Part shown: positions 1 through 64,000 of the stretch, in pieces
How the letters are laid out: the number at the start of each line of letters is the position of its first letter
How positions within the stretch are numbered: the stretch's first letter is position 1
NCBI GenBank assembly: GCA_902528485.1
Contig: CABZTA010000001.1
Location: forward strand, 22,955-86,954
Source of the DNA: an uncultured SAR86 cluster bacterium
GTDB taxonomy: Bacteria; Pseudomonadota; Gammaproteobacteria; Magnimaribacterales; AG-339-G14
DNA length: 64,000 bases
Direction: 5' to 3'
The notes under the pieces: generated by a model
Databases searched by the model: none
Told to the model about the DNA's origin: nothing
The model's input: the letters and a program-made list of their open reading frames with translations, nothing else
Translations under genes and position numbers: made by a program

Positions 1-606
1 GCTTTTTCTGCTGGAAACGATCTTAAGTTTCAAGCTGAAGCTGGAGGCAAGATGGATATTAATATGGCTTCTTCAGGTTTTGCTGGTTTAACTTCTAGAT
101 TCAATCTAACTAAGCCCTTGATCGCTGCTGTGAATGGGGTATCGATGGGTGGCGGATTTGAAATAGCATTAGCTTGCGATTTGATTGTCGCATCTACTAA
201 TGCAAAATTTGCTTTACCTGAACCTAAAGTTGGTTTGGCAGCACTTGCTGGAGGCATGCAAAGACTTCCAAGACAAATCGGTATGAAAAATGCATTGGGC
301 ATGATGCTAACTGGTAGACATGTATCTGCTGAAGAAGGCAAAAGCTTAGGCTTTGTAAATGAAGTTGTGGAACCAGAAAATTTATTAAGCGCAGCAAAAG
401 CTTGGGCAAAACAAATTGAAGAATGTTCACCAATGTCAATTAGGGCGACAAAACAAGTTGCTTATGAAAATTTCAACGAACCCGATCTAGAAAAATCCAT
501 GCAAACCCACTATTCTGCTGTCAAAGAATTGTTTGGTAGTGAAGATTTTATTGAAGGCCCTGTAGCATTTTCAGAAAAAAGACTTCCTAACTGGAAAGGT
601 AAGTAA
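1..606 (+). CDS. enoyl-CoA hydratase/isomerase (crotonase) family protein, 5' end cut by window edge
   Basis: Frame 1 is open from base 1 (AFSAGNDLKFQAEAGG...) and runs into the 52..606 ORF. Crotonase-type sequence is present (GGGFEIALACD, EGPVAFSEKRLPNWKGK). Confidence 0.8.
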   Translation, partial: AFSAGNDLKFQAEAGGKMDINMASSGFAGLTSRFNLTKPLIAAVNGVSMGGGFEIALACDLIVASTNAKFALPEPKVGLAALAGGMQRLPRQIGMKNALGMMLTGRHVSAEEGKSLGFVNEVVEPENLLSAAKAWAKQIEECSPMSIRATKQVAYENFNEPDLEKSMQTHYSAVKELFGSEDFIEGPVAFSEKRLPNWKGK

Positions 607-1380
607 ATGAGCAAGTTATTTGATTTAACAGGTAAAAAAGCCATTATCACAGGCTCTTCAAAAGGTATCGGCAAATCCATTGCCAAAGCTATGGCACTTC
701 ACGGAGCCGAAGTAGTAGTTTCCAGTAGAAAAGCTGATGTGTGTCAAGAAACCGCTGATGAAATTAATGAGGCTTGTAAAGATGGTCCTGGAAAAGCAAT
801 TGTCATTCCTTGCAACATTTCTGATAAAGCAGCTCTAGAGATGTTAATAGAAGAAACCAGAATTCAATTGGGGCAGATTGATATTTTGGTGTGTAATGCA
901 GCAACCAATCCTTTCTTTGGCTCTATTAAAGATATCCCAGATGAAGCATTTGAAAAAATAATGAATAACAACATCAAAAGTAATCATAATTTATGTCAAA
1001 TGGTGATTCCTGAGATGGTAGAAAGAGAAGATGGAAATATTATTATTGTTTCTTCTATAGGAGGCATGAGAGCAAGTCAGGTGATAGGAGCTTACAATGT
1101 CTCCAAAGCTGCAGACATTATGCTTGTTAAAAATTATGCATCTGAATTTGGTAAATTCAATGTCAGAACAAATTGCATTGCTCCTGGTTTAATCAAAACT
1201 GATTTTGCAAGAGCTTTGTGGGAAAACCCTGAAATTTTAAAATCAGCTTTAACCGGCACACCACAAAATAGAATTGGTGAGCCTGATGAGCTTGGAGGAG
1301 CTGCTGTATTTCTTGCATCTGCAGCAGGTAGTTATGTAAATGGTCACACAATTGTCGTCGATGGAGGCACAACAGTATAG
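607..1380 (+). CDS. short-chain dehydrogenase/reductase (SDR)
   Basis: 257 aa with TGSSKGIGKSIA Rossmann motif, NAA, and YNVSKAA (YxxxK) catalytic motif. Start abuts the upstream stop. Confidence 0.85.
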   Translation: MSKLFDLTGKKAIITGSSKGIGKSIAKAMALHGAEVVVSSRKADVCQETADEINEACKDGPGKAIVIPCNISDKAALEMLIEETRIQLGQIDILVCNAATNPFFGSIKDIPDEAFEKIMNNNIKSNHNLCQMVIPEMVEREDGNIIIVSSIGGMRASQVIGAYNVSKAADIMLVKNYASEFGKFNVRTNCIAPGLIKTDFARALWENPEILKSALTGTPQNRIGEPDELGGAAVFLASAAGSYVNGHTIVVDGGTTV

Positions 1381-1382
1381 TT

Positions 1383-2183
1383 ATGAGTAATAAAGATTTA
1401 GTTTTATATGAAGATTTAAAAAATGGTGTTGGACTGGTTAAATTAAATAGACCGGAAAGATTAAATGCAATCACCCCTGCTCTCAGTGCAAGACTCAAGG
1501 AGATCTTAGATCAGGCATGTGCGGATGATTCCATTAAAGTAATCGTTCTTACCGGAGAAGGGAGAGGATTTACTGCAGGTGCTGACATGGACGGTCTTGC
1601 TAATACCTCTGAAGGAAAATCAGATTCCTCTGAACAATCCAAAGATGATGAGCCTTGGAAGGGATTCAGTTATGTGCGTAATTTAGATAAACCGGTTATA
1701 GCAGCTATTAATGGTCCTGCTGCAGGGGTTGGTTTTATCCTATCTCTTTACTGTGATATCAGATTTGCATCTGAGACTGCAGTATTTTCAACAGCTTTCT
1801 CTAAGAGAGGTTTGATTGCTGAATGGGGCGTTGGCTGGATGCTGAGTAGGATAATTGGTTTATCTCATGCTAATGATCTTCTTTTCTCTGCACGAAAGTT
1901 TGATGGGAAAGAAGCTGAAAGAATCGGTCTCGTAAATAAAGCTATTCCAGCTGATACATTTATGGATGAAGTTATTGCTTACGCTGAAGATCTAGCAAAG
2001 AATGTTTCTCCAAGATCTGTGAAAATTATGAAAGAGCAAATGTATGCGTCTCTGGAAGAATCATTTGATGACCATATTCAAAAAGCATTTAAAAAGATGG
2101 TTGAAAGCTTCGGGTCTGATGATTTCAAAGAAGGAGTCAAACATTTCATGGAAAAAAGACCAGCGAATTTCACAGGTAAATAA
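1383..2183 (+). CDS. enoyl-CoA hydratase/isomerase family protein
   Basis: 266 aa with crotonase signature (LTGEGRGFTAGADM, AAINGPAAGVGF, EGVKHFMEKRPANFTGK). Confidence 0.85.
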   Translation: MSNKDLVLYEDLKNGVGLVKLNRPERLNAITPALSARLKEILDQACADDSIKVIVLTGEGRGFTAGADMDGLANTSEGKSDSSEQSKDDEPWKGFSYVRNLDKPVIAAINGPAAGVGFILSLYCDIRFASETAVFSTAFSKRGLIAEWGVGWMLSRIIGLSHANDLLFSARKFDGKEAERIGLVNKAIPADTFMDEVIAYAEDLAKNVSPRSVKIMKEQMYASLEESFDDHIQKAFKKMVESFGSDDFKEGVKHFMEKRPANFTGK

Positions 2184-2186
2184 ATT

Positions 2187-3902
2187 ATGGCTGGCCAGTT
2201 GGATCTAATTGATCCTCAAAAAAGATTAGAGACGTTTGAAAAAATTTCTTCTGAAGGACTCCTCTCGGTTCATAAAGAGGCAATAAGAGGGAATGAATAT
2301 TACGTTTTTTCAGAATCTCCAGAAAATTTACTAGGATATTATCAACTTGGTTTAATTCATGGCGAGTGGACTCATGTTGTTTTTGAAGATCAACAAATTT
2401 CTTACAGTGAAACTCTTTCGAGGTGTTATCGATTAGCTAACTCTCTTCAGAATATCTATGGTATTGAAAAAGGAGATAAGGTTGCTTTTTCTATGCGTAA
2501 TTATCCGGAATGGATGTTCACTTACATGGCAGTAACATCTATTGGAGCAGTTGCCGTTCCCTTAAATTCATGGTGGCAAGGTGATGAACTCGAATATGGA
2601 TTAAATAATAGTGAATCAAAGGTCTTTATTGCTGATCAAGAACGCTTAGAAAGACTTGGAGACAAATGTCCTGATATTAAAAGAATTGCAGTAAGATCTG
2701 AAAATCCAGATCATTCTGAAATAGATTTTTATAAAGTTATTGAAAATCAAAATAACACTCTTGATAAACAAATTGATGTAGATCCAGATGATGATGCATC
2801 AATTATGTACACATCTGGTAGTACTGGTCATCCAAAAGGTGTTGTGTCTTCTCACAGAGGTGTGATGTTCGCGCCATTTTATTGGATAGCCCTTCAAACT
2901 TTATTAAAAGAAACCACAGATGAAGAAAACCCTGAAATCTTGAATGAGCAAAATCAAACTGCTGTGCTTGTTAGCGTTCCGTTGTTTCATGTAACTGGTT
3001 GCCATGCTATATTTTTGTTATCAATCCCTGTTGGAAGAAAGACAGTCCTAATGCATAAATGGGATCCTGAAGTAGCACTAGATTTAATAGAAAGAGAAAA
3101 AATTTCAGATTTTACTGGAGTCCCAACCATGTCATATGAGCTGGTCGAGGCTCAAAAAAAGAATCCAAGAGACATATCGTCTTTAAAAGGTTTAAACGGT
3201 GGTGGAGCTGCCCGACCTCCCGAACAAGTAAAAGAAATGAGAGAAAACTTTAAAGATACTTCTCCGGGAATTGGTTATGGTCTTACAGAAACAAATGCAT
3301 TAGCAGCTAATAACGCCGGGGATTTATATTTGGAGAAACCCTCGAGCACAGGCTTTGCTATTCCAAAATTAATAGATCTTAAAATTATTGATGATGATGG
3401 AAATGACCTCAAAACAGATGAAATTGGAGAAGTTTGCATTAGAGGAGCATGTAACTTCAAAAGTTATTGGAAAAATCAGGATGCTACGGATGAGGTTTTA
3501 GACGATGAAGGTTGGTTTAAGTCAGGAGATTTAGGTCTACTTGATAGTGATGGTTTTCTGTACATAAAAGATCGAAAGAAGGATATTGTTATCAGAGGTG
3601 GAGAAAATATTGCCTGCCTTGAAGTTGAAGCAGCCATAACCGAACACCCATCTGTTCTCGAAGCATCTGTCTTTGGGATTCCGGATGCGAGACTCGGCGA
3701 AAAGCTTGCCACCGTTGTATCGTGCAGAGAAGATCAAATGATTGACGAGGTTGAATTGTCAGGTTTTTTAGCTTCAAAATTAGCTAAGTTTAAAATTCCA
3801 GAATTTATGCAATTTCAAACAGAAAAACTCCCAAGAATTGCTTCTGGAAAAATTGCAAAAAAACAACTAAGGGAAGAAGCAGTAAGCAGCATAGGAAATT
3901 AA
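2187..3902 (+). CDS. AMP-dependent acyl-CoA synthetase/ligase
   Basis: 571 aa with AMP-binding motif YTSGSTGHPKGV, GYGLTET, and C-terminal GKIAKKQLRE. Confidence 0.85.
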   Translation: MAGQLDLIDPQKRLETFEKISSEGLLSVHKEAIRGNEYYVFSESPENLLGYYQLGLIHGEWTHVVFEDQQISYSETLSRCYRLANSLQNIYGIEKGDKVAFSMRNYPEWMFTYMAVTSIGAVAVPLNSWWQGDELEYGLNNSESKVFIADQERLERLGDKCPDIKRIAVRSENPDHSEIDFYKVIENQNNTLDKQIDVDPDDDASIMYTSGSTGHPKGVVSSHRGVMFAPFYWIALQTLLKETTDEENPEILNEQNQTAVLVSVPLFHVTGCHAIFLLSIPVGRKTVLMHKWDPEVALDLIEREKISDFTGVPTMSYELVEAQKKNPRDISSLKGLNGGGAARPPEQVKEMRENFKDTSPGIGYGLTETNALAANNAGDLYLEKPSSTGFAIPKLIDLKIIDDDGNDLKTDEIGEVCIRGACNFKSYWKNQDATDEVLDDEGWFKSGDLGLLDSDGFLYIKDRKKDIVIRGGENIACLEVEAAITEHPSVLEASVFGIPDARLGEKLATVVSCREDQMIDEVELSGFLASKLAKFKIPEFMQFQTEKLPRIASGKIAKKQLREEAVSSIGN

Positions 3903-3903
3903 A

Positions 3904-4701
3904 ATGGATATTGAAAATAAAGTTGTTGTTGTCACGGGGGCTGCCAGCGGAATAGGAAGAGCTCTCGCTCAAGCTTTTAGAAACGCTAAAGCAGATAAAG
4001 TCTATATTGCAGATCTGAATGAAGATGGTCTAACAGAAACAGCTGATTTAATGGAAGGTATTGCAATAAGAACAGACGTATCAAATGAATCAGAAATAAA
4101 AGATCTCATTGAAAAAGTTAATAAAGAGAATGATATAGATATATTTTGTTCAAATGCAGGTATTGGAGGAGAGTTTGGCCTCCTCGATACCACTTCTCAG
4201 GGTTGGCAAACTATCTGGGACATAAATGTTATGTCACATATTCATGCTGCCAAGTATTGTTTGCCAAACATGCTTAAACGGGAATCTGGTTATTTCATGA
4301 ATACTGCATCTGCAGCAGGACTTTTAACTCAAATCGGGGCTGCACCCTATTCCGTTACAAAAGCAGCTGCCGTTTCTTTTGCTGAGTGGCTCAAAATTAC
4401 ATACGGTTCAAATGGAATTGGCGTTACCTGTTTATGTCCTCAAGCGGTAAGAACTGCTATGACTGCTAATGGACCTGGTGTTGCAGGAGTTGACGGGATG
4501 ATTGAACCTGAAGAATGTGCTGCTGAAGTTTTGGATGCGATAATTAATGAAAGATTTTTAGCAGCCCCACATAAAGAGGTTCTTGAGTATGTGGCTAGAA
4601 AAGGGAATGATCGAGATAGATGGATTTCCGGTATGCAAAGATTGCAAACGCAATTTGCTGACTTTATGGAATCAGCGGATCCTAATAAAGACAGTCATTA
4701 A
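3904..4701 (+). CDS. short-chain dehydrogenase/reductase (SDR)
   Basis: 265 aa with VTGAASGIGRALA, NAG, and YSVTKAA motifs. Confidence 0.8.
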   Translation: MDIENKVVVVTGAASGIGRALAQAFRNAKADKVYIADLNEDGLTETADLMEGIAIRTDVSNESEIKDLIEKVNKENDIDIFCSNAGIGGEFGLLDTTSQGWQTIWDINVMSHIHAAKYCLPNMLKRESGYFMNTASAAGLLTQIGAAPYSVTKAAAVSFAEWLKITYGSNGIGVTCLCPQAVRTAMTANGPGVAGVDGMIEPEECAAEVLDAIINERFLAAPHKEVLEYVARKGNDRDRWISGMQRLQTQFADFMESADPNKDSH

Positions 4702-5065
4702 CGACAATGTAGTTCATAGATTTAGTTTTCTCTGAATTCCCCCAGATCCTACAAAACTCAACTCCATCAACTCTTACTTCCTTTTCAATTAATTCAATAA
4801 AAAAACTATCAATAATTTTTCCTTCAGGAAAGGAAAAGATATTTAACTCTGTGCCAATTTCTGCAGAAGTTTTATTTATAGTTACAGAATAATCAATTTT
4901 ATATTCATCGTTTTCTCTACTTACATAAAAAGAATTGCCTTGCCAACTTATTTTGTTTTCAATCTTATTTTCAGAACAAGAAATAAGTAAAAAAGATAAA
5001 AAGATATAGAATAAATATCTGCCTTTGAAATAAGATTTAAACATGTTTACAAATGAGCCTTTCAT
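4682..5065 (-). CDS. hypothetical lipoprotein
   Basis: 127-aa ORF with basic N-region, hydrophobic core and lipobox LLIS|C. The real start may be the internal Met (MFKSYFKG..., 5044). No family recognised. Confidence 0.5.
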   Translation of the reverse strand: MKGSFVNMFKSYFKGRYLFYIFLSFLLISCSENKIENKISWQGNSFYVSRENDEYKIDYSVTINKTSAEIGTELNIFSFPEGKIIDSFFIELIEKEVRVDGVEFCRIWGNSEKTKSMNYIVVNDCLY

Positions 5066-5765
5066 AATATTTGGATCTGATCACTTGATAGCTCTGGGTT
5101 TGATATTTACTTCGATAATCATTATTCCCTATTTTGTTCTAACCTTGAAAGAAAAAACTCAAAATGTAATTTCTACCTCATTAGCATTATTGATTCTGCT
5201 AAATGAATTTTCTAAGCCAATATATTATCCCGCACTTTATCCAGATTATTTCTCGATACTAAAAATATTACCTCTTCATTTTTGTCACTTATCAGCAATT
5301 TGTGCTGCCATTTTTTTAATTTCTAGAAAAAAGATTTTTTTTGAAATATCATTTTTTTGGGGCATCGCAGGCGGATTGATTGCCAATACACAACCAGATA
5401 TCAGATTTACCTTTCCTGATCCAAATTTCATTCTTTTTTTCTTTGGTCACGGATTAATGTGGTTAGGAATATTCTTTTCTTTAATTGTATACAAGGTGAG
5501 ACCTTACTTTAAAACCTTCATAAAAATCTTTTTCATTACTGTTTTCTTATCCCCAGTTGTTTACTCTATAAATAGTTTTATAAATTATTTAGCTGAGGGT
5601 GAGCCTGCAAATTATTGGTACCTCATGGCAAGGCCTGATGCAGCTTCAATTGCTGATTTTCTTCCAGATCCACCAGCTCAAATACCAATTTTTGTTCTTC
5701 TTGCATTTTTAATCTTTGCATTGATATATACTCCATTTGCAGTGTGGGATAAATTGAAGAAATGA
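5043..5765 (+). CDS. integral membrane protein, function unknown (possibly YwaF/TIGR02206-like)
   Basis: 240 aa with about 7 hydrophobic segments. The family assignment is from memory only. Confidence 0.5.
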   Translation: MFTNEPFIIFGSDHLIALGLIFTSIIIIPYFVLTLKEKTQNVISTSLALLILLNEFSKPIYYPALYPDYFSILKILPLHFCHLSAICAAIFLISRKKIFFEISFFWGIAGGLIANTQPDIRFTFPDPNFILFFFGHGLMWLGIFFSLIVYKVRPYFKTFIKIFFITVFLSPVVYSINSFINYLAEGEPANYWYLMARPDAASIADFLPDPPAQIPIFVLLAFLIFALIYTPFAVWDKLKK

Positions 5766-6217
5766 ATTTTGAGAATAAAGCTCCTTATCTAGCGTTAGCT
5801 TTGGTTGTTATAACTTTAGTCTTTAGTCAGATTGGAATATTTGATGAAAAATATAATTTGGACCTCAATTTATTGATTCAAGAATCAGAAAATGATGCCT
5901 TTCTGCAACTAAATGAGTATTCACTTTCTAAAACACCTCGACTGCAACTATCCGTGAGTAATTCTTCAGAAGTGAATCTTTCTGAAGATGTAACTATTTT
6001 TGTTGATATTTATCGATCAAAAGGCGATCAAGGCGAAGCTGAAAAATGGAAAACATTTGATTGCCCACCAAATCCTGATGGATGTTTAGTTTATTTTTCG
6101 GATACATCTTTTCCATCTGAAAATAATCATATGACTTACTATGCAAAAGCATCTTTAAAGAATTCAGACAAAAAAAAGTTTATATCCAATAAGGTTAAAG
6201 CGATATTTAAAAAATAA
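5762..6217 (+). CDS. hypothetical protein with N-terminal membrane anchor
   Basis: 151-aa ORF whose start overlaps the upstream stop by 4 nt (ATGA), with one N-terminal TM segment. No motif recognised. Confidence 0.45.
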   Translation: MNFENKAPYLALALVVITLVFSQIGIFDEKYNLDLNLLIQESENDAFLQLNEYSLSKTPRLQLSVSNSSEVNLSEDVTIFVDIYRSKGDQGEAEKWKTFDCPPNPDGCLVYFSDTSFPSENNHMTYYAKASLKNSDKKKFISNKVKAIFKK

Positions 6218-6222
6218 ATATT

Positions 6223-8313
6223 GTGTTTAAAATAAGTTACATATTTCTTATTTCATTTCTAATTTTAAGTTGTACGGAGGAAAATGAGATGTTGAATCCA
6301 TTCTATGAAGATTATAAAAATGAGTTCCAAGTACCTAATTTCAAAGCAATAAAAATAGACCATTATTTGCCAGCTTTTGATGAAGGTATTAAAGCTCATA
6401 ATAAGGAAATAAAAAAAATTTCAAATAGCGATGAAAAACCATCCTTTGAAAATACGATTGCTGAACTTGAAAGATCGGGAAAGCTGTTAACCAAAGTTAC
6501 AATTGTTTTTTATAATTTATTGTCGACCGATACTAACGATGACTTAGATAAATTATCCGAAAAGATTGGCCCCAAACTTTCTGCTCACAGAGATTCGCTA
6601 TTTCTTAATCAAGAAATATTTCAAAGACTTAAATCTATCAAAGAAAATGAATACCCTTCATTAAACTCGGAGCAACAAAGATTAACTGATGAGATGATAA
6701 GAAACTTTGAAATGAATGGTGCAAACCTATCCCAAGAGAGTAAAGAGAGGTTTATTGAAATAAATAAAACACTAACTGAGCTCTCTATAAAGTTTGATCA
6801 GAATGTTTTAAAAGATACCAACAATTCTGAATTATTGATAAACGATGAAAAGGATCTTAGCGGTTTAACAGCTGAAATCAAAGATCAAGCAAAACGTCTA
6901 GCTGAAAATAAAGGTTATTCAACCGGCTGGGTTTTTAATCCAACAAGAATTAGCATGTATCCCTTCTTAACAAGCTCTACAAATAGAGATTTACGTGAGC
7001 AGCTTTATAAGATGTACATAAACCGAGGAAAAAACCCTAATGAGTTTAATAATGAAGATATCGTCCGAAGAATGGCTAATTTAAGGTTAGAGAAAGCTCA
7101 ACTGATGGGTTTTACAAACCACGCGGAACTTTCATTGCAAAAAACCATGGCAAAATCTTCAAACGGTGTAAATGCTCTTCTTAATCAAGTGTGGGAGCCT
7201 GCCAAAGCGATGGCTCAACAAGAGATAGATGATATGCAAGAACTTATTCAAGAGGAAGGTAATAATTTTGCTCTTCGAGCATGGGATTGGATGCACTACT
7301 CTGAAAAAGTAAGAAAAAGAAAATATGACTTTGATTCAGCAGAAGTTCAACCTTATCTTGAGATGGATTCAATCAGAAATTCTGCCTTTGAGCTCGCCAA
7401 CAGGCTATTTGGTATAAAGTTTGTTCAGAAAAATGATATTCCTAAATATCATTCAGACGTTGATACCTTTGAAGTACTTGATAAAAATGGTAAACATTTA
7501 GGGGTTTTTCTAACGGATTATTTTGCCAGACCATCTAAGCAAGGCGGAGCTTGGATGAATACTTTTAGGGATCAAAGTAATTTCGATGGAAGAGTTAGGC
7601 CTATAGTGTTGAATGTCTGTAATTTTGCGAAACCAAATGACGGTGAAAAAGCTTTTTTGACATTTGAGCATGCTGAAACTCTTTTTCACGAATTTGGTCA
7701 TGCTTTGCATGGTCTACTTTCAGATGTGGATTACCCTTACTTATCCGGAACAAGTGTGACAAGAGATTATGTCGAGTTTCCATCTCAACTTATGGAAAAC
7801 TGGATAAGACATTCTGATTTTTTAGCTGAGTTTGCAAAACATTTTGAAACCGGAAAACCTATTCCAAAAAAATTATTAGAAAAAATGTCAGCTGCAGGAA
7901 CTTTTAATCAAGGATTTGCTACCACTGAATACATGATAGCTTCAATGCTGGATCTTGCGTGGCATACAATAGAATCACCCGTTGAGAACACAGAAAAATT
8001 TGAACAAACTCTTTTCAAAGAAATAGGCAAGCCAGTTGAAATAGATAGCAGATATGGAAGTACCTATTTTGGTCATATTTTTGCTGGAGGTTATGCTGCT
8101 GGATACTACAGTTACATGTGGTCCGAGGTTCTTGATTCACATGCTTTTGAAATCTTTGATAAGGAGGGTTTGTATGACAGTGAATATGCTGAAAAACTGG
8201 AAGATTTTGTTTATAGTTCAGGTAACTCTGTGGATTTAATGAATCAATATGAAAAATTCAGAGGTGAGGAACCAAACGTGAATTCCTTGCTTAGAAAACG
8301 CGGGTTGAATTAA
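6223..8313 (+). CDS. dcp: M3-family zinc metallopeptidase, peptidyl-dipeptidase Dcp-like, lipoprotein signal
   Basis: 696 aa with GTG start, HEFGHALH zinc motif, M3 family length, and N-terminal FLILS|C lipobox. Confidence 0.85.
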   Translation: MFKISYIFLISFLILSCTEENEMLNPFYEDYKNEFQVPNFKAIKIDHYLPAFDEGIKAHNKEIKKISNSDEKPSFENTIAELERSGKLLTKVTIVFYNLLSTDTNDDLDKLSEKIGPKLSAHRDSLFLNQEIFQRLKSIKENEYPSLNSEQQRLTDEMIRNFEMNGANLSQESKERFIEINKTLTELSIKFDQNVLKDTNNSELLINDEKDLSGLTAEIKDQAKRLAENKGYSTGWVFNPTRISMYPFLTSSTNRDLREQLYKMYINRGKNPNEFNNEDIVRRMANLRLEKAQLMGFTNHAELSLQKTMAKSSNGVNALLNQVWEPAKAMAQQEIDDMQELIQEEGNNFALRAWDWMHYSEKVRKRKYDFDSAEVQPYLEMDSIRNSAFELANRLFGIKFVQKNDIPKYHSDVDTFEVLDKNGKHLGVFLTDYFARPSKQGGAWMNTFRDQSNFDGRVRPIVLNVCNFAKPNDGEKAFLTFEHAETLFHEFGHALHGLLSDVDYPYLSGTSVTRDYVEFPSQLMENWIRHSDFLAEFAKHFETGKPIPKKLLEKMSAAGTFNQGFATTEYMIASMLDLAWHTIESPVENTEKFEQTLFKEIGKPVEIDSRYGSTYFGHIFAGGYAAGYYSYMWSEVLDSHAFEIFDKEGLYDSEYAEKLEDFVYSSGNSVDLMNQYEKFRGEEPNVNSLLRKRGLN

Positions 8314-8330
8314 CAGTTAAGGGGGAGAAA

Positions 8331-10097
8331 ATGGAGAATTTGTATTGGAAATTTCATGGAATATTTGAAGATATTTATTACTACGTAACTGCCCTACCGC
8401 GTTTTATTCTTTATTGGGGTGAAAAATCTCCTCTCAATCTTTATACATTTGTTAAATGGAATATTAAGAAATATCCAAATGAGAAAGCATTCCTTTTCAA
8501 AGATGAAGTTCTCACTTGGAAACAAGCTTCAGATAAAATTGATTGTTATTCAGGGGTAATAAGGTCTTTAGGCTTGAACAAAGGAGATTCTTTTGCTCTT
8601 TTGATGGATAACCGAATTGAATATCTTTTATTAATCTTAGCTGCTGTTAAATCAGGGACAATTGCAGCTTTGCTCAACACCACGGTAAAGGGTGAAGGTT
8701 TAAAACATGTTTTGAATGTTGCAAATGCAAAAGCTATATTCATAGGTGCATCTCATCTTGAGAAATTTAATTCTTCGCTCACCGAAGAAGAAAGGCAGAA
8801 TTTAATTGTCGTTGGTATAGATGATCAAGAGCAAGTCCCGTCTGACATTCAAAATTTTACTAACTTAGAAAAAGATTCTATTGCTTGTGATGAAGTAACT
8901 ACCTCTTTTAAAGAAGCATGCATGTATATGTATACATCTGGAACAACTGGCTTACCCAAAGCTGCTCTGATAACTAATGAAAGAGCTGTTCGAATGACTT
9001 ATTTTGGTCAATTTTTAGGTTTTAACTTCAAGCAAAGCGATATTCTCTATAATACCTTGCCGCTCTATCACGCTACAGGTCTTCTATATTGTTGGGCAGC
9101 TTCATTAAGAGCCGGGAATGCTATTGTCATCAAGGAAAAGTTTTCTGCCTCAGATTTTTGGTCGGATATCCAGAAATATGAAGCAACAATTTTTCCTTAT
9201 GTAGGTGAGCTTTGCAGATACCTTTTAAACTCAAAAGAAGTACCAGAAGAAAAAGGCCATAAAATAAGAAGGATTTCTGGAAATGGGTTAAGACCTGATA
9301 TCTGGGAACAATTCCAAGAAAGATTTCAGATCCCTGAAATCAGAGAAATCTATGGTGCTACTGAAGGAGTAACAGGATTCATTAATAGAGCTGGCAGACT
9401 AGGTATGATCGGCAGACACAGATCAGCTGACAAGATCGTAAAATGTGATCTAGAAAGCGGAGAAATAATAAGAAATACAGAGGGTCTCTGTGAGAAGGTT
9501 AACATCGGAGAAACTGGCCTTTACATAAGTGAAATTTCTAAATTAGCTTCTTTTGATGGCTACCTAGATTCACAAGCTTCTCAAAAGAAAATTCTCACGG
9601 ATTGCTTCAAAGATGGTGATAGATATTTTAACAGTGGAGATCTATTAACTCTTCATGAAAACAATTGGTTATCTTTTGCGGATAGAGTTGGTGACACCTT
9701 TAGATGGAAAGGAGAGAACGTATCTACAATGGAAGTTGCAGCAATAGTCAATAAAGCTGAAGGTGTTCTGGATGCAAATGTTTATGGAGTCCAGGTTGAT
9801 AATACCGAGGGACGAGCTGGAATGGCTCAAATGAATGTCAGCGATAGTTTTAATTTAAATTCTTTTGCAGATCATGTGGAAAAGAATCTTAACGGTTTTC
9901 AAAAACCTTACTTTTTGCGTTTAACAAAAGAAATGCAAACAACAGGTACTTTTAAACATCAAAAGGAAGATTTAAAAAAATTAGGTTTTGATCCCACAAA
10001 ATCTCAAGATCCAGTGTATTTTTTAAACGGTGACAAATACGAAGAGATTAACGAAGAATTATACAAAGGCATCCAATCTGGAAACGTAAGGTTTTAA
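8331..10097 (+). CDS. FATP-type (very-)long-chain acyl-CoA synthetase
   Basis: 588 aa with YTSGTTGLPKAA, YGATEG, and FRWKGENVST (typical of fatty-acid-transport-protein-type ligases). GGGGGAG Shine-Dalgarno lies upstream. Confidence 0.8.
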   Translation: MENLYWKFHGIFEDIYYYVTALPRFILYWGEKSPLNLYTFVKWNIKKYPNEKAFLFKDEVLTWKQASDKIDCYSGVIRSLGLNKGDSFALLMDNRIEYLLLILAAVKSGTIAALLNTTVKGEGLKHVLNVANAKAIFIGASHLEKFNSSLTEEERQNLIVVGIDDQEQVPSDIQNFTNLEKDSIACDEVTTSFKEACMYMYTSGTTGLPKAALITNERAVRMTYFGQFLGFNFKQSDILYNTLPLYHATGLLYCWAASLRAGNAIVIKEKFSASDFWSDIQKYEATIFPYVGELCRYLLNSKEVPEEKGHKIRRISGNGLRPDIWEQFQERFQIPEIREIYGATEGVTGFINRAGRLGMIGRHRSADKIVKCDLESGEIIRNTEGLCEKVNIGETGLYISEISKLASFDGYLDSQASQKKILTDCFKDGDRYFNSGDLLTLHENNWLSFADRVGDTFRWKGENVSTMEVAAIVNKAEGVLDANVYGVQVDNTEGRAGMAQMNVSDSFNLNSFADHVEKNLNGFQKPYFLRLTKEMQTTGTFKHQKEDLKKLGFDPTKSQDPVYFLNGDKYEEINEELYKGIQSGNVRF

Positions 10098-11437
10098 TGT
10101 TAAAAACCCTTTTGCATCTTTTTAATAAGTCGACCATAGCTGCTCCGGTACGCAACCGTAATATGATGGGGTTTGCTGATAAGCAAGCTTTTCTTGATCA
10201 AAGAAAAAATGCCGAAGAAAAAAGAATTGAAGAGAATCGTCCGCATCAAGTTCTATACTTTCATAAAGTAGATGATCCCTATTCTTACTTAACTGCATCG
10301 TATGCAGGAGAAATTTTAAAAAGATTTAATGTTGAATTTACTCCGGTGTTAGTAGGCGATGACGTCTCAGAGACTGTTCATGAGCCAAGCATGTACGACA
10401 TTCATTGTTTGAGCGATGCTAAAAGAATCGGACCTTACTACAATGTTCATTATTCGAAAGATACATACCCAAATAATTCTTTAGTAAAAAAAGCGAATTC
10501 CTTGCTAATTAATACCAATAAAGAACAATTCATCCACAATGCATTAGAACTTGCTGAAGTGATTTGGGGAAATAAAAGTGAATTATCTGGAGATATTTCA
10601 ACAAATGAATTATCAGACACAGAAATTCAAAAAATCCTTAATGAAGGAAATAAGTTGAGAGATAAGGCAGGATATTATTTTGGATCTGCGTTTCATTATG
10701 AGGGAGAAAATTATTGGGGACTCGATAGGCTTAATCACTTAGAGGATAGGCTTACCGAACTTAAATTAAACAAAGAAAATTTTAATGATTATATTATTTC
10801 TCCTGCGTTCAATGCTCCTGAAGATTTTACTTCTGAAAAAAAACTTAATTTACATTTTTTTCCATCACTGAACAGTCCCTATACATTCGTGAGCATCGAT
10901 AGAACGAGAGAATTTGCATCTAAATATAATTTAAATCTCATTACGCGCCCTGTTCTTCCCATGCTGATGAGAGAAATGAAAATACCTTTATATAAAGCTA
11001 AATACATAATTTCCGATGCAGCCAGAGAAGGCAGAAGATATTCACAAGAAATCGATAAAATATATTCTCCTCTAGGTCAACCAGCCAGAAGAGCTTATTC
11101 TCTTTTCCCAATTATCGATTCTTTTGGCAAAGGTTTTGAATATATAGCTTTGTTGATGGATGCTTCCTTTAATCAAGGAATAAATATAGGTGAGATTGAT
11201 AAATTGAAAGTTATAGTTAATAAATTAGACATTAATTGGGATGAGGTGGAATCTGATTTAGATTCAGACGAATGGAAAAAAGTTTTATCTGATAATCTGA
11301 ATGATATGTATTCAGGTAACTGCTGGGGAGTGCCTAGTTATAAATTAACCGACGATGATGACGCAAATCCTTTTTATGTTTGGGGTCAAGATAGAATTTG
11401 GCTTCTTAAAGAAGAAGCTTATAAACGTCTTTCTTAA
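10097..11437 (+). CDS. tandem DsbA-like / 2-hydroxychromene-2-carboxylate isomerase family protein
   Basis: 446 aa. Two repeats of the HCCA-isomerase N-terminal pattern are present (FHKVDDPYSYL and FFPSLNSPYTFV), plus C-terminal WGVPSY...VWGQDRIWLL. Start overlaps the upstream stop (TAATG). Confidence 0.55.
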   Translation: MLKTLLHLFNKSTIAAPVRNRNMMGFADKQAFLDQRKNAEEKRIEENRPHQVLYFHKVDDPYSYLTASYAGEILKRFNVEFTPVLVGDDVSETVHEPSMYDIHCLSDAKRIGPYYNVHYSKDTYPNNSLVKKANSLLINTNKEQFIHNALELAEVIWGNKSELSGDISTNELSDTEIQKILNEGNKLRDKAGYYFGSAFHYEGENYWGLDRLNHLEDRLTELKLNKENFNDYIISPAFNAPEDFTSEKKLNLHFFPSLNSPYTFVSIDRTREFASKYNLNLITRPVLPMLMREMKIPLYKAKYIISDAAREGRRYSQEIDKIYSPLGQPARRAYSLFPIIDSFGKGFEYIALLMDASFNQGINIGEIDKLKVIVNKLDINWDEVESDLDSDEWKKVLSDNLNDMYSGNCWGVPSYKLTDDDDANPFYVWGQDRIWLLKEEAYKRLS

Positions 11438-11441
11438 AGTA

Positions 11442-11579
11442 GTGCCTAAAGAAATCAAAAAGTCTAAGAAAAATCCAGTAGCAAAAAATCTCCATAAATT
11501 TAATAAACCAAAGGTTTTTAAAGATAAAAGTAAATACAATAGAAAAAAAACTATCAAGGAAGATGAATCTGCACAATGA
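11442..11579 (+). CDS. possible small basic protein, ArfA-like (alternative ribosome-rescue factor) motif
   Basis: GTG-initiated 45-aa Lys-rich ORF fills the whole spacer between two genes. KNPVAKNLHKFNKPKVFKDKSKYNRK aligns by eye with E. coli ArfA [29 protein letters not shown]. No Shine-Dalgarno seen. Confidence 0.3.
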   Translation: MPKEIKKSKKNPVAKNLHKFNKPKVFKDKSKYNRKKTIKEDESAQ

Positions 11580-12528
11580 TATTTTAGAAAGCATAGGAAA
11601 CACTCCTATGGTCAAGGTAAACAACATTGATACTGGCAAATGTGACTTGTTGTTAAAGTTAGAGAACCTTAACCCTGGAGGATCAATAAAGGATAGAGTT
11701 GGTAAAAGCATAATAAACTCTGCTGAAGAAAATGGTCTCTTAAAACCTGGTGGAACGATTATTGAATGCACCGCGGGGAATACGGGTTTGGGATTAGCGC
11801 TTCCTGCTATTCTTAAAGGATATAAATTGATTTTAGTTATTCCAGATAAAATGAGTGAAGAAAAATTAGCCCATTTGAGAGCAATGGGAATTGAGATTAT
11901 TCTAACTCGCTCAGATGTTCAAAAAGGAGATCCAGAGTATTACACTGAAGTTGCAGCTAAATTAGTTGAAGATACTCCAAATTCTTTTTTTGCAAATCAG
12001 TTTTCTAATCCTGCAAATCCATATGTTCACGAAACCACAACTGGCCCTGAAATATGGGACCAAACAGATCATAAAATAGATGCATTTGTTGCTGGTGTTG
12101 GGACAGGAGGAACTATCAGTGGAATTGGAAGATTTTTAAAAAGTCAAAATCCGGAAATTGAAATTATTGTTGCTGATCCAGAAGGTTCCGTAGTTGCAGA
12201 TGCTGTAAATGAAGGAGCTTTTGAATATTCTGGGGGACAATGGCTTGTAGAAGGAATAGGCGAGGATTACATTCCAGATAACCTAGATTTAAATGTCATT
12301 GATGAGGGAATTTATGTTTCAGATAAGGATGCGTTTGAAATGGTTAATCTCCTATTAAAAAAGGAAGGTATACTAGCCGGTTCCTCTTGCGGGACTTTAG
12401 TAAAAGCTGCTGTAGATTATTGCAAAAGACAGAAAAGTCATAAAACTGTAGTTTCTTTGATTTGTGATACTGGAAATAAATATTTATCTAAGGCATTTAA
12501 TGAAGATTGGTTGAATGAGAATTTATAA
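11563..12528 (+). CDS. cystathionine beta-synthase / cysteine synthase family PLP enzyme
   Basis: 321 aa with NPGGSIKDR PLP-lysine motif and GTGGTISG loop. No CBS-pair domain. Confidence 0.8.
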   Translation: MNLHNDILESIGNTPMVKVNNIDTGKCDLLLKLENLNPGGSIKDRVGKSIINSAEENGLLKPGGTIIECTAGNTGLGLALPAILKGYKLILVIPDKMSEEKLAHLRAMGIEIILTRSDVQKGDPEYYTEVAAKLVEDTPNSFFANQFSNPANPYVHETTTGPEIWDQTDHKIDAFVAGVGTGGTISGIGRFLKSQNPEIEIIVADPEGSVVADAVNEGAFEYSGGQWLVEGIGEDYIPDNLDLNVIDEGIYVSDKDAFEMVNLLLKKEGILAGSSCGTLVKAAVDYCKRQKSHKTVVSLICDTGNKYLSKAFNEDWLNENL

Positions 12529-13688
12529 TGAAAAATAAAGATTTAGATTTTGAGACAAAAGCCATTCATGTTGGACAGGATCCTGATCCGGTAACTGGAG
12601 CAGTGATACCCCCGATTTATACCACCTCTACTTATGCTCAGGAGAGCCCAGGAGAACATAAAGGATATGATTACTCTCGAACATCCAATCCAACTCGTCA
12701 TGCCTTTGAGGTTTGTGTTGCCAGCTTAGAAGAAGGAGAAAAGGCCCATGCCTTCTCTTCTGGTGTTGCTGCAATTTCAGCCTGTGTGGAATTATTACAA
12801 CCCGGTGATCATATCATTGCAATGGATGATCTTTACGGCGGAACGGTAAGACTCTTCAATGAAATTAAAAGTATTTCTCAGGGTGTCGAAATTTCTTATG
12901 TTGATATGTCGAAGGATGAAAATATAGAAGCGTCGATTAAGCCTAATACAAAAATGCTTTTTGCAGAGACTCCCACTAATCCTCTTCTAAAAGTAATAGA
13001 TCTTGAAAAGCTAGCTGACTTGGCAAGTTCTAAAAATATCATAACTGTCGCTGATAATACTTTTTGCTCGCCCTACATACAAAGACCTCTCACAAAAGGT
13101 TTCGATTATGTTATTCACTCGGCAACAAAATACTTATGCGGCCATTCAGATGTGATCATGGGTGTTTTGGTGATGAAAGATGCTGAAACAGATAATTCAA
13201 AAAGAATTTCAAATATTCATAACTCCTTAGGTCCTATAAGCAGTCCTTTTGATAGTTATTTAGCTTTAAGAAGTCTTAAAACTCTTGCCCTTAGAATGGA
13301 AAGACATTCTGAAAATGCTAAAAAAATTGCAGAATTTCTAGATTCCCATCCTAAAATTTCGAAAGTTATTTATCCTGGATTAGAAAGTCATCCTCAGCAT
13401 TCTGTTGCAAAAAAACAGATGGATTTTTTCGGTGGCATGATTTCTGCAGAGATTAAAGATGGATTGATAGCTTCAAAAAACTTCTTAGAAAAGACATCTC
13501 TTTTTACCCTTGCTGAAAGCCTCGGCGGAGTTGAGAGTTTAATTGAACACCCTGCCCTGATGACCCATGCATCGATATCAAAAGAAATAAGAGATCAGAT
13601 AGGTATTACCGATGGACTGGTTAGATTATCAGTTGGGATAGAATCAGCAGATGATCTAATAAACGATTTAGATAGAGCTTTAAATTAA
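12528..13688 (+). CDS. cystathionine gamma-lyase/gamma-synthase family (Cys/Met-metabolism PLP enzyme)
   Basis: 386 aa with HSATKYLCGHSD PLP-lysine motif and C-terminal RLSVGIE. Start overlaps the upstream stop. Confidence 0.8.
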   Translation: MKNKDLDFETKAIHVGQDPDPVTGAVIPPIYTTSTYAQESPGEHKGYDYSRTSNPTRHAFEVCVASLEEGEKAHAFSSGVAAISACVELLQPGDHIIAMDDLYGGTVRLFNEIKSISQGVEISYVDMSKDENIEASIKPNTKMLFAETPTNPLLKVIDLEKLADLASSKNIITVADNTFCSPYIQRPLTKGFDYVIHSATKYLCGHSDVIMGVLVMKDAETDNSKRISNIHNSLGPISSPFDSYLALRSLKTLALRMERHSENAKKIAEFLDSHPKISKVIYPGLESHPQHSVAKKQMDFFGGMISAEIKDGLIASKNFLEKTSLFTLAESLGGVESLIEHPALMTHASISKEIRDQIGITDGLVRLSVGIESADDLINDLDRALN

Positions 13689-14542
13689 TCAAAGACAACA
13701 GTTTTTTTACCGTTTATAAAAACCTTCCCTTCCAAATGCTTTTTCACAGCTCTTGTTAGGGTTATGGACTCAATATCCTGACCTATAAGTTCAAGTTCAT
13801 CTGGATGCTGGGAATGATCTACTCTCTCGACAGTTTGTTCAATAATTGGGCCAGCATCTAGTTCTTCCGTAATGTAATGTGCAGTTGCGCCCATTATTTT
13901 TACTCCCTTTTCGTAAGCTTGTTTGTAGGGTTTTGCTCCTTTGAAGCTTGGTAAAAAAGAGTGATGAATATTAATTACTTTACCTGAATGCTTAGAGCAG
14001 AAATTAGCAGAAAAAATCTGCATATATCTAGCCAAAATCATTAAATCAATTTTCTTACTACGAATTAACTCCTCAATTTGATCTTCAGCCTCTTTTCTAA
14101 TTTGTGAATTATTTGGAATGAAAAAAAAAGGAACTGAGTAATTACTTGCTATGGATTTCATATCTTCATGATTAGAAACAATCCCACACAAATTCATTCT
14201 CAATGAATTAATGCTGTTCTTATAAAGTAAATCTTGTAAGCAATGGCCGTATTTTGATACAAAAATTAAAGTATTTGGCGATTTTGATTCTTTTTCCAAA
14301 GTCCACTCCATTCTCAGATCACTGCATGCGTTGTTAAAAGCATCTGAAAAAACTGAGGATTTAATTTCCCCTTCACTCGAGAAAATTTTTAATCTCATAA
14401 AGTAATTTTTTGTATCTGGATCACTAAAAAAAGAGGAGTCCATAATAAAGATATTCATATCATTCAGAGATGACGAAACTTTAGCAACAATGCCATAAGC
14501 ATCGGGGCATTTAATTCTTAATATATACGTAATATCTTTCAT
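13685..14542 (-). CDS. purU: formyltetrahydrofolate deformylase
   Basis: 285 aa with N-terminal ACT-like domain plus formyltransferase core (INIHHSFLPSFKGAKPY, HYITEELDAGPII). Confidence 0.9.
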   Translation of the reverse strand: MKDITYILRIKCPDAYGIVAKVSSSLNDMNIFIMDSSFFSDPDTKNYFMRLKIFSSEGEIKSSVFSDAFNNACSDLRMEWTLEKESKSPNTLIFVSKYGHCLQDLLYKNSINSLRMNLCGIVSNHEDMKSIASNYSVPFFFIPNNSQIRKEAEDQIEELIRSKKIDLMILARYMQIFSANFCSKHSGKVINIHHSFLPSFKGAKPYKQAYEKGVKIMGATAHYITEELDAGPIIEQTVERVDHSQHPDELELIGQDIESITLTRAVKKHLEGKVFINGKKTVVFD

Positions 14543-14632
14543 TGCTTTTGCAGTCGCATAATATAAAGCAAAAATAATACAAATAAAGGTTAAATCTAAT
14601 TAGAATATTAATTATAGAAAAAGGAGTTTTAT

Positions 14633-15829
14633 ATGAATCTTGAATATGGACCAGAATATGATGATTTTAGAGATGAAGTTATAAATTTTTGTAAGGAATA
14701 CAAAGGTATTTCTTTCGATAGCTCATCCGGCAAAGAAAGTATCTCAAGATCCGATTGGCAAAAAGTACTAATAGATAAAGGCTTTATTGCTAGAGCTATC
14801 CCAGAAGAATACGGAGGCTTTGGAGGCGAAACGGACATAATTAAAAGCAGAATTATTGCAACTGAATTTTCAAAAGCAAAAATTCCAGGCGGTATGGGTG
14901 GTCAAGGAATAGATATGTTAGTTCCTACCCTTTTAGAATGGGGTACCGAAGAACAGAAACAACAGTATATTCAACCTACCTTGCATGGGGAGATGATTTG
15001 GTGTCAGGGATATTCTGAACCTAACGCTGGTTCAGACTTAGCTAGCTTGCAAACCAAAGGTGAACTTAAAGACGGAAATTGGGTAATAAATGGACAAAAA
15101 ATTTGGACTAGCACGGCACAATACTCACAAATGATGTTTTGCTTAGTAAGAACTGAACCTCAGGCTCCAAAGCATTCAGGCATAAGCTTTATATTAATTC
15201 CTATGGATACTCCTGGAATTGAGATCAGGCCATTAGTAGATATGACCCTTGATGCTGGATTCAATGAAGTTTTTTTCACTGACGTTACAGTTCCCGAAGA
15301 GAATATCGTAGGTAAGAGAGGAGACGGTTGGTCAGTTGCAAATTCTGTTTTAGGGCATGAACGAGGATCTTTAGCCGATCCTAATGCAACAATGAATAGA
15401 TTGAATACCCTGATCAACATGATGAAAGAAGAGACTATTGATGGAAGAAGATTGATAGATATTCCTTCATATAGAGATCGTCTGATGCAAGTGCAAGGTA
15501 AAGTTATGGCTAGTCAGGCTCACTCCTTAAGACTACTCTCCTCAAAAATTAATCCTGGTCAAAATGTAAAATTAGGAGGAATGATACAAAAATTAGTTGG
15601 TACAGAGCTCAGACATGAATTAGAAGGTCTTGCAATTGATGTGCTTGGTGAAATTGGAACCTTGTATGAGGAAACGCCGAGATTGAAAGAGAATGGATCA
15701 TTTCAATTTACTTACATGTATTTTCTTGGTCTTATAATTGGAGGAGGTACAAACCAAATACAAAAAAATATTATTTCTGAAAGAGGCCTAGGAATGCCCA
15801 AGGAACCAAAAGTGCAAGAGGCTTCATAA
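14633..15829 (+). CDS. acyl-CoA dehydrogenase (probable FAD-binding subunit)
   Basis: 398 aa with GYSEPNAGSDLASLQT and INGQKIWTS motifs. Confidence 0.85.
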   Translation: MNLEYGPEYDDFRDEVINFCKEYKGISFDSSSGKESISRSDWQKVLIDKGFIARAIPEEYGGFGGETDIIKSRIIATEFSKAKIPGGMGGQGIDMLVPTLLEWGTEEQKQQYIQPTLHGEMIWCQGYSEPNAGSDLASLQTKGELKDGNWVINGQKIWTSTAQYSQMMFCLVRTEPQAPKHSGISFILIPMDTPGIEIRPLVDMTLDAGFNEVFFTDVTVPEENIVGKRGDGWSVANSVLGHERGSLADPNATMNRLNTLINMMKEETIDGRRLIDIPSYRDRLMQVQGKVMASQAHSLRLLSSKINPGQNVKLGGMIQKLVGTELRHELEGLAIDVLGEIGTLYEETPRLKENGSFQFTYMYFLGLIIGGGTNQIQKNIISERGLGMPKEPKVQEAS

Positions 15830-16923
15830 TGTATTTCGGACTATCTGAGGAACAAACTCAGTTCCAAGATTACGTAAAGAAATATCTATCAGATAACGTA
15901 TCTGTCGATGAAATTCGAAAAATAGCCAATGGCGATGACAGTAAACTTCATGATGATATCAAGTCAGGCTTAATGAATCTTGGGTTAAGCGGTTTGTTGG
16001 TTCCTGAAAATTATGGCGGCCTGGGTGGAGATCTATTATCTGCTGTATCAATAGCACAAGGATTGGGGGCTGGGGTAGGACCTATATCTTTTGCAGGATC
16101 TTACGTTATGGCTCCCATTGCCCTTAGCTTAGGTGGCAGTGATGCTCAAAAAGATAAATACCTTTCAAAAGTTGCTTCAAATGAAATTAAATTTGGTGTT
16201 GGACTAAGTGAATACGTCGCAGCAAGAGAAGATTCGGGCATAGAATTGAACAAAGATATAGCATCAGGTAAAGCACTTTTTGTAATAGATGGAGACGGAG
16301 CAGATTTCTTTATTCTGTCGGATAAAGGTGGAACTATGTTTATCGTTGATAAAAATGCAGAAGGACTTGAAATAATTCAGCTAACCACCGTTGATAAAAC
16401 CAGATTATATTTAGAGCTTAATCTTAAAAATGTAAAGGCTGAGGTTCTTCAAGAAACTATAAACAATCCTATTGTGATTCAAAAGGTAATAGATTCAGGC
16501 AGAATAATACTATCAGCAGACTCACTTGGAGCCTCTGAAACAATGATTGAGAAAGCAGTTTCCTATGCAAAAGAAAGAAAACAATTCAATCGTGTAATAG
16601 GATCGTTTCAAGCTGTAAAACATATGTGTGCAGAGATGGCAGCAGATTTAGAACCATGTTACGCAATGCTTTGGCAAGCAGCTCATTCTTTTGATCATGA
16701 TCCGGATGAGTCTCGCTTGCAGGCTTGTCAGGCCAAATCTCATATTGCCGAGGTAGCAAAAATGGTTTCAAAAAAGGCAACAGAGGTTCATGGAGGTATG
16801 GGATTTACTGATCTCTTAGGTTTGCATTATTGGTTTAAGAGAATTGGAGTGAACAGACAAATTCTTGGCGGTCCAGAACTTGTTCGAGAAGAAGCTGCAG
16901 AATTACAAGGCTTTAATCAGTAA
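15829..16923 (+). CDS. acyl-CoA dehydrogenase family protein (degenerate, possible partner subunit)
   Basis: 364 aa with ACAD C-terminal region (ERKQFNRVIGSFQAVKH, EVHGGMGFT). The xEPxxGSD motif is degenerate. Start overlaps the upstream stop. Confidence 0.75.
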   Translation: MYFGLSEEQTQFQDYVKKYLSDNVSVDEIRKIANGDDSKLHDDIKSGLMNLGLSGLLVPENYGGLGGDLLSAVSIAQGLGAGVGPISFAGSYVMAPIALSLGGSDAQKDKYLSKVASNEIKFGVGLSEYVAAREDSGIELNKDIASGKALFVIDGDGADFFILSDKGGTMFIVDKNAEGLEIIQLTTVDKTRLYLELNLKNVKAEVLQETINNPIVIQKVIDSGRIILSADSLGASETMIEKAVSYAKERKQFNRVIGSFQAVKHMCAEMAADLEPCYAMLWQAAHSFDHDPDESRLQACQAKSHIAEVAKMVSKKATEVHGGMGFTDLLGLHYWFKRIGVNRQILGGPELVREEAAELQGFNQ

Positions 16924-16926
16924 TAA

Positions 16927-17931
16927 TCAGATTGAATAAGCCTGTTTAGCGCAATCGTAAAATAAGCTGCTTTTTTCATCTTCGCTAAAATTTTCTGATA
17001 TTTTCTTGAAAAAATTCCATAAGACATGATAAGAAATAGATTGCTTGTCGACCGGGAAATTGCTTTCAAACATACACCTTGATGGTTCAAAAGATTCTAA
17101 ACACTCTAAGTAGTAACGTCTTTGTTTATCTATCATTTGGTCCGATGTTGCTGGCGTTTCTTGCTCATGAAATTTAAAACCATTTACAGGCATAGCGAGG
17201 CCGCCGAGCTTTGCTAAAACATTAGGTCTTTTGGAAAGCTCTCTGATGTCCTTTCGCCATATTTTAAAAATATCATCTTGCTTATCCTCGTAAGGTCCTA
17301 TTCCTATCGGTCCGCTAAAATGATTGAGAATGATTGTAAGATTTTCATTTCTATCTGCAATTTCTGCAACCTGATTAATCTGATGATGATACTGCCACGC
17401 TTCAAAAACTAGACCTTTTTCGCCCAGAATCTTCAGAGACTGATTAAAAATATCACTTAAGTACATATCTTTTGGTGGACTATGGTGAGAATTTCTCATA
17501 TTTTCATGCGGATCCCAACCGCCTGCATGACGTATACCTTTGAACAAAGATTCTCCGTGAAGAAAATGTAAATCTAAAACTTCGTTAATACCCTCTCCCA
17601 ACGTCATATCAACGTGAGAGACTATTCCAGAGATTTGTGATTTGGATGGTATTTTTTTTGCCTCATCAGCAATTTTTTTTACAAAAATTGTTTCCCCAAT
17701 AGGTTTTAAATGATCGGGTCCAGAAGTAAGAAATTCTTGAGTGCACTCAATGAATACTGTGTGCTTTATATTGTGTCCTGATGAAGTATCTGCCCAAAGA
17801 TCTTCCAATAAATACTTGGTTTCTCCAGGCCATAAATGATGATGAGGATCTATAATTGGCCTTTCAGCATCAATAATCTCTTCTGAATGTTGATTCAGCC
17901 ATTCCAAATGGCGATCAAGCGGATTGCTCAT
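16927..17931 (-). CDS. amidohydrolase-2 family metal-dependent hydrolase
   Basis: 334 aa with IIDPHHHLW HxH metal motif, TIM-barrel hydrolase-like. Confidence 0.7.
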   Translation of the reverse strand: MSNPLDRHLEWLNQHSEEIIDAERPIIDPHHHLWPGETKYLLEDLWADTSSGHNIKHTVFIECTQEFLTSGPDHLKPIGETIFVKKIADEAKKIPSKSQISGIVSHVDMTLGEGINEVLDLHFLHGESLFKGIRHAGGWDPHENMRNSHHSPPKDMYLSDIFNQSLKILGEKGLVFEAWQYHHQINQVAEIADRNENLTIILNHFSGPIGIGPYEDKQDDIFKIWRKDIRELSKRPNVLAKLGGLAMPVNGFKFHEQETPATSDQMIDKQRRYYLECLESFEPSRCMFESNFPVDKQSISYHVLWNFFKKISENFSEDEKSSLFYDCAKQAYSI

Positions 17932-20090
17932 TAACTAGTCAAAAACTCTTGCCTTTTTTCATGAAGGATAGGTTCTGTATATCCACTGGGCTGAATTCTT
18001 CCTTTGATTACTAGGTCGCATGCTGCTTTAAAGGCCACTCCATCAAAACTAGGTGCCATGTTTACATATTCTGAGTCACCTGCATTTTGCTCATCAACTA
18101 CTAGCGCCATTTTCTTCATAGTCTCTAGAACTTGTTCTTCTGAACATAGTCCGTGATGAAGCCAATTTGCCATGTGTTGGCTCGATATTCTACAAGTCGC
18201 TCTATCCTCCATAAGACCTATGTTATTGATGTCAGGGACTTTAGAGCATCCAATACCTTGATCAATCCATCTAACGACATAACCTAAAATTCCTTGAGCA
18301 TTATTATCTAATTCAGCTTGAATTTCCTCAGCTGAAAGTAATGATGCATCCTTTAATAGTGGAATCGTTAAAATATCATCAAGACTTGCCCTGTTTCTTT
18401 TTAATAGATCTGATTGTTCTGAGGAGACACTTATTTGATGATAATGCATCGCATGCAAGGTAGCTGCTGTAGGAGAAGGCACCCATGCACAATTCGCTCC
18501 TGCTTTTGGATGCATGGTTTTAGTATTGAACATATCTAACATCATGTCAGGCATAGGCCACATTCCTTTTCCGATTTGCGCTTTTCCTTTAAATCCAGAA
18601 GCTAAACCATTGTCTACATTCCAGTCTTCATAAGATAAGATCCATGGTTGCTGCTTCATTTCTGCTTTTCTTATCATCGGACCAGCTTCCATGCTTGTGT
18701 GTATCTCATCACCAGTTCTATCTAAAAACCCGGTATTAATAAAAATAACTCTTTCTTTTGCAACTCTAATGCATTCTCTTAAATTAACCGTTGTTCTCCT
18801 CTCTTCATCCATTATCCCTACCTTCGCGGTATTTTTTTCTAACCCAAGAGCGTTCTCAACGTCAGAAAAGAGATCACATGTGAATTGAACTTCATCGGGG
18901 CCGTGCATCTTTGGTTTTACGATATATATGCTACCTGTCTTAGAATTTTGAACAGAACCAGTTTGATCTATATCGTGTTTTCCTATGGCGATTGTAAACA
19001 TTGCATCAATTATTCCTTCTGGTATTTCTTTGCCATCAAGGAGAATCGCTGGATTAGTCATCAAGTGGCCAACGTTTCTAACAAGCATTAGACTTCTAGC
19101 GGAAAGCTGCATAGTTTTTCCATCGGGAGAAAAAAAGGATAAATCTTCATTTAAACTTCGTGTAAGAGTTGAGCCGCTTTTTTCAAAAGTCTCTGCTAGA
19201 TTTCCTTTCATTAAACCAAGCCAATTTTTATAGGCATCAGCTTTATCGTCACCATTTACTGCGGCTACTGAATCTTCAAGATCTTGAATAGTAGTTACCG
19301 CAGATTCTAGAAAAACATCTTTTATGCCAGCAGGATCTGTAGAACCAACTGAATCATTTCTGTCAATTTTAATTTCTACATGTAAGTCATTATTTTTCAA
19401 AAGAATACTTTCGGGATTTGTTTCATCACCCTTAAAACCTACAAATGCTGAATCATTTTTTAGAGAAGTTTTGGATTGATCAGATAAAGAAATTTCTAGA
19501 CTTCCATTTGATATTTGAAATGAAACAACATCTTGATATTTCCCTTCAGCTAATGGCAAGTAGTCGTTGAGAAAATTTTTTGAAAAATCGATGACTTTAT
19601 CACCTCTGATGGGGTTATAGGCGCCTCCTCTGTCGGCTCCACCATCTTCAGAAATCATATCTGTTCCGTAAAGGGCATCATACAAACTGCCCCATCTTGC
19701 ATTTGCAGCATTCAAAGAAAATCGTGCATTCATAACAGGAACTACTAGTTGCGGACCTGCTATTTCAGCTATTTCTGCATCTACATTAGCCGTAGAAATT
19801 TCAAAATCAGGACCTTCATCTACCAAATAGCCTATTTCCTTTAAAAAAGATTTATAAGCATCAAAATCAAAATCTTTATTAGCCAAATGCCATTCATCAA
19901 TTTTAGTTTGTAGTTCTTTTCTTTTTTCTAGTAGCTCCTCATTAATAGGGATATATTTCTCTGCAATTCTTTCAAAATCTTGCCAAAATTTTGTCGTATC
20001 CAAATTTAGATCAGGAGCAATTTCTTGCTCTAATAATGCATGCAATGAAGTGCTTATGCTTAATTTACCCACGTTAACTCTTTCAGTCAT
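17931..20090 (-). CDS. glcB: malate synthase G
   Basis: 719 aa, the length and sequence typical of MSG ([47 protein letters not shown]). Confidence 0.92.
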
Positions 20091-20153
20091 ATGCTCCTCT
20101 TTTTTTAATAGAAAAATTTCAGATTGTATTTTTTTACAATAAAATGTGCCTGT

Positions 20154-21275
20154 ATGAATTTAATTGAATTTACACAAAAATTATTACGAATACAATCAAT
20201 TACTCCTAGAGATAACGGTTGTTTTGATTTAATTGAACCAGAATTAAAGGATATGGGTTTCTTAACTAAAAGAATCAATTACTTGAACGTTGAAAACCTA
20301 TATGCAGAAATTGGCTCTGGTGAGAATTTTTGTTTTCTTGGACATACCGATGTAGTTCCTACTGGGCCAGTTGAATCATGGTCATGCGATCCATTCGCAG
20401 CAGAAGTTAAAGGAAATGTGATTACTGCAAGAGGTGCTGCAGATATGAAAAGTAGTATCTCTGCTTTTTTATTTGCCCTTAAAGATATTGATCTTACTAA
20501 GAATAGAAAAAAATTATCCATATTGCTTACCTCCAATGAAGAAGGAGATGCTAAGGATGGAACCATTGAAAAGGTCTTAGAAGATTTAAAACGATCTAAT
20601 AATTCAATTAATTACTGTTTAGCCGGTGAGCCTTCTTCAAAAAATAAACTTGGAGATACAGTAAGAATTGGCAGGAGAGGATCTCTATCTGGATCATTAA
20701 CAATAATTGGAAAACAAGGTCACGTAGCCTACCCTAGAGACGTCATAAACCCTATTATGATCTCTGGTGGGATTATAAAAGAACTTTCAGAAAAACAGTG
20801 GGATCAAGGAAATGAAAATTTTCCTCCAACATCCTTTCAGATATCTAATATAAATGCCGGCACAGGAGCTAAAAATGTTGTTCCGGGAGATTTGAAGATT
20901 GAATTTAACTTCAGATTCTCTCCAGAAATAACAGAAGATGAAATAAAAGCAGAAGTAGTTAAAGTTATTGAAGAAAATATCAAAAACTACGAGTTAGTTT
21001 GGGAGCTTAATGCAAAACCCTTTTATACAGATAAACCTTTTCTAAGAAATATTGTTACAAAATCAATTAAAAAGATTACCGGTATAAAAACTATTGAAGA
21101 CACCGGCGGAGGCACATCCGATGGAAGATTCATGCACCCGCATGGAGCTGAAGTTGTTGAGTTAGGACCTATCAATGCCTCAATCCATAAAATTGATGAA
21201 CACATAGATGTTAATCACTTGGAAATTCTGAAAAATATTTATAAAGATATTTTGACTAGCTACATTGATAGCTAA
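20154..21275 (+). CDS. dapE: succinyl-diaminopimelate desuccinylase
   Basis: M20 peptidase ([23 protein letters not shown]). The ATG at 20154 ([11 protein letters not shown]...) is preferred over the TTG at 20124. Confidence 0.85.
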
Positions 21276-21360
21276 TCCTTCCTTATTCATTTAGGGTATA
21301 TATATCTAATTAATAGAATAAATATTTTATCTATAACCTAAAGATATATATTATGAGTTC

Positions 21361-22002
21361 ATGAAAAACGCACCTTTCGAAAAAACTATTGGATTTACCG
21401 ATCAAGAAAGTACTCATAAGCACCCATATGGTTTGAGTGACAGATCGGCATATTTAATAACCAGAGCATTAAGAATTGCTGCGGACCTTTTTTTTAGAAA
21501 AAGATATGGGCATAGAGCAGTTGTATTAGAGACTGTAGCTGCTGTCCCAGGAATGGTTGCTGGGATGCTCCATCATTTCAAGAGTCTGCGTAGCATGACA
21601 GATGATGATGGTATCATTAAGGAACTATTAGACGAGGCTGAGAACGAGAGAATGCATCTCATGACCTTTATAGAAATTTCAAAACCTACTCTATTTGAAA
21701 GACTTCTTGTTTTATCTGCACAGATCGTTTTCGCAACTTTTTACTTTCTCCTATATGTTTTTTTTAGGGGAACAGCCCATCGAATGATAGGCTATTTTGA
21801 GGAAGAAGCAGTGACTTCTTACACAGAATTCCTAGACGAAATTGATAAAGGCACTATTGAAAACGTGGCAGCTCCTAAGATTGCGATTGATTATTGGAAA
21901 CTAGGAAATAACGCCACCCTCAGAGATGTTGTCGTGGCCGTAAGAAACGATGAAGCTGGTCATCGTGATAAGAACCACGAAATAGCCGATAATTTATTGT
22001 AA
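21361..22002 (+). CDS. aox: alternative oxidase (cyanide-insensitive ubiquinol oxidase, di-iron carboxylate)
   Basis: 213 aa with all four AOX iron-binding motifs: [35 protein letters not shown]. Confidence 0.9.
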
Positions 22003-22078
22003 TGGAGCGAGTAACGGGGTTCGAACCCGTGGCCTCGACCTTGGCAAGGTCGCGCTCTACCAGCTGAGCTATACTCGC
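22003..22078 (-). tRNA. tRNA-Gly (GCC)
   Basis: The reverse complement folds as a cloverleaf: acceptor GCGAGTA/TACTCGC, anticodon arm CGACC-TTGCCAA-GGTCG, T arm ACGGG-TTCGAAC-CCCGT. CCA is encoded. Close to E. coli tRNA-Gly(GCC). Confidence 0.93.
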
Positions 22079-22224
22079 GAAAGATATTTCAATTTACCTA
22101 TATAACACAGCCTTTTCAAGCTATATCATTAACTATTTAATTTCAGTTATTTAAATTGAAAATATAGTAGTTTTACTTATAATTAAATTTCCTAATTTTC
22201 ATTATTAACCTTACTAATAAATAG

Positions 22225-23142
22225 ATGAGCAGCATTAAATTATTCAAATCAGCGCAAGCTTTAATTAAGCATGAATCCTTTGGAAAAGCTTCCAAAAGTA
22301 TTGGCCTTACTCAATCCGCACTGAGTCAAAACATAAAAAAATTAGAAAATCATTACGGAGTCAAATTCTTTCAAAGAGAGAATGGTAAAACTAAACCTAC
22401 CGTGTACGGGCAGATGCTACTTTCTCTTACAGATGAAATAGTTGATATTGAGGATAAGATAGTTAATCAAATAAGTTTGATAAATAATTCAGATGCAGGC
22501 TTATTGAAAATTGGTTTGGACCCTTACCTCTCTGGAACTATCCTTGAACCCGTAATTTCTGAAATGATGGGAATATATCCAGATATCAAATATAGATTCT
22601 TTTATCTCTCAACCTATTCCGGCGTTGCTCAGCTAAAAGAAAATAAATTCGATATATTAATTAGTTTTGACGAACGTGAGTATCGACTAAATTCAAATAA
22701 AAATTTAGATACTTTGGATGTGATTCCTATAAAAATTAATCCACCAAAATTTTATGCTAGAGAAGATCATGAGATTTTTAATGAAAATGTAATATCAATC
22801 GAAAAGATTTTTGATCACAATATTTATACAACACTACCTCCAGCATGGTTTCACAATTTTTATGAAAAGGAAGTTGGAGAGGACATACCTTATTCTCATA
22901 TTGTTGATAAAGTCTCTCTAGTTTCAGCTGATCAAAATCTACATTTGAGAATGGTCGAAAAAGGAAATGGCGTAGGAATTTTTTATGAATTCGATTTACT
23001 TAACTCAAAAGAGCAACTTAAAACTATCCCGATTAGAAATTATCCGGAAAAGCTCAATGCGATGATCGCTATAAATTCAAAGTGGGTAAAACCGCAAATA
23101 GCAAAAATTTTCTTAGAAATGGTTTCTACTAGATTTAGCTAA
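22225..23142 (+). CDS. LysR-family transcriptional regulator
   Basis: 305 aa with N-terminal wHTH (SFGKASKSIGLTQSALSQNIKKLE) and a LysR substrate-binding-type C-terminal region. Confidence 0.8.
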   Translation: MSSIKLFKSAQALIKHESFGKASKSIGLTQSALSQNIKKLENHYGVKFFQRENGKTKPTVYGQMLLSLTDEIVDIEDKIVNQISLINNSDAGLLKIGLDPYLSGTILEPVISEMMGIYPDIKYRFFYLSTYSGVAQLKENKFDILISFDEREYRLNSNKNLDTLDVIPIKINPPKFYAREDHEIFNENVISIEKIFDHNIYTTLPPAWFHNFYEKEVGEDIPYSHIVDKVSLVSADQNLHLRMVEKGNGVGIFYEFDLLNSKEQLKTIPIRNYPEKLNAMIAINSKWVKPQIAKIFLEMVSTRFS

Positions 23143-23188
23143 ACAAAACTCTCTTGAAATCATTGATAGCTAAATACAAATTCATTAA

Positions 23189-23926
23189 ATGAAAATTAAA
23201 AAAATTGATGATTATCAGTCTTGGTATATTGAGTCTGAAGATACAGCATTAATTATTGACCCTTGGCTGGATAAGGTAATGCAACCTAAATCTAATTTCT
23301 TTATAAATCGTGCCAGAGAAGAAAACGCCCTCATCACTGATGAGATGATCGACAAAGTAGCGTGTATTTTGATAAGCGCTCCTTTTGAAGATCATTTTCA
23401 TGAAAAAAGTTTGAAGAGATTTGATCCAAGTACGCTTGTCTTAACCAGCAAACCTTCCGTTAAAAAATTAAAGAAACTGGGGTTTACTAATATTGAAGTT
23501 TTAAAATCCGGTATTCAAAAAAATATAGGCGATCTTGAGATAAAAGCTCATGATGCCGGCTTTCCATATAATTATCTTTGGACTTTTAGCTTTGAGATAA
23601 TCCAAGGAGAAAAAGTTTTATATTTTGAAAGTCATGTTGATAAACCTTCTCGCATCAGACAAAAAGGTCTAAAGGCCGATTGTGCTATCTTAACAACCGA
23701 GGAAGTGAAAATTCTCGGCCTGTTGCCCCTATCAAATTCTTCAGAAGCTACTCTCAAAATATTAGAAGAACTAGAATGCAAAAATATAATGATCCAAGGT
23801 TCAGATCCTTCAGAAACAAAAGGTTTAATTAGTTATTTTTTAAAGATAGGTGAAGAGAATCTTGAGCTATTTTCAAATAATGGAATCAAAGCTTTTAAGG
23901 AAGCTGGTTCTGAGGTAACGATATAA
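23189..23926 (+). CDS. hypothetical protein, MBL-fold-like with degenerate metal motif
   Basis: 245 aa. ALIIDPW...ILISAPFEDHFH resembles COG2220-type metallo-beta-lactamase fold, but the HxHxDH motif is not intact. Confidence 0.4.
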   Translation: MKIKKIDDYQSWYIESEDTALIIDPWLDKVMQPKSNFFINRAREENALITDEMIDKVACILISAPFEDHFHEKSLKRFDPSTLVLTSKPSVKKLKKLGFTNIEVLKSGIQKNIGDLEIKAHDAGFPYNYLWTFSFEIIQGEKVLYFESHVDKPSRIRQKGLKADCAILTTEEVKILGLLPLSNSSEATLKILEELECKNIMIQGSDPSETKGLISYFLKIGEENLELFSNNGIKAFKEAGSEVTI

Positions 23927-23956
23927 AAAAAACCCCAGCAATGCTGGGGTTTTTTT
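23925..23956. terminator. bidirectional rho-independent terminator
   Basis: A8-CCCCAGC-aat-GCTGGGG-T7 lies between convergent genes (MBL-like gene and proteorhodopsin). Confidence 0.7.
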
Positions 23957-23968
23957 AGCTAACAAATG

Positions 23969-24676
23969 TTAAGCGTGACTGGTGCTTGCTTCTTTATCTT
24001 TCATAGCAGCAGCCCATATTGCTAAACCGAAGGCAGCTTTGTTAATCAAATCTGCAAGGTTATAAACAATGTTAAGAGCATCTTCATTTAGTCCATCTCC
24101 GAAATAACCCCAAGCGTATCCAATCGGGTAGATAGCCCACCCAATAGTCACAATCCACTTGATTGTATTAAAGGCTTGTTGACTAGCAGCATTACCACTA
24201 CTCGCATTAGCCTTCGCAGTTTCACCAGCAAAAATTTCATAAATGATGTAAAGCCAAGCAATCATTCCAACAATCCACCATACTACGACATCGCCTAAAC
24301 CAGCTTCACCGATGAAACCACCGATAAGCATGACTAGAGAAGCAATAAGGAGTTTCCAGAAAACAGCTGAACTAATAGCAGTAACCGCAGCGATAATTAA
24401 ATAAAATTCAATTATTTGTAGCGGTACAGTAATTAACCAGTCAATGTACCTGAAAACTGTTGGAGTCTCACCTGCGTAAATCCAGACACCTCTCATATAG
24501 AGGTAGTGCCAAAAAGCTACACCCGTAACCAAACCAGCAACCGTCAAAGATGTTTTCCATTTTACTGGCACGTCTGATCTCTCTACAAAAAAGAAAACAG
24601 TCGAAGCTAACATTATTGCGGCAGCTAACCAAAACGATATACCTACGTAATCGTCAACAGCTAATATTTCTCCCAT
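23969..24676 (-). CDS. proteorhodopsin, blue-absorbing type (Gln at tuning position 105)
   Basis: 235 aa, 7 TM. RYIDWLITVPLQIIEF gives D97/T101/E108 and Q105 (GPR numbering, by-eye alignment). H75 lies in FWHYLYM and the Schiff-base Lys in NLADLINKAAFGL. AGGTGA Shine-Dalgarno lies upstream. Confidence 0.95.
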   Translation of the reverse strand: MGEILAVDDYVGISFWLAAAIMLASTVFFFVERSDVPVKWKTSLTVAGLVTGVAFWHYLYMRGVWIYAGETPTVFRYIDWLITVPLQIIEFYLIIAAVTAISSAVFWKLLIASLVMLIGGFIGEAGLGDVVVWWIVGMIAWLYIIYEIFAGETAKANASSGNAASQQAFNTIKWIVTIGWAIYPIGYAWGYFGDGLNEDALNIVYNLADLINKAAFGLAIWAAAMKDKEASTSHA

Positions 24677-24753
24677 AATTCACCTATTATAATAAGTTAA
24701 AATTTATATATAAATTAATATTACTAGATTCTGCCAAAATAATTCATAAAAAT

Positions 24754-26124
24754 CTAGTTTAGAGCATTTACCCATCTGCCAGATTTAAAGCGCAAAGTAA
24801 ATAAAATACCCTTAGCCAAATAATCTGCTATCAGAGAAGCAAATACTACTTCAACTGGCATATTGAGGATTAAAAATAAAAATGCGAATACCAGCCTGAA
24901 GCAAATCAGGCCAATCATAGTGATGATTAAAGGCGATTTGGTATCGCCAGCGCCTCTTAAAGCTCCACCTAGTGAAAATTCTATCCCCATAAGCGGTTGG
25001 ATGAGTGCAAAAATCCACAGAAAAATTACGGTCAACCTGATAACTTCTTGGTCGTCTATGAAATAACCAGAAATAGGTTTAGAAAATAAAGCAATTATTA
25101 TCCCTACAAGAGTCATTGAAAAGACAGTCAATCTTGCTGATTTCCAACCGCTTCTTCTAGCTTCTACGGGATTTTCTGCTCCTAAGTATTGTCCAGTTAA
25201 AGTAGCTCCTGCTATAGAGAAGCCATGGCCTATCATAAAACTAATCATTAAAATATTTATAGCCACATTGTATGCAGCAATTGGCTCGTTCCCGTAAATA
25301 GATATGATCCAAAAATAAGCAAGAAGGCCGAAATTAAAAACAACCGATTCTATGCCTGCAGGTACTGAGATAATGATCAACTGCTTTAGTCTCTCAAAGG
25401 TATAGAACTTCATCGAGGGCATTGGAATGACGATCTTATTGCTTATCCAAATAGCGATAGATAAGATGGATCCTATAGTAAAAGAAATACCCCATGCATA
25501 GGCTGCTCCAATTACGCCCAGTGCCTCGAAGCCAAATTGACCATTTACCAAAGCTATTAAGAGAAACACATTAATAATATTTACAATTAGATTTATGATG
25601 AGAGGAGTTATCACATCTCCAGCTGCTCTTAGAGAAGCGCCAACTATAAACATGATTGCAAATCCTGGAACAAAAGATAAAGAGATTTGCAGGTAATCAA
25701 CGGCTAATTTACGGCTTAGCTCATCGAGACCAAAAGCTCCTATTATTTCTTCTCCAAATATCCAAAAAATTAAGGCTGAAGACACACCAAAGAAAATAGC
25801 TACTATTGTTGACAGAAGCGTAACCTCAGCAGCTTCGTTGGACTTATTAGCACCGATGGCTCGAGCTACTAAAGCATGTGTTCCTGTTGCTGTGGCCATG
25901 AGAACTGCCTGTAAAAAAAAGAAAATTCTTTGTCCTGTCCCTACAGCCGCCACTGCCTCAGTGCCCAATGCCCCAACTGCTTTAAGAGCGACAATGCTTA
26001 CAAAAGCAAAAAGAATATTATTTAGTATTGATGGCCAAGCTAAACCCCATACGGATAGTGTCTCAGGACTAGAAGGAGAATCTACAGCTTCTTCATGATC
26101 AAGTCTTTCATCGAGTTCTTTCAA
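24754..26124 (-). CDS. MATE-family efflux transporter
   Basis: 456 aa, 12 TM, MATE-like repeats (NorM/DinF type). Confidence 0.85.
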   Translation of the reverse strand: MKELDERLDHEEAVDSPSSPETLSVWGLAWPSILNNILFAFVSIVALKAVGALGTEAVAAVGTGQRIFFFLQAVLMATATGTHALVARAIGANKSNEAAEVTLLSTIVAIFFGVSSALIFWIFGEEIIGAFGLDELSRKLAVDYLQISLSFVPGFAIMFIVGASLRAAGDVITPLIINLIVNIINVFLLIALVNGQFGFEALGVIGAAYAWGISFTIGSILSIAIWISNKIVIPMPSMKFYTFERLKQLIIISVPAGIESVVFNFGLLAYFWIISIYGNEPIAAYNVAINILMISFMIGHGFSIAGATLTGQYLGAENPVEARRSGWKSARLTVFSMTLVGIIIALFSKPISGYFIDDQEVIRLTVIFLWIFALIQPLMGIEFSLGGALRGAGDTKSPLIITMIGLICFRLVFAFLFLILNMPVEVVFASLIADYLAKGILFTLRFKSGRWVNALN

Positions 26125-26127
26125 TTT

Positions 26128-27687
26128 TTATCCTTCTAGCCATTTAGATAGATAAAAAGAAAAATCTTCAGGATTTTTTGCTCTTGCCGTAGTCCAATCG
26201 GAAATGAATGGGGTATTCATCACGTTTTCTTCCTTGTCTATGATTAGCACCGTTGGAACTCCATATAACTTCTCAATACCAAACCTCTCTGGAATATGAA
26301 GGTTTTTATCAAACCGGCCTACATCAATGTGTTCTACTACATAATTATCTTCTAGAAGAGCTTGAACCGAATTATTTTTGAGCATTCCTGCTAAAACCCT
26401 GCAGTCCGGACACCAGTTCCCCCCCAGAATCAAAAGGAGTTTCTTTTTGGAACTCAACTTGGAAAGAGCTTGAGTAATTAATAAATCAGCGTCTGCATTC
26501 TCATCGTAAGGTTCCCTCGGAACAACTATTGATTTAGGATTCTTTAAATAAAAGGAAGTTATTCCATCAGGAGTAACAACTTCAAGATTTTTTATTGGAC
26601 TAACTTCTATTAACTTGCCGCTAGGACCATCTGTTAAAAGAATTAAGTTTCCATTTGGACTTTCTATCAAATTTCTAAAACGGAAATTAAGTTCTGTAAA
26701 AATATCTTCCTCTAAGATGTTATCTCTAGATAAATCAACTCGGGTGACTTTTTTTGCTTTTAAAGCTGAAATCAGGAGGGAATTTTTCCACTGAGGAAAA
26801 GCTTCACCTTTGTATTCAATCATCCCAGAAGGTGCAATTGATGGAACCCAATATTTGATAGGTTGTTCCATTCCTTCCATTTCAGTAAAAGGTGAAATAA
26901 CAGCACCAGAATAATCTCTTCCAAATGTAATGGCTGGCCATCCGTAATTTTTTCCAGGTTGAATTACATTAATCTCATCTCCTCCAAAAGGTCCGTGTTC
27001 GTGTTCGATAATGTTGCCATTAGATGCAATGATTAAACCTTGAGGATTTCGATGACCATATGAATAAATTTCATTAAGAGCTTCATTGTTTGCCAAGAAA
27101 GGATTATCTTCAGGAATGGAACCATCCTGATTGATTCGAATCAGTTTTCCAAAATGGTTATCTAAGTATTGTGCATCTTCTCTATGATCGAAACCGTCTC
27201 CACTCGAAATTAAAATAGTATCATCGGGTAAAAATAAAATTTTTGCTCCGTAATGGGCACCGGTTTTTCTATTGGCGACAGCCCTAAAAATCTCGTTTAC
27301 ATCCTCTAGAGCAAAATTTTCTTTATTTAGAATTGCTGATGAAATGGCAAGAGTATTAGTTCCGTTATTATTCAAAGATGTGAACGAAAAAAAAATTTTG
27401 TTATCTTCTTTGAATGATGGGCTTATTTTGATATCTGATAGCCCGCCTTGGCTACGATAATAAATTTCGGGCAAACCACTTATTTCTTTAAACTCTTTGG
27501 ATGAAATATTGAAATAATTGAGTTTCCCAATTTTTTCAGTAAATAAAATCTCATCGTCGGAAATGAAGTCTATCCCCCAAGGATGACTTAGATCGCTTAA
27601 AAGAGTTTTTGTTTCGTAATTTTCATCCTGCGAGAATATCGTTAAAGAATTTATGAGAATAAAAAAATAAAATAATTTTTTGAGCAT
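26128..27687 (-). CDS. periplasmic PQQ-dependent sugar (sorbosone/glucose) dehydrogenase fused to a C-terminal thioredoxin-like domain
   Basis: 519 aa with signal peptide. Beta-propeller motifs LSHPWGIDF, HRNPQGL, EHGPFGGDEIN, GKNYGWP are present. The C-terminal roughly 125 aa carry GGNWCPDC (26401..26418) and GVPTVLIID. Confidence 0.8.
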   Translation of the reverse strand: MLKKLFYFFILINSLTIFSQDENYETKTLLSDLSHPWGIDFISDDEILFTEKIGKLNYFNISSKEFKEISGLPEIYYRSQGGLSDIKISPSFKEDNKIFFSFTSLNNNGTNTLAISSAILNKENFALEDVNEIFRAVANRKTGAHYGAKILFLPDDTILISSGDGFDHREDAQYLDNHFGKLIRINQDGSIPEDNPFLANNEALNEIYSYGHRNPQGLIIASNGNIIEHEHGPFGGDEINVIQPGKNYGWPAITFGRDYSGAVISPFTEMEGMEQPIKYWVPSIAPSGMIEYKGEAFPQWKNSLLISALKAKKVTRVDLSRDNILEEDIFTELNFRFRNLIESPNGNLILLTDGPSGKLIEVSPIKNLEVVTPDGITSFYLKNPKSIVVPREPYDENADADLLITQALSKLSSKKKLLLILGGNWCPDCRVLAGMLKNNSVQALLEDNYVVEHIDVGRFDKNLHIPERFGIEKLYGVPTVLIIDKEENVMNTPFISDWTTARAKNPEDFSFYLSKWLEG

Positions 27688-27737
27688 ATTGAGGAATAAA
27701 TATAAAATCGGATTCTCTCACAAAATACTTACTGAAA

Positions 27738-28184
27738 GTGAAAATCTTTTTTAAAAATTTGATCATATATCTAACATCTTTAGCTTTACTTACGATTCTT
27801 ATAGTTCCAATTACAAGTACATCAAACCTAATTTGGCTAAGTTCCATGGAGATGCCGGTTGGATTAATCGAGGTTTTTTCCGTTTTACTTGCGGACCTTC
27901 TAAATCTTGGAATTATTTTATTTTTAATTCTTCTGCTGCCTTTCGGCTTAGGCCTAATTATCTCAAAATACACAATTAAATTTATCCCCTTACCTGCCAG
28001 TATTTGGTATTTCTTTATTTCGTCTTTAATTATGTGGCTGGTATTGATAAGTACAGTTGAATTTCTTTATCAAACAGAAGTAATCGCAGGTAACAGAACT
28101 TCCCTGGGAACATTTCTACATGTCATGGCGGGAGGTATAGCAGGTAGTGTTTTTTATAATTTAAGATATAGAATGTTTGTATGA
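27738..28184 (+). CDS. hypothetical membrane protein
   Basis: 148-aa ORF (GTG start) with about 4 TM segments. No family recognised. Confidence 0.45.
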   Translation: MKIFFKNLIIYLTSLALLTILIVPITSTSNLIWLSSMEMPVGLIEVFSVLLADLLNLGIILFLILLLPFGLGLIISKYTIKFIPLPASIWYFFISSLIMWLVLISTVEFLYQTEVIAGNRTSLGTFLHVMAGGIAGSVFYNLRYRMFV

Positions 28185-28606
28185 AGAATAAGTTTGTCAT
28201 TAGATTGCTCTCATTAGTTCCTTGCATTTTGCTTGGTCTTGTTGCTTATCAATGGTTTATTGACCCAAGTGGAACTGCTGCAGGCTTCGGAATTAGTTAC
28301 GATGCTCTTTCAGATCAAGGAAAAAATTCAATTTATAGGGATTACATTGCCCTTTTTAGCGGCACTGCAGTCTTCTGCTTGTTCTCTTTTCTTAGTTTCA
28401 GAGCTTCTTGGTTGGTAGCCTGCGGTCTTATTTACTCAATCGCTCTTGGATTAAATATTTATCATGTCTTGTATCATGGAAGCGAAGTTACATCCCAATT
28501 ATTTATTGAAGTAGCACTTTCTATTTGGATTCTCGGTACTGCCATTTTAATGAAAAATGCATCGACAAATAAGGTTATGAAAGAGCCTAAAGTTGATACT
28601 GAATAG
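28181..28606 (+). CDS. hypothetical small membrane protein (DUF4345-like?)
   Basis: 141 aa, 4 TM, with a 4-nt overlap to the upstream gene. Confidence 0.5.
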   Translation: MKNKFVIRLLSLVPCILLGLVAYQWFIDPSGTAAGFGISYDALSDQGKNSIYRDYIALFSGTAVFCLFSFLSFRASWLVACGLIYSIALGLNIYHVLYHGSEVTSQLFIEVALSIWILGTAILMKNASTNKVMKEPKVDTE

Positions 28607-31160
28607 AAAAGTTATAAGTTCTGCCGGTTGGATCATGCAACCTGGTGTCAAAACTAAAATCGGGCGCGTCATATAATCTTGGCGCTTTCTTATTCAAAAA
28701 GTTAATGATCCCAAATTTTAAATCGAGTTTCCCTGTTTCTAATGAAAATGATCTAGTGATAGAGATATCATGGACTAAGAATTCATCAACTTCATTTGTG
28801 TATCCTAAGGATTTTGCATAATCGCTTATTACTCTTTCATTTGAATATCTAGAGACATACCTTGAAGCCCAATCAAGACTGAATTCATTATAATTCCAAG
28901 ATAAGAAAATATTAATCTTATTTTTTGGTAAAGAATGCGTGTGCGCATCGTAATTAAATTTACCTACTCTATCTATCAATTCTTCCTTGTCATTATTCTC
29001 TTCAGGATGAGGAGTTAAGAAGTAAAATAATGTCGTGGATGAAACTTTAAAGTTTAAACTTCCAAGTCTTTCGAATTCGTGAATTACATTTGCTGAAAAA
29101 TCTAACCCATTTATATAAGATCTTTCCTCGTTGATGTATGAGGCTGTAACGCCTGTAATCTCTCCAGAAGAATTCCTTGAAATGCTAGGACTCAAAGGAT
29201 TGTTTAATACCATTGCCTGAGCGCTTTCTGCTCCAATTCTGTCTTTGTAACGAAAATCAAAAAAATCAAAGCTAATTGACGAAGCATTCGATGGAAAAAT
29301 CAAAAATCCTAAATTGGTATTTATTGACTTTGCTGGCTTAAGATTTGGATTTCCAATTTGGCCCTGTCTAACAAAAACACTTCCTGTAACGTCTCTGACG
29401 CTTCCCAGGACAATATCTGATCCATACATTTGAGCCATGGAGGGCATTGTAAATGAAGAACTTGAAGAAAATCTTAGAGCAAAGACATCGCTCGGTTGAT
29501 ATTTGATAGATATTTTTGGATCCAAAGATTCTTGGCTTGAGAAATTTTCATACCTTAAGGCAAATCTCAAATCTAGGTTATTTGAAAAAATTTGGTTGAT
29601 TTCAACAAAGGCAGCTACTTTTGATCTACTTTGTGAAACATCCGTTCCCCCGCCTAGGAAAAATAGATCGGCCTGTTTAGTGATGCTGCCATTTGAATCA
29701 ATTTCTATTCTACTTAAATCATTGTACTTGATATCTAAAACATCCTTTGCGATTTGAAAACCTGTCGAATAGTTTAGAGAATCCGTAGAAGATACAAATA
29801 TTCCATCTATAGAGGAAAGAGCGCCTCCTTTTTCAGTAATTAAGTTGCCTTTTATATACTCTACTAACTCACTTGAGTTTGTGTCAGAAAATAAATTCCA
29901 TAGCTTATCTTGAGTTACGCCCCCTTTTCCTTGGAGAGCATCCAAAAATCTTGAATTTATAATGTCGGGTCTAATGGCTAAATTATTATGAGAACTTTGC
30001 GAAACTGATAATTCAAAAAATTGACTGTTTTTAAAAGAAAACTTTAATGTATTAGTTATATGATATTGAGAAATATTTTTTGTTGAATTAGGCGATGGAT
30101 AATTGGCTCCTAAAGGTCTACCTCTCCATTTTATTTCATTCTTGAATGGGCTACCTCCTTCGTTCGGCAATATGTTTCTTGAAATAAAAGGTAGTGCTGG
30201 ATAAGAAGGAGATTGAGGATTATCTAAAACATCCACTTTGGCATAAATCAAAATTAATTCATTACTTTCAAGATAGGAATCTTCAATATTGGAAGTCAGA
30301 TTTAAATATCCCTTGTTATGTCTTTCTTTATTTATGATATTGAATCTCTCACCATAGGCAAACTTACAAAAGCCCCCTAGAATTAATCCTCCATTAATCT
30401 CACAGTTTGGATCAGGGATCTTTGCATTTGCATCATAGGAACCTTGGTAATCACCAGATAAAATTTCTTCAGATTCAGTTGTTATAAATGTTTTGCCAAA
30501 GGTACTGATTGAAAGATCTGCTATTCCATTGATTTCTTTTGCTGACAAAGGCGATCTAAAAAAACTTTCAAGCCCTACAACTAGATGATTTTTATCCTCT
30601 TTAGCGCCATACAAAAATCCTAATTTGTTATCATTTTGAGAATAAGACTCAACAAATTGGTTATCAGTTCTAAAAAGAAATCCTTCAAAATCTTTATAAG
30701 TAAGAACATTAACAACGCCAGCTACAGCATCAGATCCATATAAAGAAGTTGCTCCCTCTTTAAAAATCTCAATTTTTTTAACGGCAATATCAGGAATTAT
30801 ATTTGCATCAATGTATCCCTCACCCTCTCGTGAAGGTGTTCCTGAAAAGGTTTGTCTCTTTGTATTAATTAAAAGAAGAGTCGAAGCATGACCCAGCCCC
30901 CTCAAGGTGATCGATGACAGTCCTTGATCTTCACCATCCATGGCATTAGTTTGAAAATGAGATCCTGAAACAGAAGGAACATATCTTGAAATCTCAGCCA
31001 AGCTAATGGTATTGAGTTTACGATAATCATCTATAGAAAAAATTTCAATTGGACTTAAATCGGAATCAGAATTATTTATATACGACCCTGTAACTATTAC
31101 TTCTTCCTCAGCGAATAAGAATTGAGAAAAAATAAAAGCAAAAGAAAACAGAATTTTCAT
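28587..31160 (-). CDS. TonB-dependent outer-membrane receptor
   Basis: 857 aa with signal peptide, plug-domain sequence (VIVTGSY..., RGLGHASTLLLIN, GSDAVAGVVNV) and a beta-barrel region rich in alternating aromatic residues. Confidence 0.85.
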   Translation of the reverse strand: MKILFSFAFIFSQFLFAEEEVIVTGSYINNSDSDLSPIEIFSIDDYRKLNTISLAEISRYVPSVSGSHFQTNAMDGEDQGLSSITLRGLGHASTLLLINTKRQTFSGTPSREGEGYIDANIIPDIAVKKIEIFKEGATSLYGSDAVAGVVNVLTYKDFEGFLFRTDNQFVESYSQNDNKLGFLYGAKEDKNHLVVGLESFFRSPLSAKEINGIADLSISTFGKTFITTESEEILSGDYQGSYDANAKIPDPNCEINGGLILGGFCKFAYGERFNIINKERHNKGYLNLTSNIEDSYLESNELILIYAKVDVLDNPQSPSYPALPFISRNILPNEGGSPFKNEIKWRGRPLGANYPSPNSTKNISQYHITNTLKFSFKNSQFFELSVSQSSHNNLAIRPDIINSRFLDALQGKGGVTQDKLWNLFSDTNSSELVEYIKGNLITEKGGALSSIDGIFVSSTDSLNYSTGFQIAKDVLDIKYNDLSRIEIDSNGSITKQADLFFLGGGTDVSQSRSKVAAFVEINQIFSNNLDLRFALRYENFSSQESLDPKISIKYQPSDVFALRFSSSSSFTMPSMAQMYGSDIVLGSVRDVTGSVFVRQGQIGNPNLKPAKSINTNLGFLIFPSNASSISFDFFDFRYKDRIGAESAQAMVLNNPLSPSISRNSSGEITGVTASYINEERSYINGLDFSANVIHEFERLGSLNFKVSSTTLFYFLTPHPEENNDKEELIDRVGKFNYDAHTHSLPKNKINIFLSWNYNEFSLDWASRYVSRYSNERVISDYAKSLGYTNEVDEFLVHDISITRSFSLETGKLDLKFGIINFLNKKAPRLYDAPDFSFDTRLHDPTGRTYNFSIQYQL

Positions 31161-31193
31161 GAAATTTTAAGGATTAAAGATAGATTTATTATT

Positions 31194-32084
31194 TTATTTT
31201 ATAGAATCATTTACTAGATCTTTTGGATCAGGAATTTCAGAAAATCTATCTTTAGAATTGGAAAACATATTTTCTGGAGATACAGATTCAAACCTTGCTT
31301 CATTATCATAAGGATCAGAATAAAAACCTAGAACATAACCGCCCTTTGAATATCCTATTAAAGATTTTAATTCTGAGCTCAAATCTTTAGCTATATCTGG
31401 TGGACAAGATAGATATTGATTTTCCTGCTGCCTTATCCAATTAACTGCATAGTGGAGAAACACTCCGGTTCTTGTGATATTTTTAGTAATATTTTCTCCT
31501 CCGCCATGTAGCACAGTTCCTGTGTATATTAATACAGAGCCTGCATCCATTTCAGCAAAAGCAATTTCTTTTTCAAGCGGCTGCCTGTTTTTATCCCATT
31601 TATGAGAGCCTGGAACTATTTGTGTAGCTCCATTTGCTTTTGTAAATTCGTTTATTGCCCATATAGTGCTTAAAAGAGGCTCTACTTTTCTGGGTAAATA
31701 TCCGCCCCATATTCCCCTATCCCTGTGAAGTATTTGTGAAGATTCACCAGGCCCAATACTCACCGCAGATGTAAAGTGTAATTGATAGCCATCACAATAC
31801 GGTTTTAGGTATTGAGTGGCAGTTTCATTGATTAATTTGTTTAAAGCTAATTCCCTGCATTTTTTTGACCGCGCAATGAGGGCCCCTATCCTATTAGTTT
31901 TAAAACCTGTGAACTCATCACGACCTAGATTGTCACTCAACAAGAAAGGATTTAACTCTTCATTAAGCTCAGCTAGAAAATCAGAATTAACAACATTATC
32001 AATGATAACCCCAGCATCTCTTTCAAGCACTTCTAGAATACTATCGACAGATGAAGTTGATGGAAGATGTTTTAATTCAGCCAT
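31194..32084 (-). CDS. phytanoyl-CoA dioxygenase (PhyH) family Fe(II)/2-oxoglutarate dioxygenase
   Basis: 296 aa with an HxD (ILHRD) ... H (VLHGGGEN) facial triad pattern and PhyH-like length. Confidence 0.8.
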   Translation of the reverse strand: MAELKHLPSTSSVDSILEVLERDAGVIIDNVVNSDFLAELNEELNPFLLSDNLGRDEFTGFKTNRIGALIARSKKCRELALNKLINETATQYLKPYCDGYQLHFTSAVSIGPGESSQILHRDRGIWGGYLPRKVEPLLSTIWAINEFTKANGATQIVPGSHKWDKNRQPLEKEIAFAEMDAGSVLIYTGTVLHGGGENITKNITRTGVFLHYAVNWIRQQENQYLSCPPDIAKDLSSELKSLIGYSKGGYVLGFYSDPYDNEARFESVSPENMFSNSKDRFSEIPDPKDLVNDSIK

Positions 32085-32112
32085 TTTTTGAATTCTACCT
32101 TAAATTTATCCA

Positions 32113-32145
32113 ACAAAAAAAAGGGAGGTTAAAAAACCTCCCTTT
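32113..32145 (-). terminator. rho-independent terminator of the small YRG-repeat ORF
   Basis: On the minus strand: AAAGGGAGGTT-tttt-AACCTCCCTTT followed by a T9 run, 17 nt after the TAA at 32162. Confidence 0.7.
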
Positions 32146-32161
32146 AATTCATAACTTTCAG

Positions 32162-32323
32162 TTATGCAGCAGTCTTGACACCACGGTAAATACCAGGTGT
32201 TTTTGACGACTTTTTGACAACGTTTGCGTTGTGCTTAGTTCCTCTGTAGTTTAAGTCAGAAGCCTTTTCAGACTTTGAATTAACATCAGCAGAAACTTCA
32301 ACGCCTCTATAAAGAGTAGTCAT
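32162..32323 (-). CDS. unannotated 53-aa protein with three YRG repeats (DUF4278 / downstream-peptide-like)
   Basis: Hand translation: MTTLYRGVEVSADVNSKSEKASDLNYRGTKHNANVVKKSSKTPGIYRGVKTAA*. A GGAGGAA Shine-Dalgarno lies 5 nt upstream of the ATG and the ORF has its own terminator. It is below the ORF-track length cutoff. Confidence 0.65.
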   Translation of the reverse strand: MTTLYRGVEVSADVNSKSEKASDLNYRGTKHNANVVKKSSKTPGIYRGVKTAA

Positions 32324-32383
32324 ATCGTTCCTCCAGTTTTCGTTTCAAACGTACATATACCAATTGGTATACACCCTTATCAA

Positions 32384-32520
32384 CGCGTTCCTTCGGTAGA
32401 TATTCGGTCTCGTTCCCAATTTCTTGGTACTTGCTTACCTTTCTTTAAGATCAAAGAAAGAGGTTTTCCTATCTCCCTACTTCCGTTTAATAAACTTAAA
32501 GAAGTTTACTAAATGAACGT
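32384..32520 (-). promoter_or_regulatory. glutamine riboswitch-like aptamer (glnA RNA motif / glutamine-I class), with an unusually long second arm
   Basis: Minus strand, in order: CGUUCA (32519-32514); a 12-bp hairpin (32513-32486); ACGGAAGUAGGGA (32486-32474); a long arm closed by AGAUA/UAUCU; CGAAGGAACGCG (32395-32384). CGUUC/GAACG can form P1. Blocks and order match the remembered consensus. Confidence 0.6.
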
Positions 32521-32526
32521 AAATTG

Positions 32527-32535
32527 ATTATACCA
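32527..32535 (-). promoter_or_regulatory. extended -10 promoter (TGgTATAAT) for the riboswitch/small-ORF unit
   Basis: The minus strand reads aTGgTATAAT. The predicted TSS about 7 nt downstream coincides with the first nucleotide of the CGUUCA block. No good -35 element. Confidence 0.45.
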
Positions 32536-32544
32536 TTTTTTTAA

Positions 32545-32584
32545 AAAAATAAAAAAAACAGGCGAGATAAAATCTCGCCTGTTT
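32545..32584 (-). terminator. rho-independent terminator of glnK-amtB
   Basis: CAGGCGAGAT-aaa-ATCTCGCCTG stem, followed on the minus strand by a long T-rich run, about 20 nt after the amtB stop. Confidence 0.7.
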
Positions 32585-32603
32585 GCGGGAGGAAAAAATA
32601 AAC

Positions 32604-33839
32604 TTAGTCGAACTCTGGGTAAGCCTCTACTCCAATTTCAGTAGAATCAAGACCTGCCGCTTGTTCTTCATCAGTTGCTCTTATTGCTAAGAACATATTG
32701 ATGATGTAGATAACTATTAAGCTAGCAACATAAGTGAATCCTGCGATAGCAAGAACTCCGTAGAACTGCCATAGGAATGAAGCATCCGAAGTGAAAGGAA
32801 CAACCATTACTCCGTAAATACCTACTGTACCGTGAGCAGAAATAGCACCAACTGGATCATCCATTTTTAAGGTTTTCTCAAAGAATAATATTGAGAAGTA
32901 GACTAGGACACCACCGATTGCACCAATGATTACTGCTTCACCACCTGTAGGTGCGCTCGGACCTGCAGTAATAGCTACTAATCCAGCAATGGCTCCGTTT
33001 ATGGCCATTGTGACATCCGATTTGCCAGTTAGAATAAGGCTTGTGAGTAATGCGGCAACTACACCACCTGCTGCAGACATGTTTGTATTCATGAATACTT
33101 GACTCACTGCGATTGCACTTGCTTCATCACTGATGATCAATTCTGACCCACCGTTGAATCCAAACCAACCTAACCAGAGTATCCATGCTCCTAATGCAGC
33201 GATCGGAATATTTGAGCCTGGCATCGCATTGACTGAACCATCCATACCGTACTTTCCTTTTCTAGGACCGAGAACTGTGACTAAAGCTAAAGCTGCAGCC
33301 GCTCCACATAAGTGAACTGTTCCTGAACCTGCGTAGTCTGAATAACCTCCAGAGCTTAAGAAACCGCCGCCCCAATTCCAATAACCTTGAATAGGGTAAA
33401 TGAAACCAGTAAGGATAATAGCGAACAAGAAGAATGGTAAAAGTTTCATTCTTCCGGCTACGGCTCCTGAAACAATAGACATAGCTGTTGCAACAAAGAC
33501 TACTTGGAAAAAGAAGTCAGCTTGTTGAGAATAGTCCATACCATATTCCATTCCAATTTCTTCGATAGGAAGAGCTGTTGATAGACCCCATGAAGATCCA
33601 ATACCAGGAATAACTCCATCGATTAGTGAGGATCCGGGATACATTAAAATAAATCCGCATGCTAGATACATGATGCAAGCAATTGAATATAAACCTAAAT
33701 TTTTTGTTACGATTTCCGATACGTCTTTCTTTTGAACCAATCCAGCTTCCAACATTGTGAAACCAGCAGCCATAAACATAACTAAGGCACCAGCCATAAT
33801 TGCGTAAAAGGTATCTACCGCAAATTTTATTTCATCCAT
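32604..33839 (-). CDS. amtB: ammonium transporter
   Basis: 411 aa with Amt/MEP signature regions (DYAGSGTVHLCGAAAAL, WFGFNGGS, GAISAHGTVGIYG). Confidence 0.93.
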   Translation of the reverse strand: MDEIKFAVDTFYAIMAGALVMFMAAGFTMLEAGLVQKKDVSEIVTKNLGLYSIACIMYLACGFILMYPGSSLIDGVIPGIGSSWGLSTALPIEEIGMEYGMDYSQQADFFFQVVFVATAMSIVSGAVAGRMKLLPFFLFAIILTGFIYPIQGYWNWGGGFLSSGGYSDYAGSGTVHLCGAAAALALVTVLGPRKGKYGMDGSVNAMPGSNIPIAALGAWILWLGWFGFNGGSELIISDEASAIAVSQVFMNTNMSAAGGVVAALLTSLILTGKSDVTMAINGAIAGLVAITAGPSAPTGGEAVIIGAIGGVLVYFSILFFEKTLKMDDPVGAISAHGTVGIYGVMVVPFTSDASFLWQFYGVLAIAGFTYVASLIVIYIINMFLAIRATDEEQAAGLDSTEIGVEAYPEFD

Positions 33840-33854
33840 TAAAATCTCCTAAAA

Positions 33855-34193
33855 TTAAATAGCTTTTGAGCCTGTCTCACCTGTTCTAATTCTTACAACA
33901 TCAGTAAGTTCAGTTATAAAAATTTTCCCGTCGCCAATCTTTCCTGTACCAGCAGCATTTCTGACAGCCTCGATGATTGATGAAGTTTCACCATCATCAC
34001 AAGCTACCTGAAACATTACTTTAGGATTCGTATCTGCACGATACTCAGTACCCCGGTAGGTTTCGGATTGACCTTTTTGTGACCCATAACCTGAGGCTTC
34101 TATTATTGTTGCACCACCTATACCTGAAGAATGTAAAGCTTCCTTAACTAATTCAGTTTTTGATGGTTTTACAATCAATGTAAGTAACTTCAT
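33855..34193 (-). CDS. glnK: nitrogen regulatory protein P-II
   Basis: 112 aa. MKLLTLIVKP...GYGSQKGQSETYRGTEY is the T-loop with Tyr51, and TGKIGDGKIFI is present. The gene lies directly upstream of amtB. Confidence 0.93.
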   Translation of the reverse strand: MKLLTLIVKPSKTELVKEALHSSGIGGATIIEASGYGSQKGQSETYRGTEYRADTNPKVMFQVACDDGETSSIIEAVRNAAGTGKIGDGKIFITELTDVVRIRTGETGSKAI

Positions 34194-34258
34194 AAGGGCT
34201 CAATAACTAAGCCCTAACAATGTTAAGGAAATAATTAGACTAGATTGAACTAAATTAG

Positions 34259-34274
34259 TGCATCGCTATTGCCT
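34259..34274 (-). promoter_or_regulatory. candidate sigma54 (-24/-12) promoter for glnK-amtB
   Basis: The minus strand reads aGGCAATAGCGATGCA, with GG-N10-GC spacing and GGCA...TGCA matching TGGCAC-N5-TTGCA. It lies about 65 nt upstream of the glnK ATG. No clear NtrC site found. Confidence 0.35.
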
Positions 34275-34335
34275 ATACAAAGGGAATTTCAGCCAAGGAA
34301 GATAGCTTTGCCTTATAATAGAACACTACTTAAGG

Positions 34336-34410
34336 TGGCGTCCCCTAGGGGATTCGAACCCCTGTTGCCGAGATGAAAACCCGGTGTCCTAACCACTAGA
34401 CGAAGGGGAC
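34336..34410 (-). tRNA. tRNA-Glu (UUC)
   Basis: Reverse complement: GTCCCCT...AGGGGAC acceptor, anticodon loop TTTTCAT, T arm AGGGG-TTCGAAT-CCCCT. CCA is encoded. Near-identical architecture to E. coli tRNA-Glu. Confidence 0.93.
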
Positions 34411-34441
34411 AACATAGGAAAGCGATTTTAGCACGCTTTAT

Positions 34442-35167
34442 TTATTTGTTAAGTCGATCTTCAAGCTTAGACAAAATTCCTCTAAGGATACCTATTTCAA
34501 GTTTATCTAGCTGCATTCTCTTTGTGAGTCTTCTCAAACGAGCAGGAACTTGTTTAGGATTTTTATGATCATAAAAGTCTAATAACTCTAGTACTGTTTC
34601 AATGTGCTCAATTAATTTTTCTTTTTGCATGCTTGTTGCCAAATCAACTTCTCTTTGTTGGCCTATTAAATCTGATGAAAAAGATTCCCTATATATTTCA
34701 TAAGCTACTATCTGCACTGCGTGCGATAAGTTTAACGAGCTATCTTTAGAAGTAGGAATTTGAAGGTGAAAGTCACATTTTCCAAGATCCTCATTATCTA
34801 ATCCAACTGCTTCGTTACCAAAAACTATAGAAACTTCGTCTTTATTTGCTAGAGATTCATTAATATTTTTTCCTAAGTTACTTACCTCCATCATTGGCCA
34901 CGGCATAGATCTTGATCTGGCGCTTGTTCCAATAATCAAATTTGATGTACCGATTGCTTCATTTATATTTTTGTAAACTTTAGCTTTTTCTAAAACTTTC
35001 TTCCCTGATTTAGCCCTTGCTTCGGCTTCTTTACTTGGAAATTCTTTAGGATTCACTAATAATAAATTTAAGATGCCCATAGAGTTCATTGCTCTGGCAC
35101 AAGCTCCGATATTTCCGGGATGGGAAGTTTCTACGAGAACAAAATTTAAATTTTGAAATATTTTCAT
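34442..35167 (-). CDS. trmJ: tRNA (cytidine/uridine-2'-O)-methyltransferase TrmJ (SpoU family)
   Basis: 241 aa. LVETSHPGNIGACARAMNSMG matches the TrmJ N-terminus. Divergent from suhB, as in E. coli. Confidence 0.8.
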   Translation of the reverse strand: MKIFQNLNFVLVETSHPGNIGACARAMNSMGILNLLLVNPKEFPSKEAEARAKSGKKVLEKAKVYKNINEAIGTSNLIIGTSARSRSMPWPMMEVSNLGKNINESLANKDEVSIVFGNEAVGLDNEDLGKCDFHLQIPTSKDSSLNLSHAVQIVAYEIYRESFSSDLIGQQREVDLATSMQKEKLIEHIETVLELLDFYDHKNPKQVPARLRRLTKRMQLDKLEIGILRGILSKLEDRLNK

Positions 35168-35223
35168 AATAATCTAAGCATTATAATTATGATTCATCAT
35201 CGTCTGTTACACTAGCATCCCTC

Positions 35224-36015
35224 ATGGAGCCTAAAGTTAACATTGCAATTAAAGCTGCTCGTCTTGCTGCAAAGGAAATTCACTATTTTTACAAAAGAAG
35301 AGAAAAACTGACCATATCTGAGAAGGCTCCTGTAGATTTCGTAACTCAAGTCGACAAAAAAGTTGAAGCAATCCTCATAGATACAATAAGAGAGTCATTC
35401 CCCGATCATTCTTTTCATGGAGAGGAATCGGGTTTCATTGGTAACCCCAGGGCAGAGTGTAAGTGGATAATAGATCCTCTTGATGGAACGACAAATTTTA
35501 TTCATGGATTTCCTTATTTTTCTATTTCCATTGCTTGTTATATCAACAATGAACCTGAGCATGCCATCATTGTTGACGTTTCCAGAAATGATGAGTTCAC
35601 TGCAAGTAAAGGGAAAGGAGCATACCTCAATCAAACAAGAATCAGGGTAAGCAAAATCAGAGGTCTAAGAGGTTCACTTCTTTCCTCGTCGTCTCACTTT
35701 GATGAAGATAATGAACCTAAACTAGATCAATTGATGGCAATGAGAAATTTATATTCACACGGTTTAACTATCAGGCGAACTGGATCCACAGCTCTAGATC
35801 TTGCATACGTTGCAGCTGGTTATTTGGATGGTTTTTGGGGCTATGGTCTAAAGCAGTGGGATGTTGCTGCCGGCATTTTATTGGTTAAAGAAGCAGGAGG
35901 ACTTGTCACTGACATTTTAGGAAATCCAGATCCTTATGACAGCCACCATTTAATTGCATGCAGTCCTAAATGTATGCCGCCAATGCTGAGAGCATTTATT
36001 GACGCGACTTCCTAA
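35224..36015 (+). CDS. suhB: inositol monophosphatase family protein SuhB
   Basis: 263 aa with WIIDPLDGTTNF and WDVAAG motifs. Confidence 0.85.
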   Translation: MEPKVNIAIKAARLAAKEIHYFYKRREKLTISEKAPVDFVTQVDKKVEAILIDTIRESFPDHSFHGEESGFIGNPRAECKWIIDPLDGTTNFIHGFPYFSISIACYINNEPEHAIIVDVSRNDEFTASKGKGAYLNQTRIRVSKIRGLRGSLLSSSSHFDEDNEPKLDQLMAMRNLYSHGLTIRRTGSTALDLAYVAAGYLDGFWGYGLKQWDVAAGILLVKEAGGLVTDILGNPDPYDSHHLIACSPKCMPPMLRAFIDATS

Positions 36016-36914
36016 GGCATTCCGTCATCAAAACTGTCTTTAGATCTTTCAGCAAGATCATCTGCACTAATGTTCATGGAGAGTAAAACATTGGTTAAAA
36101 CGTAAATTGATGAATAAGTCCCGATAACAACTCCTATGGATAAAGCGATAGCAAAATTTCTGATAATCTCTCCACCCAAGAAAAGTAGGGAAAATAAAAC
36201 TAATAACGTAGTCAGTGATGTGATTAGAGTTCGGCCCAAGGTATTGTTGAGAGATCTATTGATGACTTGTTCACTATTTAACTTTCTCTTAGCTCTAAAA
36301 TTTTCTCTGATCCTATCTGAAACTACAATCGTATCATTCAAAGAATATCCAATGACTGCCATAAGCGCTGCCAAGACTGAAAGATCAAATTCCATTCTAA
36401 ATATTGAGAAAATACCCAAGACAATTAGAACATCATGAAAAAGAGCAACGACAGCTCCAATTGCAAATTTGTATTGAAACCTAAACATGATATAAATCAT
36501 CATAACTAGCAAAGCTGCTAAAAGACCCAGCCCTCCTTGATCTCTTAACTCACCGCCAACTTGGGGCCCAACAAAACCTGACCTTCTCAATTGAAATGAA
36601 TATTGTTCTCTTAGAGAATCAATAACTATATTCGCATTTTCTATATTCTCTGAACTTGGTATTTTGATAAGTAAGTCTTTATCAGAACCAAAAGCCTGCA
36701 CTAAAGCATCTATCTCTTTTGCTTCAAGATAAATTCTTATCTCTTCTGGATCAATAGTTTCAGAAAATCCAACTTCCACAAGAGTTCCTCCTGTAAAATC
36801 TAAACCAAGTTGGAGTTGTTGAATAGAGATCGTAGCTAGAGACACCAAAATCAAAGAACCAGACACAATCAGAGCAATGAATCTGAATCTAAGAAAATCT
36901 AAATTAAAGTTCAT
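36012..36914 (-). CDS. secF: protein translocase subunit SecF
   Basis: 300 aa with LGLDFTGGT and a 6-TM SecDF core. Follows secD with a 1-nt overlap. Confidence 0.9.
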   Translation of the reverse strand: MNFNLDFLRFRFIALIVSGSLILVSLATISIQQLQLGLDFTGGTLVEVGFSETIDPEEIRIYLEAKEIDALVQAFGSDKDLLIKIPSSENIENANIVIDSLREQYSFQLRRSGFVGPQVGGELRDQGGLGLLAALLVMMIYIMFRFQYKFAIGAVVALFHDVLIVLGIFSIFRMEFDLSVLAALMAVIGYSLNDTIVVSDRIRENFRAKRKLNSEQVINRSLNNTLGRTLITSLTTLLVLFSLLFLGGEIIRNFAIALSIGVVIGTYSSIYVLTNVLLSMNISADDLAERSKDSFDDGMP

Positions 36915-38743
36915 TAGATCCAGATCCTCCTTGCCTGGTTGTTTCGATAGACCAATGAAACCATAGCCCTAGTACCTAGAATTGAGGTAAACATCGAGGT
37001 AACTATTCCAATGCTCAAAGTTATAGCAAAGCCTTTAATAGGTCCTGTGCCAATGGCATAAAGAATAACCGCAACTATTAAAGTCGTGATATTTGCATCA
37101 AGAATAGTTACGAAAGCTCTGTCATAACCAGCAATAATCGCATCTGTTGCCCTGGAATTATTTTTAAGTTCTTCTCGAATTCTTGAAAAAATTAATACAT
37201 TGGCGTCTACAGCCATACCGACAGTCAAAACAATTCCTGCGATGCCCGGCAAAGTTAAAGTGGCAGATAAGATTGACATGATTGCAGTGATAAGAATCAA
37301 GTTAAAAATTACTGCTATGTTGGCGAATAGTCCAAAGATCTTATAGTAAATAATCATAAATATTAAAACCAAAAAGAGTCCCAAGATTAGTGATTGAACT
37401 CCTAATCTTATGTTTTCAGCTCCAAGACTTGGTCCCACTGTACTTTCTTCCACAAACTCCATAGGAGCTGCTAAAGCACCTGCCCGCAATAATAAAGCTA
37501 ATTCGGATGCCTCATTAGGTGAGTCAAGTCCGGTAATCCTAAATCTATTAGGCAGCGCTGATTGAATTGTTGCCAGACTTATCACTCTTTTTGTGATCAC
37601 AGGTTCGATGATTAAATCTAAAGTTCCGTCAGGGAGAATGACTTCTTTGGCTACTGACTTTCTTTCAATGAAAAGAACAGCCATTTTTCTGCCGACATTA
37701 TTCCTTGTTGACCTATGCATTTTTGCTCCGCCCTCTCCATCAAGAGTGATATTTACTTGTGGAAATCCGCTCTCGTCATAACCAACATTTGCATCAGCTA
37801 CCTTATCTCCTGAAATAATTATATTTTTTTCTAAGTCAACGCTAACACCCCTGAAATCAAAAGCCTCTTTTCTTGACCTTAAGGTACGATTATTTGCTTC
37901 AAGTCTGAATTCTAGGTTGGCGGTTTTACCAATTATTTTTTTTGCTTCGGCAGTATCTTGTATTCCAGGTAATTGAACAGAAATTCTTTTAGCCCCTTCC
38001 CTTTGAACAACGGGTTCAGAAACACCTAACTCATTAACTCTATTCCTTAAAGTTGTTAAATTTTGCTGAACTGCATAATCCTGTATTGATGTAACACCTT
38101 CTCTAGAAAAATTAATTTTAAATGATTCAGATTCCTCATCAATTTCAAAATCTGTTAGGAAACCTCTTAAAAATATTAAAGAGTCTGATTTATCTTCTTC
38201 GGTAGAAAAAAGAAAAGTAACTGATTCTTCGTTGCTTTCAACGGATCTAAAATTTAAAGACTCTTCACGAAGCCTTCTTTTAAAGTCTTCTGCATTAGCT
38301 TCAAGTCTTGTTTCTATAAGCGAATCAGTATCTACTTCTAATAAAAAGTAGATTCCTCCTCTTAAATCTAAACCTAGTTTTAATGGAGTGGCATTCAGAT
38401 TTTGAAGCCAGGCAGGTGTTGAATAAGCTAAATTTAGAGCAACAACATAGTCTGGGCCAAGTTCTTTTCGCAACTCATCCTTCAATTTTATTTGTTCTTC
38501 ATATGAGTTTGTTCTTAAGAGTAATGATTTTTGATTAACTTCAATATTTTCATTCAGAATGCCCTCTCTTTTGGCTATCTTACTTACTGACTGAATTATG
38601 CGACTGTCAAAAGTGTCTCCAGCACTTTGGAGAGAAACTTGAACAGCCGGATCAGGAGGACTTAGATTGGGCAAAGCATAAATAATCCCAAATAGAAATA
38701 CTCCTAAAACAAGGATATATTTCCAAAGAGAGAAATTAGTCAA
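36914..38743 (-). CDS. secD: protein translocase subunit SecD
   Basis: 609 aa with LGLDLRGG, a large periplasmic domain and a C-terminal 6-TM core. Confidence 0.9.
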   Translation of the reverse strand: MTNFSLWKYILVLGVFLFGIIYALPNLSPPDPAVQVSLQSAGDTFDSRIIQSVSKIAKREGILNENIEVNQKSLLLRTNSYEEQIKLKDELRKELGPDYVVALNLAYSTPAWLQNLNATPLKLGLDLRGGIYFLLEVDTDSLIETRLEANAEDFKRRLREESLNFRSVESNEESVTFLFSTEEDKSDSLIFLRGFLTDFEIDEESESFKINFSREGVTSIQDYAVQQNLTTLRNRVNELGVSEPVVQREGAKRISVQLPGIQDTAEAKKIIGKTANLEFRLEANNRTLRSRKEAFDFRGVSVDLEKNIIISGDKVADANVGYDESGFPQVNITLDGEGGAKMHRSTRNNVGRKMAVLFIERKSVAKEVILPDGTLDLIIEPVITKRVISLATIQSALPNRFRITGLDSPNEASELALLLRAGALAAPMEFVEESTVGPSLGAENIRLGVQSLILGLFLVLIFMIIYYKIFGLFANIAVIFNLILITAIMSILSATLTLPGIAGIVLTVGMAVDANVLIFSRIREELKNNSRATDAIIAGYDRAFVTILDANITTLIVAVILYAIGTGPIKGFAITLSIGIVTSMFTSILGTRAMVSLVYRNNQARRIWI

Positions 38744-38745
38744 TT

Positions 38746-39066
38746 TTATTCAAATAGTGATTTTACGGTTCCTTTTGGAAGAACGCTGTTAATTTGTTGG
38801 CGTTGGATAACTATTTCTTGATTGTTTCCAGTTCTGGCAATCACGTATGTATCTGACAGCTTTACTAAAGTGCAAACAATACCTCCAGAGGTAATAACTT
38901 CATCTCCAATATCTAGATTATTTACTAATTCTTGATGAGCCTTCAGCCTTTTATTTTGCGGTCTGATGAGCAAAAAGTATAACAACAATATGAAACCAAA
39001 AATCATTATAAGTTGCGTTCCAAAAAAACCTGATGTTTGGGCAGTTATTATTTGTACTTCTTTCAT
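38746..39066 (-). CDS. yajC: preprotein translocase subunit YajC
   Basis: 106 aa with IRPQNKRLKAHQELVNNLDIGDEVITSGGI, the YajC signature. Confidence 0.85.
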   Translation of the reverse strand: MKEVQIITAQTSGFFGTQLIMIFGFILLLYFLLIRPQNKRLKAHQELVNNLDIGDEVITSGGIVCTLVKLSDTYVIARTGNNQEIVIQRQQINSVLPKGTVKSLFE

Positions 39067-39079
39067 AATTCCTCACTTT

Positions 39080-39165
39080 TGGTGCCGGAGGAGAGACTCG
39101 AACTCTCACGCCTTGTGGGCACTCGATTTTGAATCGAACGCGTCTACCAATTCCGCCACTCCGGC
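39080..39165 (-). tRNA. tRNA-Leu (CAA)
   Basis: Reverse complement: GCCGGAG...CTCCGGC acceptor, anticodon loop TTCAAAA, long variable arm, T arm GAGAG-TTCGAGT-CTCTC. CCA is encoded. Confidence 0.92.
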
Positions 39166-39218
39166 AAATGATGTAAAATTCGATCGAAATCTAAAATTTA
39201 CTTAGCGGATTCTATCTA

Positions 39219-41657
39219 ATGGCGAATATTAACATCTTTAATGGATTTCTTAAGGCATTCATTCGCGCAGAAGCTGAATTTGAGAATGACAATATTCCAG
39301 AATTACTCAAGGGTGAGTTCATTTTTGCATTATCTAACGACTCTTCTACGAACCTTGCAGCAGTAGATAAAATCTGCAAAAAAATGGGCTTTATAAGACC
39401 CAGTAATAGAAGTGCTATTTCTCCTATCAATAGAAACTATTTTCAGTTGAAAGAACCTAAACAACTTCTCCCCTGGGCAAGATCAAAAAGAAAACACTCC
39501 GATGATCTTTATGAAATAAGTAAATATCCGGATATTTCTAAAAAATTAAAAATAATTCCGGTAGATGTTTACTGGGGAAAAGGTGCCGAAAGCCAAGATA
39601 ACCTCATGAAAAAATTATTTTCTGAATCTTGGGAAGGCACATCAATTATCAAAAGATACCTACGATTACTTATCAACGGTAGACAGGTAAAAGTTAGATT
39701 TTTAAATGCATTGGAGATGGAAGATATTTTCGAAGATAGAGAGTCTGCAGAGAAAATTCTACTAAAAACAGAAAGATTACTTAGAGGTCGTTTTAGAAAA
39801 AATAAGCAAGCTATTCTCGGATTGGATGTTTCTCATAGGAGAAACTGGATAAAAACTTTAGTGAATTCAAAAGAAATTAATAAATACATTGAATCGGAGG
39901 CTGGAAGTAATAAGAGAAAAGTCATGCTTCTCAAAAAAAGAGCAATAAAATATGCAGAAGAGATTTGCTCAGACGTCTCCTATACAGTGGTAGGTTCTTT
40001 ATACGATGCAGCTTTATCCTGGCTTTGGAACAACAGATACGAAGAGCTTAAATTCATAGGGTTAGAAAAAGTTAAAAATCTAGCAGTCGATAATTCTTTG
40101 ATTTTTACTCCCTGCCATAGAAGTCATGTTGATTATCTAGCTCTTTCTTACATCCTTTATAAAAATGACTTAATGCTGCCTCAAATAGCAGCTGGAATTA
40201 ATTTAAATTTACCTTTTCTGGGCCGAATCCTCAGAAACGGCGGTGCTTTCTTCATGAGAAGATCTTTTAGTGAGAATAGGCTTTATTCAATTGTATTTTT
40301 TGAACACCTAAAGAAACTTTTAATTAGAGGTAATTCAATCGAGTTTTTTCCTGAGGGTACAAGAAGCAGATCAGGCAAGCTTCTTCCACCAAGACCCGGT
40401 CTTCTTTCCATGTTGATCAGATCTTTTAAGAGCAGAACAGAAAAACCTGTGAAATTTATTCCAGTAAATATTAATTATGAGAAAGTGCTGGAGGGAAATT
40501 CATATTTATCCGAGCTCATGGGTGGAAAAAAAAGAAAAGAAAGAATTTCAGATATCTTCAGAGTTGCCAGTGATTTTAGAGGTTTTCTAGGCAATGCCTA
40601 TTTGCAATTTGGAGACCCTATTGATTTGAAAGATTTTCTTGATGCCCAAGATCCAGATTGGGAAAGCAAGGATTCTCAAACTAACGCCACATCGTCAGAC
40701 GATACAAACTGGCTATTTAATGCGACACCAAAACTTGGTGAAAAAATCATGATGAACATAAACGAAAGTACTGTAGTGACTTCCTCAAGTTTGGTTGCTG
40801 TAGCTCTTTTAAATTCAAATAATCATAGTCTTCCAAAAGATAAACTCGAGAATCGCATTGATCTGTATATTTCTTTGATGAATTCTTCTCGATATTCCAA
40901 CAAAACAGTCCTCCCAACTCAATCAAGTAAAAAATTACTTGAACAAGTAAATGCGTTGAAACTAATTCCAAAGCTAGATGACGGCGATAAATCTCTTGTT
41001 AAATTAAATAAAGCGCAGGGGGCAATGATGAGTTTCTACAGAAATACCATTCTACACTTGCTGACATTAGAATCTTTCATTTGTGGTATTTTCCAGGCCA
41101 GAGAAAAAGTTTCGAAAGATGAAATCATAGAGATCATAGAAATGCTCTATCCATATTTAAAAGGAGAACTATTCTTAAAATGGACTAACGTTGAGCTAAA
41201 ACATGAAATTGATAAGCGTTTAGACTCTTTAGTAGTCCTTAAATTATTGTCTAAAGATGGAGATCTTTACAAGAGACCTCCTTTTGACTCGCCTTATTAT
41301 CTAGAAACAAAATCTCTTGGAAGAATGATCCAACCAACAATAGATAGGTTTTATATTCTTATGCTGCAACTCTGGAAAAATGAAAACGATCATGTCTCTA
41401 AGAATCAATTGGAAATATCTTGCAAAGAAATAGCAACAAACCTTCAAGCTAAGTACGACTGGATGGCACCTGAATTTTCAGACAGATGGACTTTCATGCA
41501 ATTTTTATCAAAGCTAATTGAACAACGCTTCGTTAGAGAAGATGAGCAAGGACTAATTTATGCCTCAAGAATTACGAAAAAAATGCAAGTTGCTGCGTCG
41601 AAATTCATAATGCCAGATTGGCGCGAAGAGCTTAATCAAACTTCCTACAACTCTTGA
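39219..41657 (+). CDS. plsB: glycerol-3-phosphate 1-O-acyltransferase
   Basis: 812 aa with HRSHVDYL (HxxxxD) acyltransferase motif, FFPEGTRSRSGK, and PlsB-like length. Confidence 0.9.
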   Translation: MANINIFNGFLKAFIRAEAEFENDNIPELLKGEFIFALSNDSSTNLAAVDKICKKMGFIRPSNRSAISPINRNYFQLKEPKQLLPWARSKRKHSDDLYEISKYPDISKKLKIIPVDVYWGKGAESQDNLMKKLFSESWEGTSIIKRYLRLLINGRQVKVRFLNALEMEDIFEDRESAEKILLKTERLLRGRFRKNKQAILGLDVSHRRNWIKTLVNSKEINKYIESEAGSNKRKVMLLKKRAIKYAEEICSDVSYTVVGSLYDAALSWLWNNRYEELKFIGLEKVKNLAVDNSLIFTPCHRSHVDYLALSYILYKNDLMLPQIAAGINLNLPFLGRILRNGGAFFMRRSFSENRLYSIVFFEHLKKLLIRGNSIEFFPEGTRSRSGKLLPPRPGLLSMLIRSFKSRTEKPVKFIPVNINYEKVLEGNSYLSELMGGKKRKERISDIFRVASDFRGFLGNAYLQFGDPIDLKDFLDAQDPDWESKDSQTNATSSDDTNWLFNATPKLGEKIMMNINESTVVTSSSLVAVALLNSNNHSLPKDKLENRIDLYISLMNSSRYSNKTVLPTQSSKKLLEQVNALKLIPKLDDGDKSLVKLNKAQGAMMSFYRNTILHLLTLESFICGIFQAREKVSKDEIIEIIEMLYPYLKGELFLKWTNVELKHEIDKRLDSLVVLKLLSKDGDLYKRPPFDSPYYLETKSLGRMIQPTIDRFYILMLQLWKNENDHVSKNQLEISCKEIATNLQAKYDWMAPEFSDRWTFMQFLSKLIEQRFVREDEQGLIYASRITKKMQVAASKFIMPDWREELNQTSYNS

Positions 41658-41680
41658 AATTTCCCATTTTATCTCCATAA
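41653..41680 (+). promoter_or_regulatory. sigma32 (RpoH) heat-shock promoter for ibpA
   Basis: CTTGAAA (41653-41659), a 13-nt spacer, then CTCCATAA (41673-41680), compared with the consensus CTTGAAA-N13/14-CCCCATnT. The -35 overlaps the plsB stop codon. Confidence 0.5.
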
Positions 41681-41753
41681 ATATAGTGAGATAGATTGCT
41701 TTATGGGTCTATCCTTTGGAGGTACGCTCTTTAGAGGTGCCAATTAAATTTAA

Positions 41754-41771
41754 CTTGCTTTATACAAGGAG
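41754..41771 (+). promoter_or_regulatory. ROSE-like RNA thermometer hairpin masking the ibpA Shine-Dalgarno
   Basis: cTTGCTT-tatac-AAGGAG: the UUGCU element opposes AGGAG 7 nt before the ATG, as in ROSE elements of ibpA/hsp20 genes. Additional small hairpins and a second TTGCTTTAT copy lie upstream. Confidence 0.4.
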
Positions 41772-41777
41772 TAAATT

Positions 41778-42239
41778 ATGACTAATAGAAGTTTATTGGA
41801 TCTTTCCGATCCTTTCTTTTCATCAAGATGGTTGGGTTTTGAAAACCTTTTCGATTCACTAAGAACTTTCAGCGAATTACCTGATACTAGATCTTCAAGC
41901 TATCCTCCCTACAACCTAAGAAAGGATGGTAACGATTACACGATTGAAGTTGCTGTTGCCGGTCTTGGTGATAAAGATATTGAAGTTGAAACAAAAGATA
42001 ATGTTTTATCCATTAAGCACGACAACCAAAAAAACGATAAAAGTAATGTTGTGCATAGAGGAATAGCAGCAAGATCTTTCCTGCTTCAGTTCACTTTATC
42101 TCCAGAAATTCTTGTGAAAGGTGCTGATTTAAATAATGGTCTTTTATCCATTAACATGGAAAGAATTATCCCTGAATCAGAGAAGCCTAAGAAGATTGAG
42201 ATAAATTCTGAAAAATTTATCAACGGCGAAACAGCTTAA
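41778..42239 (+). CDS. ibpA: small heat-shock protein (Hsp20/alpha-crystallin, IbpA-like)
   Basis: 153 aa. YPPYNLRKDGNDYTIEVAVAGLGDKDIEVE is the typical IbpA alpha-crystallin core. Confidence 0.85.
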   Translation: MTNRSLLDLSDPFFSSRWLGFENLFDSLRTFSELPDTRSSSYPPYNLRKDGNDYTIEVAVAGLGDKDIEVETKDNVLSIKHDNQKNDKSNVVHRGIAARSFLLQFTLSPEILVKGADLNNGLLSINMERIIPESEKPKKIEINSEKFINGETA

Positions 42240-42253
42240 AAGTTATTTTCCGC

Positions 42254-42285
42254 AAAGAGGCTGCTTTTGCAGCCTCTTTTATTTT
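42254..42285. terminator. bidirectional rho-independent terminator
   Basis: AAAGAGGCTGC-tttt-GCAGCCTCTTT followed by a T run, between convergent ibpA and rsmJ. Confidence 0.7.
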
Positions 42286-42986
42286 TGATAGACGTCAAAA
42301 GCAACTGACTTTCCTGTAACAGAAAAAGTGATAAATTTTTGAAAAATCGATTTTTGTTTTTTGTGTCTTTTATAGATTAATCTCTCCGAACAACAGTCTA
42401 GAAATTGTTCAATATAGTCTTGGGAATTTTTATTTGATGCTATTGATCTTAGAAGTTCCATGGGTTGTTTTGCAGTCGCCTTTTTCTTAAGATCAAATAC
42501 CGGATCAAAATAAATAACGTGCGGCCTCATTATTTCCGCTAATTTAAGAGAGTCACCATTCTGGAGGTCAATATTTTCTAATACAGAGTCTCCTAATCTT
42601 GCTATATCTAGCTCTTTTTTCATGACTTCATGCAGCCATGAGATCTTCTCTACTGCGGTAACTTTGAATCCCATATTAGCAATATGAACAGAATCATTTA
42701 ATAAGCCGGCCGTAGAGTCAAATACTTGTAAGTTCTTATCAAGGGAAAGGAAACATTTTGAAAAATTAGATTTAAAAATTTTATCAATATTCATAGGCTT
42801 AAGATCTAAAGAAAAAAAATGTGCTTTTTTTCTTCTGAGATCTTTGAATAGAAATTGTTCATTTCTCTCAGTAACTAAATATTTTAGTTTCGGTGAACTT
42901 ATATCCGATACTGCAGGTATGTGATGCCTAGCAGCAAATTCTCTTAGTTTTAAATTATCGTCAAACTTATCAATTATTAAATCCAC
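42279..42986 (-). CDS. rsmJ: 16S rRNA (guanine1516-N2)-methyltransferase RsmJ-like SAM methyltransferase
   Basis: 235 aa. VFDSTAGLLNDS, VIYFDPVFD and AFDVY align by eye with E. coli RsmJ DATAGLGRD, VVYLDPMFP and RFDIY. Confidence 0.65.
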   Translation of the reverse strand: MDLIIDKFDDNLKLREFAARHHIPAVSDISSPKLKYLVTERNEQFLFKDLRRKKAHFFSLDLKPMNIDKIFKSNFSKCFLSLDKNLQVFDSTAGLLNDSVHIANMGFKVTAVEKISWLHEVMKKELDIARLGDSVLENIDLQNGDSLKLAEIMRPHVIYFDPVFDLKKKATAKQPMELLRSIASNKNSQDYIEQFLDCCSERLIYKRHKKQKSIFQKFITFSVTGKSVAFDVYQK

Positions 42987-43762
42987 AGGATTCCAACTAA
43001 TATGATCGATAGGATGATTCTGTATAGCACAAAGGGAGTGAATCCTATTCTTTGTATAAAAGATAAAAATAAATTAATGCATAAAAGCGATGTAACAAAA
43101 GAAATTAATCCTCCAAAAATTAAAATTGACCAGTCAACAGTTTCTTCTGATTGAATTGCATCTATTGAGCTTCCCAATAAGACTGCCGATAAAGTAGGAA
43201 TAGATAAAAGAAAAGAGAATCTGGCGGCATCTTCCCTGCTATAACTTAATATTAAAGCTCCAATCATAGTGATGGCCGATCTTGAGACTCCTGGCATGAG
43301 AGCAAAAATTTGAAACATTCCAACGATAAAAGAATCTTTTAGACCAATGGATTCGATTGAATTTGTTTTTTTACCGTATTTATCTGCAATGAATAAGAAA
43401 ATTGCAAATAAAAAAGTGGTGAGGATTAGGAATTCTAATGAACGAAAATTCTCTTTAATGAAATCCTCTCCTAAGAAGCCAGCTAATGCAACAGGCAATG
43501 TTGCTATTATTAAACACAATAATAAATTTTGTTTATATGGGGAAAATGCTCTCTGAATCAATGTACTGACTTCCTTTTTAAAGGCATAAATTATCGCTAA
43601 AAGGCTTCCACCATGAACATATATATCAAAAAGGATTCCTTGATCCTGCCAACCAAAAAACTTTGAAGTAAGAATTAAATGAGCAGAGCTACTTATAGGA
43701 AGAAATTCGGTTACTCCCTGAACTATTGATAAAACGACAATTTGAATTAAATCCATTTGCAA
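42977..43762 (-). CDS. uppP: undecaprenyl-diphosphate phosphatase
   Basis: 261 aa, 8 TM, with QGVTEFLPISSSAHL and PGVSRSA motifs. Confidence 0.9.
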   Translation of the reverse strand: MQMDLIQIVVLSIVQGVTEFLPISSSAHLILTSKFFGWQDQGILFDIYVHGGSLLAIIYAFKKEVSTLIQRAFSPYKQNLLLCLIIATLPVALAGFLGEDFIKENFRSLEFLILTTFLFAIFLFIADKYGKKTNSIESIGLKDSFIVGMFQIFALMPGVSRSAITMIGALILSYSREDAARFSFLLSIPTLSAVLLGSSIDAIQSEETVDWSILIFGGLISFVTSLLCINLFLSFIQRIGFTPFVLYRIILSIILVGILWI

Positions 43763-44419
43763 CTATTTCCAGTGATCCTTATTGGATAAGTAATTTGGAA
43801 CTATAAAGCTATCGCCCTGTACAGAAGCAATATCATCCGTGTTGCTAAATTCGAACATACTTTTTGCGTTAGGCTGCATAAAAGAAAAATTATTGCTTTT
43901 AAGAATATTCATCATGTCTGCATTTTGGGAGGAAGTAATCAAATGGTAATCTTCATGATCATTTAAGAAAGTTGCAAGCTGATGATTATGCAAAATAAAT
44001 TCCACTGTTTTGTTGTCTGAAAGACTTTCTTTGTCATCAAATTTTGAGACACCAAATTCTCCCATCCCTAAACTAATTAGACTGACTACTTTTCCTTGTA
44101 CTTCATTTTGATAAGCTGTTGAAGCAAGTACTCTGAGGCTAGAAACTCCGAAACATTTAATTCCATGAATTAAATTAAAAGATTGAGCAACACCGCACCC
44201 GATTCTCAAGCCAGTGAATGATCCTGGGCCATAACTTATTAAAATTCTATCTATTTGTTTCAAAGATAACTGAGATTTCTCCAAAAGCTCATCGATAAAT
44301 GCAAGGATAACTTTTCCATGCTGACTTTTATTCTTATCCACTTTGAAGAATATTTGTCCATTTTTGAACAAAGCAATTGAGCAAAACATTGCAGATGTTT
44401 CAATTGCAAGAACGTTCAC
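43763..44419 (-). CDS. tsaB: tRNA t6A37 biosynthesis protein TsaB (YeaZ)
   Basis: 218 aa with [14 protein letters not shown] and [11 protein letters not shown] motifs. Confidence 0.8.
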
Positions 44420-45066
44420 TTATTTCTAAAGAAGTTAAGAATAAACTGACTGATTGATTCAACACTTCCAGAACCATCAACTGTCAGATAATCAAGTTCA
44501 TTATTTATCTGCTTAGCTTTATAAAAACTTATTAAAGGCTCAGTCTGATTTCTGTAGACAATCAATCTCTCTTCAACTACCTCTCTTTTATCGTCGTCTC
44601 TTTGGATTAACTCTTCCCCAGTTAAGTCATCGAAACCTTCCTTTTTTGGGGGATTAAATTTAAGGTGATAGTTCCTACCAGACGATATATGAACTCTTCT
44701 TCCAGACATTCTTTCAATAATATTTTCATCGTCTAGCTGAATTTCAATGATTAAATCAATTCCTACATTGGCATCATCTAGGGCTTGAGCCTGAGGAATC
44801 GTCCTCGGAAAACCATCAAATAAAACTCCATTTGAACAGTCAGGTCTTTTTAATCTTTCTACCACTAATCCTACAATTATGTCATCAGAAACTAGCGCTC
44901 CTTTATCCATGACCTTTTTAGCCTCAATTCCCAAAGGCGACCCCTCTTCAATGGCCTCTCTAAGCATATTTCCGGTTGAGATATGAGGTATGTTAAGAGC
45001 TTGTATTATGTCTTCAGCTTGAGTACCTTTTCCTGCTCCAGGTGGCCCAAGTAAAATAATTCTCAT
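44416..45066 (-). CDS. adk: adenylate kinase
   Basis: 216 aa with [18 protein letters not shown]-loop and GFPRT. Confidence 0.93.
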
Positions 45067-45479
45067 TAGGCATCCTCTCTTATGGCATGAGCAACGGCAA
45101 CTGCAAGAGAATCCGTGTCGCTTAAGCTTATTGATATTTCTGTTAATTTTATTTTTTTAGCTATATCTTTTGCTTTCCCTTTAAGTTCTACTTCTGGACC
45201 ACCGTAACGTCTATGAATAATAATATCTCTAGGACGAACTCCGTTTGTAAAACCATAACCTAAAACTTTTGAAACGGCTTCCTTTCCAGCAAAATTTTTA
45301 GCAAGATACCTTGCACCGTTGTAACCTTTTCTTTTTGAGAAAATATCAATTTCACTTTCATCATAAAGTCTTGTTAACATTCGCATTCCAAATTTTTCAT
45401 ATGATTTTTCTAATCTTTTGATCTCGATGAGATCAATACCACTTCTCAGCTTTTTGTTAATTGAAATATTTTCTTGCAT
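45066..45479 (-). CDS. acpS: holo-[acyl-carrier-protein] synthase
   Basis: 137 aa with [19 protein letters not shown], and [12 protein letters not shown]. Confidence 0.85.
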
Positions 45480-46149
45480 TCAGCTCTTTACCCAAGATCG
45501 CTTCTAATGATTCTCTAAAAATAGATTTTATTACTTTCTTGGTCATATTATTTGAAAACTTTCCAGACATAAAATCTAACAAATGCCGCCCTTTAAAAGA
45601 TGTCTCCATGTCTCCTTTATCTGATGAATATATTCCCCTTAATGGACTGAATAGATAATCCTGATTTGGTTCAATTGAGCTTCCGGAATCATTTTTAGTC
45701 AAATCAAATCCATAACCTAAATCTGTTATTAATCTATATTCAAAATTTCTTAAAGATAGCTCTAAGACCTCATCATCGTTATCTAAAGTCATAAGGCTCA
45801 TTAATTCATCATAGTCTTTAAATACGACAGGAATATCATGTTCTTTTTCAAAAATTTTTAAAATTAATTCATTGAGGTAAATAAGAACCTTTAAATTTTT
45901 AGGAGATATCGGAATTTGTTTATTTATTTCACATTCGTAGATCGTTTTGAGAGCATTCTTATCTGAATAATTAATATAAAGTTCAGAACCAGGCGATAAA
46001 ATATTGGTGAATTTACTCCCTTTTCGCTTGGCTCCTTTAAGTAAGGCATTGAAAATTCCAAAATCCTTTGTCAGAAAACTTGCTATAACACTTGTCTCTG
46101 AGTAATCTCTTGCGTGCAGAAGAAAGGCTAGACTATTTCTAGTTTTCAT
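45457..46149 (-). CDS. recO: DNA repair protein RecO
   Basis: 230 aa. AFLLHARDYSETS is a RecO-type OB-fold N-terminus, and the position after era is conserved. Confidence 0.8.
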   Translation of the reverse strand: MKTRNSLAFLLHARDYSETSVIASFLTKDFGIFNALLKGAKRKGSKFTNILSPGSELYINYSDKNALKTIYECEINKQIPISPKNLKVLIYLNELILKIFEKEHDIPVVFKDYDELMSLMTLDNDDEVLELSLRNFEYRLITDLGYGFDLTKNDSGSSIEPNQDYLFSPLRGIYSSDKGDMETSFKGRHLLDFMSGKFSNNMTKKVIKSIFRESLEAILGKELNARKYFN

Positions 46150-47041
46150 ATTTTTTTAGATCATAGCCAAGTTGAGAGATCCAGTTAACATCATCGGTCC
46201 ATTTTTTTTTGACTTTCACCCACAATTCTAAAAATACTTTTTTATCGTACTCAAATTGAATTTCTTTTCTTGCAGCTGTTCCAATGGATTTCATCATATC
46301 TCCTTTTTTACCTAGCAATATAGGTTTATGAGACTTGCTATCAACGTAAATGGTTGCAGAAATACTGAGTAATTTCTTATCTTCCTTTAGGGCATCTATG
46401 ATTATGCTGATGCTGTAAGGTAATTCATCGCCTAGCCTATTTATAGCCTTTTCTCTGACTATCTCTGAGATAAAAAATTCCCTGGATAAATCTGTTACAA
46501 AATCCTCTTCGTAATGTGGTTGGCCGGGAGGAAGATAATTATTAATTACTTCATATAGCTCTTTTGGGGTATTTTTATTTTTTAGTGCTGAAATAGGGAT
46601 GATCTCATCAAAATCAAACTTATCTTTAAATTTTTCTATTGTTGGTAATAAATCTTCCTTGTCCTTTATCCTATCTATTTTGTTTATTAACAGAATTACG
46701 GGAATTTTAGATCCTCTTAATTGCTTGATGATTCTTTCTTCTTCCTCGCCCCATCTATCCCGATCGACAATGAATAATATGAGGTCAACATTCTTCAAAG
46801 CATGCATTGCCACCTGGTTCATGTATTTATTTAAAGCTTTTTTATGCCCAGTATGAACTCCGGGTGTATCAAGAAATATTGCCTGCATATCTTCATGATT
46901 CCATGCTCCTAGAATTCTGTTTCTTGTTGTTTGAGGCTTCCTGGATGTAATTGCTAACTTTCTTTCCAATATTTTATTGAGCAAGGTAGATTTGCCAACA
47001 TTAGTTTTTCCAACTATTGATATAAATCCAAACTTAGTCAT
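46139..47041 (-). CDS. era: GTPase Era
   Basis: 300 aa with GKTNVGKST, DTPG, NKID, and a C-terminal KH domain. Confidence 0.93.
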   Translation of the reverse strand: MTKFGFISIVGKTNVGKSTLLNKILERKLAITSRKPQTTRNRILGAWNHEDMQAIFLDTPGVHTGHKKALNKYMNQVAMHALKNVDLILFIVDRDRWGEEEERIIKQLRGSKIPVILLINKIDRIKDKEDLLPTIEKFKDKFDFDEIIPISALKNKNTPKELYEVINNYLPPGQPHYEEDFVTDLSREFFISEIVREKAINRLGDELPYSISIIIDALKEDKKLLSISATIYVDSKSHKPILLGKKGDMMKSIGTAARKEIQFEYDKKVFLELWVKVKKKWTDDVNWISQLGYDLKKYEN

Positions 47042-47699
47042 CTTTTATCAGGTGTTTTAGATAATTTTCAGCAGCTTTTTTCTCTGCTTCTTTGATGCTA
47101 GAGCCTTTGCCTGAAAAGTGTTTGTTTTGTTCAGATACTATGGAGCTTTCGAATAAGCCTTCTTTCGGTGAAGTATTCAAATATTTTGGAAGGGATAGTT
47201 GTCTTTTTTGCAAGAATTCTTGGAGCTCTGTTTTTGAATCTTTTTCCAGAGATAAATCCATTAGACCGCTCTGTTTTTCAAAAACTTCAAACAACCAATT
47301 AGAAGTTATCTCAAAATTTGAATCAAAGTAAATAGCGGCAACTATTGACTCAAAAGTATTCCCTAAAATTTCTGTTTGATGGATTTTTTTTCTACTAATT
47401 GAATTTCCTAATATTACAAATTCTTCCAATTTAAAATTTTTAGCAAGCCTTCCTAAATTTTTTCTGCTAACAACTTTTGATCTTAGCGAACTTAATTCCC
47501 CCTCACTTAAATCTTTATTATATTTAATTAGCCAGATTGAAGCGCATAGATTGATAATTGAGTCGCCTAAAAATTCATAAATTTCATTATTTTCTTGGGA
47601 AAAACTTCTATGAGTGAGTGAAAGTTTTAAAAATTCTTTATTAGAAAATTTATATGAAAGTAAATTTTCCAAAGAATCTAAATTATTTGATAAGTCCAT
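47034..47699 (-). CDS. rnc: ribonuclease III
   Basis: 221 aa with the NEIYEFLGDS RNase III signature and a C-terminal dsRBD. Confidence 0.9.
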   Translation of the reverse strand: MDLSNNLDSLENLLSYKFSNKEFLKLSLTHRSFSQENNEIYEFLGDSIINLCASIWLIKYNKDLSEGELSSLRSKVVSRKNLGRLAKNFKLEEFVILGNSISRKKIHQTEILGNTFESIVAAIYFDSNFEITSNWLFEVFEKQSGLMDLSLEKDSKTELQEFLQKRQLSLPKYLNTSPKEGLFESSIVSEQNKHFSGKGSSIKEAEKKAAENYLKHLIKDD

Positions 47700-48663
47700 T
47701 TCTAGATAATGATGGCAGACATGAAAAACACTCCCAATGCATCCAGATCAGTGAAGCTTTACCTGTAATTTCCTCTTGTGGAACTAGCCCCCATCTTCTG
47801 CTGTCAAGGCTGTTATCTCTGTTATCTCCAGCTAGAAAATAATATCCTACTGGAACATTCCAAGATCCATTCTCAGGTTTTCTAGAAAGTTTTCGAACAA
47901 CATATTTTTTACCCTCATTTATTTCCTCTATTAACTCCTCTTGATCTTTCCTATCAAGAATTTTTTGATCAAGTTTATTGCCGTTAATGATGAATTCTTT
48001 ATTTTTGTAGATAACCTCATCGCCTGGTTCAGCTATTACTCTCTTGATATATTTAACACCCTGTGGGGTGCAATTTTCAGACAGGATACTCCAGTAATAC
48101 ATTCGCTGATTTTTCTCTCTGTCTGATGAAAAAGATCCTTTGGGATTAGCAATATCAAAATCAGAGTTACATCTAGTATGTTCTGGAACAAAAATTACTA
48201 CATCGCCTCTTTTAGGTTTTCCTGTCGAGATGAAGGTATTCTGATTAACTGGGTTTCTCAATCCATATGTAAATTTTTCCACTAACAAAAAATCTCCTAT
48301 TTTCAATCCAGGATACATTGATGATGAGGGAATCTGGAAAGGTTCATATAAAAAAGAACGAAAGATAGTTATTGCCAATATGATGATGAAAAAACTCCTA
48401 CTCTCTTTGCTAGCTCTAGGAATTAACAAATATTTAGCAAGTATCCAAATCAATAAGGAGCCAAAAGTCAAAAACACCAAGACTATTCCAAAATCTAGAT
48501 TCAGTCTAAACCATGCATAAAGCGCAAAAAAAGGAAAGACAAAGGTTACTCTGTTGATTAATTTTGAGTGTCGTCCTTCGTATTTAGCTTCAGAAATCAA
48601 CCAGCCAATGATTCCTAATAAAGAAATCAGCAAAGAAAAATAAAGAATAAAATAATAATTCAT
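47683..48663 (-). CDS. lepB: signal peptidase I
   Basis: 326 aa with SSSMYPGL (catalytic Ser), YIKRV (Lys box), and GDNRDNSLDSR. Confidence 0.88.
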   Translation of the reverse strand: MNYYFILYFSLLISLLGIIGWLISEAKYEGRHSKLINRVTFVFPFFALYAWFRLNLDFGIVLVFLTFGSLLIWILAKYLLIPRASKESRSFFIIILAITIFRSFLYEPFQIPSSSMYPGLKIGDFLLVEKFTYGLRNPVNQNTFISTGKPKRGDVVIFVPEHTRCNSDFDIANPKGSFSSDREKNQRMYYWSILSENCTPQGVKYIKRVIAEPGDEVIYKNKEFIINGNKLDQKILDRKDQEELIEEINEGKKYVVRKLSRKPENGSWNVPVGYYFLAGDNRDNSLDSRRWGLVPQEEITGKASLIWMHWECFSCLPSLSRNGLIK

Positions 48664-50444
48664 TATTTATTTACTTTTAGAACTGAAAGAAAAGCTTCTT
48701 GAGGAATTTCAACTTTTCCAATATGTCTCATTTTTTTCTTCCCAGCTTTTTGTTTCTCTAAGAGTTTTTTCTTTCTAGTAACATCTCCTCCATAGAGCTT
48801 AGCAGTAACATCTTTTCTAAAAGCTTTTACTGTCTCTCGTGCAAGAATCTTTCCTCCTATTGCAGCTTGGATAGCGACATCATACATTTGTCGTGGAATA
48901 ACTTCTCTTAACGACTTAACAAGTTGCCTCCCTTTGAAATCAGATTGGGATTTATGAACCATAGAGCTTAAGGCATCAACTCTTTCTCCATTCAATAAAA
49001 TATCCATCTTTACCATTTGGCTTTCTTGAAAACGATCAAAATCATAATCAAGAGAAGCATATCCTTTACTAGTCGATTTAAGCCGATCAAAAAAATCTAA
49101 AATTATTTCATTCATCGGCAAGTCATAAACTAATTCAATTTGTCCGCCAACATACCTTAATGATTTCTGTATGCCTCTTTTTTCAACGCATAATTCAATT
49201 ACGTTTCCTACATAAGTTTCTGGAGTAAGTACTGTAGCTCTTGCAATGGGTTCACGAATCTTTTCGATAGAAGAAGGATCAGGAAATTTGCTAGGGTTTT
49301 CAACCTCTTCAATCTCTCCTCCCTTGTTTTCAATTTCATAAACAACCGTAGGTGCAGTAGCTAAAAGCTCTATGCCATATTCTCTTTTAATTCTCTCAAT
49401 CACAATTTCCATGTGAAGGGTGCCTAAGAATCCACATCTGAAACCCGAACCCAAAGCTTGGCTCTGCTCAGGATGAAAAGATAAAGCCGCATCATTAATG
49501 GCTAATTTTTCTAAAGATTCTCTGAATGATTCAAATTCTCCTGAGTCTAGAGGATATAAAGCTGCAAAAACTTGAGGATTAATCTTTTTAAATCCGGGAA
49601 GTATTTTTGTATCTTTGGGCAAACATATAGTATCTCCCACTGGAGCTCCTCTTACTTCTCTTACGCCCGCGCAAATAAATCCAACGTCCCCTTTGGAGAG
49701 TGATTTTCTATCTTCGGGCTTTGGAGTGAATACACCAATTTTTTCAACCGTATGAACTTGATTATTTGAGCTAATTTTTACTTTTTGACCTAAGTCTATT
49801 GATCCAGAAAAAATCCTTATCAAAGACACTACCCCAAGGTACTGATCAAACCATGAGTCAATTATAAGAGCTTGAAGAGAATTGTCAGAATCATCTGGAG
49901 ACGGAACATGAACTACTAGCTGTTCAAGAAGATTATCAATACCTTGACCATTCTTTGCACTGATTTCAGGACAATCAGAAGCATCTATTCCAATAATTTC
50001 TTCAATTTCTTTCCTAACTTTATCTGGATCAGCTTGGGGAAGATCAATTTTATTCAATACCGGAAAAATATTAACACCTTGCTCTATTGCGGTATAACAA
50101 GTTGAGACTGTCTGAGCTTCAACTCCTTGAGATGCATCAACAAGAAGAATTGCTCCTTCGCATGCTGCCAGAGATCTAGAAACTTCATAAGAAAAATCTA
50201 CGTGGCCGGGAGTATCAATTAGATTTAATTGATAATTTGTTCCTTCTTTATTTGAGTATTCCAGAAAAACAGATTGGGCCTTGATAGTAATGCCCCTTTC
50301 TCTTTCTAGCTCAAGAGAATCTAAGACTTGCTCTTTCATCTCTCTGGAAGATAAGCCTCCACAATGTTCTATAAGTCTATCAGCTAGAGTAGATTTACCA
50401 TGATCAATGTGAGCTATGATCGAAAAATTTCTTATGTTGTCCAT
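48663..50444 (-). CDS. lepA: translation elongation factor 4
   Basis: [25 protein letters not shown], and the LepA C-terminal domain are present. The internal Met at 50444 is preferred to the 10-codon-longer ORF start at 50474. Confidence 0.92.
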
Positions 50445-50481
50445 TTTTTGGTGCTTTTTAAAAAAGCTGGACAATTATCCC

Positions 50482-51900
50482 TTATTTTTTAATTTTTATC
50501 GTAACAAATGCACCATTTTTGTTTCTTACAAACCTTAAAGGAATGACATTTTCATTATTCAAATCTTCAAGAGCATTTTCATATTCAGTTTTGGACGAAA
50601 CGTTAGTCATTCCAATTCTGGTGATCACGTCTCCTCTTCTAAGTCCTGCATCAAATGCAGGCCCAGAAACTACCCTGCTGACCACTACGCCTTCTTTGAC
50701 ACCAAAATTTTCTTTTACCTTTTCAACGTCTGCATTTCTTCTTTCAGCAATATCTTCAAAGTCTTCAACCATCATGCCAAGTCTGTTTCTGTTAGGAGCA
50801 GAGGCAATTGGATTGGTATCTTCCTCAAGTTCTTCTAGCTCTCCTACAGTCACTCTGATAGATTTCTTTCTGCCATCTCTGTAAACAGTGGCTTTCACGT
50901 CCTCTCCAGGCGAGATTCTTCCAACAACCATTGGCAGGTCGCCTGAGTAGATAATTTCATTTCCATCAAAATCTACAATTACGTCGCCATCTTTTAAGCC
51001 AGAGGATTCAGCAGGACTATCGGTTAAAACGCTTCCAATTAAAGCCCCCCTGGGAATATCTAATCCAAAAGAATCTGCTAAATCTTTTGTAACTTCTTGA
51101 ACACTTACTCCTAACCACCCTCTTTTAACAAAGCCATCCTCTCTTAATTGATCAATAATTTCTTGGGCATAGTTGATAGGAATTGTGAAAGAGATGCCCA
51201 TGTATCCACCTCTATTGGAGTAAATCATTGCATTGATACCAATAACTTCACCATCTAAATTGAATAAAGGACCTCCTGAATTACCTGGATTAATTGCAAC
51301 ATCAGATTGCAAAAAAGGAATATAAGAAGTTCCTTGTCCAGGAACACTTCTAGCTTTAGCGCTAATAATGCCTGCTGTTACAGAAAAATTTAGTCTATAG
51401 GGAGATCCAATAGCTAGCACCCAATCACCAACATCTACATCATCAGAATTTCCAAGATCTAAAAATGGTAAAGATTCTTTTGAAGAAATCTTTAATAAAG
51501 CAACATCGGATTTTTTATCACTACCAATGAGTTCAGCAATGAATTCTCGCCTATCATTTAGGCTGACAAAAATCTGTGAAGCATCTTCTACGACATGATG
51601 ATTCGTTACAATGTAACCGTCTTTTGAAATAATGAAACCAGAACCGCCAGATCTGACTTCTCTCTCCTGCTCTCTTCGAGGTTCATCTTCAAATGGAGAA
51701 GGGAAATTAAAAAAATCATCGAAAGGATTTTGTCTTCTATTGAAGGGACTCATTCTATTCTGAGTACTAATTGTTTTGATAACGCTTACATTCACTACAG
51801 CGGGAGCTGCTTCATCTACTAAGTCAGAAAAATCTGGATAATCAGCTGTTGCAAAAACGCTTAGAAGAAGAAAAGACAGTGATATTAAAAATTTTTTCAT
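50482..51900 (-). CDS. degP: HtrA/DegP/MucD-family periplasmic serine endoprotease
   Basis: 472 aa with signal peptide, catalytic GNSGGPL, and two PDZ domains. Confidence 0.88.
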   Translation of the reverse strand: MKKFLISLSFLLLSVFATADYPDFSDLVDEAAPAVVNVSVIKTISTQNRMSPFNRRQNPFDDFFNFPSPFEDEPRREQEREVRSGGSGFIISKDGYIVTNHHVVEDASQIFVSLNDRREFIAELIGSDKKSDVALLKISSKESLPFLDLGNSDDVDVGDWVLAIGSPYRLNFSVTAGIISAKARSVPGQGTSYIPFLQSDVAINPGNSGGPLFNLDGEVIGINAMIYSNRGGYMGISFTIPINYAQEIIDQLREDGFVKRGWLGVSVQEVTKDLADSFGLDIPRGALIGSVLTDSPAESSGLKDGDVIVDFDGNEIIYSGDLPMVVGRISPGEDVKATVYRDGRKKSIRVTVGELEELEEDTNPIASAPNRNRLGMMVEDFEDIAERRNADVEKVKENFGVKEGVVVSRVVSGPAFDAGLRRGDVITRIGMTNVSSKTEYENALEDLNNENVIPLRFVRNKNGAFVTIKIKK

Positions 51901-51901
51901 T

Positions 51902-52603
51902 TTATTTCCTTATGTTTAAAAAAATTCTATTTGATAATTCAACCAAGCCTTGATTATTTATTTCTTCACTTGATAAGTTTATGACTACTGGTTTATTGTT
52001 TGCCAATGAATGTACTGTAATCCCAGAAGAAGATAACTTAATTCTATCTTCAATTGAAAGATCTCTGAATAAAACTCTAAGCTTAAAACTCCTGTTTGAA
52101 TCGTTTTCTACGTAATTTGCGATTATGTCACCATCTTCTATAAATTCTATTTTCTTAAGGCTGCCTTTCAAATTATTACCAATCTCTTCTAAATAACTTT
52201 CATTTGATGATACCGGGGTATTTCCAATGGACAGTGCAGGTATAACCGAAGTTGACTTAAACGACTCTTTTTCTTGGATCATTAAGGGTTGAAAAACAAG
52301 GCCCAGTGATAATAAAACACCAAATGCAAAGCCGTAATATTTCAATTGTTTGGATTTTTCATCTTTTGAAAGTTTTATTTGCTTGATACTGGAAGAATCT
52401 AACTCTTCAATAACTGTTGAAGAAATGTTTCTCGGAGAGAAATCTATTTCAGCAGTCAGTAAAGATTTAGTCTTATTCATTCTTATCCAAAGATTCTTAA
52501 TCTCAGGACTTCTGTTTATTTCTTCAATGAGCCGTCTAGTCTCAAATTCAGATGTTTCTCCGTCAAGTAGAGCAGACAGTCTATGTTCTATGCTATCTTC
52601 CAT
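51902..52603 (-). CDS. rseA: anti-sigma-E factor (RseA/MucA-like)
   Basis: 233 aa. The N-terminal LSALLDGETSEFE matches the RseA N-domain, with a central TM segment. It overlaps the rpoE stop. Confidence 0.65.
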   Translation of the reverse strand: MEDSIEHRLSALLDGETSEFETRRLIEEINRSPEIKNLWIRMNKTKSLLTAEIDFSPRNISSTVIEELDSSSIKQIKLSKDEKSKQLKYYGFAFGVLLSLGLVFQPLMIQEKESFKSTSVIPALSIGNTPVSSNESYLEEIGNNLKGSLKKIEFIEDGDIIANYVENDSNRSFKLRVLFRDLSIEDRIKLSSSGITVHSLANNKPVVINLSSEEINNQGLVELSNRIFLNIRK

Positions 52604-53174
52604 TGTTGCTTTTAGCCTCGTTGTTCATAGAATTTTGCATTTCGTCTAATAATTTCCTTCCTCTAAATATTCTTGACCTCACTGTGCCAACAGGACAATT
52701 GCATATTTTTGCAATCTCCTCGTAGTTCAGACCATTGAATTCTCTCAGAGTTATGGCAGATTTAATCTCTTCTGGCATATCATTAAGACATTGAAACAGC
52801 CTATCCCTTAGAGTATTTGCGACAAAAATTGATTCTGGGCTTGGTGAATCCATGCCTATTTGAGTAAGAATGTTTTCATCTATTTCAGACTCAATTATTT
52901 CGTTTTTGTTGTATTTACTAGAAAGGTAATTCTTTGCTGTATTTACTGCAATTCGGTAAAGCCAAGTAAAAAAAGCACTATCTTCATTGAAACCGCCAAT
53001 ATTAATGTAAGCCTTAATAAATGCTTCCTGCGCTATATCTTCAGAAAAAGTAGGATTTTTGAAAAGTTTATTTAATGAACCCATTAACTTATCTTGATGT
53101 TTAATGACGAGCACCTCAAAAGCATTTTTATTGCCTTCCTTGCTAAGTTTGATCAATGTTTTTTCTGAATTCAC
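52593..53174 (-). CDS. rpoE: RNA polymerase sigma-E (ECF) factor
   Basis: 193 aa, GTG start. Region 2 (AFEVLVIKHQDKL, DIAQEAFIKAY, FFTWLYRIAVN) and region 4 (YEEIAKICNCPVGTVRSRIFRGR) are present. Confidence 0.88.
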   Translation of the reverse strand: MNSEKTLIKLSKEGNKNAFEVLVIKHQDKLMGSLNKLFKNPTFSEDIAQEAFIKAYINIGGFNEDSAFFTWLYRIAVNTAKNYLSSKYNKNEIIESEIDENILTQIGMDSPSPESIFVANTLRDRLFQCLNDMPEEIKSAITLREFNGLNYEEIAKICNCPVGTVRSRIFRGRKLLDEMQNSMNNEAKSNNGR

Positions 53175-53204
53175 TTTAATTTGACAATTTTTTTGTTAAA
53201 AAGT

Positions 53205-53444
53205 TTAACAATCACTTAAAATTTTTTTAATAATAGCTCTATGAGCATCTTTAGGAGTCTCAGTCTTATAAATTAACAAATCTGCCAAATCGTTATCTTC
53301 CATGTCTAGTATTTCTATAAGCGCTCTTAAGCTATCTTCCTCTAAATTAGATAAATGTTTTTCCAAGAATCTTTTTAAAAGAATATCAAGCTCCTGAAGA
53401 CCTCTTCTTGACCTAAAATTTATTTCGTTCCTTAGTGATTCCAT
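53205..53444 (-). CDS. sdhE: FAD assembly factor SdhE (YgfY/DUF339)
   Basis: 79 aa with SRRGLQELDILL (the RGxxExD motif). Confidence 0.8.
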   Translation of the reverse strand: MESLRNEINFRSRRGLQELDILLKRFLEKHLSNLEEDSLRALIEILDMEDNDLADLLIYKTETPKDAHRAIIKKILSDC

Positions 53445-53463
53445 AATTTGTTAAAATTCAACT

Positions 53464-54144
53464 GTGCTCATATCAAAATATCACAAAATTATAGTTGTTG
53501 AAGGAAAAGACTCAATTGATTTCTTGCAGGGTCAGATTTCAACAGACGTATCAAAACAAGAAATTGCACAAATCGATCGTTCAGCCATTTGTAACTTAAA
53601 AGGGAGAGTTATAGCTAGTTTTTTATGTAAAAAAATCAGTAATGACCAATTTAATTTAATCACTCATCAATCTGTTGTGAAAAAACTAATGGATACCTTA
53701 AAAAAGTATGCTGTTTTCTCCAAGGTATCAATTAATGAAGGTGACGATGATGTGGGCGATTATGTCGATGATGAAGCTTGGAAAAACTCAATAATCGATA
53801 ACTTTGATCCTGAAATATACTCAGAGAACTCTGAAAAATATACTCCTCAAGAATTAGGATACGATAAAAATGGAAGAATTGACTATAAAAAAGGATGTTT
53901 TACCGGACAAGAAATCATTGCAAGAATGCATTATAGATCGCCTGGCAATTTTTCCATTGCTCGAGTAGAAGTTGATGATCCAAACAAATCATTTGATCAA
54001 GTATTTACCGTAAATGATAAAAAGGTTGGAAATATCATTGAATATGTAAATGGCAAATACTTGGTAAGCGGAAAAACAAAAAATTTTGATTCTTTAAAAG
54101 ACAATATAGAAAATACAGGCATTCAGTCCATAGAATTAAACTAG
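53464..54144 (+). CDS. ygfZ: folate-binding tRNA-modification protein YgfZ
   Basis: 226 aa, GTG start, with FLQGQISTDV and the KGCFTGQEIIARMHYR signature. Divergent from sdhE, as in E. coli. Confidence 0.75.
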   Translation: MLISKYHKIIVVEGKDSIDFLQGQISTDVSKQEIAQIDRSAICNLKGRVIASFLCKKISNDQFNLITHQSVVKKLMDTLKKYAVFSKVSINEGDDDVGDYVDDEAWKNSIIDNFDPEIYSENSEKYTPQELGYDKNGRIDYKKGCFTGQEIIARMHYRSPGNFSIARVEVDDPNKSFDQVFTVNDKKVGNIIEYVNGKYLVSGKTKNFDSLKDNIENTGIQSIELN

Positions 54145-54813
54145 TTGCCAATTAATTGGCTTCTTCCCCTTATCGATGAGGTAATCATTTGTTCTGCTAA
54201 ATGGCTTTGATCCAAAGAATCCTTTTTCAGCAGAAAATGGTGAAGGATGAGCTGACTCAATAACTAAGTTTTCTTGGATATTTATTAGAGTTTTTTTAAG
54301 TTGTGCATTTTTACCCCAAAGAATATAAACCATATCCTTTTTATTACCCAAAACCTCGATTACTTTGTCAGTAAAGAATTTCCATCCAATATTTTGATGT
54401 GAGTTTGGATTATTTGACTCTACTGTAAGAGAGCTGTTGAGGAGCAAAACTCCCTCTAAAGCCCAAGAAGTCAAATTACCCGAATAAGGTATCCTAATCT
54501 TTAAATCAGAGTTCAATTCTTTAAATATATTTTTGAGCGAAGGCGGTATAGAGATATTATTTTTTACAGAAAAGCTCAGACCGTGTGCTTGATTTGCTCC
54601 ATGATAGGGATCCTGACCCAGAATAACAACTTTAGTGTTTTCGTAAGGAGTAAGATTAAAACAATTAAATATTTCTTTACCAGGCGGAAAGATAGTTTTT
54701 CTCTGACTAATTTGATTTCTTAAGAATTCTTTAATTTCTATCATGTATGTCTTACTAAATTCTTCTTCAAGATGATTGAGCCATGATTTAGTAAGGTTAA
54801 TTTTTAAGGACAT
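54136..54813 (-). CDS. ung: uracil-DNA glycosylase
   Basis: 225 aa with VILGQDPYHG, GVLLLN, and HPSPFSA motifs. Confidence 0.93.
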   Translation of the reverse strand: MSLKINLTKSWLNHLEEEFSKTYMIEIKEFLRNQISQRKTIFPPGKEIFNCFNLTPYENTKVVILGQDPYHGANQAHGLSFSVKNNISIPPSLKNIFKELNSDLKIRIPYSGNLTSWALEGVLLLNSSLTVESNNPNSHQNIGWKFFTDKVIEVLGNKKDMVYILWGKNAQLKKTLINIQENLVIESAHPSPFSAEKGFFGSKPFSRTNDYLIDKGKKPINWQLV

Positions 54814-54837
54814 TTACAACTAGAATATCAAAAAATT

Positions 54838-54872
54838 TTATCCACAGAAACTGTGGATAAGTCTTTGGATAA
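54838..54872. promoter_or_regulatory. cluster of three DnaA boxes (two perfect, inverted)
   Basis: TTATCCACA (54838-54846), gaaac, TGTGGATAA (54852-54860), gtc, TTTGGATAA (54864-54872, 1 mismatch). The consensus is TTATNCACA. Confidence 0.55.
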
Positions 54873-55147
54873 ATAAGTCGGGATTAAATGCATGGACTAT
54901 GAATAAAAGGTTTGAGTCAATTTGATCAAATTTTGATCAATAAAAATAATACCAATAAAATCAATAACTTATATAATTAATACAAAAGAGGAAGAAAATT
55001 TTTCAATATTTCTAAAAAAATGCACTTTTAGGTATTTACAAAGTTTTCAATGTGTGTAAGTCACATGAAAAAACATCAAAATAGTTTTAAAAAATGATTT
55101 TTTTAGGTGATAATCTTATAAATAAACAAGTAAAAAAATCAAGCATT

Positions 55148-56239
55148 ATGGAAACACTTTTTAATCCTATAAAAATTAATAACTTAGATGTCCCGAATAG
55201 ATTTGCTATGGCGCCAATGACAAGGAATAAGTCGCCCGATGGAATCCCTGGTCAAAATGTTGCTGACTATTACGAAAGAAGAGCTAAAGGTGGTGTTGGC
55301 TTAATTATCACCGAAGGAGTAGAAGTATCTCATCCTTCTTCTAGCGGGTATCCCGATGTGCCGGGTTTAAAACCCCAAGCTCATCAAGGCTGGAAGAACG
55401 TAATATCTCAAGTTCACAAATATGATTCTAAAATTTTCTGTCAACTCTGGCATGTAGGTGCAATAAGAAAACCTGGTCTGCCTCCTGAACCAAAAGTTCC
55501 AGGATTCACTCCTTCCGGCTTAGTTAGAAAAGATAAAAAGGTTGCATATGAAATGACAGCTGATGATATAGAAAATATGATCGAAATCTATGTAAGGGAT
55601 ATCGAGATTATCAAGAATTTAGGTTTTGATGGAGTTGAGTTGCATGGTGCTCATGGATATTTGATAGATCAATTTTTTTGGGAAGATACGAATCAAAGAA
55701 TAGATGGGTTTGGGGGAAATATCCAATTAAGGTCATCTTTCGCATCTGAAATAATAAAAAGGGCTAGAGCTAAGGTAGGTAAAGATTTCTGCTTAGCTAT
55801 AAGATTTTCTCAATGGAAACAACAAGACTATGAAGCAAAGTTAGCAAAAAATCAGGATGATTTAGAAACTCTTCTAAAACCGCTTGTTGATGCAGGAGTT
55901 GATGTAATTCATGCTAGCAATAGAAGATTTTGGGAACCAGAGTTTGAGGGATCTAGCCTTAATTTGGCCGGCTGGACGAAGAAAATAACAGGTTTACCGA
56001 CAATTACCGTTGGCAGTGTTGGTCTAGAGTCAGATTTCATAGGTTTTTACCAAGGTGAAGACGAAGTTAAATCAGCTCCAATTGATGATTTAGTTAAACG
56101 AATGGATGATAAGGAATTTGACATGGTTGCTGTTGGCAGAGCTTTGCTCTCTGACCCAGAATGGGTGAATAAAGTTAGAGAAGGTCGTTACGATGAAGTT
56201 ATTCCCTTTTCTAAGAAGCACGCAGAGAATTATTATTAA
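55148..56239 (+). CDS. NADH:flavin oxidoreductase (Old Yellow Enzyme family)
   Basis: PNRFAMAPMTR, GGVGLIITEG and ELHGAHGYLIDQF are present. The ATG at 55148 (METLFNPIKI...) is preferred over the upstream ATG at 55094. Confidence 0.8.
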   Translation: METLFNPIKINNLDVPNRFAMAPMTRNKSPDGIPGQNVADYYERRAKGGVGLIITEGVEVSHPSSSGYPDVPGLKPQAHQGWKNVISQVHKYDSKIFCQLWHVGAIRKPGLPPEPKVPGFTPSGLVRKDKKVAYEMTADDIENMIEIYVRDIEIIKNLGFDGVELHGAHGYLIDQFFWEDTNQRIDGFGGNIQLRSSFASEIIKRARAKVGKDFCLAIRFSQWKQQDYEAKLAKNQDDLETLLKPLVDAGVDVIHASNRRFWEPEFEGSSLNLAGWTKKITGLPTITVGSVGLESDFIGFYQGEDEVKSAPIDDLVKRMDDKEFDMVAVGRALLSDPEWVNKVREGRYDEVIPFSKKHAENYY

Positions 56240-56240
56240 T

Positions 56241-56999
56241 TTAGCGCCCTAAGTGCATACCGCCGTCTAAGATCAGGGTCTCTCCAGTTACGGTCACTGA
56301 TTCTGTCATAAAATGAAACGTGGTCTCTGCAACTTGTCTTGGTGTGCAAGTTAGGCTTAATGGGGCTATATCTTCAATGGATTTTTTTGTTAATTCATAA
56401 GCTTCATCACCTAGCCCGCCTCTCAGCCAGTCTCCTTGGATAAAACCAGGACAAATAGCATTGATTCTAATAGGGCCTAGCGCCCTAGCTAGGGATTTAG
56501 TCATATTTATTAATGCTCCTTTAGATGCAGCATATGCAACCGAGCTTCCAATCCCCATAACTCCTGCTATAGAAGCAATATTTACAACGCTTGGATTTTC
56601 AGCTTTCGTGAGATGATCTTTAGCATATTTGATCATTTGATAAGGGCCAACAGTATTAGTGGAATAAAGATCAATAAAATCATCGGAAGATAATCCTTCC
56701 AAATTATGATGGGCATTAAACTTAGTTTTCCCAGCATTATTTACCAAAGAATCAAGCCTTCCCCACTTTTCTATTGTTTTAGAAACTGTTTCCTCACAAT
56801 CTTTATCTGAAGAAACATCTGCTTGTAATACAAGTACTTCTGATCCGAGTTTTTCGCACTCTTTGGCAACATTCCTTGCGTCATCAAGCGAATTAGAACA
56901 AGTGATTGTCATATTCCAGCCTTTCTCTGCACAGAGTTTCGCTAAATCAGCTCCGACTCCTCTACTGCCGCCAGTGATGATTGCAACTTTCTTATCCAT
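56241..56999 (-). CDS. short-chain dehydrogenase/reductase (SDR)
   Basis: 252 aa with ITGGSRGVGADLA, NNAG, and YAASKGA. Confidence 0.85.
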   Translation of the reverse strand: MDKKVAIITGGSRGVGADLAKLCAEKGWNMTITCSNSLDDARNVAKECEKLGSEVLVLQADVSSDKDCEETVSKTIEKWGRLDSLVNNAGKTKFNAHHNLEGLSSDDFIDLYSTNTVGPYQMIKYAKDHLTKAENPSVVNIASIAGVMGIGSSVAYAASKGALINMTKSLARALGPIRINAICPGFIQGDWLRGGLGDEAYELTKKSIEDIAPLSLTCTPRQVAETTFHFMTESVTVTGETLILDGGMHLGR

Positions 57000-58179
57000 T
57001 AATTTGCCTCACAATTATTATATTTTCTTCGCCTTTTATGGCATCTATTGATTTAGTTGATGGCTCCGAGTCCAGATCAATTACATTGTAAGCAATATCA
57101 TCTCTACTTCTATTTTTCATATCAATGATATTTAAGCCTTCTTCAGCAATAATTGCCGTAATTTTTCCTATCATTCCAGAAACGTTCTTATTGGCAATGG
57201 TTAGCCTATAACTTGTTTCCATAGGCTCAATGATTTGCGGATAATTTACTGAATTTTTAATATTTCCATGCTCTAGAAAATTAATTATTTGATTTGCTGC
57301 CATAACTGAGCAATTTTCTTCCGCTTGCATTGTGCTGGCCCCTATATGAGGCAATAAAACGACATCCTCGTTTGACTTAGATCGCTCTATTAAAAATAAA
57401 TCAGCAAAATCTGTAACATATTTATTGAGTTTATCGTCTTCTAGTGCATCTATTATGGCTTCACTGTTAACAATCTCGTCTCTTGCAAAATTAATTAACC
57501 TTAATCCTTTATTGCTATGTGAGAGAAGATCCTTATTTATCATTCCTGTTGTATATTCATTTGCTGGAACATGGAGAGTCACATAATCAGACTCTTTAAA
57601 GATTTCTTCTATTGTCTCTTTACGTTCTACCTCATTTGGAAGCGCCCATGCTGCCTCAACTGTGATTTGAGGATCAAAGCCAATCACTCTCATGCCTAAC
57701 ATTACCCCCATTTCTGCTACCTTGGCTCCAATTGCACCCATGCCTACTACTCCTAAACAACCATCTTTGAGTTCTCTGCCCTTAAATGATTTTTTTCCAC
57801 TTTCAATATGAGCTTTCAAGTTTTCATTTGAAACATCTTCAATTCCATGAACAAACTTCACTCCATCAAAAATTCCTCTAGATGACATCAATAAAGCCGC
57901 TAAAACCATTTCCTTTACCGCGTTTGCATTCGCTCCTGGTGTATTAAAGACAGGAATGCCGATTTTTGAACACTCTTCAACAGGTATGTTGTTTACTCCT
58001 GCCCCTGCTCTGACTATTGCTTTAACCGATGAAGGAACTTCGCTCATTTGTAATTTATGGCTTCTTAAAATAATGGCGTCGGGTTCAGATTCTTCTTCAC
58101 CTACTGCATATCCTTGATTTTTAAGAATATCCAAACCCTTATCGGAAATATTATTAATAGTTTTAACTTTGTAATTCAT
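56992..58179 (-). CDS. serA: D-3-phosphoglycerate dehydrogenase (2-hydroxyacid dehydrogenase with C-terminal ACT domain)
   Basis: 395 aa with the GVVGMGAIGAKVA NAD site, PHIGAST, and an ACT-like C-terminus. Confidence 0.78.
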   Translation of the reverse strand: MNYKVKTINNISDKGLDILKNQGYAVGEEESEPDAIILRSHKLQMSEVPSSVKAIVRAGAGVNNIPVEECSKIGIPVFNTPGANANAVKEMVLAALLMSSRGIFDGVKFVHGIEDVSNENLKAHIESGKKSFKGRELKDGCLGVVGMGAIGAKVAEMGVMLGMRVIGFDPQITVEAAWALPNEVERKETIEEIFKESDYVTLHVPANEYTTGMINKDLLSHSNKGLRLINFARDEIVNSEAIIDALEDDKLNKYVTDFADLFLIERSKSNEDVVLLPHIGASTMQAEENCSVMAANQIINFLEHGNIKNSVNYPQIIEPMETSYRLTIANKNVSGMIGKITAIIAEEGLNIIDMKNRSRDDIAYNVIDLDSEPSTKSIDAIKGEENIIIVRQING

Positions 58180-58242
58180 AAGGTTTTTTGTTTTTATCTA
58201 TAGTATTATTTTTGAAAGCTAAGATTCTATCCCGCATTATCT

Positions 58243-59124
58243 ATGACGACAAAACATTTCTTAAATCTTAGAGATTTATCTAATCAAGATATTTTGAATA
58301 TCTTAGATAGAGCTATTGAAAGGAAAAGTCAGAAACAAAAAGAAAAAACTTTTGTTGGCTCAAAGCTAGGTCTAATTTTTGAAAAGCCGTCAACGAGAAC
58401 AAGAATTTCTTTCGAATCTGGAATTTTAAACTTAGGTGGAAATGCGATATTCATGTCCTCATCTGATTTACAGTTATCTAGAGGAGAACCGGTGTCTGAT
58501 ACTGCAAAAGTAGCATCTTCTATGTTAGATGTTATTGCCTTAAGAGTTGATAAGCATGAGACATTGGACATGTTTGCAGCTAATTCTTCCGTTCCTGTAA
58601 TTAATGCTCTTTCAGATTTATCTCATCCTTGCCAAATATTGGCCGACTTGATGACTTTCAAGGAAAATTCAGTAAATGAACTTGAAAAAGTTTGCTGGAT
58701 TGGAGATGGAAATAACGTGTGTAACTCATACATTGAAGCATCGAAGATGTTAGATTTTGAGCTCTCTATTTATTGTCCTAAGGAATATTCACCTAATCAT
58801 TCATTTCTTGATTATGCAAAAGAAAACTCTAGTTTTGCTAATTCTAGAGAAGAAGCAGCAAAGGGCGCTGACATAATTACTACTGATGTTTGGGTCTCTA
58901 TGGGAGATGAAAAAACAAAAGAAAGGGCTTTTGAAGGATATTTTGTTGACACTGAGCTAATCGAAAATACTGGCAAGAAAAGCATCTTCCTTCACTGTCT
59001 TCCTGCTCATCGAGGTCAAGAAATTACCTTTGAATTAATGGAACATCCTTCAAGTAAAGTTTTACAACAGGCAGAAAATAGAATGCATGTCCAAGAAGCA
59101 TTGATTGAAAATTTGCTAAGTTAA
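58243..59124 (+). CDS. argF: ornithine carbamoyltransferase
   Basis: 293 aa with STRTR, HPCQILAD, DVWVSMG, and HCLPAHRG. Confidence 0.85.
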   Translation: MTTKHFLNLRDLSNQDILNILDRAIERKSQKQKEKTFVGSKLGLIFEKPSTRTRISFESGILNLGGNAIFMSSSDLQLSRGEPVSDTAKVASSMLDVIALRVDKHETLDMFAANSSVPVINALSDLSHPCQILADLMTFKENSVNELEKVCWIGDGNNVCNSYIEASKMLDFELSIYCPKEYSPNHSFLDYAKENSSFANSREEAAKGADIITTDVWVSMGDEKTKERAFEGYFVDTELIENTGKKSIFLHCLPAHRGQEITFELMEHPSSKVLQQAENRMHVQEALIENLLS

Positions 59125-60588
59125 AATTTTACTGACTAAACTCTTCCAACTCTGATATTTGCTGTCTCTAGATTCCAAAGGAGTAACCAGATCGTACGAT
59201 CCAACGAATTCATTTAGATCGGACAGAGAGTTCGTATGTTTGGAACCTAGGGAAGCTAGAAAAGCAGCTCCTTTTGCAGTTGCCTCTTTGTTATCTGGCA
59301 AAAGAATTTTTAAATTTAGTACATCCGCTAAAATTTGATTGAAATATTTATTTTCTACCATTCCGCCATCAATTTTGAGGGACTTTAGGTCAACGCCATC
59401 AGAAGACATACATTCAAAAACATCTTTTGTTTGGAAAGCAATTGCTTCAAGGAGTGCTTGAGATATATCATTTTTTGTTGTCTCTCTGGATAATCCAAAA
59501 ATTGCCCCCCTGGCTTCTGGATCCCAATAAGGTGCTCCCAGACCTGTAAATGCTGGGATAAAGGAAACATTTGAATTCTTATTTGAATTTTTTGCTAAAT
59601 TTTCTATTTCTTGGGCAAAGGAAAAAAACTCTAGATTATCTCTTAACCATTGAACCGAAGCGCCAGCCATAAATATACTGCCCTCTAGTGCATAATTTAC
59701 TTTCCCATCAATTTGATATCCTATCGTGGAAAGCAGTTTAGATTTAGAAAGTTTTATCTCTGATCCGGTATTCAGCATCATAAAACAACCCGTTCCATAG
59801 GTGCTTTTGGCTTCTCCTTCCTTAAAGCAACCTTGTCCGAATAAAGCCGCTTGTTGATCTCCAGCAATACCAGAAATTTTGATTTCCCCGCCAAACAGTG
59901 AGGTTTCTCCAAATTCATCGGCAGAGTTTTTAATCTCTGGCAGTTTATCAATAGGGATATTTAGTAAGTTACACATTTCTTCTGACCACGAAACATTATT
60001 TATATCCATCAATAGAGTTCTGGAGGCATTTGTTGCATCAATGAAATAAGACCTGCCATCTGTTAGCTTCCAAACCAGGAAAGTATCAATCGTCCCCATG
60101 TAAAAGTCCTTTGGAGTTCCAGTATTGTCTAATAGCCAACTTAACTTTGTACCTGAGAAATAAGGATCGGCCAGTAAGCCTGTTATTTGGTTAATTGTTT
60201 TGTCTAGCCCTTCTTTTTTAAAATTATTACAAAGTTCTGCAGTTCTTCTGTCTTGCCAGACAATTGCTTTGCCTAAGGGATTGCCTTCTTTATCCCATAA
60301 AAGACATGTTTCTCTTTGATTCGTAATTCCAATTGCTATGATTTCTTTATAGGTTGTTTTGGACTTAGTCATTACATCTTTGATACAGCCTATAACCGTG
60401 TCAAAAATTTCATTAGCATCATGCTCAACCCATCCGTCCTTTGAAAAAAATTGTTTGAATTCTGTTTGTGAAACATTAACCACGGCAAATTTCTCATCAA
60501 ATAGAATTGCCCTTGTGCTGGATGTCCCCTGATCTATTACTAAAAAATATTTCATCTTTTGAGGTTTGTACAATTTAGCATTATCCAC
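59116..60588 (-). CDS. glpK: glycerol kinase
   Basis: 490 aa with IDQGTSSTRA, GITNQRET, and GDQQAALFGQ. Confidence 0.93.
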   Translation of the reverse strand: MDNAKLYKPQKMKYFLVIDQGTSSTRAILFDEKFAVVNVSQTEFKQFFSKDGWVEHDANEIFDTVIGCIKDVMTKSKTTYKEIIAIGITNQRETCLLWDKEGNPLGKAIVWQDRRTAELCNNFKKEGLDKTINQITGLLADPYFSGTKLSWLLDNTGTPKDFYMGTIDTFLVWKLTDGRSYFIDATNASRTLLMDINNVSWSEEMCNLLNIPIDKLPEIKNSADEFGETSLFGGEIKISGIAGDQQAALFGQGCFKEGEAKSTYGTGCFMMLNTGSEIKLSKSKLLSTIGYQIDGKVNYALEGSIFMAGASVQWLRDNLEFFSFAQEIENLAKNSNKNSNVSFIPAFTGLGAPYWDPEARGAIFGLSRETTKNDISQALLEAIAFQTKDVFECMSSDGVDLKSLKIDGGMVENKYFNQILADVLNLKILLPDNKEATAKGAAFLASLGSKHTNSLSDLNEFVGSYDLVTPLESRDSKYQSWKSLVSKILT

Positions 60589-60637
60589 AAGAAATTAAGT
60601 GCTTTTTAAAGGTTTTTCTATTGATTTTTTGAGAAAA

Positions 60638-60685
60638 ACACTTTATCTTGTGTTAATAGGATCTTATAACCACAACATCTTGTGT
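60638..60685 (+). promoter_or_regulatory. two NrdR boxes upstream of nrdA
   Basis: ACACTTTATCTTGTGT (60638-60653) and CCACAACATCTTGTGT (60670-60685). Both are ACAC...GTGT palindrome-type sites with centres 32 bp apart. Confidence 0.6.
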
Positions 60686-60743
60686 TTCATAGAGGATTAT
60701 AAGCAACCAAAAGGACAAGAAAACCAATAATTGGGGTGTTTCA

Positions 60744-63563
60744 GTGGAAGAAACAAAAGCAACAAAGCAGACAGAAATTATAAAAGAAGCAAAGATCACA
60801 GAGAGCATTCCTCTTGATGATCTTAAACCAGGACAACTTAGAATCATCAAAAGAAATGGAAAAGTAGTGCTTTTTGATGTTTCTAAAATAGAAGTAGCTA
60901 TTACGAAAGCTTTTTTAGCTGTCTACAGCAGCACTGCTGCTGCCTCTTCAAGTGTGCATCAAATAGTTGACGAATTATCCAAAAAAGTTGAAACAACTTT
61001 TAGGAATAGAATGCCGTCGGGTGGAACCATTCATATAGAAGAAGTGCAAGATCAAGTTGAGCTCGAGTTGATGAGATCTGACGAAAGAAAAGTTGCTAGA
61101 GAATATATTTTATATAGAGAAGCAAGAGCTCAAGTAAGAAAAGAAGAACTCTTAGATTCTCAAGAAGAGGTTAAAGAGGAACCTCTGAAAGGAGTTGCAA
61201 GAATTAATAAAGTAGCAACTGAAGCTTGTGATGGCCTAGAAGGAACAAATCCAGGTCAGATAGTTACCGAAGCTCAAAAAAACTTATACGAAGGTGCTCC
61301 AGAAGAGGAAATCAAACAAGCACTGATACTTGCTTCTCGAGCCTTAGTTGAAAAGGAACCTAATTATACTTTTGCAACTGCAAGAATTTTACTAGATTCA
61401 TTAAGGTATGAGGCTCTCAATTTCCTAGACTTAGATAAAGATGCTCTTCAAGAAGATATGAAAGATTTATATCCAAAAGCCTTATCTTCATTTATAACAA
61501 AAGGCATAGAATTGAAGTTGTTAAATCCAAAGCTTGAAGAGATGGATTTAGAAAAACTAGGCAAAGAAATAATGCCAGAGAGGGATAACTTATTTACTTA
61601 TCTCGGACTTCAAACACTCTACGACAGATATTTCATCCATAGCGATGAAGTTAGATTTGAATTACCTCAAGTTTTCTTCATGCGAGTATCCATGGGCTTA
61701 GCTCTTAACGAAGAAAACAAAGAAGAGAAAGCTATAGAATTTTATAAGCTTTTATCAAGTTTCGACTATATGAGTTCTACGCCAACTTTGTTCAACTCAG
61801 GAACTCTTCATTCTCAATTATCATCATGCTATCTAACAACTGTGCCTGATGATCTTTATGGCATTTACGGAGCAATGAGAGACAACGCAATGCTGTCCAA
61901 GTGGGCAGGAGGCCTTGGAAATGATTGGACTCCAGTTAGAGGAATGGGAGCGCACATAAAAGGAACGAATGGTAGGTCGCAAGGTGTTGTTCCTTTCTTA
62001 AAAGTTGTAAACGATACTGCTGTGGCAGTTAATCAAGGCGGGAAGAGAAAAGGTGCTGTATGCGCTTATTTAGAAACATGGCACATTGATATAGAGGAAT
62101 TTTTGGAACTAAGAAAAAACACTGGAGACGATAGAAGAAGAACTCATGATATGAATACTGCTAACTGGATACCAGACCTATTCATGGAGCGGGTTATGAA
62201 TAAAGAAACCTGGACTCTTTTTTCTCCAAATGAAGCGAAAGATTTGCACGACTTAACGGGTAATGAGTTTAAGAAACAGTATGAAAAATTTGAGGAAGAG
62301 GCAAGGAAAGGAAATATAAAAGCTTACAAAGAAGTTGATGCAGACGAGCTCTGGAGAAAAATAATTTCAATGCTTTTTGAGACAGGCCATCCTTGGCTAA
62401 CCTTCAAAGATGCCTGTAATTTAAGATCGCCACAACAGCACACAGGCGTGATCCATTCATCTAACCTCTGTACAGAAATAACACTTAATACATCTCAAGA
62501 TGAAATTGCGGTATGTAACTTAGGTTCAGTAAATTTAAAAAATCATTTGGATAAAGATAACAACCTCGATAAAGAAAAACTTCAGAAAACAATATCAACT
62601 GCTATAAGAATGTTAGATAACGTCATAGACATAAATTATTATGCGGTTCCGCAAGCTGAAAACTCAAACTTTAAACATAGACCAATAGGGCTTGGGATAA
62701 TGGGCTTTCAAGATATCTTACAAATAAAAAAAATACCCTACTCTTCTGACGATGCAGTTGAGTTAGCAGATGACTCAATGGAAACAGTTAGCTATTTTGC
62801 TATTGAGGCATCTTCTGATCTCGCAAAAGAGAGAGGCTCTTACAGTTCTTATGAAGGATCTTTATGGAGCCAAGGTATATTTCCTATCGATTCAATATCC
62901 ATCTTAAAAGAACATAGAACAGAAGGATTTCTCGATCAAAATGAAGAGAAAAAAATGGACTGGGATACACTGAAAGAAAAGGTCAAAAAACAAGGTATTA
63001 GAAATTCAAATGTGATGGCAATTGCTCCAACTGCAACAATTGCAAACATTACTGGGGTCACTCAATCAATAGAGCCAACCTACTCGAATCTTTTTGTTAA
63101 ATCAAACCTGTCAGGGGAATTTACTGTGATTAATGAAAACTTAGTCAAAGCATTGAAAGAAATAGATATGTGGGATGAGGTTATGGTTTATGACCTTAAA
63201 AACTTAAATGGCAGCCTCGAAACAATTAGCAGGGTTCCAGATGAAATTAAGAGAATCTTTGCAACATCTTTTGAAATTGAACCTAAATGGCTTATTGAGT
63301 CTGCGAGTAGAAGACAAAAATGGATAGACCAAAGTCAATCTCTAAACCTTTATGTTGCGGAACCGAACGGAAAGAAACTAGATGTTATGTATAAAATGGC
63401 TTGGTTGAGAGGTCTAAAAACAACCTACTATTTAAGATCTAAGGGAGCAACAACATCGGAGAAATCAACTATATCGAATTCAGAATTGAACAAAGTTCAA
63501 GCTGCAGTTGCAGTAAACAATCCAAGCACTATTGACGACGAAGAGTGCGAAGCTTGCCAATAA
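60744..63563 (+). CDS. nrdA: class Ia ribonucleoside-diphosphate reductase alpha subunit
   Basis: 939 aa, GTG start, with an ATP-cone (IIKRNGKVVLFDVSKI), SNLCTEI, and the C-terminal CEACQ redox pair. Confidence 0.93.
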   Translation: MEETKATKQTEIIKEAKITESIPLDDLKPGQLRIIKRNGKVVLFDVSKIEVAITKAFLAVYSSTAAASSSVHQIVDELSKKVETTFRNRMPSGGTIHIEEVQDQVELELMRSDERKVAREYILYREARAQVRKEELLDSQEEVKEEPLKGVARINKVATEACDGLEGTNPGQIVTEAQKNLYEGAPEEEIKQALILASRALVEKEPNYTFATARILLDSLRYEALNFLDLDKDALQEDMKDLYPKALSSFITKGIELKLLNPKLEEMDLEKLGKEIMPERDNLFTYLGLQTLYDRYFIHSDEVRFELPQVFFMRVSMGLALNEENKEEKAIEFYKLLSSFDYMSSTPTLFNSGTLHSQLSSCYLTTVPDDLYGIYGAMRDNAMLSKWAGGLGNDWTPVRGMGAHIKGTNGRSQGVVPFLKVVNDTAVAVNQGGKRKGAVCAYLETWHIDIEEFLELRKNTGDDRRRTHDMNTANWIPDLFMERVMNKETWTLFSPNEAKDLHDLTGNEFKKQYEKFEEEARKGNIKAYKEVDADELWRKIISMLFETGHPWLTFKDACNLRSPQQHTGVIHSSNLCTEITLNTSQDEIAVCNLGSVNLKNHLDKDNNLDKEKLQKTISTAIRMLDNVIDINYYAVPQAENSNFKHRPIGLGIMGFQDILQIKKIPYSSDDAVELADDSMETVSYFAIEASSDLAKERGSYSSYEGSLWSQGIFPIDSISILKEHRTEGFLDQNEEKKMDWDTLKEKVKKQGIRNSNVMAIAPTATIANITGVTQSIEPTYSNLFVKSNLSGEFTVINENLVKALKEIDMWDEVMVYDLKNLNGSLETISRVPDEIKRIFATSFEIEPKWLIESASRRQKWIDQSQSLNLYVAEPNGKKLDVMYKMAWLRGLKTTYYLRSKGATTSEKSTISNSELNKVQAAVAVNNPSTIDDEECEACQ

Positions 63564-63575
63564 AAGGAGGTATGT

Positions 63576-64000
63576 ATGCTTAGTTGGGATGATTTTGAAG
63601 AAAAGGAAGTTAAACCACTTCCACAAACGGAAATTAAGAGTCCTTTGAAAGAGGAGTCAGAAAAGTCTATTTCTAATGAAGAAACACTTGGAGTTGCTTC
63701 ACTCGATGATCTTGATATTGAAGCAGGATTAGAGGACCTAGAAGGAGCATCATCACGTGTGGATGTTGATCAAAAACAAATGATTAACTGTAGAGCAGAT
63801 GTAAATCAGCTTGTACCATTCAAATATGATTGGGCTTGGCAAAAATATCTTGATGGTAGTGCGAATCACTGGATGCCACAGGAAATTAATATGACTACTG
63901 ATGTAGCTCTATGGAAAAGTAAGGATGGCCTTTCAGAGCAGGAAAGAATGATCGTGATGAGAAATCTAGGTTTTTTCTCAACTGCAGATTCTCTTGTCGC
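63576..64000 (+). CDS. nrdB: ribonucleoside-diphosphate reductase beta subunit, 3' end cut by window edge
   Basis: AAGGAGG Shine-Dalgarno, then ATG at 63576. The frame is open to the window end (MLSWDDFEE...[28 protein letters not shown]...[12 protein letters not shown]). It is absent from the ORF track because no stop lies in the window. Confidence 0.85.

What the first reader, a model, noticed from the sequence alone, without database searches (positions are those of the whole stretch)
32162..32323. Unannotated 53-aa ORF with three YRG repeats as the riboswitch-controlled gene
The ORF lies below the ORF-track cutoff. It translates as MTTLYRGVEVSADVNSKSEKASDLNYRGTKHNANVVKKSSKTPGIYRGVKTAA. 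It has the best Shine-Dalgarno in the window (GGAGGAA, 5 nt spacing) and a dedicated terminator, which argues for real expression. The N-terminal M-x-x-L-YRG and the repeated YRG resemble the DUF4278 / 'downstream peptide' proteins found behind glutamine riboswitches in picocyanobacteria. In cyanobacteria a glutamine riboswitch controls the small glutamine-synthetase inactivating factor gifB. By analogy, this basic mini-protein could be a glutamine-gated effector of nitrogen assimilation (GS, P-II or AmtB) in a heterotroph. Function is unknown, and the glnK-amtB linkage is the new context.
Basis: partly seen in the sequence, partly recalled or inferred. Interest (0 to 1): 0.72.

Follow-up and report, generated by a model that had tools for sequence, protein, structure and literature searches.

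The report
Riboswitch-gated DUF4278 mini-protein in SAR86
A real, conserved 53-residue gene sits behind a glutamine-sensing RNA switch in the abundant marine bacterium SAR86 and in marine T4-like phages; it is a free-standing copy of the N-terminal domain of IF17, the cyanobacterial protein that inhibits glutamine synthetase, and its own target is still unknown.

Summary
The ORF exists as described, but on the minus strand (32323..32162). It forms its own transcription unit: an extended -10 promoter, an Rfam glutamine riboswitch (RF01739), a strong Shine-Dalgarno site (SD), the ORF and a terminator. The unit lies just downstream of glnK-amtB in a SAR86 genome.

The ORF is coding. The frame is intact in 12 SAR86 species-level loci, in 4 loci of a second SAR86-like lineage and in 42 viral contigs. 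Indels are in frame and dN/dS is about 0.4. It belongs to about 455 protein clusters that share three G-I-YRG-V-K-[HWY] repeats.

The window protein scores just under Pfam's DUF4278 cutoff. The family profile aligns end to end with the DUF4278 domain of an IF17-type protein, with all three YRG motifs in register. The IF7-like C-terminal half, where the mapped GS-binding residues lie, is absent. It is therefore a DUF4278-only protein, not an IF17.

The glnK-amtB adjacency is SAR86 synteny, not an operon, and it is not universal.

New here: the host assignment (SAR86 and T4-like phages), and a conserved, covarying 79-nt domain inside P3 of the riboswitch that accompanies this ORF family almost exclusively. 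Function and ON/OFF direction remain inferred.

The parts
32527..32535 (-). Extended -10 promoter element TGGTATAAT, 6 nt upstream of the start of the Rfam aptamer match
   Evidence: Read from the sequence. It is conserved in all 12 SAR86 lineage-A loci, while the 8 nt between it and P1 vary freely. The consensus scan found no full sigma-70 site because the -35 is poor. Lineage B has a canonical TTGAAA-17-TATAAT at the same place.
32382..32521 (-). Type-1 glutamine riboswitch aptamer (RF01739): P1 CGUUC/GAACG, P2 hairpin, extended P3
   Evidence: Rfam 37.6 bits against a gathering score of 35. Related loci score 40-62 bits. All 6 counted P2 pairs show compensatory changes across 28 distinct sequences.
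32397..32475 (-). 79-nt accessory domain inserted in P3: GAAAACCUC, hairpin A, GG(U/C)AAGCAAGUA, hairpin B, GAACGAGACCGA
   Evidence: Rfam skips it as an insertion. The same module occurs in SAR86 lineages A and B, in phage-like contigs and in 43 IMG/VR contigs. Hairpins A and B covary, and about 35 junction nucleotides are invariant.
32335..32381 (-). Conserved linker containing hairpin GUAUACCAAUUGGUAUAU (32372..32355)
   Evidence: Only 2 of 58 columns vary among 12 SAR86 species. The hairpin covaries in lineage B, L017 and L024. Its role is unknown.
32328..32334 (-). Shine-Dalgarno GGAGGAA, 4 nt before the ATG
   Evidence: In this lineage the minimum-free-energy fold pairs it with the 5' strand of P1/P2. 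It is predicted free once P1 is enforced.
32162..32323 (-). 53-aa ORF (stop codon included). It is a stand-alone DUF4278 domain with three YRG repeats (nt 32311..32303, 32248..32240, 32188..32180), pI about 10 and 5.7 kDa
32112..32145 (-). Intrinsic terminator (11-bp stem plus T-run) that ends the unit
   Evidence: It is conserved in all lineage-A loci.
32556..32584 (-). Terminator of the upstream glnK-amtB operon, which separates that operon from the riboswitch unit
   Evidence: 13-bp stem plus T-run. It is conserved.
32604..34193 (-). Context only: glnK (34193..33855, T-loop SETYRGTEY) and amtB (33839..32604)
   Evidence: ORFs. Pfam P-II and Ammonium_transp are assigned to the syntenic genes.

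Best explanation
This is a self-contained regulatory cassette in a SAR86 genome. Its order is: own promoter, type-1 glutamine riboswitch (carrying an extra P3 domain), strong SD, 53-codon ORF, terminator.

Shown:
- The cassette anatomy.
- That the ORF is translated sequence under purifying selection.
- That it is a free-standing DUF4278 domain, the same three-YRG domain that forms the N-terminus of cyanobacterial IF17.
- That the RNA and the ORF travel together in SAR86 and in T4-like marine phages.

Inferred:
- Glutamine binding to the aptamer frees the ribosome-binding site, so the mini-protein is made when the cell is nitrogen-replete. This is the behaviour reported for gifB and for the Prochlorococcus DUF4278 gene.
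- The basic, largely unstructured protein, whose YRG motifs are predicted to form Arg-tipped beta-hairpins, then binds stoichiometrically to a nitrogen-assimilation protein and damps it.
- The most likely target by homology is glutamine synthetase. I put that at about 0.3, and the AmtB/PII option is a serious rival.
For: Anatomy.

Coding:
- The frame is intact in 12 SAR86 species representatives, with an in-frame indel.
- Median dN/dS is 0.36-0.45, and 379 of 381 pairs are below 1.
- About 455 protein clusters share the same three-repeat layout.

Coupling to the riboswitch:
- Every protein-selected locus examined carries RF01739 directly upstream.
- 42 of 43 RNA-selected viral contigs carry the ORF.

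DUF4278:
-.
- The profile aligns 1-53 to residues 1-57 of a 147-aa IF17-type protein that itself scores 77.5 bits, with all three YRG motifs in register.

Direction and role, from the literature:
- gifB and Prochlorococcus MED4 DUF4278 leaders raise expression on N excess (PMC6212724).
- The IF17 N-terminal moiety improves GS inactivation and stability (PMC6316151).

SD control in this lineage: the unconstrained fold (-54.2 kcal/mol) pairs the SD with the aptamer 5' strand. With P1 enforced (-49.2), the SD is 74-97% unpaired.
Against: - No expression, ligand-binding or interaction data exist for this cassette.
- The GS-binding determinants mapped in IF17/IF7 lie in the C-terminal IF7-like part, which is absent here (PMC6212724, PMC6316151). 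That N-terminus was reported to be dispensable for IF17 function.
- The predicted SD-sequestering helix is not conserved in lineage B, L017 or L024, so the expression platform is unresolved. The ON direction rests on analogy.
- The window protein itself is below Pfam's gathering score.
- The AF2 model is weak (pLDDT 72, pTM 0.21).
- Proteobacterial GS is normally controlled by adenylylation, and I could not check whether SAR86 has glnE or glnD.
Confidence: 0.5

Rival explanations
1. PII T-loop mimic. Each repeat (hydrophobic residue, Y-R-G, x, K, aromatic residue) copies the apex of the GlnK T-loop, which is L/T-Y46-R47-G48-x-E-Y51. In E. coli that loop inserts Arg47 into the AmtB pore exit (established knowledge). 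Three Arg-tipped hairpins on flexible 20-residue linkers could plug the three pores of an AmtB trimer, or occupy other T-loop receptors. That would give a glutamine-gated ammonium valve that needs no GlnD.
For: - The window GlnK T-loop is SETYRGTEY. The ORF repeats are LYRGVEV, NYRGTKH and IYRGVKT. The family consensus has I at -1 and H/W/Y at +5.
- AF2 places R-G at the turn of beta-hairpins.
- There are three repeats with a fixed 20-23 residue spacing.
- The cassette sits next to glnK-amtB in two SAR86 lineages despite an inversion.
- Other glutamine riboswitches in metagenomes directly precede amtB.
Against: - The similarity covers 3-4 residues and was noticed post hoc. hhalign aligns repeat 3 to the T-loop with only 4% probability.
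- Position +4 is K, where PII has E.
- The cassette is not near amtB in L024/L025 or in phages.
Confidence: 0.12
2. Phage-derived accessory cassette. Its main role would lie in phage-host conflict, for example retuning host metabolism or translation when glutamine is high. The SAR86 copies would be domesticated or passively inherited, not a core host nitrogen regulator.
For: - The family is common on viral contigs, including one with T4-like head, portal, sheath and terminase genes.
- It hits PHROGs 5049 and 545.
- Many other small-ORF families sit behind compact glutamine riboswitches with phage-type leaders, including one in phage Melnitz.
Against: - In SAR86 the cassette is syntenic and intact across 12 species plus a second lineage. 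The leader is 96-97% identical while the flanking genes are about 80% identical. This points to strong host-level selection.
- No flanking phage genes are seen.
Confidence: 0.15
3. Cis-acting element or autoregulator. Either the ORF matters only through its translation, as a leader peptide, or the basic protein binds the accessory P3 domain of its own leader as feedback.
For: - The P3-insert aptamer and the YRG ORF co-occur almost exclusively: 42 of 42 evaluable viral contigs and all SAR86 A and B loci. Only 18 of 110 compact aptamers precede any YRG ORF.
- The protein has a pI of about 10.
- Weinberg 2010 suggested a peptide-linked mechanism for Downstream-peptide RNAs (PMC2864571).
Against: - No gene lies downstream in the unit for a leader peptide to control, because a terminator follows the ORF.
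- All 53 residues and all three repeats are conserved.
- L017, L024 and cyanobacterial leaders lack the insert yet keep the ORF family, so the co-occurrence may simply reflect shared ancestry.
Confidence: 0.1
4. Not a gene: a chance ORF inside a conserved non-coding RNA.
For: - Nucleotide conservation of the ORF in SAR86 lineage A is unusually high (dS about 0.12, against roughly 20% divergence in flanking genes). RNA-level constraint could produce this.
- A few singleton database entries have frameshifted C-termini (P0009, P0010, P0012, P0123).
Against: - Homologues at 35-60% identity keep the frame, the start, the three motifs and the length while the DNA diverges (dS above 1), and dN/dS stays below 1.
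- There is a full-length profile match to a Pfam domain.
- The strongest SD in the window precedes it.
Confidence: 0.03

Closest known systems
Synechocystis gifB (IF17) with its type-1 glutamine riboswitch (Klahn et al. 2018, PMC6212724)
   Same: Same RNA family (RF01739) directly upstream. Same protein domain (DUF4278, three YRG motifs in register). A small basic protein. Presumably made when nitrogen is replete.
   Different: IF17 is about 150 aa and carries a C-terminal IF7-like moiety that holds the mapped GS-binding arginines. The SAR86 protein ends after the DUF4278 domain. The host is a gammaproteobacterial photoheterotroph, not a cyanobacterium. The aptamer carries a 79-nt accessory P3 domain.
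DUF4278-only 'IF17-like' proteins of marine picocyanobacteria (e.g. Prochlorococcus PMM1846/Yfr6) behind glutamine-II (Downstream-peptide) riboswitches
   Same: Stand-alone DUF4278 mini-proteins controlled by a glutamine riboswitch. Function unproven. Streamlined oligotrophic marine hosts.
   Different: Those use the type-2 (RF01704) pseudoknot aptamer, whereas this one uses type 1 with an insert. The phylum differs. I did not compare sequences with PMM1846 directly.
Glutamine riboswitches reported in marine myophages (Melnitz, Mosig, pelagimyophage MAVGs; PMC9004378) and in cyanophages (PMC9964418)
   Same: RF01739 on T4-like marine phage genomes. I find the same cassette (aptamer plus YRG ORF) on 43 IMG/VR contigs.
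   Different: The published work assigns the Melnitz riboswitch to the upstream tmRNA. In the record, the aptamer is followed by an unannotated 32-aa ORF of a different family with no YRG.
GlnK T-loop / AmtB plug (E. coli GlnK-AmtB complex; recalled from memory)
   Same: A Y-R-G apex motif on a beta-hairpin, threefold repetition, and genomic adjacency to glnK-amtB.
   Different: This is only a motif-level resemblance, not homology. No evidence of binding exists.

Membership tests
Glutamine riboswitch, type 1 (Rfam RF01739, glnA RNA) | Covariance-model score at or above the curated gathering score | tested here: met
   37.6 bits against 35 in the window. Related cassettes score 40-62 bits.
Glutamine riboswitch, type 1 (Rfam RF01739, glnA RNA) | Conserved core (CGUUCA ... 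ACGGAAGUAGG ... CCGAAGGAACG) and a three-stem P1/P2/P3 layout supported by covariation | tested here: met
   The core is invariant across 28 distinct sequences. All 6 counted P2 pairs show compensatory changes. The hairpins of the P3 extension covary. P1 never varies, so it is uninformative.
Glutamine riboswitch, type 1 (Rfam RF01739, glnA RNA) | Selective binding of L-glutamine and ligand-dependent gene control | not testable with these tools
   Needs in-line probing or ITC, and reporter assays.
Pfam DUF4278 (PF14105) | The protein itself scores at or above Pfam's gathering score | tested here: not met
   23.8 bits against 25.3, E 5.7e-5. The match covers residues 1-50 and model positions 1-56 of 57.
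Pfam DUF4278 (PF14105) | Homology to the domain at family (profile) level over its full length | tested here: met
   12 of 12 and 42 of 87 at E<=2e-5 family members hit PF14105. The profile A4 aligns 1-53 to residues 1-57 of a protein that scores 77.5 bits for DUF4278 (hhalign 86%, E 4.9e-6).
GS inactivating factor IF17 (gifB) | C-terminal IF7-like moiety carrying the arginines and lysine needed for GS inactivation | tested here: not met
   The protein is 53 aa and is entirely DUF4278. The IF17-type comparator continues for about 90 more residues (..RRQQAMLTRLAADVG..), which have no counterpart here. No other Pfam hit appears at E<=10.
GS inactivating factor IF17 (gifB) | Binds and inactivates glutamine synthetase | not testable with these tools
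   Needs biochemistry with SAR86 GS.
GS inactivating factor IF17 (gifB) | Expression controlled by a glutamine riboswitch in the 5' UTR | tested here: met
   The aptamer ends 58 nt upstream of the start codon in the same transcription unit. The control itself is inferred.

The most novel reading that the evidence does not exclude
DUF4278 may be a PII T-loop mimic. The three Arg-tipped YRG hairpins of this glutamine-induced mini-protein would plug the three pores of the neighbouring AmtB trimer, or would occupy other T-loop docking sites. SAR86, and phages that infect PII-poor hosts, would thereby gain a riboswitch-driven, GlnD-independent shut-off of ammonium uptake. The accessory P3 domain that accompanies only this ORF family might also be a feedback site for the protein.
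Probability: 0.1. Interest if true: 0.85.

Novelty: new member of a known kind. Interest (0 to 1): 0.5.

Why it matters
The published view is that glutamine riboswitches occur in cyanobacteria and in marine metagenome sequences of unknown affiliation, and that protein-mediated inactivation of GS is unique to cyanobacteria (PMC6212724).

This locus places one large set of those orphan riboswitches in SAR86, one of the most abundant heterotrophic clades of the surface ocean, and in T4-like marine phages. It also shows that the controlled gene is an unannotated DUF4278 mini-protein.

That makes the unknown function of DUF4278 testable outside cyanobacteria. It suggests the domain has a role independent of the IF7-like GS-binding module. 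It also warns that riboswitch-to-gene assignments that skip tiny ORFs can be wrong.

The conserved P3 accessory domain is a new structural variant of a riboswitch whose core has a crystal structure.

Tried and rejected
- tblastn and blastn of family members, the cassette and a neighbouring gene against 50,697 cultured-phage records found nothing useful. nrdAB only showed generic myophage similarity.
- The PDB sequence search had no meaningful hit. NCBIfam had none.
- hhalign of the family against the window GlnK aligned repeat 3 to the T-loop, but at 4% probability. The T-loop idea therefore stays a lead.
- The SD-sequestration model works thermodynamically for the window's lineage but not for lineage B, L017 or L024. 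I rejected it as a general mechanism. A terminator-type expression platform is rejected because no U-run lies between the aptamer and the ORF.
- The AF2 model had pTM 0.21, so I did not run fold searches on it.
- I looked for nitrogen-regulatory genes (glnA/D/E, ntrBC) among the ten ORFs I scanned with Pfam (mostly the largest) and found none. The genome-wide question stays open.
- 'Riboswitch controls amtB/glnK here' is rejected. amtB lies upstream with its own terminator, and it is convergent with the cassette in lineage B.
- 'All environmental type-1 aptamers control YRG ORFs' is rejected. Only 18 of 110 compact aptamers sampled do.

Full report
**1. What is there**

The plus strand of 32162-32323 is full of stops.

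On the minus strand the order is as follows:
- glnK (34193..33855).
- amtB (33839..32604).
- A strong terminator (32584..32556).
- An A/T-rich stretch ending in an extended -10, TGGTATAAT (32535..32527).
- An Rfam glutamine riboswitch (RF01739, 32521..32382, 37.6 bits against a gathering score of 35).
- A 58-nt linker whose 3' end carries the SD GGAGGAA (32334..32328) 4 nt before the ATG.
- The ORF (32323..32162).
- A terminator (32145..32120).
- A PhyH-family gene (Pfam).

GGAGGA-N3-7-ATG occurs only twice in the 64 kb, and the other site is inside a gene. The cassette is therefore its own transcription unit and not part of the glnK-amtB operon.

**2. Whose genome**

A scan of one genome per GTDB species, using the protein alignment, returned ten loci. 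All are titled SAR86 cluster bacterium, at 85-96% protein identity. Two further contigs, one of 897 kb, show the same synteny: secDF, suhB-like, spoU, tRNA, glnK, amtB, ORF, PhyH, TonB receptor. The window (34-38% G+C) is thus SAR86, a gammaproteobacterial heterotroph.

**3. Is the ORF a gene**

- A 53-aa ORF is not remarkable by itself.
- In 12 SAR86 loci the frame is intact, and one locus has an in-frame 3-nt deletion.
- An exhaustive HMMER search and a profile search found about 455 clusters of 52-56-aa proteins with the same layout.
- That layout is three repeats, G-[IN]-Y-R-G-[VTI]-K-[HWY], spaced 20-23 residues apart, with a pI of about 10.
- Across 40 distinct coding sequences, 379 of 381 informative pairs have dN/dS below 1, with a median near 0.4.
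- A few singleton database entries have frameshifted tails. They come from single contigs and do not change the picture.
- The 'not a gene' reading is effectively excluded.

**4. Is it the riboswitch-controlled gene**

The association holds in both directions.

From protein to RNA, every protein-selected locus I examined has RF01739 immediately upstream:
- SAR86 lineage A.
- A second SAR86-like lineage, L017 and L021-L023.
- Another bacterium, L024/L025, which has two tandem aptamers scoring 62.5 and 59.9 bits.
- Phage-like contigs of 173-251 kb.

From RNA to protein, a DNA pattern taken only from the RNA found 43 IMG/VR viral contigs. Of these, 42 have a YRG ORF starting 30-65 nt after the aptamer, and the 43rd ends at the contig edge. 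One of these contigs carries T4-like major head, portal, sheath and terminase genes.

**5. What family**

- The window protein hits Pfam DUF4278 over its whole length but just below the gathering score: 23.8 bits against 25.3.
- All 12 members of a diverse subset hit DUF4278, and 42 of 87 hit at E<=2e-5.
- The metagenome scan yielded an IF17-type protein of 147 aa (L093) behind a compact aptamer. It scores 77.5 bits for DUF4278 at residues 1-57.
- The mini-protein family profile aligns 1-53 to those residues with all three YRG motifs in register (hhalign 86%, E 4.9e-6).
- The remaining 90 or so residues of that protein, the IF7-like part, have no counterpart in the SAR86 protein.
- According to Klahn 2018 (PMC6212724) and Bolay 2018 (PMC6316151), DUF4278 is the N-terminal moiety of IF17. 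It stabilises the protein and improves GS inactivation, but it is dispensable. The critical GS-binding residues lie in the C-terminal moiety.
- The SAR86 protein is therefore a member of DUF4278 at profile level. It is not an IF17.

**6. The RNA**

The 79 nt that Rfam skips inside P3 are not filler.
- The same module occurs in SAR86 lineages A and B, in the phage-like contigs and in the 43 viral contigs. Its order is GAAAACCUC, hairpin A, GG(C/U)AAGCAAGUA, hairpin B, GAACGAGACCGA.
- About 35 junction nucleotides are invariant, and both hairpins show abundant compensatory changes.
- No other Rfam family matches it.
- L017, a close relative of lineage B, and L024/L025 have a plain P3 and still carry the ORF family. 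The module is therefore optional.

In SAR86 lineage A the whole leader is 96-97% identical between species whose flanking genes are about 80% identical.

**7. How widespread, and how specific**

- Only 11 precede multi-YRG ORFs and 7 precede very short one-YRG peptides.
- 11 precede amtB, 2 precede glnA and 3 precede IF7-like ORFs.
- More than 60 precede other small-ORF families.

DUF4278 is therefore one of many small proteins placed under glutamine control in the sea. The insert-bearing aptamer, by contrast, is almost exclusively tied to the three-YRG ORF. This could reflect shared descent of a mobile cassette, or a functional link.

**8. Mechanism**

The cassette layout above is shown. The following steps are inferred.

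*Direction.* gifB and Prochlorococcus DUF4278 leaders raise expression on nitrogen excess (PMC6212724).

*Expression platform.*
- In phage and compact leaders, the 5 nt right after P1 (CACCU or CAUCU) pair with the 3' part of the SD. This matches the published model.
- In the window's lineage, the minimum-free-energy fold instead pairs the 5' strand of P1/P2 with ACUGGAGGAACG (-54.2 kcal/mol). With P1 enforced (-49.2 kcal/mol) the SD is free.
- That helix is not conserved in lineage B, L017 or L024, so the platform is unresolved.

*The protein.* AF2 with an 87-sequence alignment gives pLDDT 72 and pTM 0.21. It predicts beta-hairpins whose turn is the R-G of YRG motifs 1 and 3.

*Target.*
- By homology the most likely target is GS, with the caveat from section 5.
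- A rival lead is that the repeat resembles the apex of the PII T-loop. The window GlnK has SETYRGTEY. In E. coli GlnK, Arg47 of that loop plugs AmtB (established knowledge).
- The resemblance is short and statistically insignificant.

**9. What is known and what is new**

Already known:
- A glutamine riboswitch paired with DUF4278 is established in cyanobacteria (PMC6212724).
- RF01739 hits have been listed in SAR86 MAGs (PMC12379486), in pelagiphage and methylophage genomes (PMC9004378) and in cyanophages (PMC9964418). None of these identify the controlled gene.

I found no description of:
- The SAR86 and phage three-YRG ORF.
- Its equivalence to the IF17 N-domain outside cyanobacteria.
- The P3 accessory domain.

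**10. Verdict**

This is a new member of a known kind, with a new RNA variant attached. Function is not established.

Noticed in passing
window 32397..32475 (-); also L014, L018, L020, L021-L023, L026-L068: A conserved, covarying accessory domain of about 75-110 nt is inserted in P3 of the glutamine riboswitch. It has two hairpins and about 35 invariant junction nucleotides. No other Rfam family matches it. It is nearly always paired with the three-YRG ORF, and it is absent from L017, L024 and cyanobacterial leaders of the same ORF family.
   Followed up: partly
L069-L188 (metagenome contigs with compact RF01739-type aptamers): Most compact type-1 glutamine aptamers sampled precede small ORFs of other, unnamed families (for example ..NGNGTSGY.., ..YVTDNPFYP, ..FFPYYL, MTYRPYQWKKF.., ..DPRLQGI). 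Eleven precede amtB, two precede glnA and three precede IF7-like ORFs. Many share the leader CACCUAACUUUAA-AGGAGGGUG, in which the 5 nt after P1 pair with the SD.
   Followed up: partly
L189 (Methylophilales phage Melnitz MZ577097) 6399-6568: The Melnitz glutamine riboswitch (52.8 bits) lies downstream of the tmRNA, not upstream of it. It is followed by an SD and an unannotated 32-aa ORF starting at the ATG at 6471, MTLYQQWCYLKAQKEYRRRQKILMYFRIRLKG, which has metagenomic relatives such as L176. The record instead annotates an antisense 33-aa ORF. The published assignment of this riboswitch to ssrA looks doubtful.
   Followed up: partly
L017, L021-L023 versus window 32100..32600: In a second SAR86-like lineage the riboswitch-ORF cassette is inverted, so it is convergent with amtB, and the PhyH gene is absent. 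The surrounding synteny is kept. L017 (GCA_002731385.1) is labelled Flavobacteriaceae but has SAR86-type synteny, so it may be mis-binned.
   Followed up: partly
L024/L025 3908-4021: Two tandem compact glutamine aptamers (62.5 and 59.9 bits) precede a YRG ORF in another bacterium (1.45-Mb contig). The locus lies between a GH106 gene and a short-chain dehydrogenase, not near amtB.
   Followed up: partly
window about 32100..33900 versus its flanks, in L001-L012: The 5' part of amtB, the leader and the mini-ORF are 91-98% identical between SAR86 species whose neighbouring genes are 75-85% identical. dS of the mini-ORF is only about 0.12. Constraint on synonymous sites or recent recombination could explain this, but I did not resolve it.
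   Followed up: no
window 33855..34193 (-), residues 38-52 of GlnK: The GlnK T-loop reads SQKGQSETYRGTEYR. It shares Y-R-G-T with repeat 2 of the mini-protein (NYRGTKH). The family repeat also has a hydrophobic residue at -1 and an aromatic residue or His at +5, as the T-loop does. The similarity is not statistically significant.
   Followed up: partly
window 32084..32120 (-): The PhyH-family gene starts only 36 nt after the cassette terminator. A conserved GGTAGAAT (-10-like) lies about 8 nt before its ATG, which suggests a very short leader or a leaderless mRNA.
   Followed up: no
window 23969..24676 (-): A 235-aa ORF looks by eye like a proteorhodopsin (..RYIDWLITVPLQ.., ..LINKAAFG..). That would fit SAR86 photoheterotrophy. 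I did not run it against Pfam.
   Followed up: no
window 32335..32381 (-): The linker between the aptamer and the SD contains a covarying hairpin (GUAUACC-AAUU-GGUAUAU here; other stems in L022, L017 and L024) and the conserved CGAAAACUGGAGG. Its function is unknown, and it does not obviously sequester the SD.
   Followed up: no

Follow-up and report, generated by a model that had tools for sequence, protein, structure and literature searches.

A conserved long-armed subclass of glutamine-I riboswitch aptamers precedes small YRG/DUF4278 genes in SAR86 bacteria and marine phages

The main reviews describe the inhibitor proteins of glutamine synthetase (GS) and their glutamine riboswitch as restricted to cyanobacteria, and metagenomic copies as being of unknown origin (PMC6212724, PMC6316151). 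In the inhibitor IF17 an IF7-like C-terminal region is needed to bind and inactivate GS (PMC6212724, PMC6316151); DUF4278 corresponds to the N-terminal portion of IF17, without which GS can still be inactivated (PMC6316151). The leaders of Synechocystis gifB and of the DUF4278 gene of Prochlorococcus MED4 were found experimentally to be ON switches (PMC6212724). The ligand pocket of the glutamine-I aptamer comprises C1:G59, C58 and G22 as well as the linchpin pair G23-C60 (PMC6698751, PMC11477058). The role of the linchpin C, whose equivalent here is 32385, has been described (PMC11477058, PMC6212724), and a short helix attached to P1 melts upon ligand binding (Ren et al., as quoted in PMC6212724). 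Marine phages have been reported to carry RF01739 matches (PMC9004378, PMC9964418), and such matches are mentioned in passing for SAR86 MAGs (PMC12379486), so that the view taken in an earlier sequence-only reading of this locus, namely that the class is known solely from cyanobacteria and unassigned reads, is outdated. Nitrogen supply of SAR86 depends on amtB and GS-GOGAT (PMC11582366).

The DNA analysed here, referred to as the window, is a stretch of 64,000 nucleotides from a SAR86 cluster bacterium. The unit under study lies on the SAR86 chromosome just past glnK-amtB, with amtB on one side and a PhyH-family gene on the other (Table 1). As amtB of the window is 100% identical to that of the SAR86 single-cell genome AG-461-A21, the previous placement of the RNA in a heterotrophic gammaproteobacterium beside glnK-amtB was correct. 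The GS signature motif NGSG[MCL]H was absent from all frames of the 64-kb window, and a GS gene is therefore not adjacent. The unit is a self-contained transcription unit with its own promoter, a 197-nt leader, a 53-aa ORF and its own terminator. All sequence blocks listed in the sequence-only reading were found on the minus strand where it had placed them, as were the extended -10 element and the terminators proposed to flank the unit on both sides. TGnTATAAT occurs at the same spacing in all SAR86 relatives (L001-L004 and L015), and the hairpin that ends the glnK-amtB operon is invariant among SAR86 relatives. A simple sigma-70 scan reported no promoter near 32535-32527 because a -35 box is absent. 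Transcription is predicted to start at about 32520, one nucleotide ahead of P1. The same start position is indicated by phage homologues, in which CGTTCA follows the end of a T4-type late promoter (TATAAATA) at a distance of 5-7 nt. Judged by identity, the leader is conserved more strongly than the flanking genes: between the window and L015 it is 91.6% identical, as compared to 79.8% for amtB and 70.5% for the small ORF, and it is better conserved than the neighbouring genes across 11 species-level SAR86 genomes.

Table 1. Features of the riboswitch-ORF unit and its boundaries, in window coordinates.
Feature	Position	Strand	Remarks
Terminator-like hairpin, end of glnK-amtB operon	32556..32584	-	13-bp stem with 6 G-C pairs, then U-run
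Extended -10, TGgTATAAT	32527..32535	-	read from sequence
Glutamine-I (glnA RNA, RF01739) aptamer	32382..32521	-	Rfam covariance model, full-length match
P1 5' strand, CGUUC	32515..32519	-	pairs with GAACG 32390-32386; model alignment
P2 hairpin	32486..32513	-	12 bp including one G-U pair; loop CUUU
Core strand CGGAAGUAGG	32476..32485	-	J2/3 G22/G23 equivalents, AGUA half of E-loop, first two P3 pairs
P3 insertion, 79 nt, three-way junction	32397..32475	-	covariation and RNAalifold
Helix A	AGAUA 32474-32470 / UAUCU 32402-32398	-	closes arm
J(A/B) GGAAAACC	32469-32462	-	junction strand
Helix B hairpin, UCUUUCUUU/AAAGAAAGG	32461-32438	-	inner hairpin of arm
J(B/C) UAAGCAAGUA	32437-32428	-	junction strand
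Helix C hairpin, GAAA loop	32427-32416	-	arm helix
J(C/A) GAACGAGACCGA	32415-32404	-	junction strand
3' core CCGAAGGAACGC (CCGAAGGAACG plus linchpin C, 32385)	32385..32396	-	P3 closing pairs, GAA half of E-loop, P1 3' strand
P0 domain	32341..32385	-	CGUU 32385-32382 pairs with AACG 32344-32341; starts at linchpin C
Hairpin inside P0, GUAUACC-AAUU-GGUAUAU	32355..32372	-	conserved
Ribosome-binding region CUGGAGGAACG	32326..32336	-	Shine-Dalgarno GGAGG 32334-32330
53-aa ORF	32162..32323	-	basic protein, three YRG repeats, DUF4278-like, IF17 N-terminus-like
Terminator-like hairpin, end of riboswitch-ORF unit	32120..32145	-	11-bp stem with 5 G-C pairs, then U-run

The RF01739 model was matched with 37.6 bits (gathering score 35) over its positions 1-53 of 53, the second arm being enlarged by 79 inserted nucleotides. 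Expectation values of 1.5e-4 (64-kb window, both strands, 4227 families) and 1.3e-6 (local 551 nt) place this score beyond chance. All consensus core nucleotides of RF01739 are present, and twenty other long-armed loci scored between 37.6 and 55.4 bits. A subclass model, R1, gave 106.8 bits on the window aptamer, which belonged to its own training set. No match to RF01704 (glutamine-II, Downstream-peptide) was obtained at E <= 10 within 32100-32650. By covariance model, core nucleotides and covarying homologues the RNA is thus assigned to the glutamine-I riboswitch aptamers, in agreement with the identity first proposed for it. Counterparts of the ligand pocket and the linchpin are present by alignment to the model, i.e., C32519 (for the ligand-contacting C1), G32386, C32387, G32484/G32483 and C32385. 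P1 is invariant and paired in 100% of 78 sequences; since its sequence is constant, P1 itself provides no covariation evidence. The P2 hairpin, announced as a perfect stem of 12 bp, does have that length but is perfect only if its wobble pair is allowed. Anchored counts of P2 gave 93% canonical pairs versus 42-44% in shifted registers, and in the model-based alignment (78 sequences) P2 reached 99.5% pairing, both strands varying at 5/5 modelled pairs. The core strand and the 3' core CCGAAGGAACG are the same as the Rfam consensus, the former being invariant among the aligned homologues. The predicted E-loop strands at the base of P3 (GGAAGUA / GAAGG) are also consensus-identical and invariant in 67 homologues, and P3 base pairs occur as GC, AU and GU types (78 sequences).

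Classical glutamine-I aptamers comprise about 55-61 nt and have a short P3, a size which is typical but not strictly defining. The window aptamer lies outside this size, and it is termed a variant here because of its 79-nt P3 insertion. In the crystal construct of the glutamine-I aptamer the P3 loop was swapped for a U1A loop. Copies of the window's arm were found in the genomes of 12 SAR86 species, in marine metagenomes and in over 120 viral contigs of IMG/VR; of 120 loci returned when metagenomes were scanned for long arms, about 24 truly had one, and most were paired tandem short aptamers spanned by the search pattern. Every helix was supported in an alignment of 78 distinct sequences, which was model-based and thus fitted to the model structure. 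Canonical pairs made up 93.3% of its cells as compared to 73.0% after shuffling (0/500 reached the observed value) and at most 53% in slid registers. The covariation score was 0.524 versus 0.172, and both-side changes occurred at 21 of 27 pairs. Anchored counts gave 99% canonical pairs for helix B and 97% for helix C, and RNAalifold run on a MAFFT alignment recovered all three arm helices (A, B, C), supported by compensatory changes. Across the SAR86, metagenome and viral copies the three junction strands (7-12 nt) vary little or not at all, and AGUA...GAA around helix C has the same arrangement as the E-loop in the parent aptamer. When the arm alone was compared with Rfam, no family was matched (best E >= 0.37, irrelevant families), which leaves the idea that it is some other known RNA, or a second glutamine aptamer that has diverged, without Rfam support. 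Long-P3 inserts of unrelated sequence (L093-type, L157-type and L145) also precede the same kind of ORF. We conclude that the long-armed RNA is a conserved, distinct subclass of glutamine-I aptamers, as the length of the second arm had led the sequence-only reading to suppose; its P3 extension is new, while the class is known and its hosts are under-described.

The gap in which the aptamer lies had been called 'empty' in the sequence-only reading. It also holds, however, the 53-aa ORF with its GGAGG Shine-Dalgarno sequence, and with this overlooked DUF4278/YRG ORF the unit is a homologue of the riboswitch-gifB arrangement and not an orphan leader. The protein scored 23.8 bits against PF14105 (cut-off 25.3; E = 5.7e-5; residues 1-50 versus profile positions 1-56 of 57). 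The cut-off was passed by 7 of 10 cassette relatives (26.3-43.6 bits), and DUF4278 membership of the cassette proteins, as a family, is clear. The protein also matches phrog_5049 (E = 2e-6); no homologue of it was found in the PDB. As the profile spans residues 1-50 of 53, there is no space for an IF7-like C-terminal domain; in this respect the protein is akin to the Prochlorococcus proteins termed 'IF17-like' and unlike IF17 itself. At least 60 distinct homologous cassettes retain the ORF. Every long-armed aptamer examined lies ahead of such an ORF; among distinct viral aptamers, 60 of 65 are followed by an ORF bearing two or more YRG motifs, and at SAR86 loci DUF4278-like ORFs were found only after long-armed aptamers. 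The 53-aa ORF is assigned as the gene predicted to be regulated by the leader.

Short tandem aptamers, including those of other SAR86 lineages (species L062, L063, L070, L073 and L074), precede amtB, porin or glutamine synthetase genes. The site of the long-armed cassette varies by SAR86 lineage; it lies after amtB in the window clade and elsewhere in L020 and L200. The switch-plus-gene cassette is common in marine phages, and many contigs with the arm type of the window encode terminase, portal, major head and T4 late sigma factor. Searches of the INPHARED cultured phages with blastn (window unit and phage-type unit) or tblastn (two cassette proteins) gave no match, and hence no named phage is tied to this arm type. 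ARAGORN detected no tmRNA beside five phage-type cassettes, i.e., the tmRNA link of Melnitz was not reproduced in these contigs. Phage labels such as "riboswitch-controlled tmRNA" need caution because the small downstream ORF may be unannotated.

Directly after P1, the helix P0 covaries in 72 distinct leaders. Its first pair is C-G in 72/72; the second is G-C in 32, U-A in 19 and A-U in 21 (72/72 canonical); the third is U-A in 53 and A-U in 17 (70/72 canonical). The hairpin enclosed by P0 shows compensatory changes in L015, L020 and L091. In L096, the Shine-Dalgarno sequence itself serves as the 3' strand of P0. In the window class this strand lies 5 nt upstream of the Shine-Dalgarno sequence, and melting of P0 would therefore not obviously expose it. 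The ribosome-binding region CUGGAGGAACG is complementary to ACGUUCAUUUAG (32520-32509, comprising the P1 5' strand and the base of P2; RNAduplex -11.3 kcal/mol), and the minimum-free-energy fold of the leader contains this pairing. The predicted probability of an unpaired Shine-Dalgarno sequence was 0.27 in unconstrained folding and 0.77 with P1 enforced, values from nearest-neighbour folding, which is blind to E-loops and ligand energy. The pairing occurs in leaders of the window clade, of L015 and of the L091 type but is not family-wide. When four aptamer segments were inspected for a family-wide anti-Shine-Dalgarno sequence, complementarity to the ribosome-binding sites was no higher than in shuffled controls; full pairing of CGUUC to the spacer occurred in 7 of 32 distinct ribosome-binding strings, no better than with permuted pentamers. 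The anti-ribosome-binding-site model is thus clade-specific at best. The conserved CCUC of the arm was considered as an anti-Shine-Dalgarno sequence and found to be without support. Pairing of the helix A 3' strand with AAAACUGG was rejected as a general mechanism because by inspection it fits AGUUU-type arms (such as L091) but not the UAUCU type of the window.

Taken as a whole, the locus is probably a glutamine-I riboswitch with a P3 extension that exerts translational ON control over the small YRG/DUF4278 protein. The ON polarity is proposed by analogy to cyanobacterial gifB. At high glutamine, the ligand would bind in the pocket of P1 and J2/3 and lock P1. The linchpin C (32385) would be drawn into a long-range pair with a G of J2/3 and hence be lost from P0. 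In the window clade, the P1 5' strand (32520-32509) would thereby be kept off the Shine-Dalgarno sequence and spacer (32336-32326), and translation of the small protein would be switched on. By analogy to cyanobacterial IF17 and IF17-like proteins, the product might slow ammonium assimilation under nitrogen-replete conditions, with glutamine synthetase or the neighbouring GlnK/AmtB system as its target. Most likely, the P3 extension adjusts the docking equilibrium between P2 and P3, which competes with ligand binding, or it links movement of P3 to the platform; this is the least certain step.

Near-invariant junction strands amid covarying helices are a pattern typical of ligand pockets or tertiary cores. 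Along with the repeated E-loop arrangement at helix C and an arm that matches no known Rfam family, they might mark the P3 insertion as an additional sensory domain, be it a nested aptamer for another metabolite reflecting nitrogen or carbon status or a protein-binding platform, so that the leader would integrate two inputs. We consider this unlikely: conserved junctions are also seen in purely architectural peripheral domains, the arm never occurred independently of the glutamine aptamer in the data examined, and the unrelated long-P3 inserts before the same kind of ORF suggest that length or bulk, not a specific pocket, may be selected. It is likewise improbable that the leader acts as an OFF switch or through mRNA stability, such that glutamine would lower expression of the small protein. 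Both tested DUF4278 leaders, those of Synechocystis gifB and Prochlorococcus MED4, are ON switches (PMC6212724), the linchpin strand of L096 pairs with the Shine-Dalgarno sequence directly, which implies ON logic, and in the window clade predicted folding frees the Shine-Dalgarno sequence when P1 forms. An OFF switch would nevertheless suit a closed P0 that, without ligand, does not obviously occlude the Shine-Dalgarno sequence 5 nt downstream. Moreover, repression by glutamine is expected for the tandem short aptamers that precede amtB and GS genes in other SAR86 and in metagenomes, and the aptamer can therefore probably drive either polarity.

The abundance of the same cassette in phage contigs and its differing chromosomal sites among SAR86 lineages, which are consistent with horizontal movement, would also fit a decaying phage remnant (moron) without function in the cell. 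This is very unlikely for a leader that is intact, passes the Rfam threshold and outconserves the neighbouring genes across 11 species-level genomes, in a cassette that preserves ORF, Shine-Dalgarno sequence, promoter and terminator. Chance resemblance in AT-rich intergenic DNA has practically no probability left. Although the Rfam score exceeds the threshold by only 2.6 bits, the expectation value over the whole window is low, dozens of homologues covary, and the gene association is that of cyanobacteria; the RF01739 match, the covariation and the scores of the other long-armed loci already refute it.

Two architectures can now be assigned to named heterotrophs: in SAR86, tandem short aptamers before porin-amtB and a single long-armed aptamer before a DUF4278 gene. 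SAR86 is among the most abundant bacterial groups of the surface ocean, and the long-armed cassette is frequent marine-phage cargo too. Questions that thereby become testable are (i) the function of DUF4278 proteins; (ii) the manipulation of host nitrogen status by phages through them; (iii) the change that a sizeable, conserved peripheral domain attached to the mobile helix P3 brings to the behaviour of a low-affinity riboswitch. It is conceivable, if rather doubtful, that glutamine-triggered YRG/DUF4278 proteins are a general non-cyanobacterial brake on ammonium assimilation (GS or GlnK/AmtB) which is used by SAR86 and, late in infection, by many phages, with the P3 junction as a functional module that sets a threshold or adds a second input. 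If so, marine phages would reprogramme host nitrogen flow late in infection via these small proteins, and the junction grafted onto P3 would be a nested-domain riboswitch architecture undescribed before in this class.

Among known systems, the cyanobacterial gifB leader as known from Synechocystis (Klahn et al. 2018, PMC6212724; structure, Ren et al. 2015) shares with the window the core CGUUCA / ACGGAAGUAGG / CCGAAGGAACGC, the P1-P2-P3 three-way junction, the E-loop, the linchpin C after P1 and the short helix below P1. Both have a single aptamer at the 5' end of their mRNA, which is monocistronic and encodes a small DUF4278 protein. The window differs from gifB in (i) the conserved three-way-junction insertion in P3; (ii) the host, which for window-type leaders is the heterotrophic gammaproteobacterium SAR86 or a marine phage; (iii) a protein of 53 aa without the IF7-like, GS-binding C-terminal part of IF17; (iv) AAAAC between the P0 3' strand and the Shine-Dalgarno sequence. 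Glutamine-II RNAs (RF01704) before DUF4278 'IF17-like' genes (e.g., PMM1846/Yfr6) of marine picocyanobacteria resemble the window in that a streamlined marine organism uses them to control a short protein consisting of DUF4278 only, and ligand and expected ON logic are alike, as predicted for the window; glutamine-II, however, folds as a pseudoknot, whereas the window RNA forms a three-way junction and is not matched by that model at E <= 10. RF01739 matches in phages come from OM43 phage Melnitz and pelagimyophages (PMC9004378) and from T4-like cyanophages such as S-CREM1 (PMC9964418), in which a match length of 99 nt implies an extended arm. Both papers gave the Rfam match alone and proposed tmRNA or lysis control; the P3 junction domain and the YRG/DUF4278 ORF were not described. 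Finally, the tandem glnA RNAs before amt, glnA, PII and gltB in marine metagenomes (Weinberg et al. 2010, PMC2864571) belong to the same aptamer family and to a marine heterotroph setting. There, two to three short aptamers lie upstream of amtB, porin or GS genes, whereas the single long-armed aptamer of the window lies downstream of amtB and would control a different gene.

A scan with all 4227 Rfam families returned three tRNAs and RF01739, and nothing else, for the whole 64-kb window. RF01739, named "Glutamine riboswitch aptamer (glnA leader)" in Rfam, matched positions 32521-32382 of the minus strand with 37.6 bits (gathering score 35) and an E-value of 1.5e-4 for both strands of the 64-kb window against all 4227 families (1.3e-6 in a local scan). 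The alignment spans the full model, leaves 79 nt inserted in the second arm (P3) and contains all nucleotides of the ligand pocket. The Downstream-peptide/glutamine-II model gave no match in the local Rfam scan even at E ≤ 10. The Rfam match is real, chance resemblance being excluded, and the observation is confirmed. The blocks listed in the sequence-only reading, which had proposed a glnA RNA, were all found on the minus strand at 32520-32382; the first hairpin, described there as perfect, does have 12 bp, but one of them is a G-U pair. The extended -10 motif and the flanking terminators were likewise present, the latter as terminator-like hairpins. The gap was not empty as claimed, since a Shine-Dalgarno sequence (SD) and an ORF sit directly 3' of the leader. 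As a whole the interpretation holds: by all testable sequence and structure criteria the element belongs to the glutamine-I class, in which it is set apart by its large, conserved P3 domain. Together with promoter, DUF4278 gene and terminator it forms a complete unit and is not an orphan leader. It is very likely a genuine glutamine-type riboswitch that controls the 53-aa ORF.

Features of the riboswitch unit and of related loci (window coordinates unless a locus is named)
Feature	Position	Strand	Remark
Extended -10 TGgTATAAT	32535-32527		
Terminator-like hairpins	32584-32556; 32145-32120		flanking
ACGUUCA	start of 32520-32382	minus	read from sequence
First hairpin, 12 bp	32513-32486	minus	one G-U pair
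Core strand CGGAAGUAGG	32485-32476	minus	read from sequence
Long arm, closing strands AGAUA/UAUCU	between 32476 and 32396	minus	read from sequence
3' core CCGAAGGAACGC	32396-32385	minus	read from sequence
P0	32385-32382 / 32344-32341	minus	covarying; encloses covarying hairpin 32372-32355
SD GGAGG	32334-32330	minus	read from sequence
53-codon ORF, translation MTTLYRGVEVSADVNSKSEKASDLNYRGTKHNANVVKKSSKTPGIYRGVKTAA	32323-32162	minus	directly after leader
(G)AACG, four copies	32415-11; 32390-86; 32344-41; 32329-26		leader 32326-32519
CGUU, three copies	32519-16; 32385-82; 32351-48		leader 32326-32519
tRNA gene between trmJ-like gene and glnK	34339-34410	minus	Rfam scan; kept in relatives (L015 2421-2492)
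Other tRNA genes	22006-22078; 39083-39165	minus	Rfam scan
Tandem short aptamers	L062 1758-1894; L063 2046-2222; L070 28-81; L073 2046-2221; L074 2048-2223		

The suspicion that the long arm marks a distinct subclass was borne out by a fixed plan, near-invariant junction strands and covarying helices. A pattern scan of metagenome contigs yielded 120 loci (L085-L204), mostly tandem short aptamers, including 16 with the window's arm architecture and seven with other long inserts. An arm-specific pattern gave at least 120 matches in IMG/VR viral contigs; the complete aptamer was present in 118 of the matches listed (65 distinct). From 5' to 3' the arm comprises the P3 base pairs, helix A with a conserved purine-purine mismatch, the junction strand GAAAACC, hairpin B whose opening pair is always U-G, the junction strand nnAGCwAGUA, hairpin C, the junction strand GAAC(A)GAGACCGA and the return strand of helix A. 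In 67 aligned sequences the junction strands were invariant or almost so while the helices differed. Helices A, B and C were recovered with compensatory changes by RNAalifold from an unguided MAFFT alignment, and counts anchored on the conserved strands gave canonical pairs in 99% (B), 97% (C) and 93% (P2) of cases, compared to 39-71% in shifted registers. In a model-based alignment of 78 distinct sequences, fitted to the structure, 93.3% of cells paired, a value reached in none of 500 shuffles (73.0%); sliding the partners gave no more than 53%. In this alignment the covariation score was 0.524 versus 0.172, with 21 of 27 pairs changing on both sides; P1 is invariant and therefore adds no covariation evidence. 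The AGUA...GAA strands around helix C appear to echo the E-loop arrangement at the P3 base of the parent aptamer.

The arm alone matched no Rfam family. All 20 long-armed loci tested passed the RF01739 threshold (37.6-55.4 bits), so that pipelines will label them plain "glutamine riboswitch". At least three other, unrelated long P3 inserts were seen (L093 1791-1913, L096 4408-4532, L191, L192, L157 2152-2264, L178, L145 924-1051); those of the L093 type, the L157 type and L145 all lie upstream of YRG/DUF4278 ORFs. In L093, Rfam favours a 47-nt alternative aptamer using GGAACG within the insert, a hint that two aptamer folds may compete.

Long-armed aptamers with readable downstream sequence are followed by GGAGG and an ORF of 35-60 aa containing two or three YRG motifs; such an ORF follows in all SAR86 and metagenome members and in 60 of the 65 distinct viral ones among the matches listed. 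The metagenome sample also held 96 tandem arrays of short aptamers (91 double, 5 triple). Their first ORF was amtB in 27 cases and Gcw_chp in 2, in many cases looked like a glutamine synthetase gene of type I or type II, and in others encoded 40-55 aa ending in ...YITDNPYYP. Proteins with at least two YRG motifs were found behind none of the 96 arrays, and two ...NPYYP ORFs have a single YRG. Hence, in the data examined, arm length tracks the class of the regulated gene.

The heterotrophic, gammaproteobacterial host proposed initially is SAR86 as judged by AmtB, and the element also occurs in many marine phages. AmtB of the window retrieved 80 loci in species-representative genomes, nearly all titled "SAR86 cluster bacterium", and was 100% identical to that of L005 (single-cell genome AG-461-A21). 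The order secDF, suhB, trmJ, tRNA, glnK, amtB, small ORF, PhyH, TonB receptor is common to close relatives. Identity to locus L015 was 91.6% for the leader, 79.8% for amtB, 70.5% for the small ORF and 73.8% for PhyH, and five close relatives share 97% per-column identity in the intergenic region. That the leader is kept better than the surrounding genes marks the RNA itself as a target of selection. Distribution within SAR86 was determined by a regex scan and by R1, a covariance model built for the long-armed subclass, with concordant results. In 11 species-level genomes (L005-L013, L015, L081) the long-armed aptamer directly follows amtB, whereas in L020 it occupies another site. In five further species (L062, L063, L070, L073, L074) two or three classical short aptamers stand in tandem upstream of a Gcw_chp-family (PF09694) signal-peptide protein followed by amtB; glnK was not found in four of these loci, and L062 has a distant match. 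In the other approximately 60 species neither method detected an aptamer within 3 kb of amtB. A small-protein profile found DUF4278-like ORFs in SAR86 loci only behind long-armed aptamers. The five SAR86 species with tandem aptamers are probably the hosts of some metagenome-only "tandem glnA RNAs before ammonium transporters". A 2024 comparative study of SAR86 makes no mention of riboswitches.

Contigs with the window's arm type carry phage genes, namely (i) terminase large subunit, portal/adaptor and major head protein in L193; (ii) T4-type late sigma factor, UvsW-like helicase and major head protein in L091 and L144; (iii) ribonucleotide reductase in L140. Of 93 distinct cassettes, 21 (e.g. 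the viral and metagenome loci L098, L140, L144, L173) have a T4 late-promoter box, TATAAATA, whose end lies 5-7 nt upstream of CGTTCA. By this spacing the RNA 5' end falls on the first P1 nucleotide, as it does with the SAR86 TGnTATAAT box; in T4-like phages the cassette would thus be expressed late, from an mRNA that opens with the first aptamer nucleotide. RF01739 matches have been published for myophages of OM43 and SAR11 (PMC9004378) and for T4-like cyanophages, the S-CREM1 match being 99 nt long (PMC9964418), and one paper mentions RF01739 in SAR86 MAGs, inside deletions (PMC12379486). The arm and the small ORF are described in none of the three papers. IscU-like (NifU_N) and IscA-like (Fe-S_biosyn) proteins are encoded near the phage cassette of L193 (11330-12095; Pfam), with similar N-termini in L170 (2748-3167) and L091 (392-724); possibly these are auxiliary metabolic genes beside a glutamine-controlled ORF. 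Between the late-sigma-factor gene and the riboswitch lies a conserved hairpin-prone sequence, ACUGAAUACUGAAUACGCCGCC..GGGGGGUGUAUAGCUUAGGCU..GUAUUCAGACUU (L091 2933-2992; also in the upstream flanks of L114, L179 and L123), a candidate terminator or other RNA in which ARAGORN found no tmRNA.

In the parent aptamer, ligand binding induces the long-range G23-C60 "linchpin" pair (PMC6698751, PMC11477058), P2-P3 A-minor contacts are lost and P3 moves (PMC11477058, PMC5393176), and a short helix attached to P1 melts (PMC6212724); in Synechocystis, the linchpin C and following nucleotides can pair with the ribosome-binding region (PMC6212724). In 72 distinct leaders the trinucleotide that starts with the linchpin C was complementary to the three nucleotides right before the conserved AAAAC-YGGAGG. 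The first pair of this helix, P0, is C-G in all 72, the second G-C in 32, U-A in 19 and A-U in 21, and the third U-A in 53 and A-U in 17. Longer versions (CAUAGG/CCUAUG, CGGAAUG/CAUUUCG) occur, the SD lies 5 nt from P0, and in L096 the P0 3' strand is the SD itself. In the window clade, ACGUUCAUUUAG (32520-32509; P1 5' strand and P2 base) is complementary to CUGGAGGAACG (32336-32326; -11.3 kcal/mol), a pairing used in the unconstrained minimum-free-energy fold; predicted SD accessibility rises from 0.27 to 0.77 when P1 is enforced. Glutamine would draw the linchpin C from P0 and stabilise P1, and in the window clade P1 formation would free the SD from the P1 5' strand. This moderately favours a conventional ON switch, as in those cyanobacterial DUF4278 leaders that have been tested. 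Two results speak against a general mechanism of this kind. Family-wide, aptamer segments were no more complementary to the ribosome-binding region than shuffled controls, and full CGUUC-to-spacer pairing was no commoner than with permuted pentamers. Given the (G)AACG and CGUU repeats of the leader, it could form several other helices that exclude one another, in addition to the two modelled; one alternative is a local CGUU-UGA-AACG hairpin at 32351-32341.

A role of the P3 arm can be proposed with low confidence. Because P3 swings on binding and the P2 contact competes with ligand binding, the structured extension could act as a tuner that sets the switching threshold or couples P3 movement to the platform; alternatively, the arm may serve a second ligand or a protein partner.

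The 53-aa protein is small and basic, with three conserved arginines in YRG repeats. Its end-to-end alignment with Pfam DUF4278 scored 23.8 bits (E = 5.7e-5), slightly below the cut-off of 25.3, which 7 of 10 homologues from equivalent cassettes passed (26.3-43.6 bits). It also matched the phage families phrog_5049 and phrog_545, neither of which has an assigned function; a search for a solved structural relative found none. In cyanobacteria, DUF4278 forms the N-terminus of the glutamine-synthetase inactivating factor IF17 (GifB) and the entire length of the "IF17-like" proteins of Prochlorococcus; of 28 cyanobacterial genomes, 25 have the glnA aptamer ahead of a DUF4278 gene, and glutamine-ON switching was demonstrated for two leaders of this kind (PMC6212724, PMC6316151). 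From the glnK-amtB neighbourhood in one SAR86 clade, the glutamine sensor and the IF17-like precedent, our best guess is that the protein may restrain ammonium assimilation. Given the arrangement of leader and DUF4278 ORF, the unit and its cyanobacterial counterpart are one and the same functional module. In IF17, glutamine synthetase is inactivated by a C-terminal IF7-like segment (PMC6316151), which the 53-aa protein lacks.
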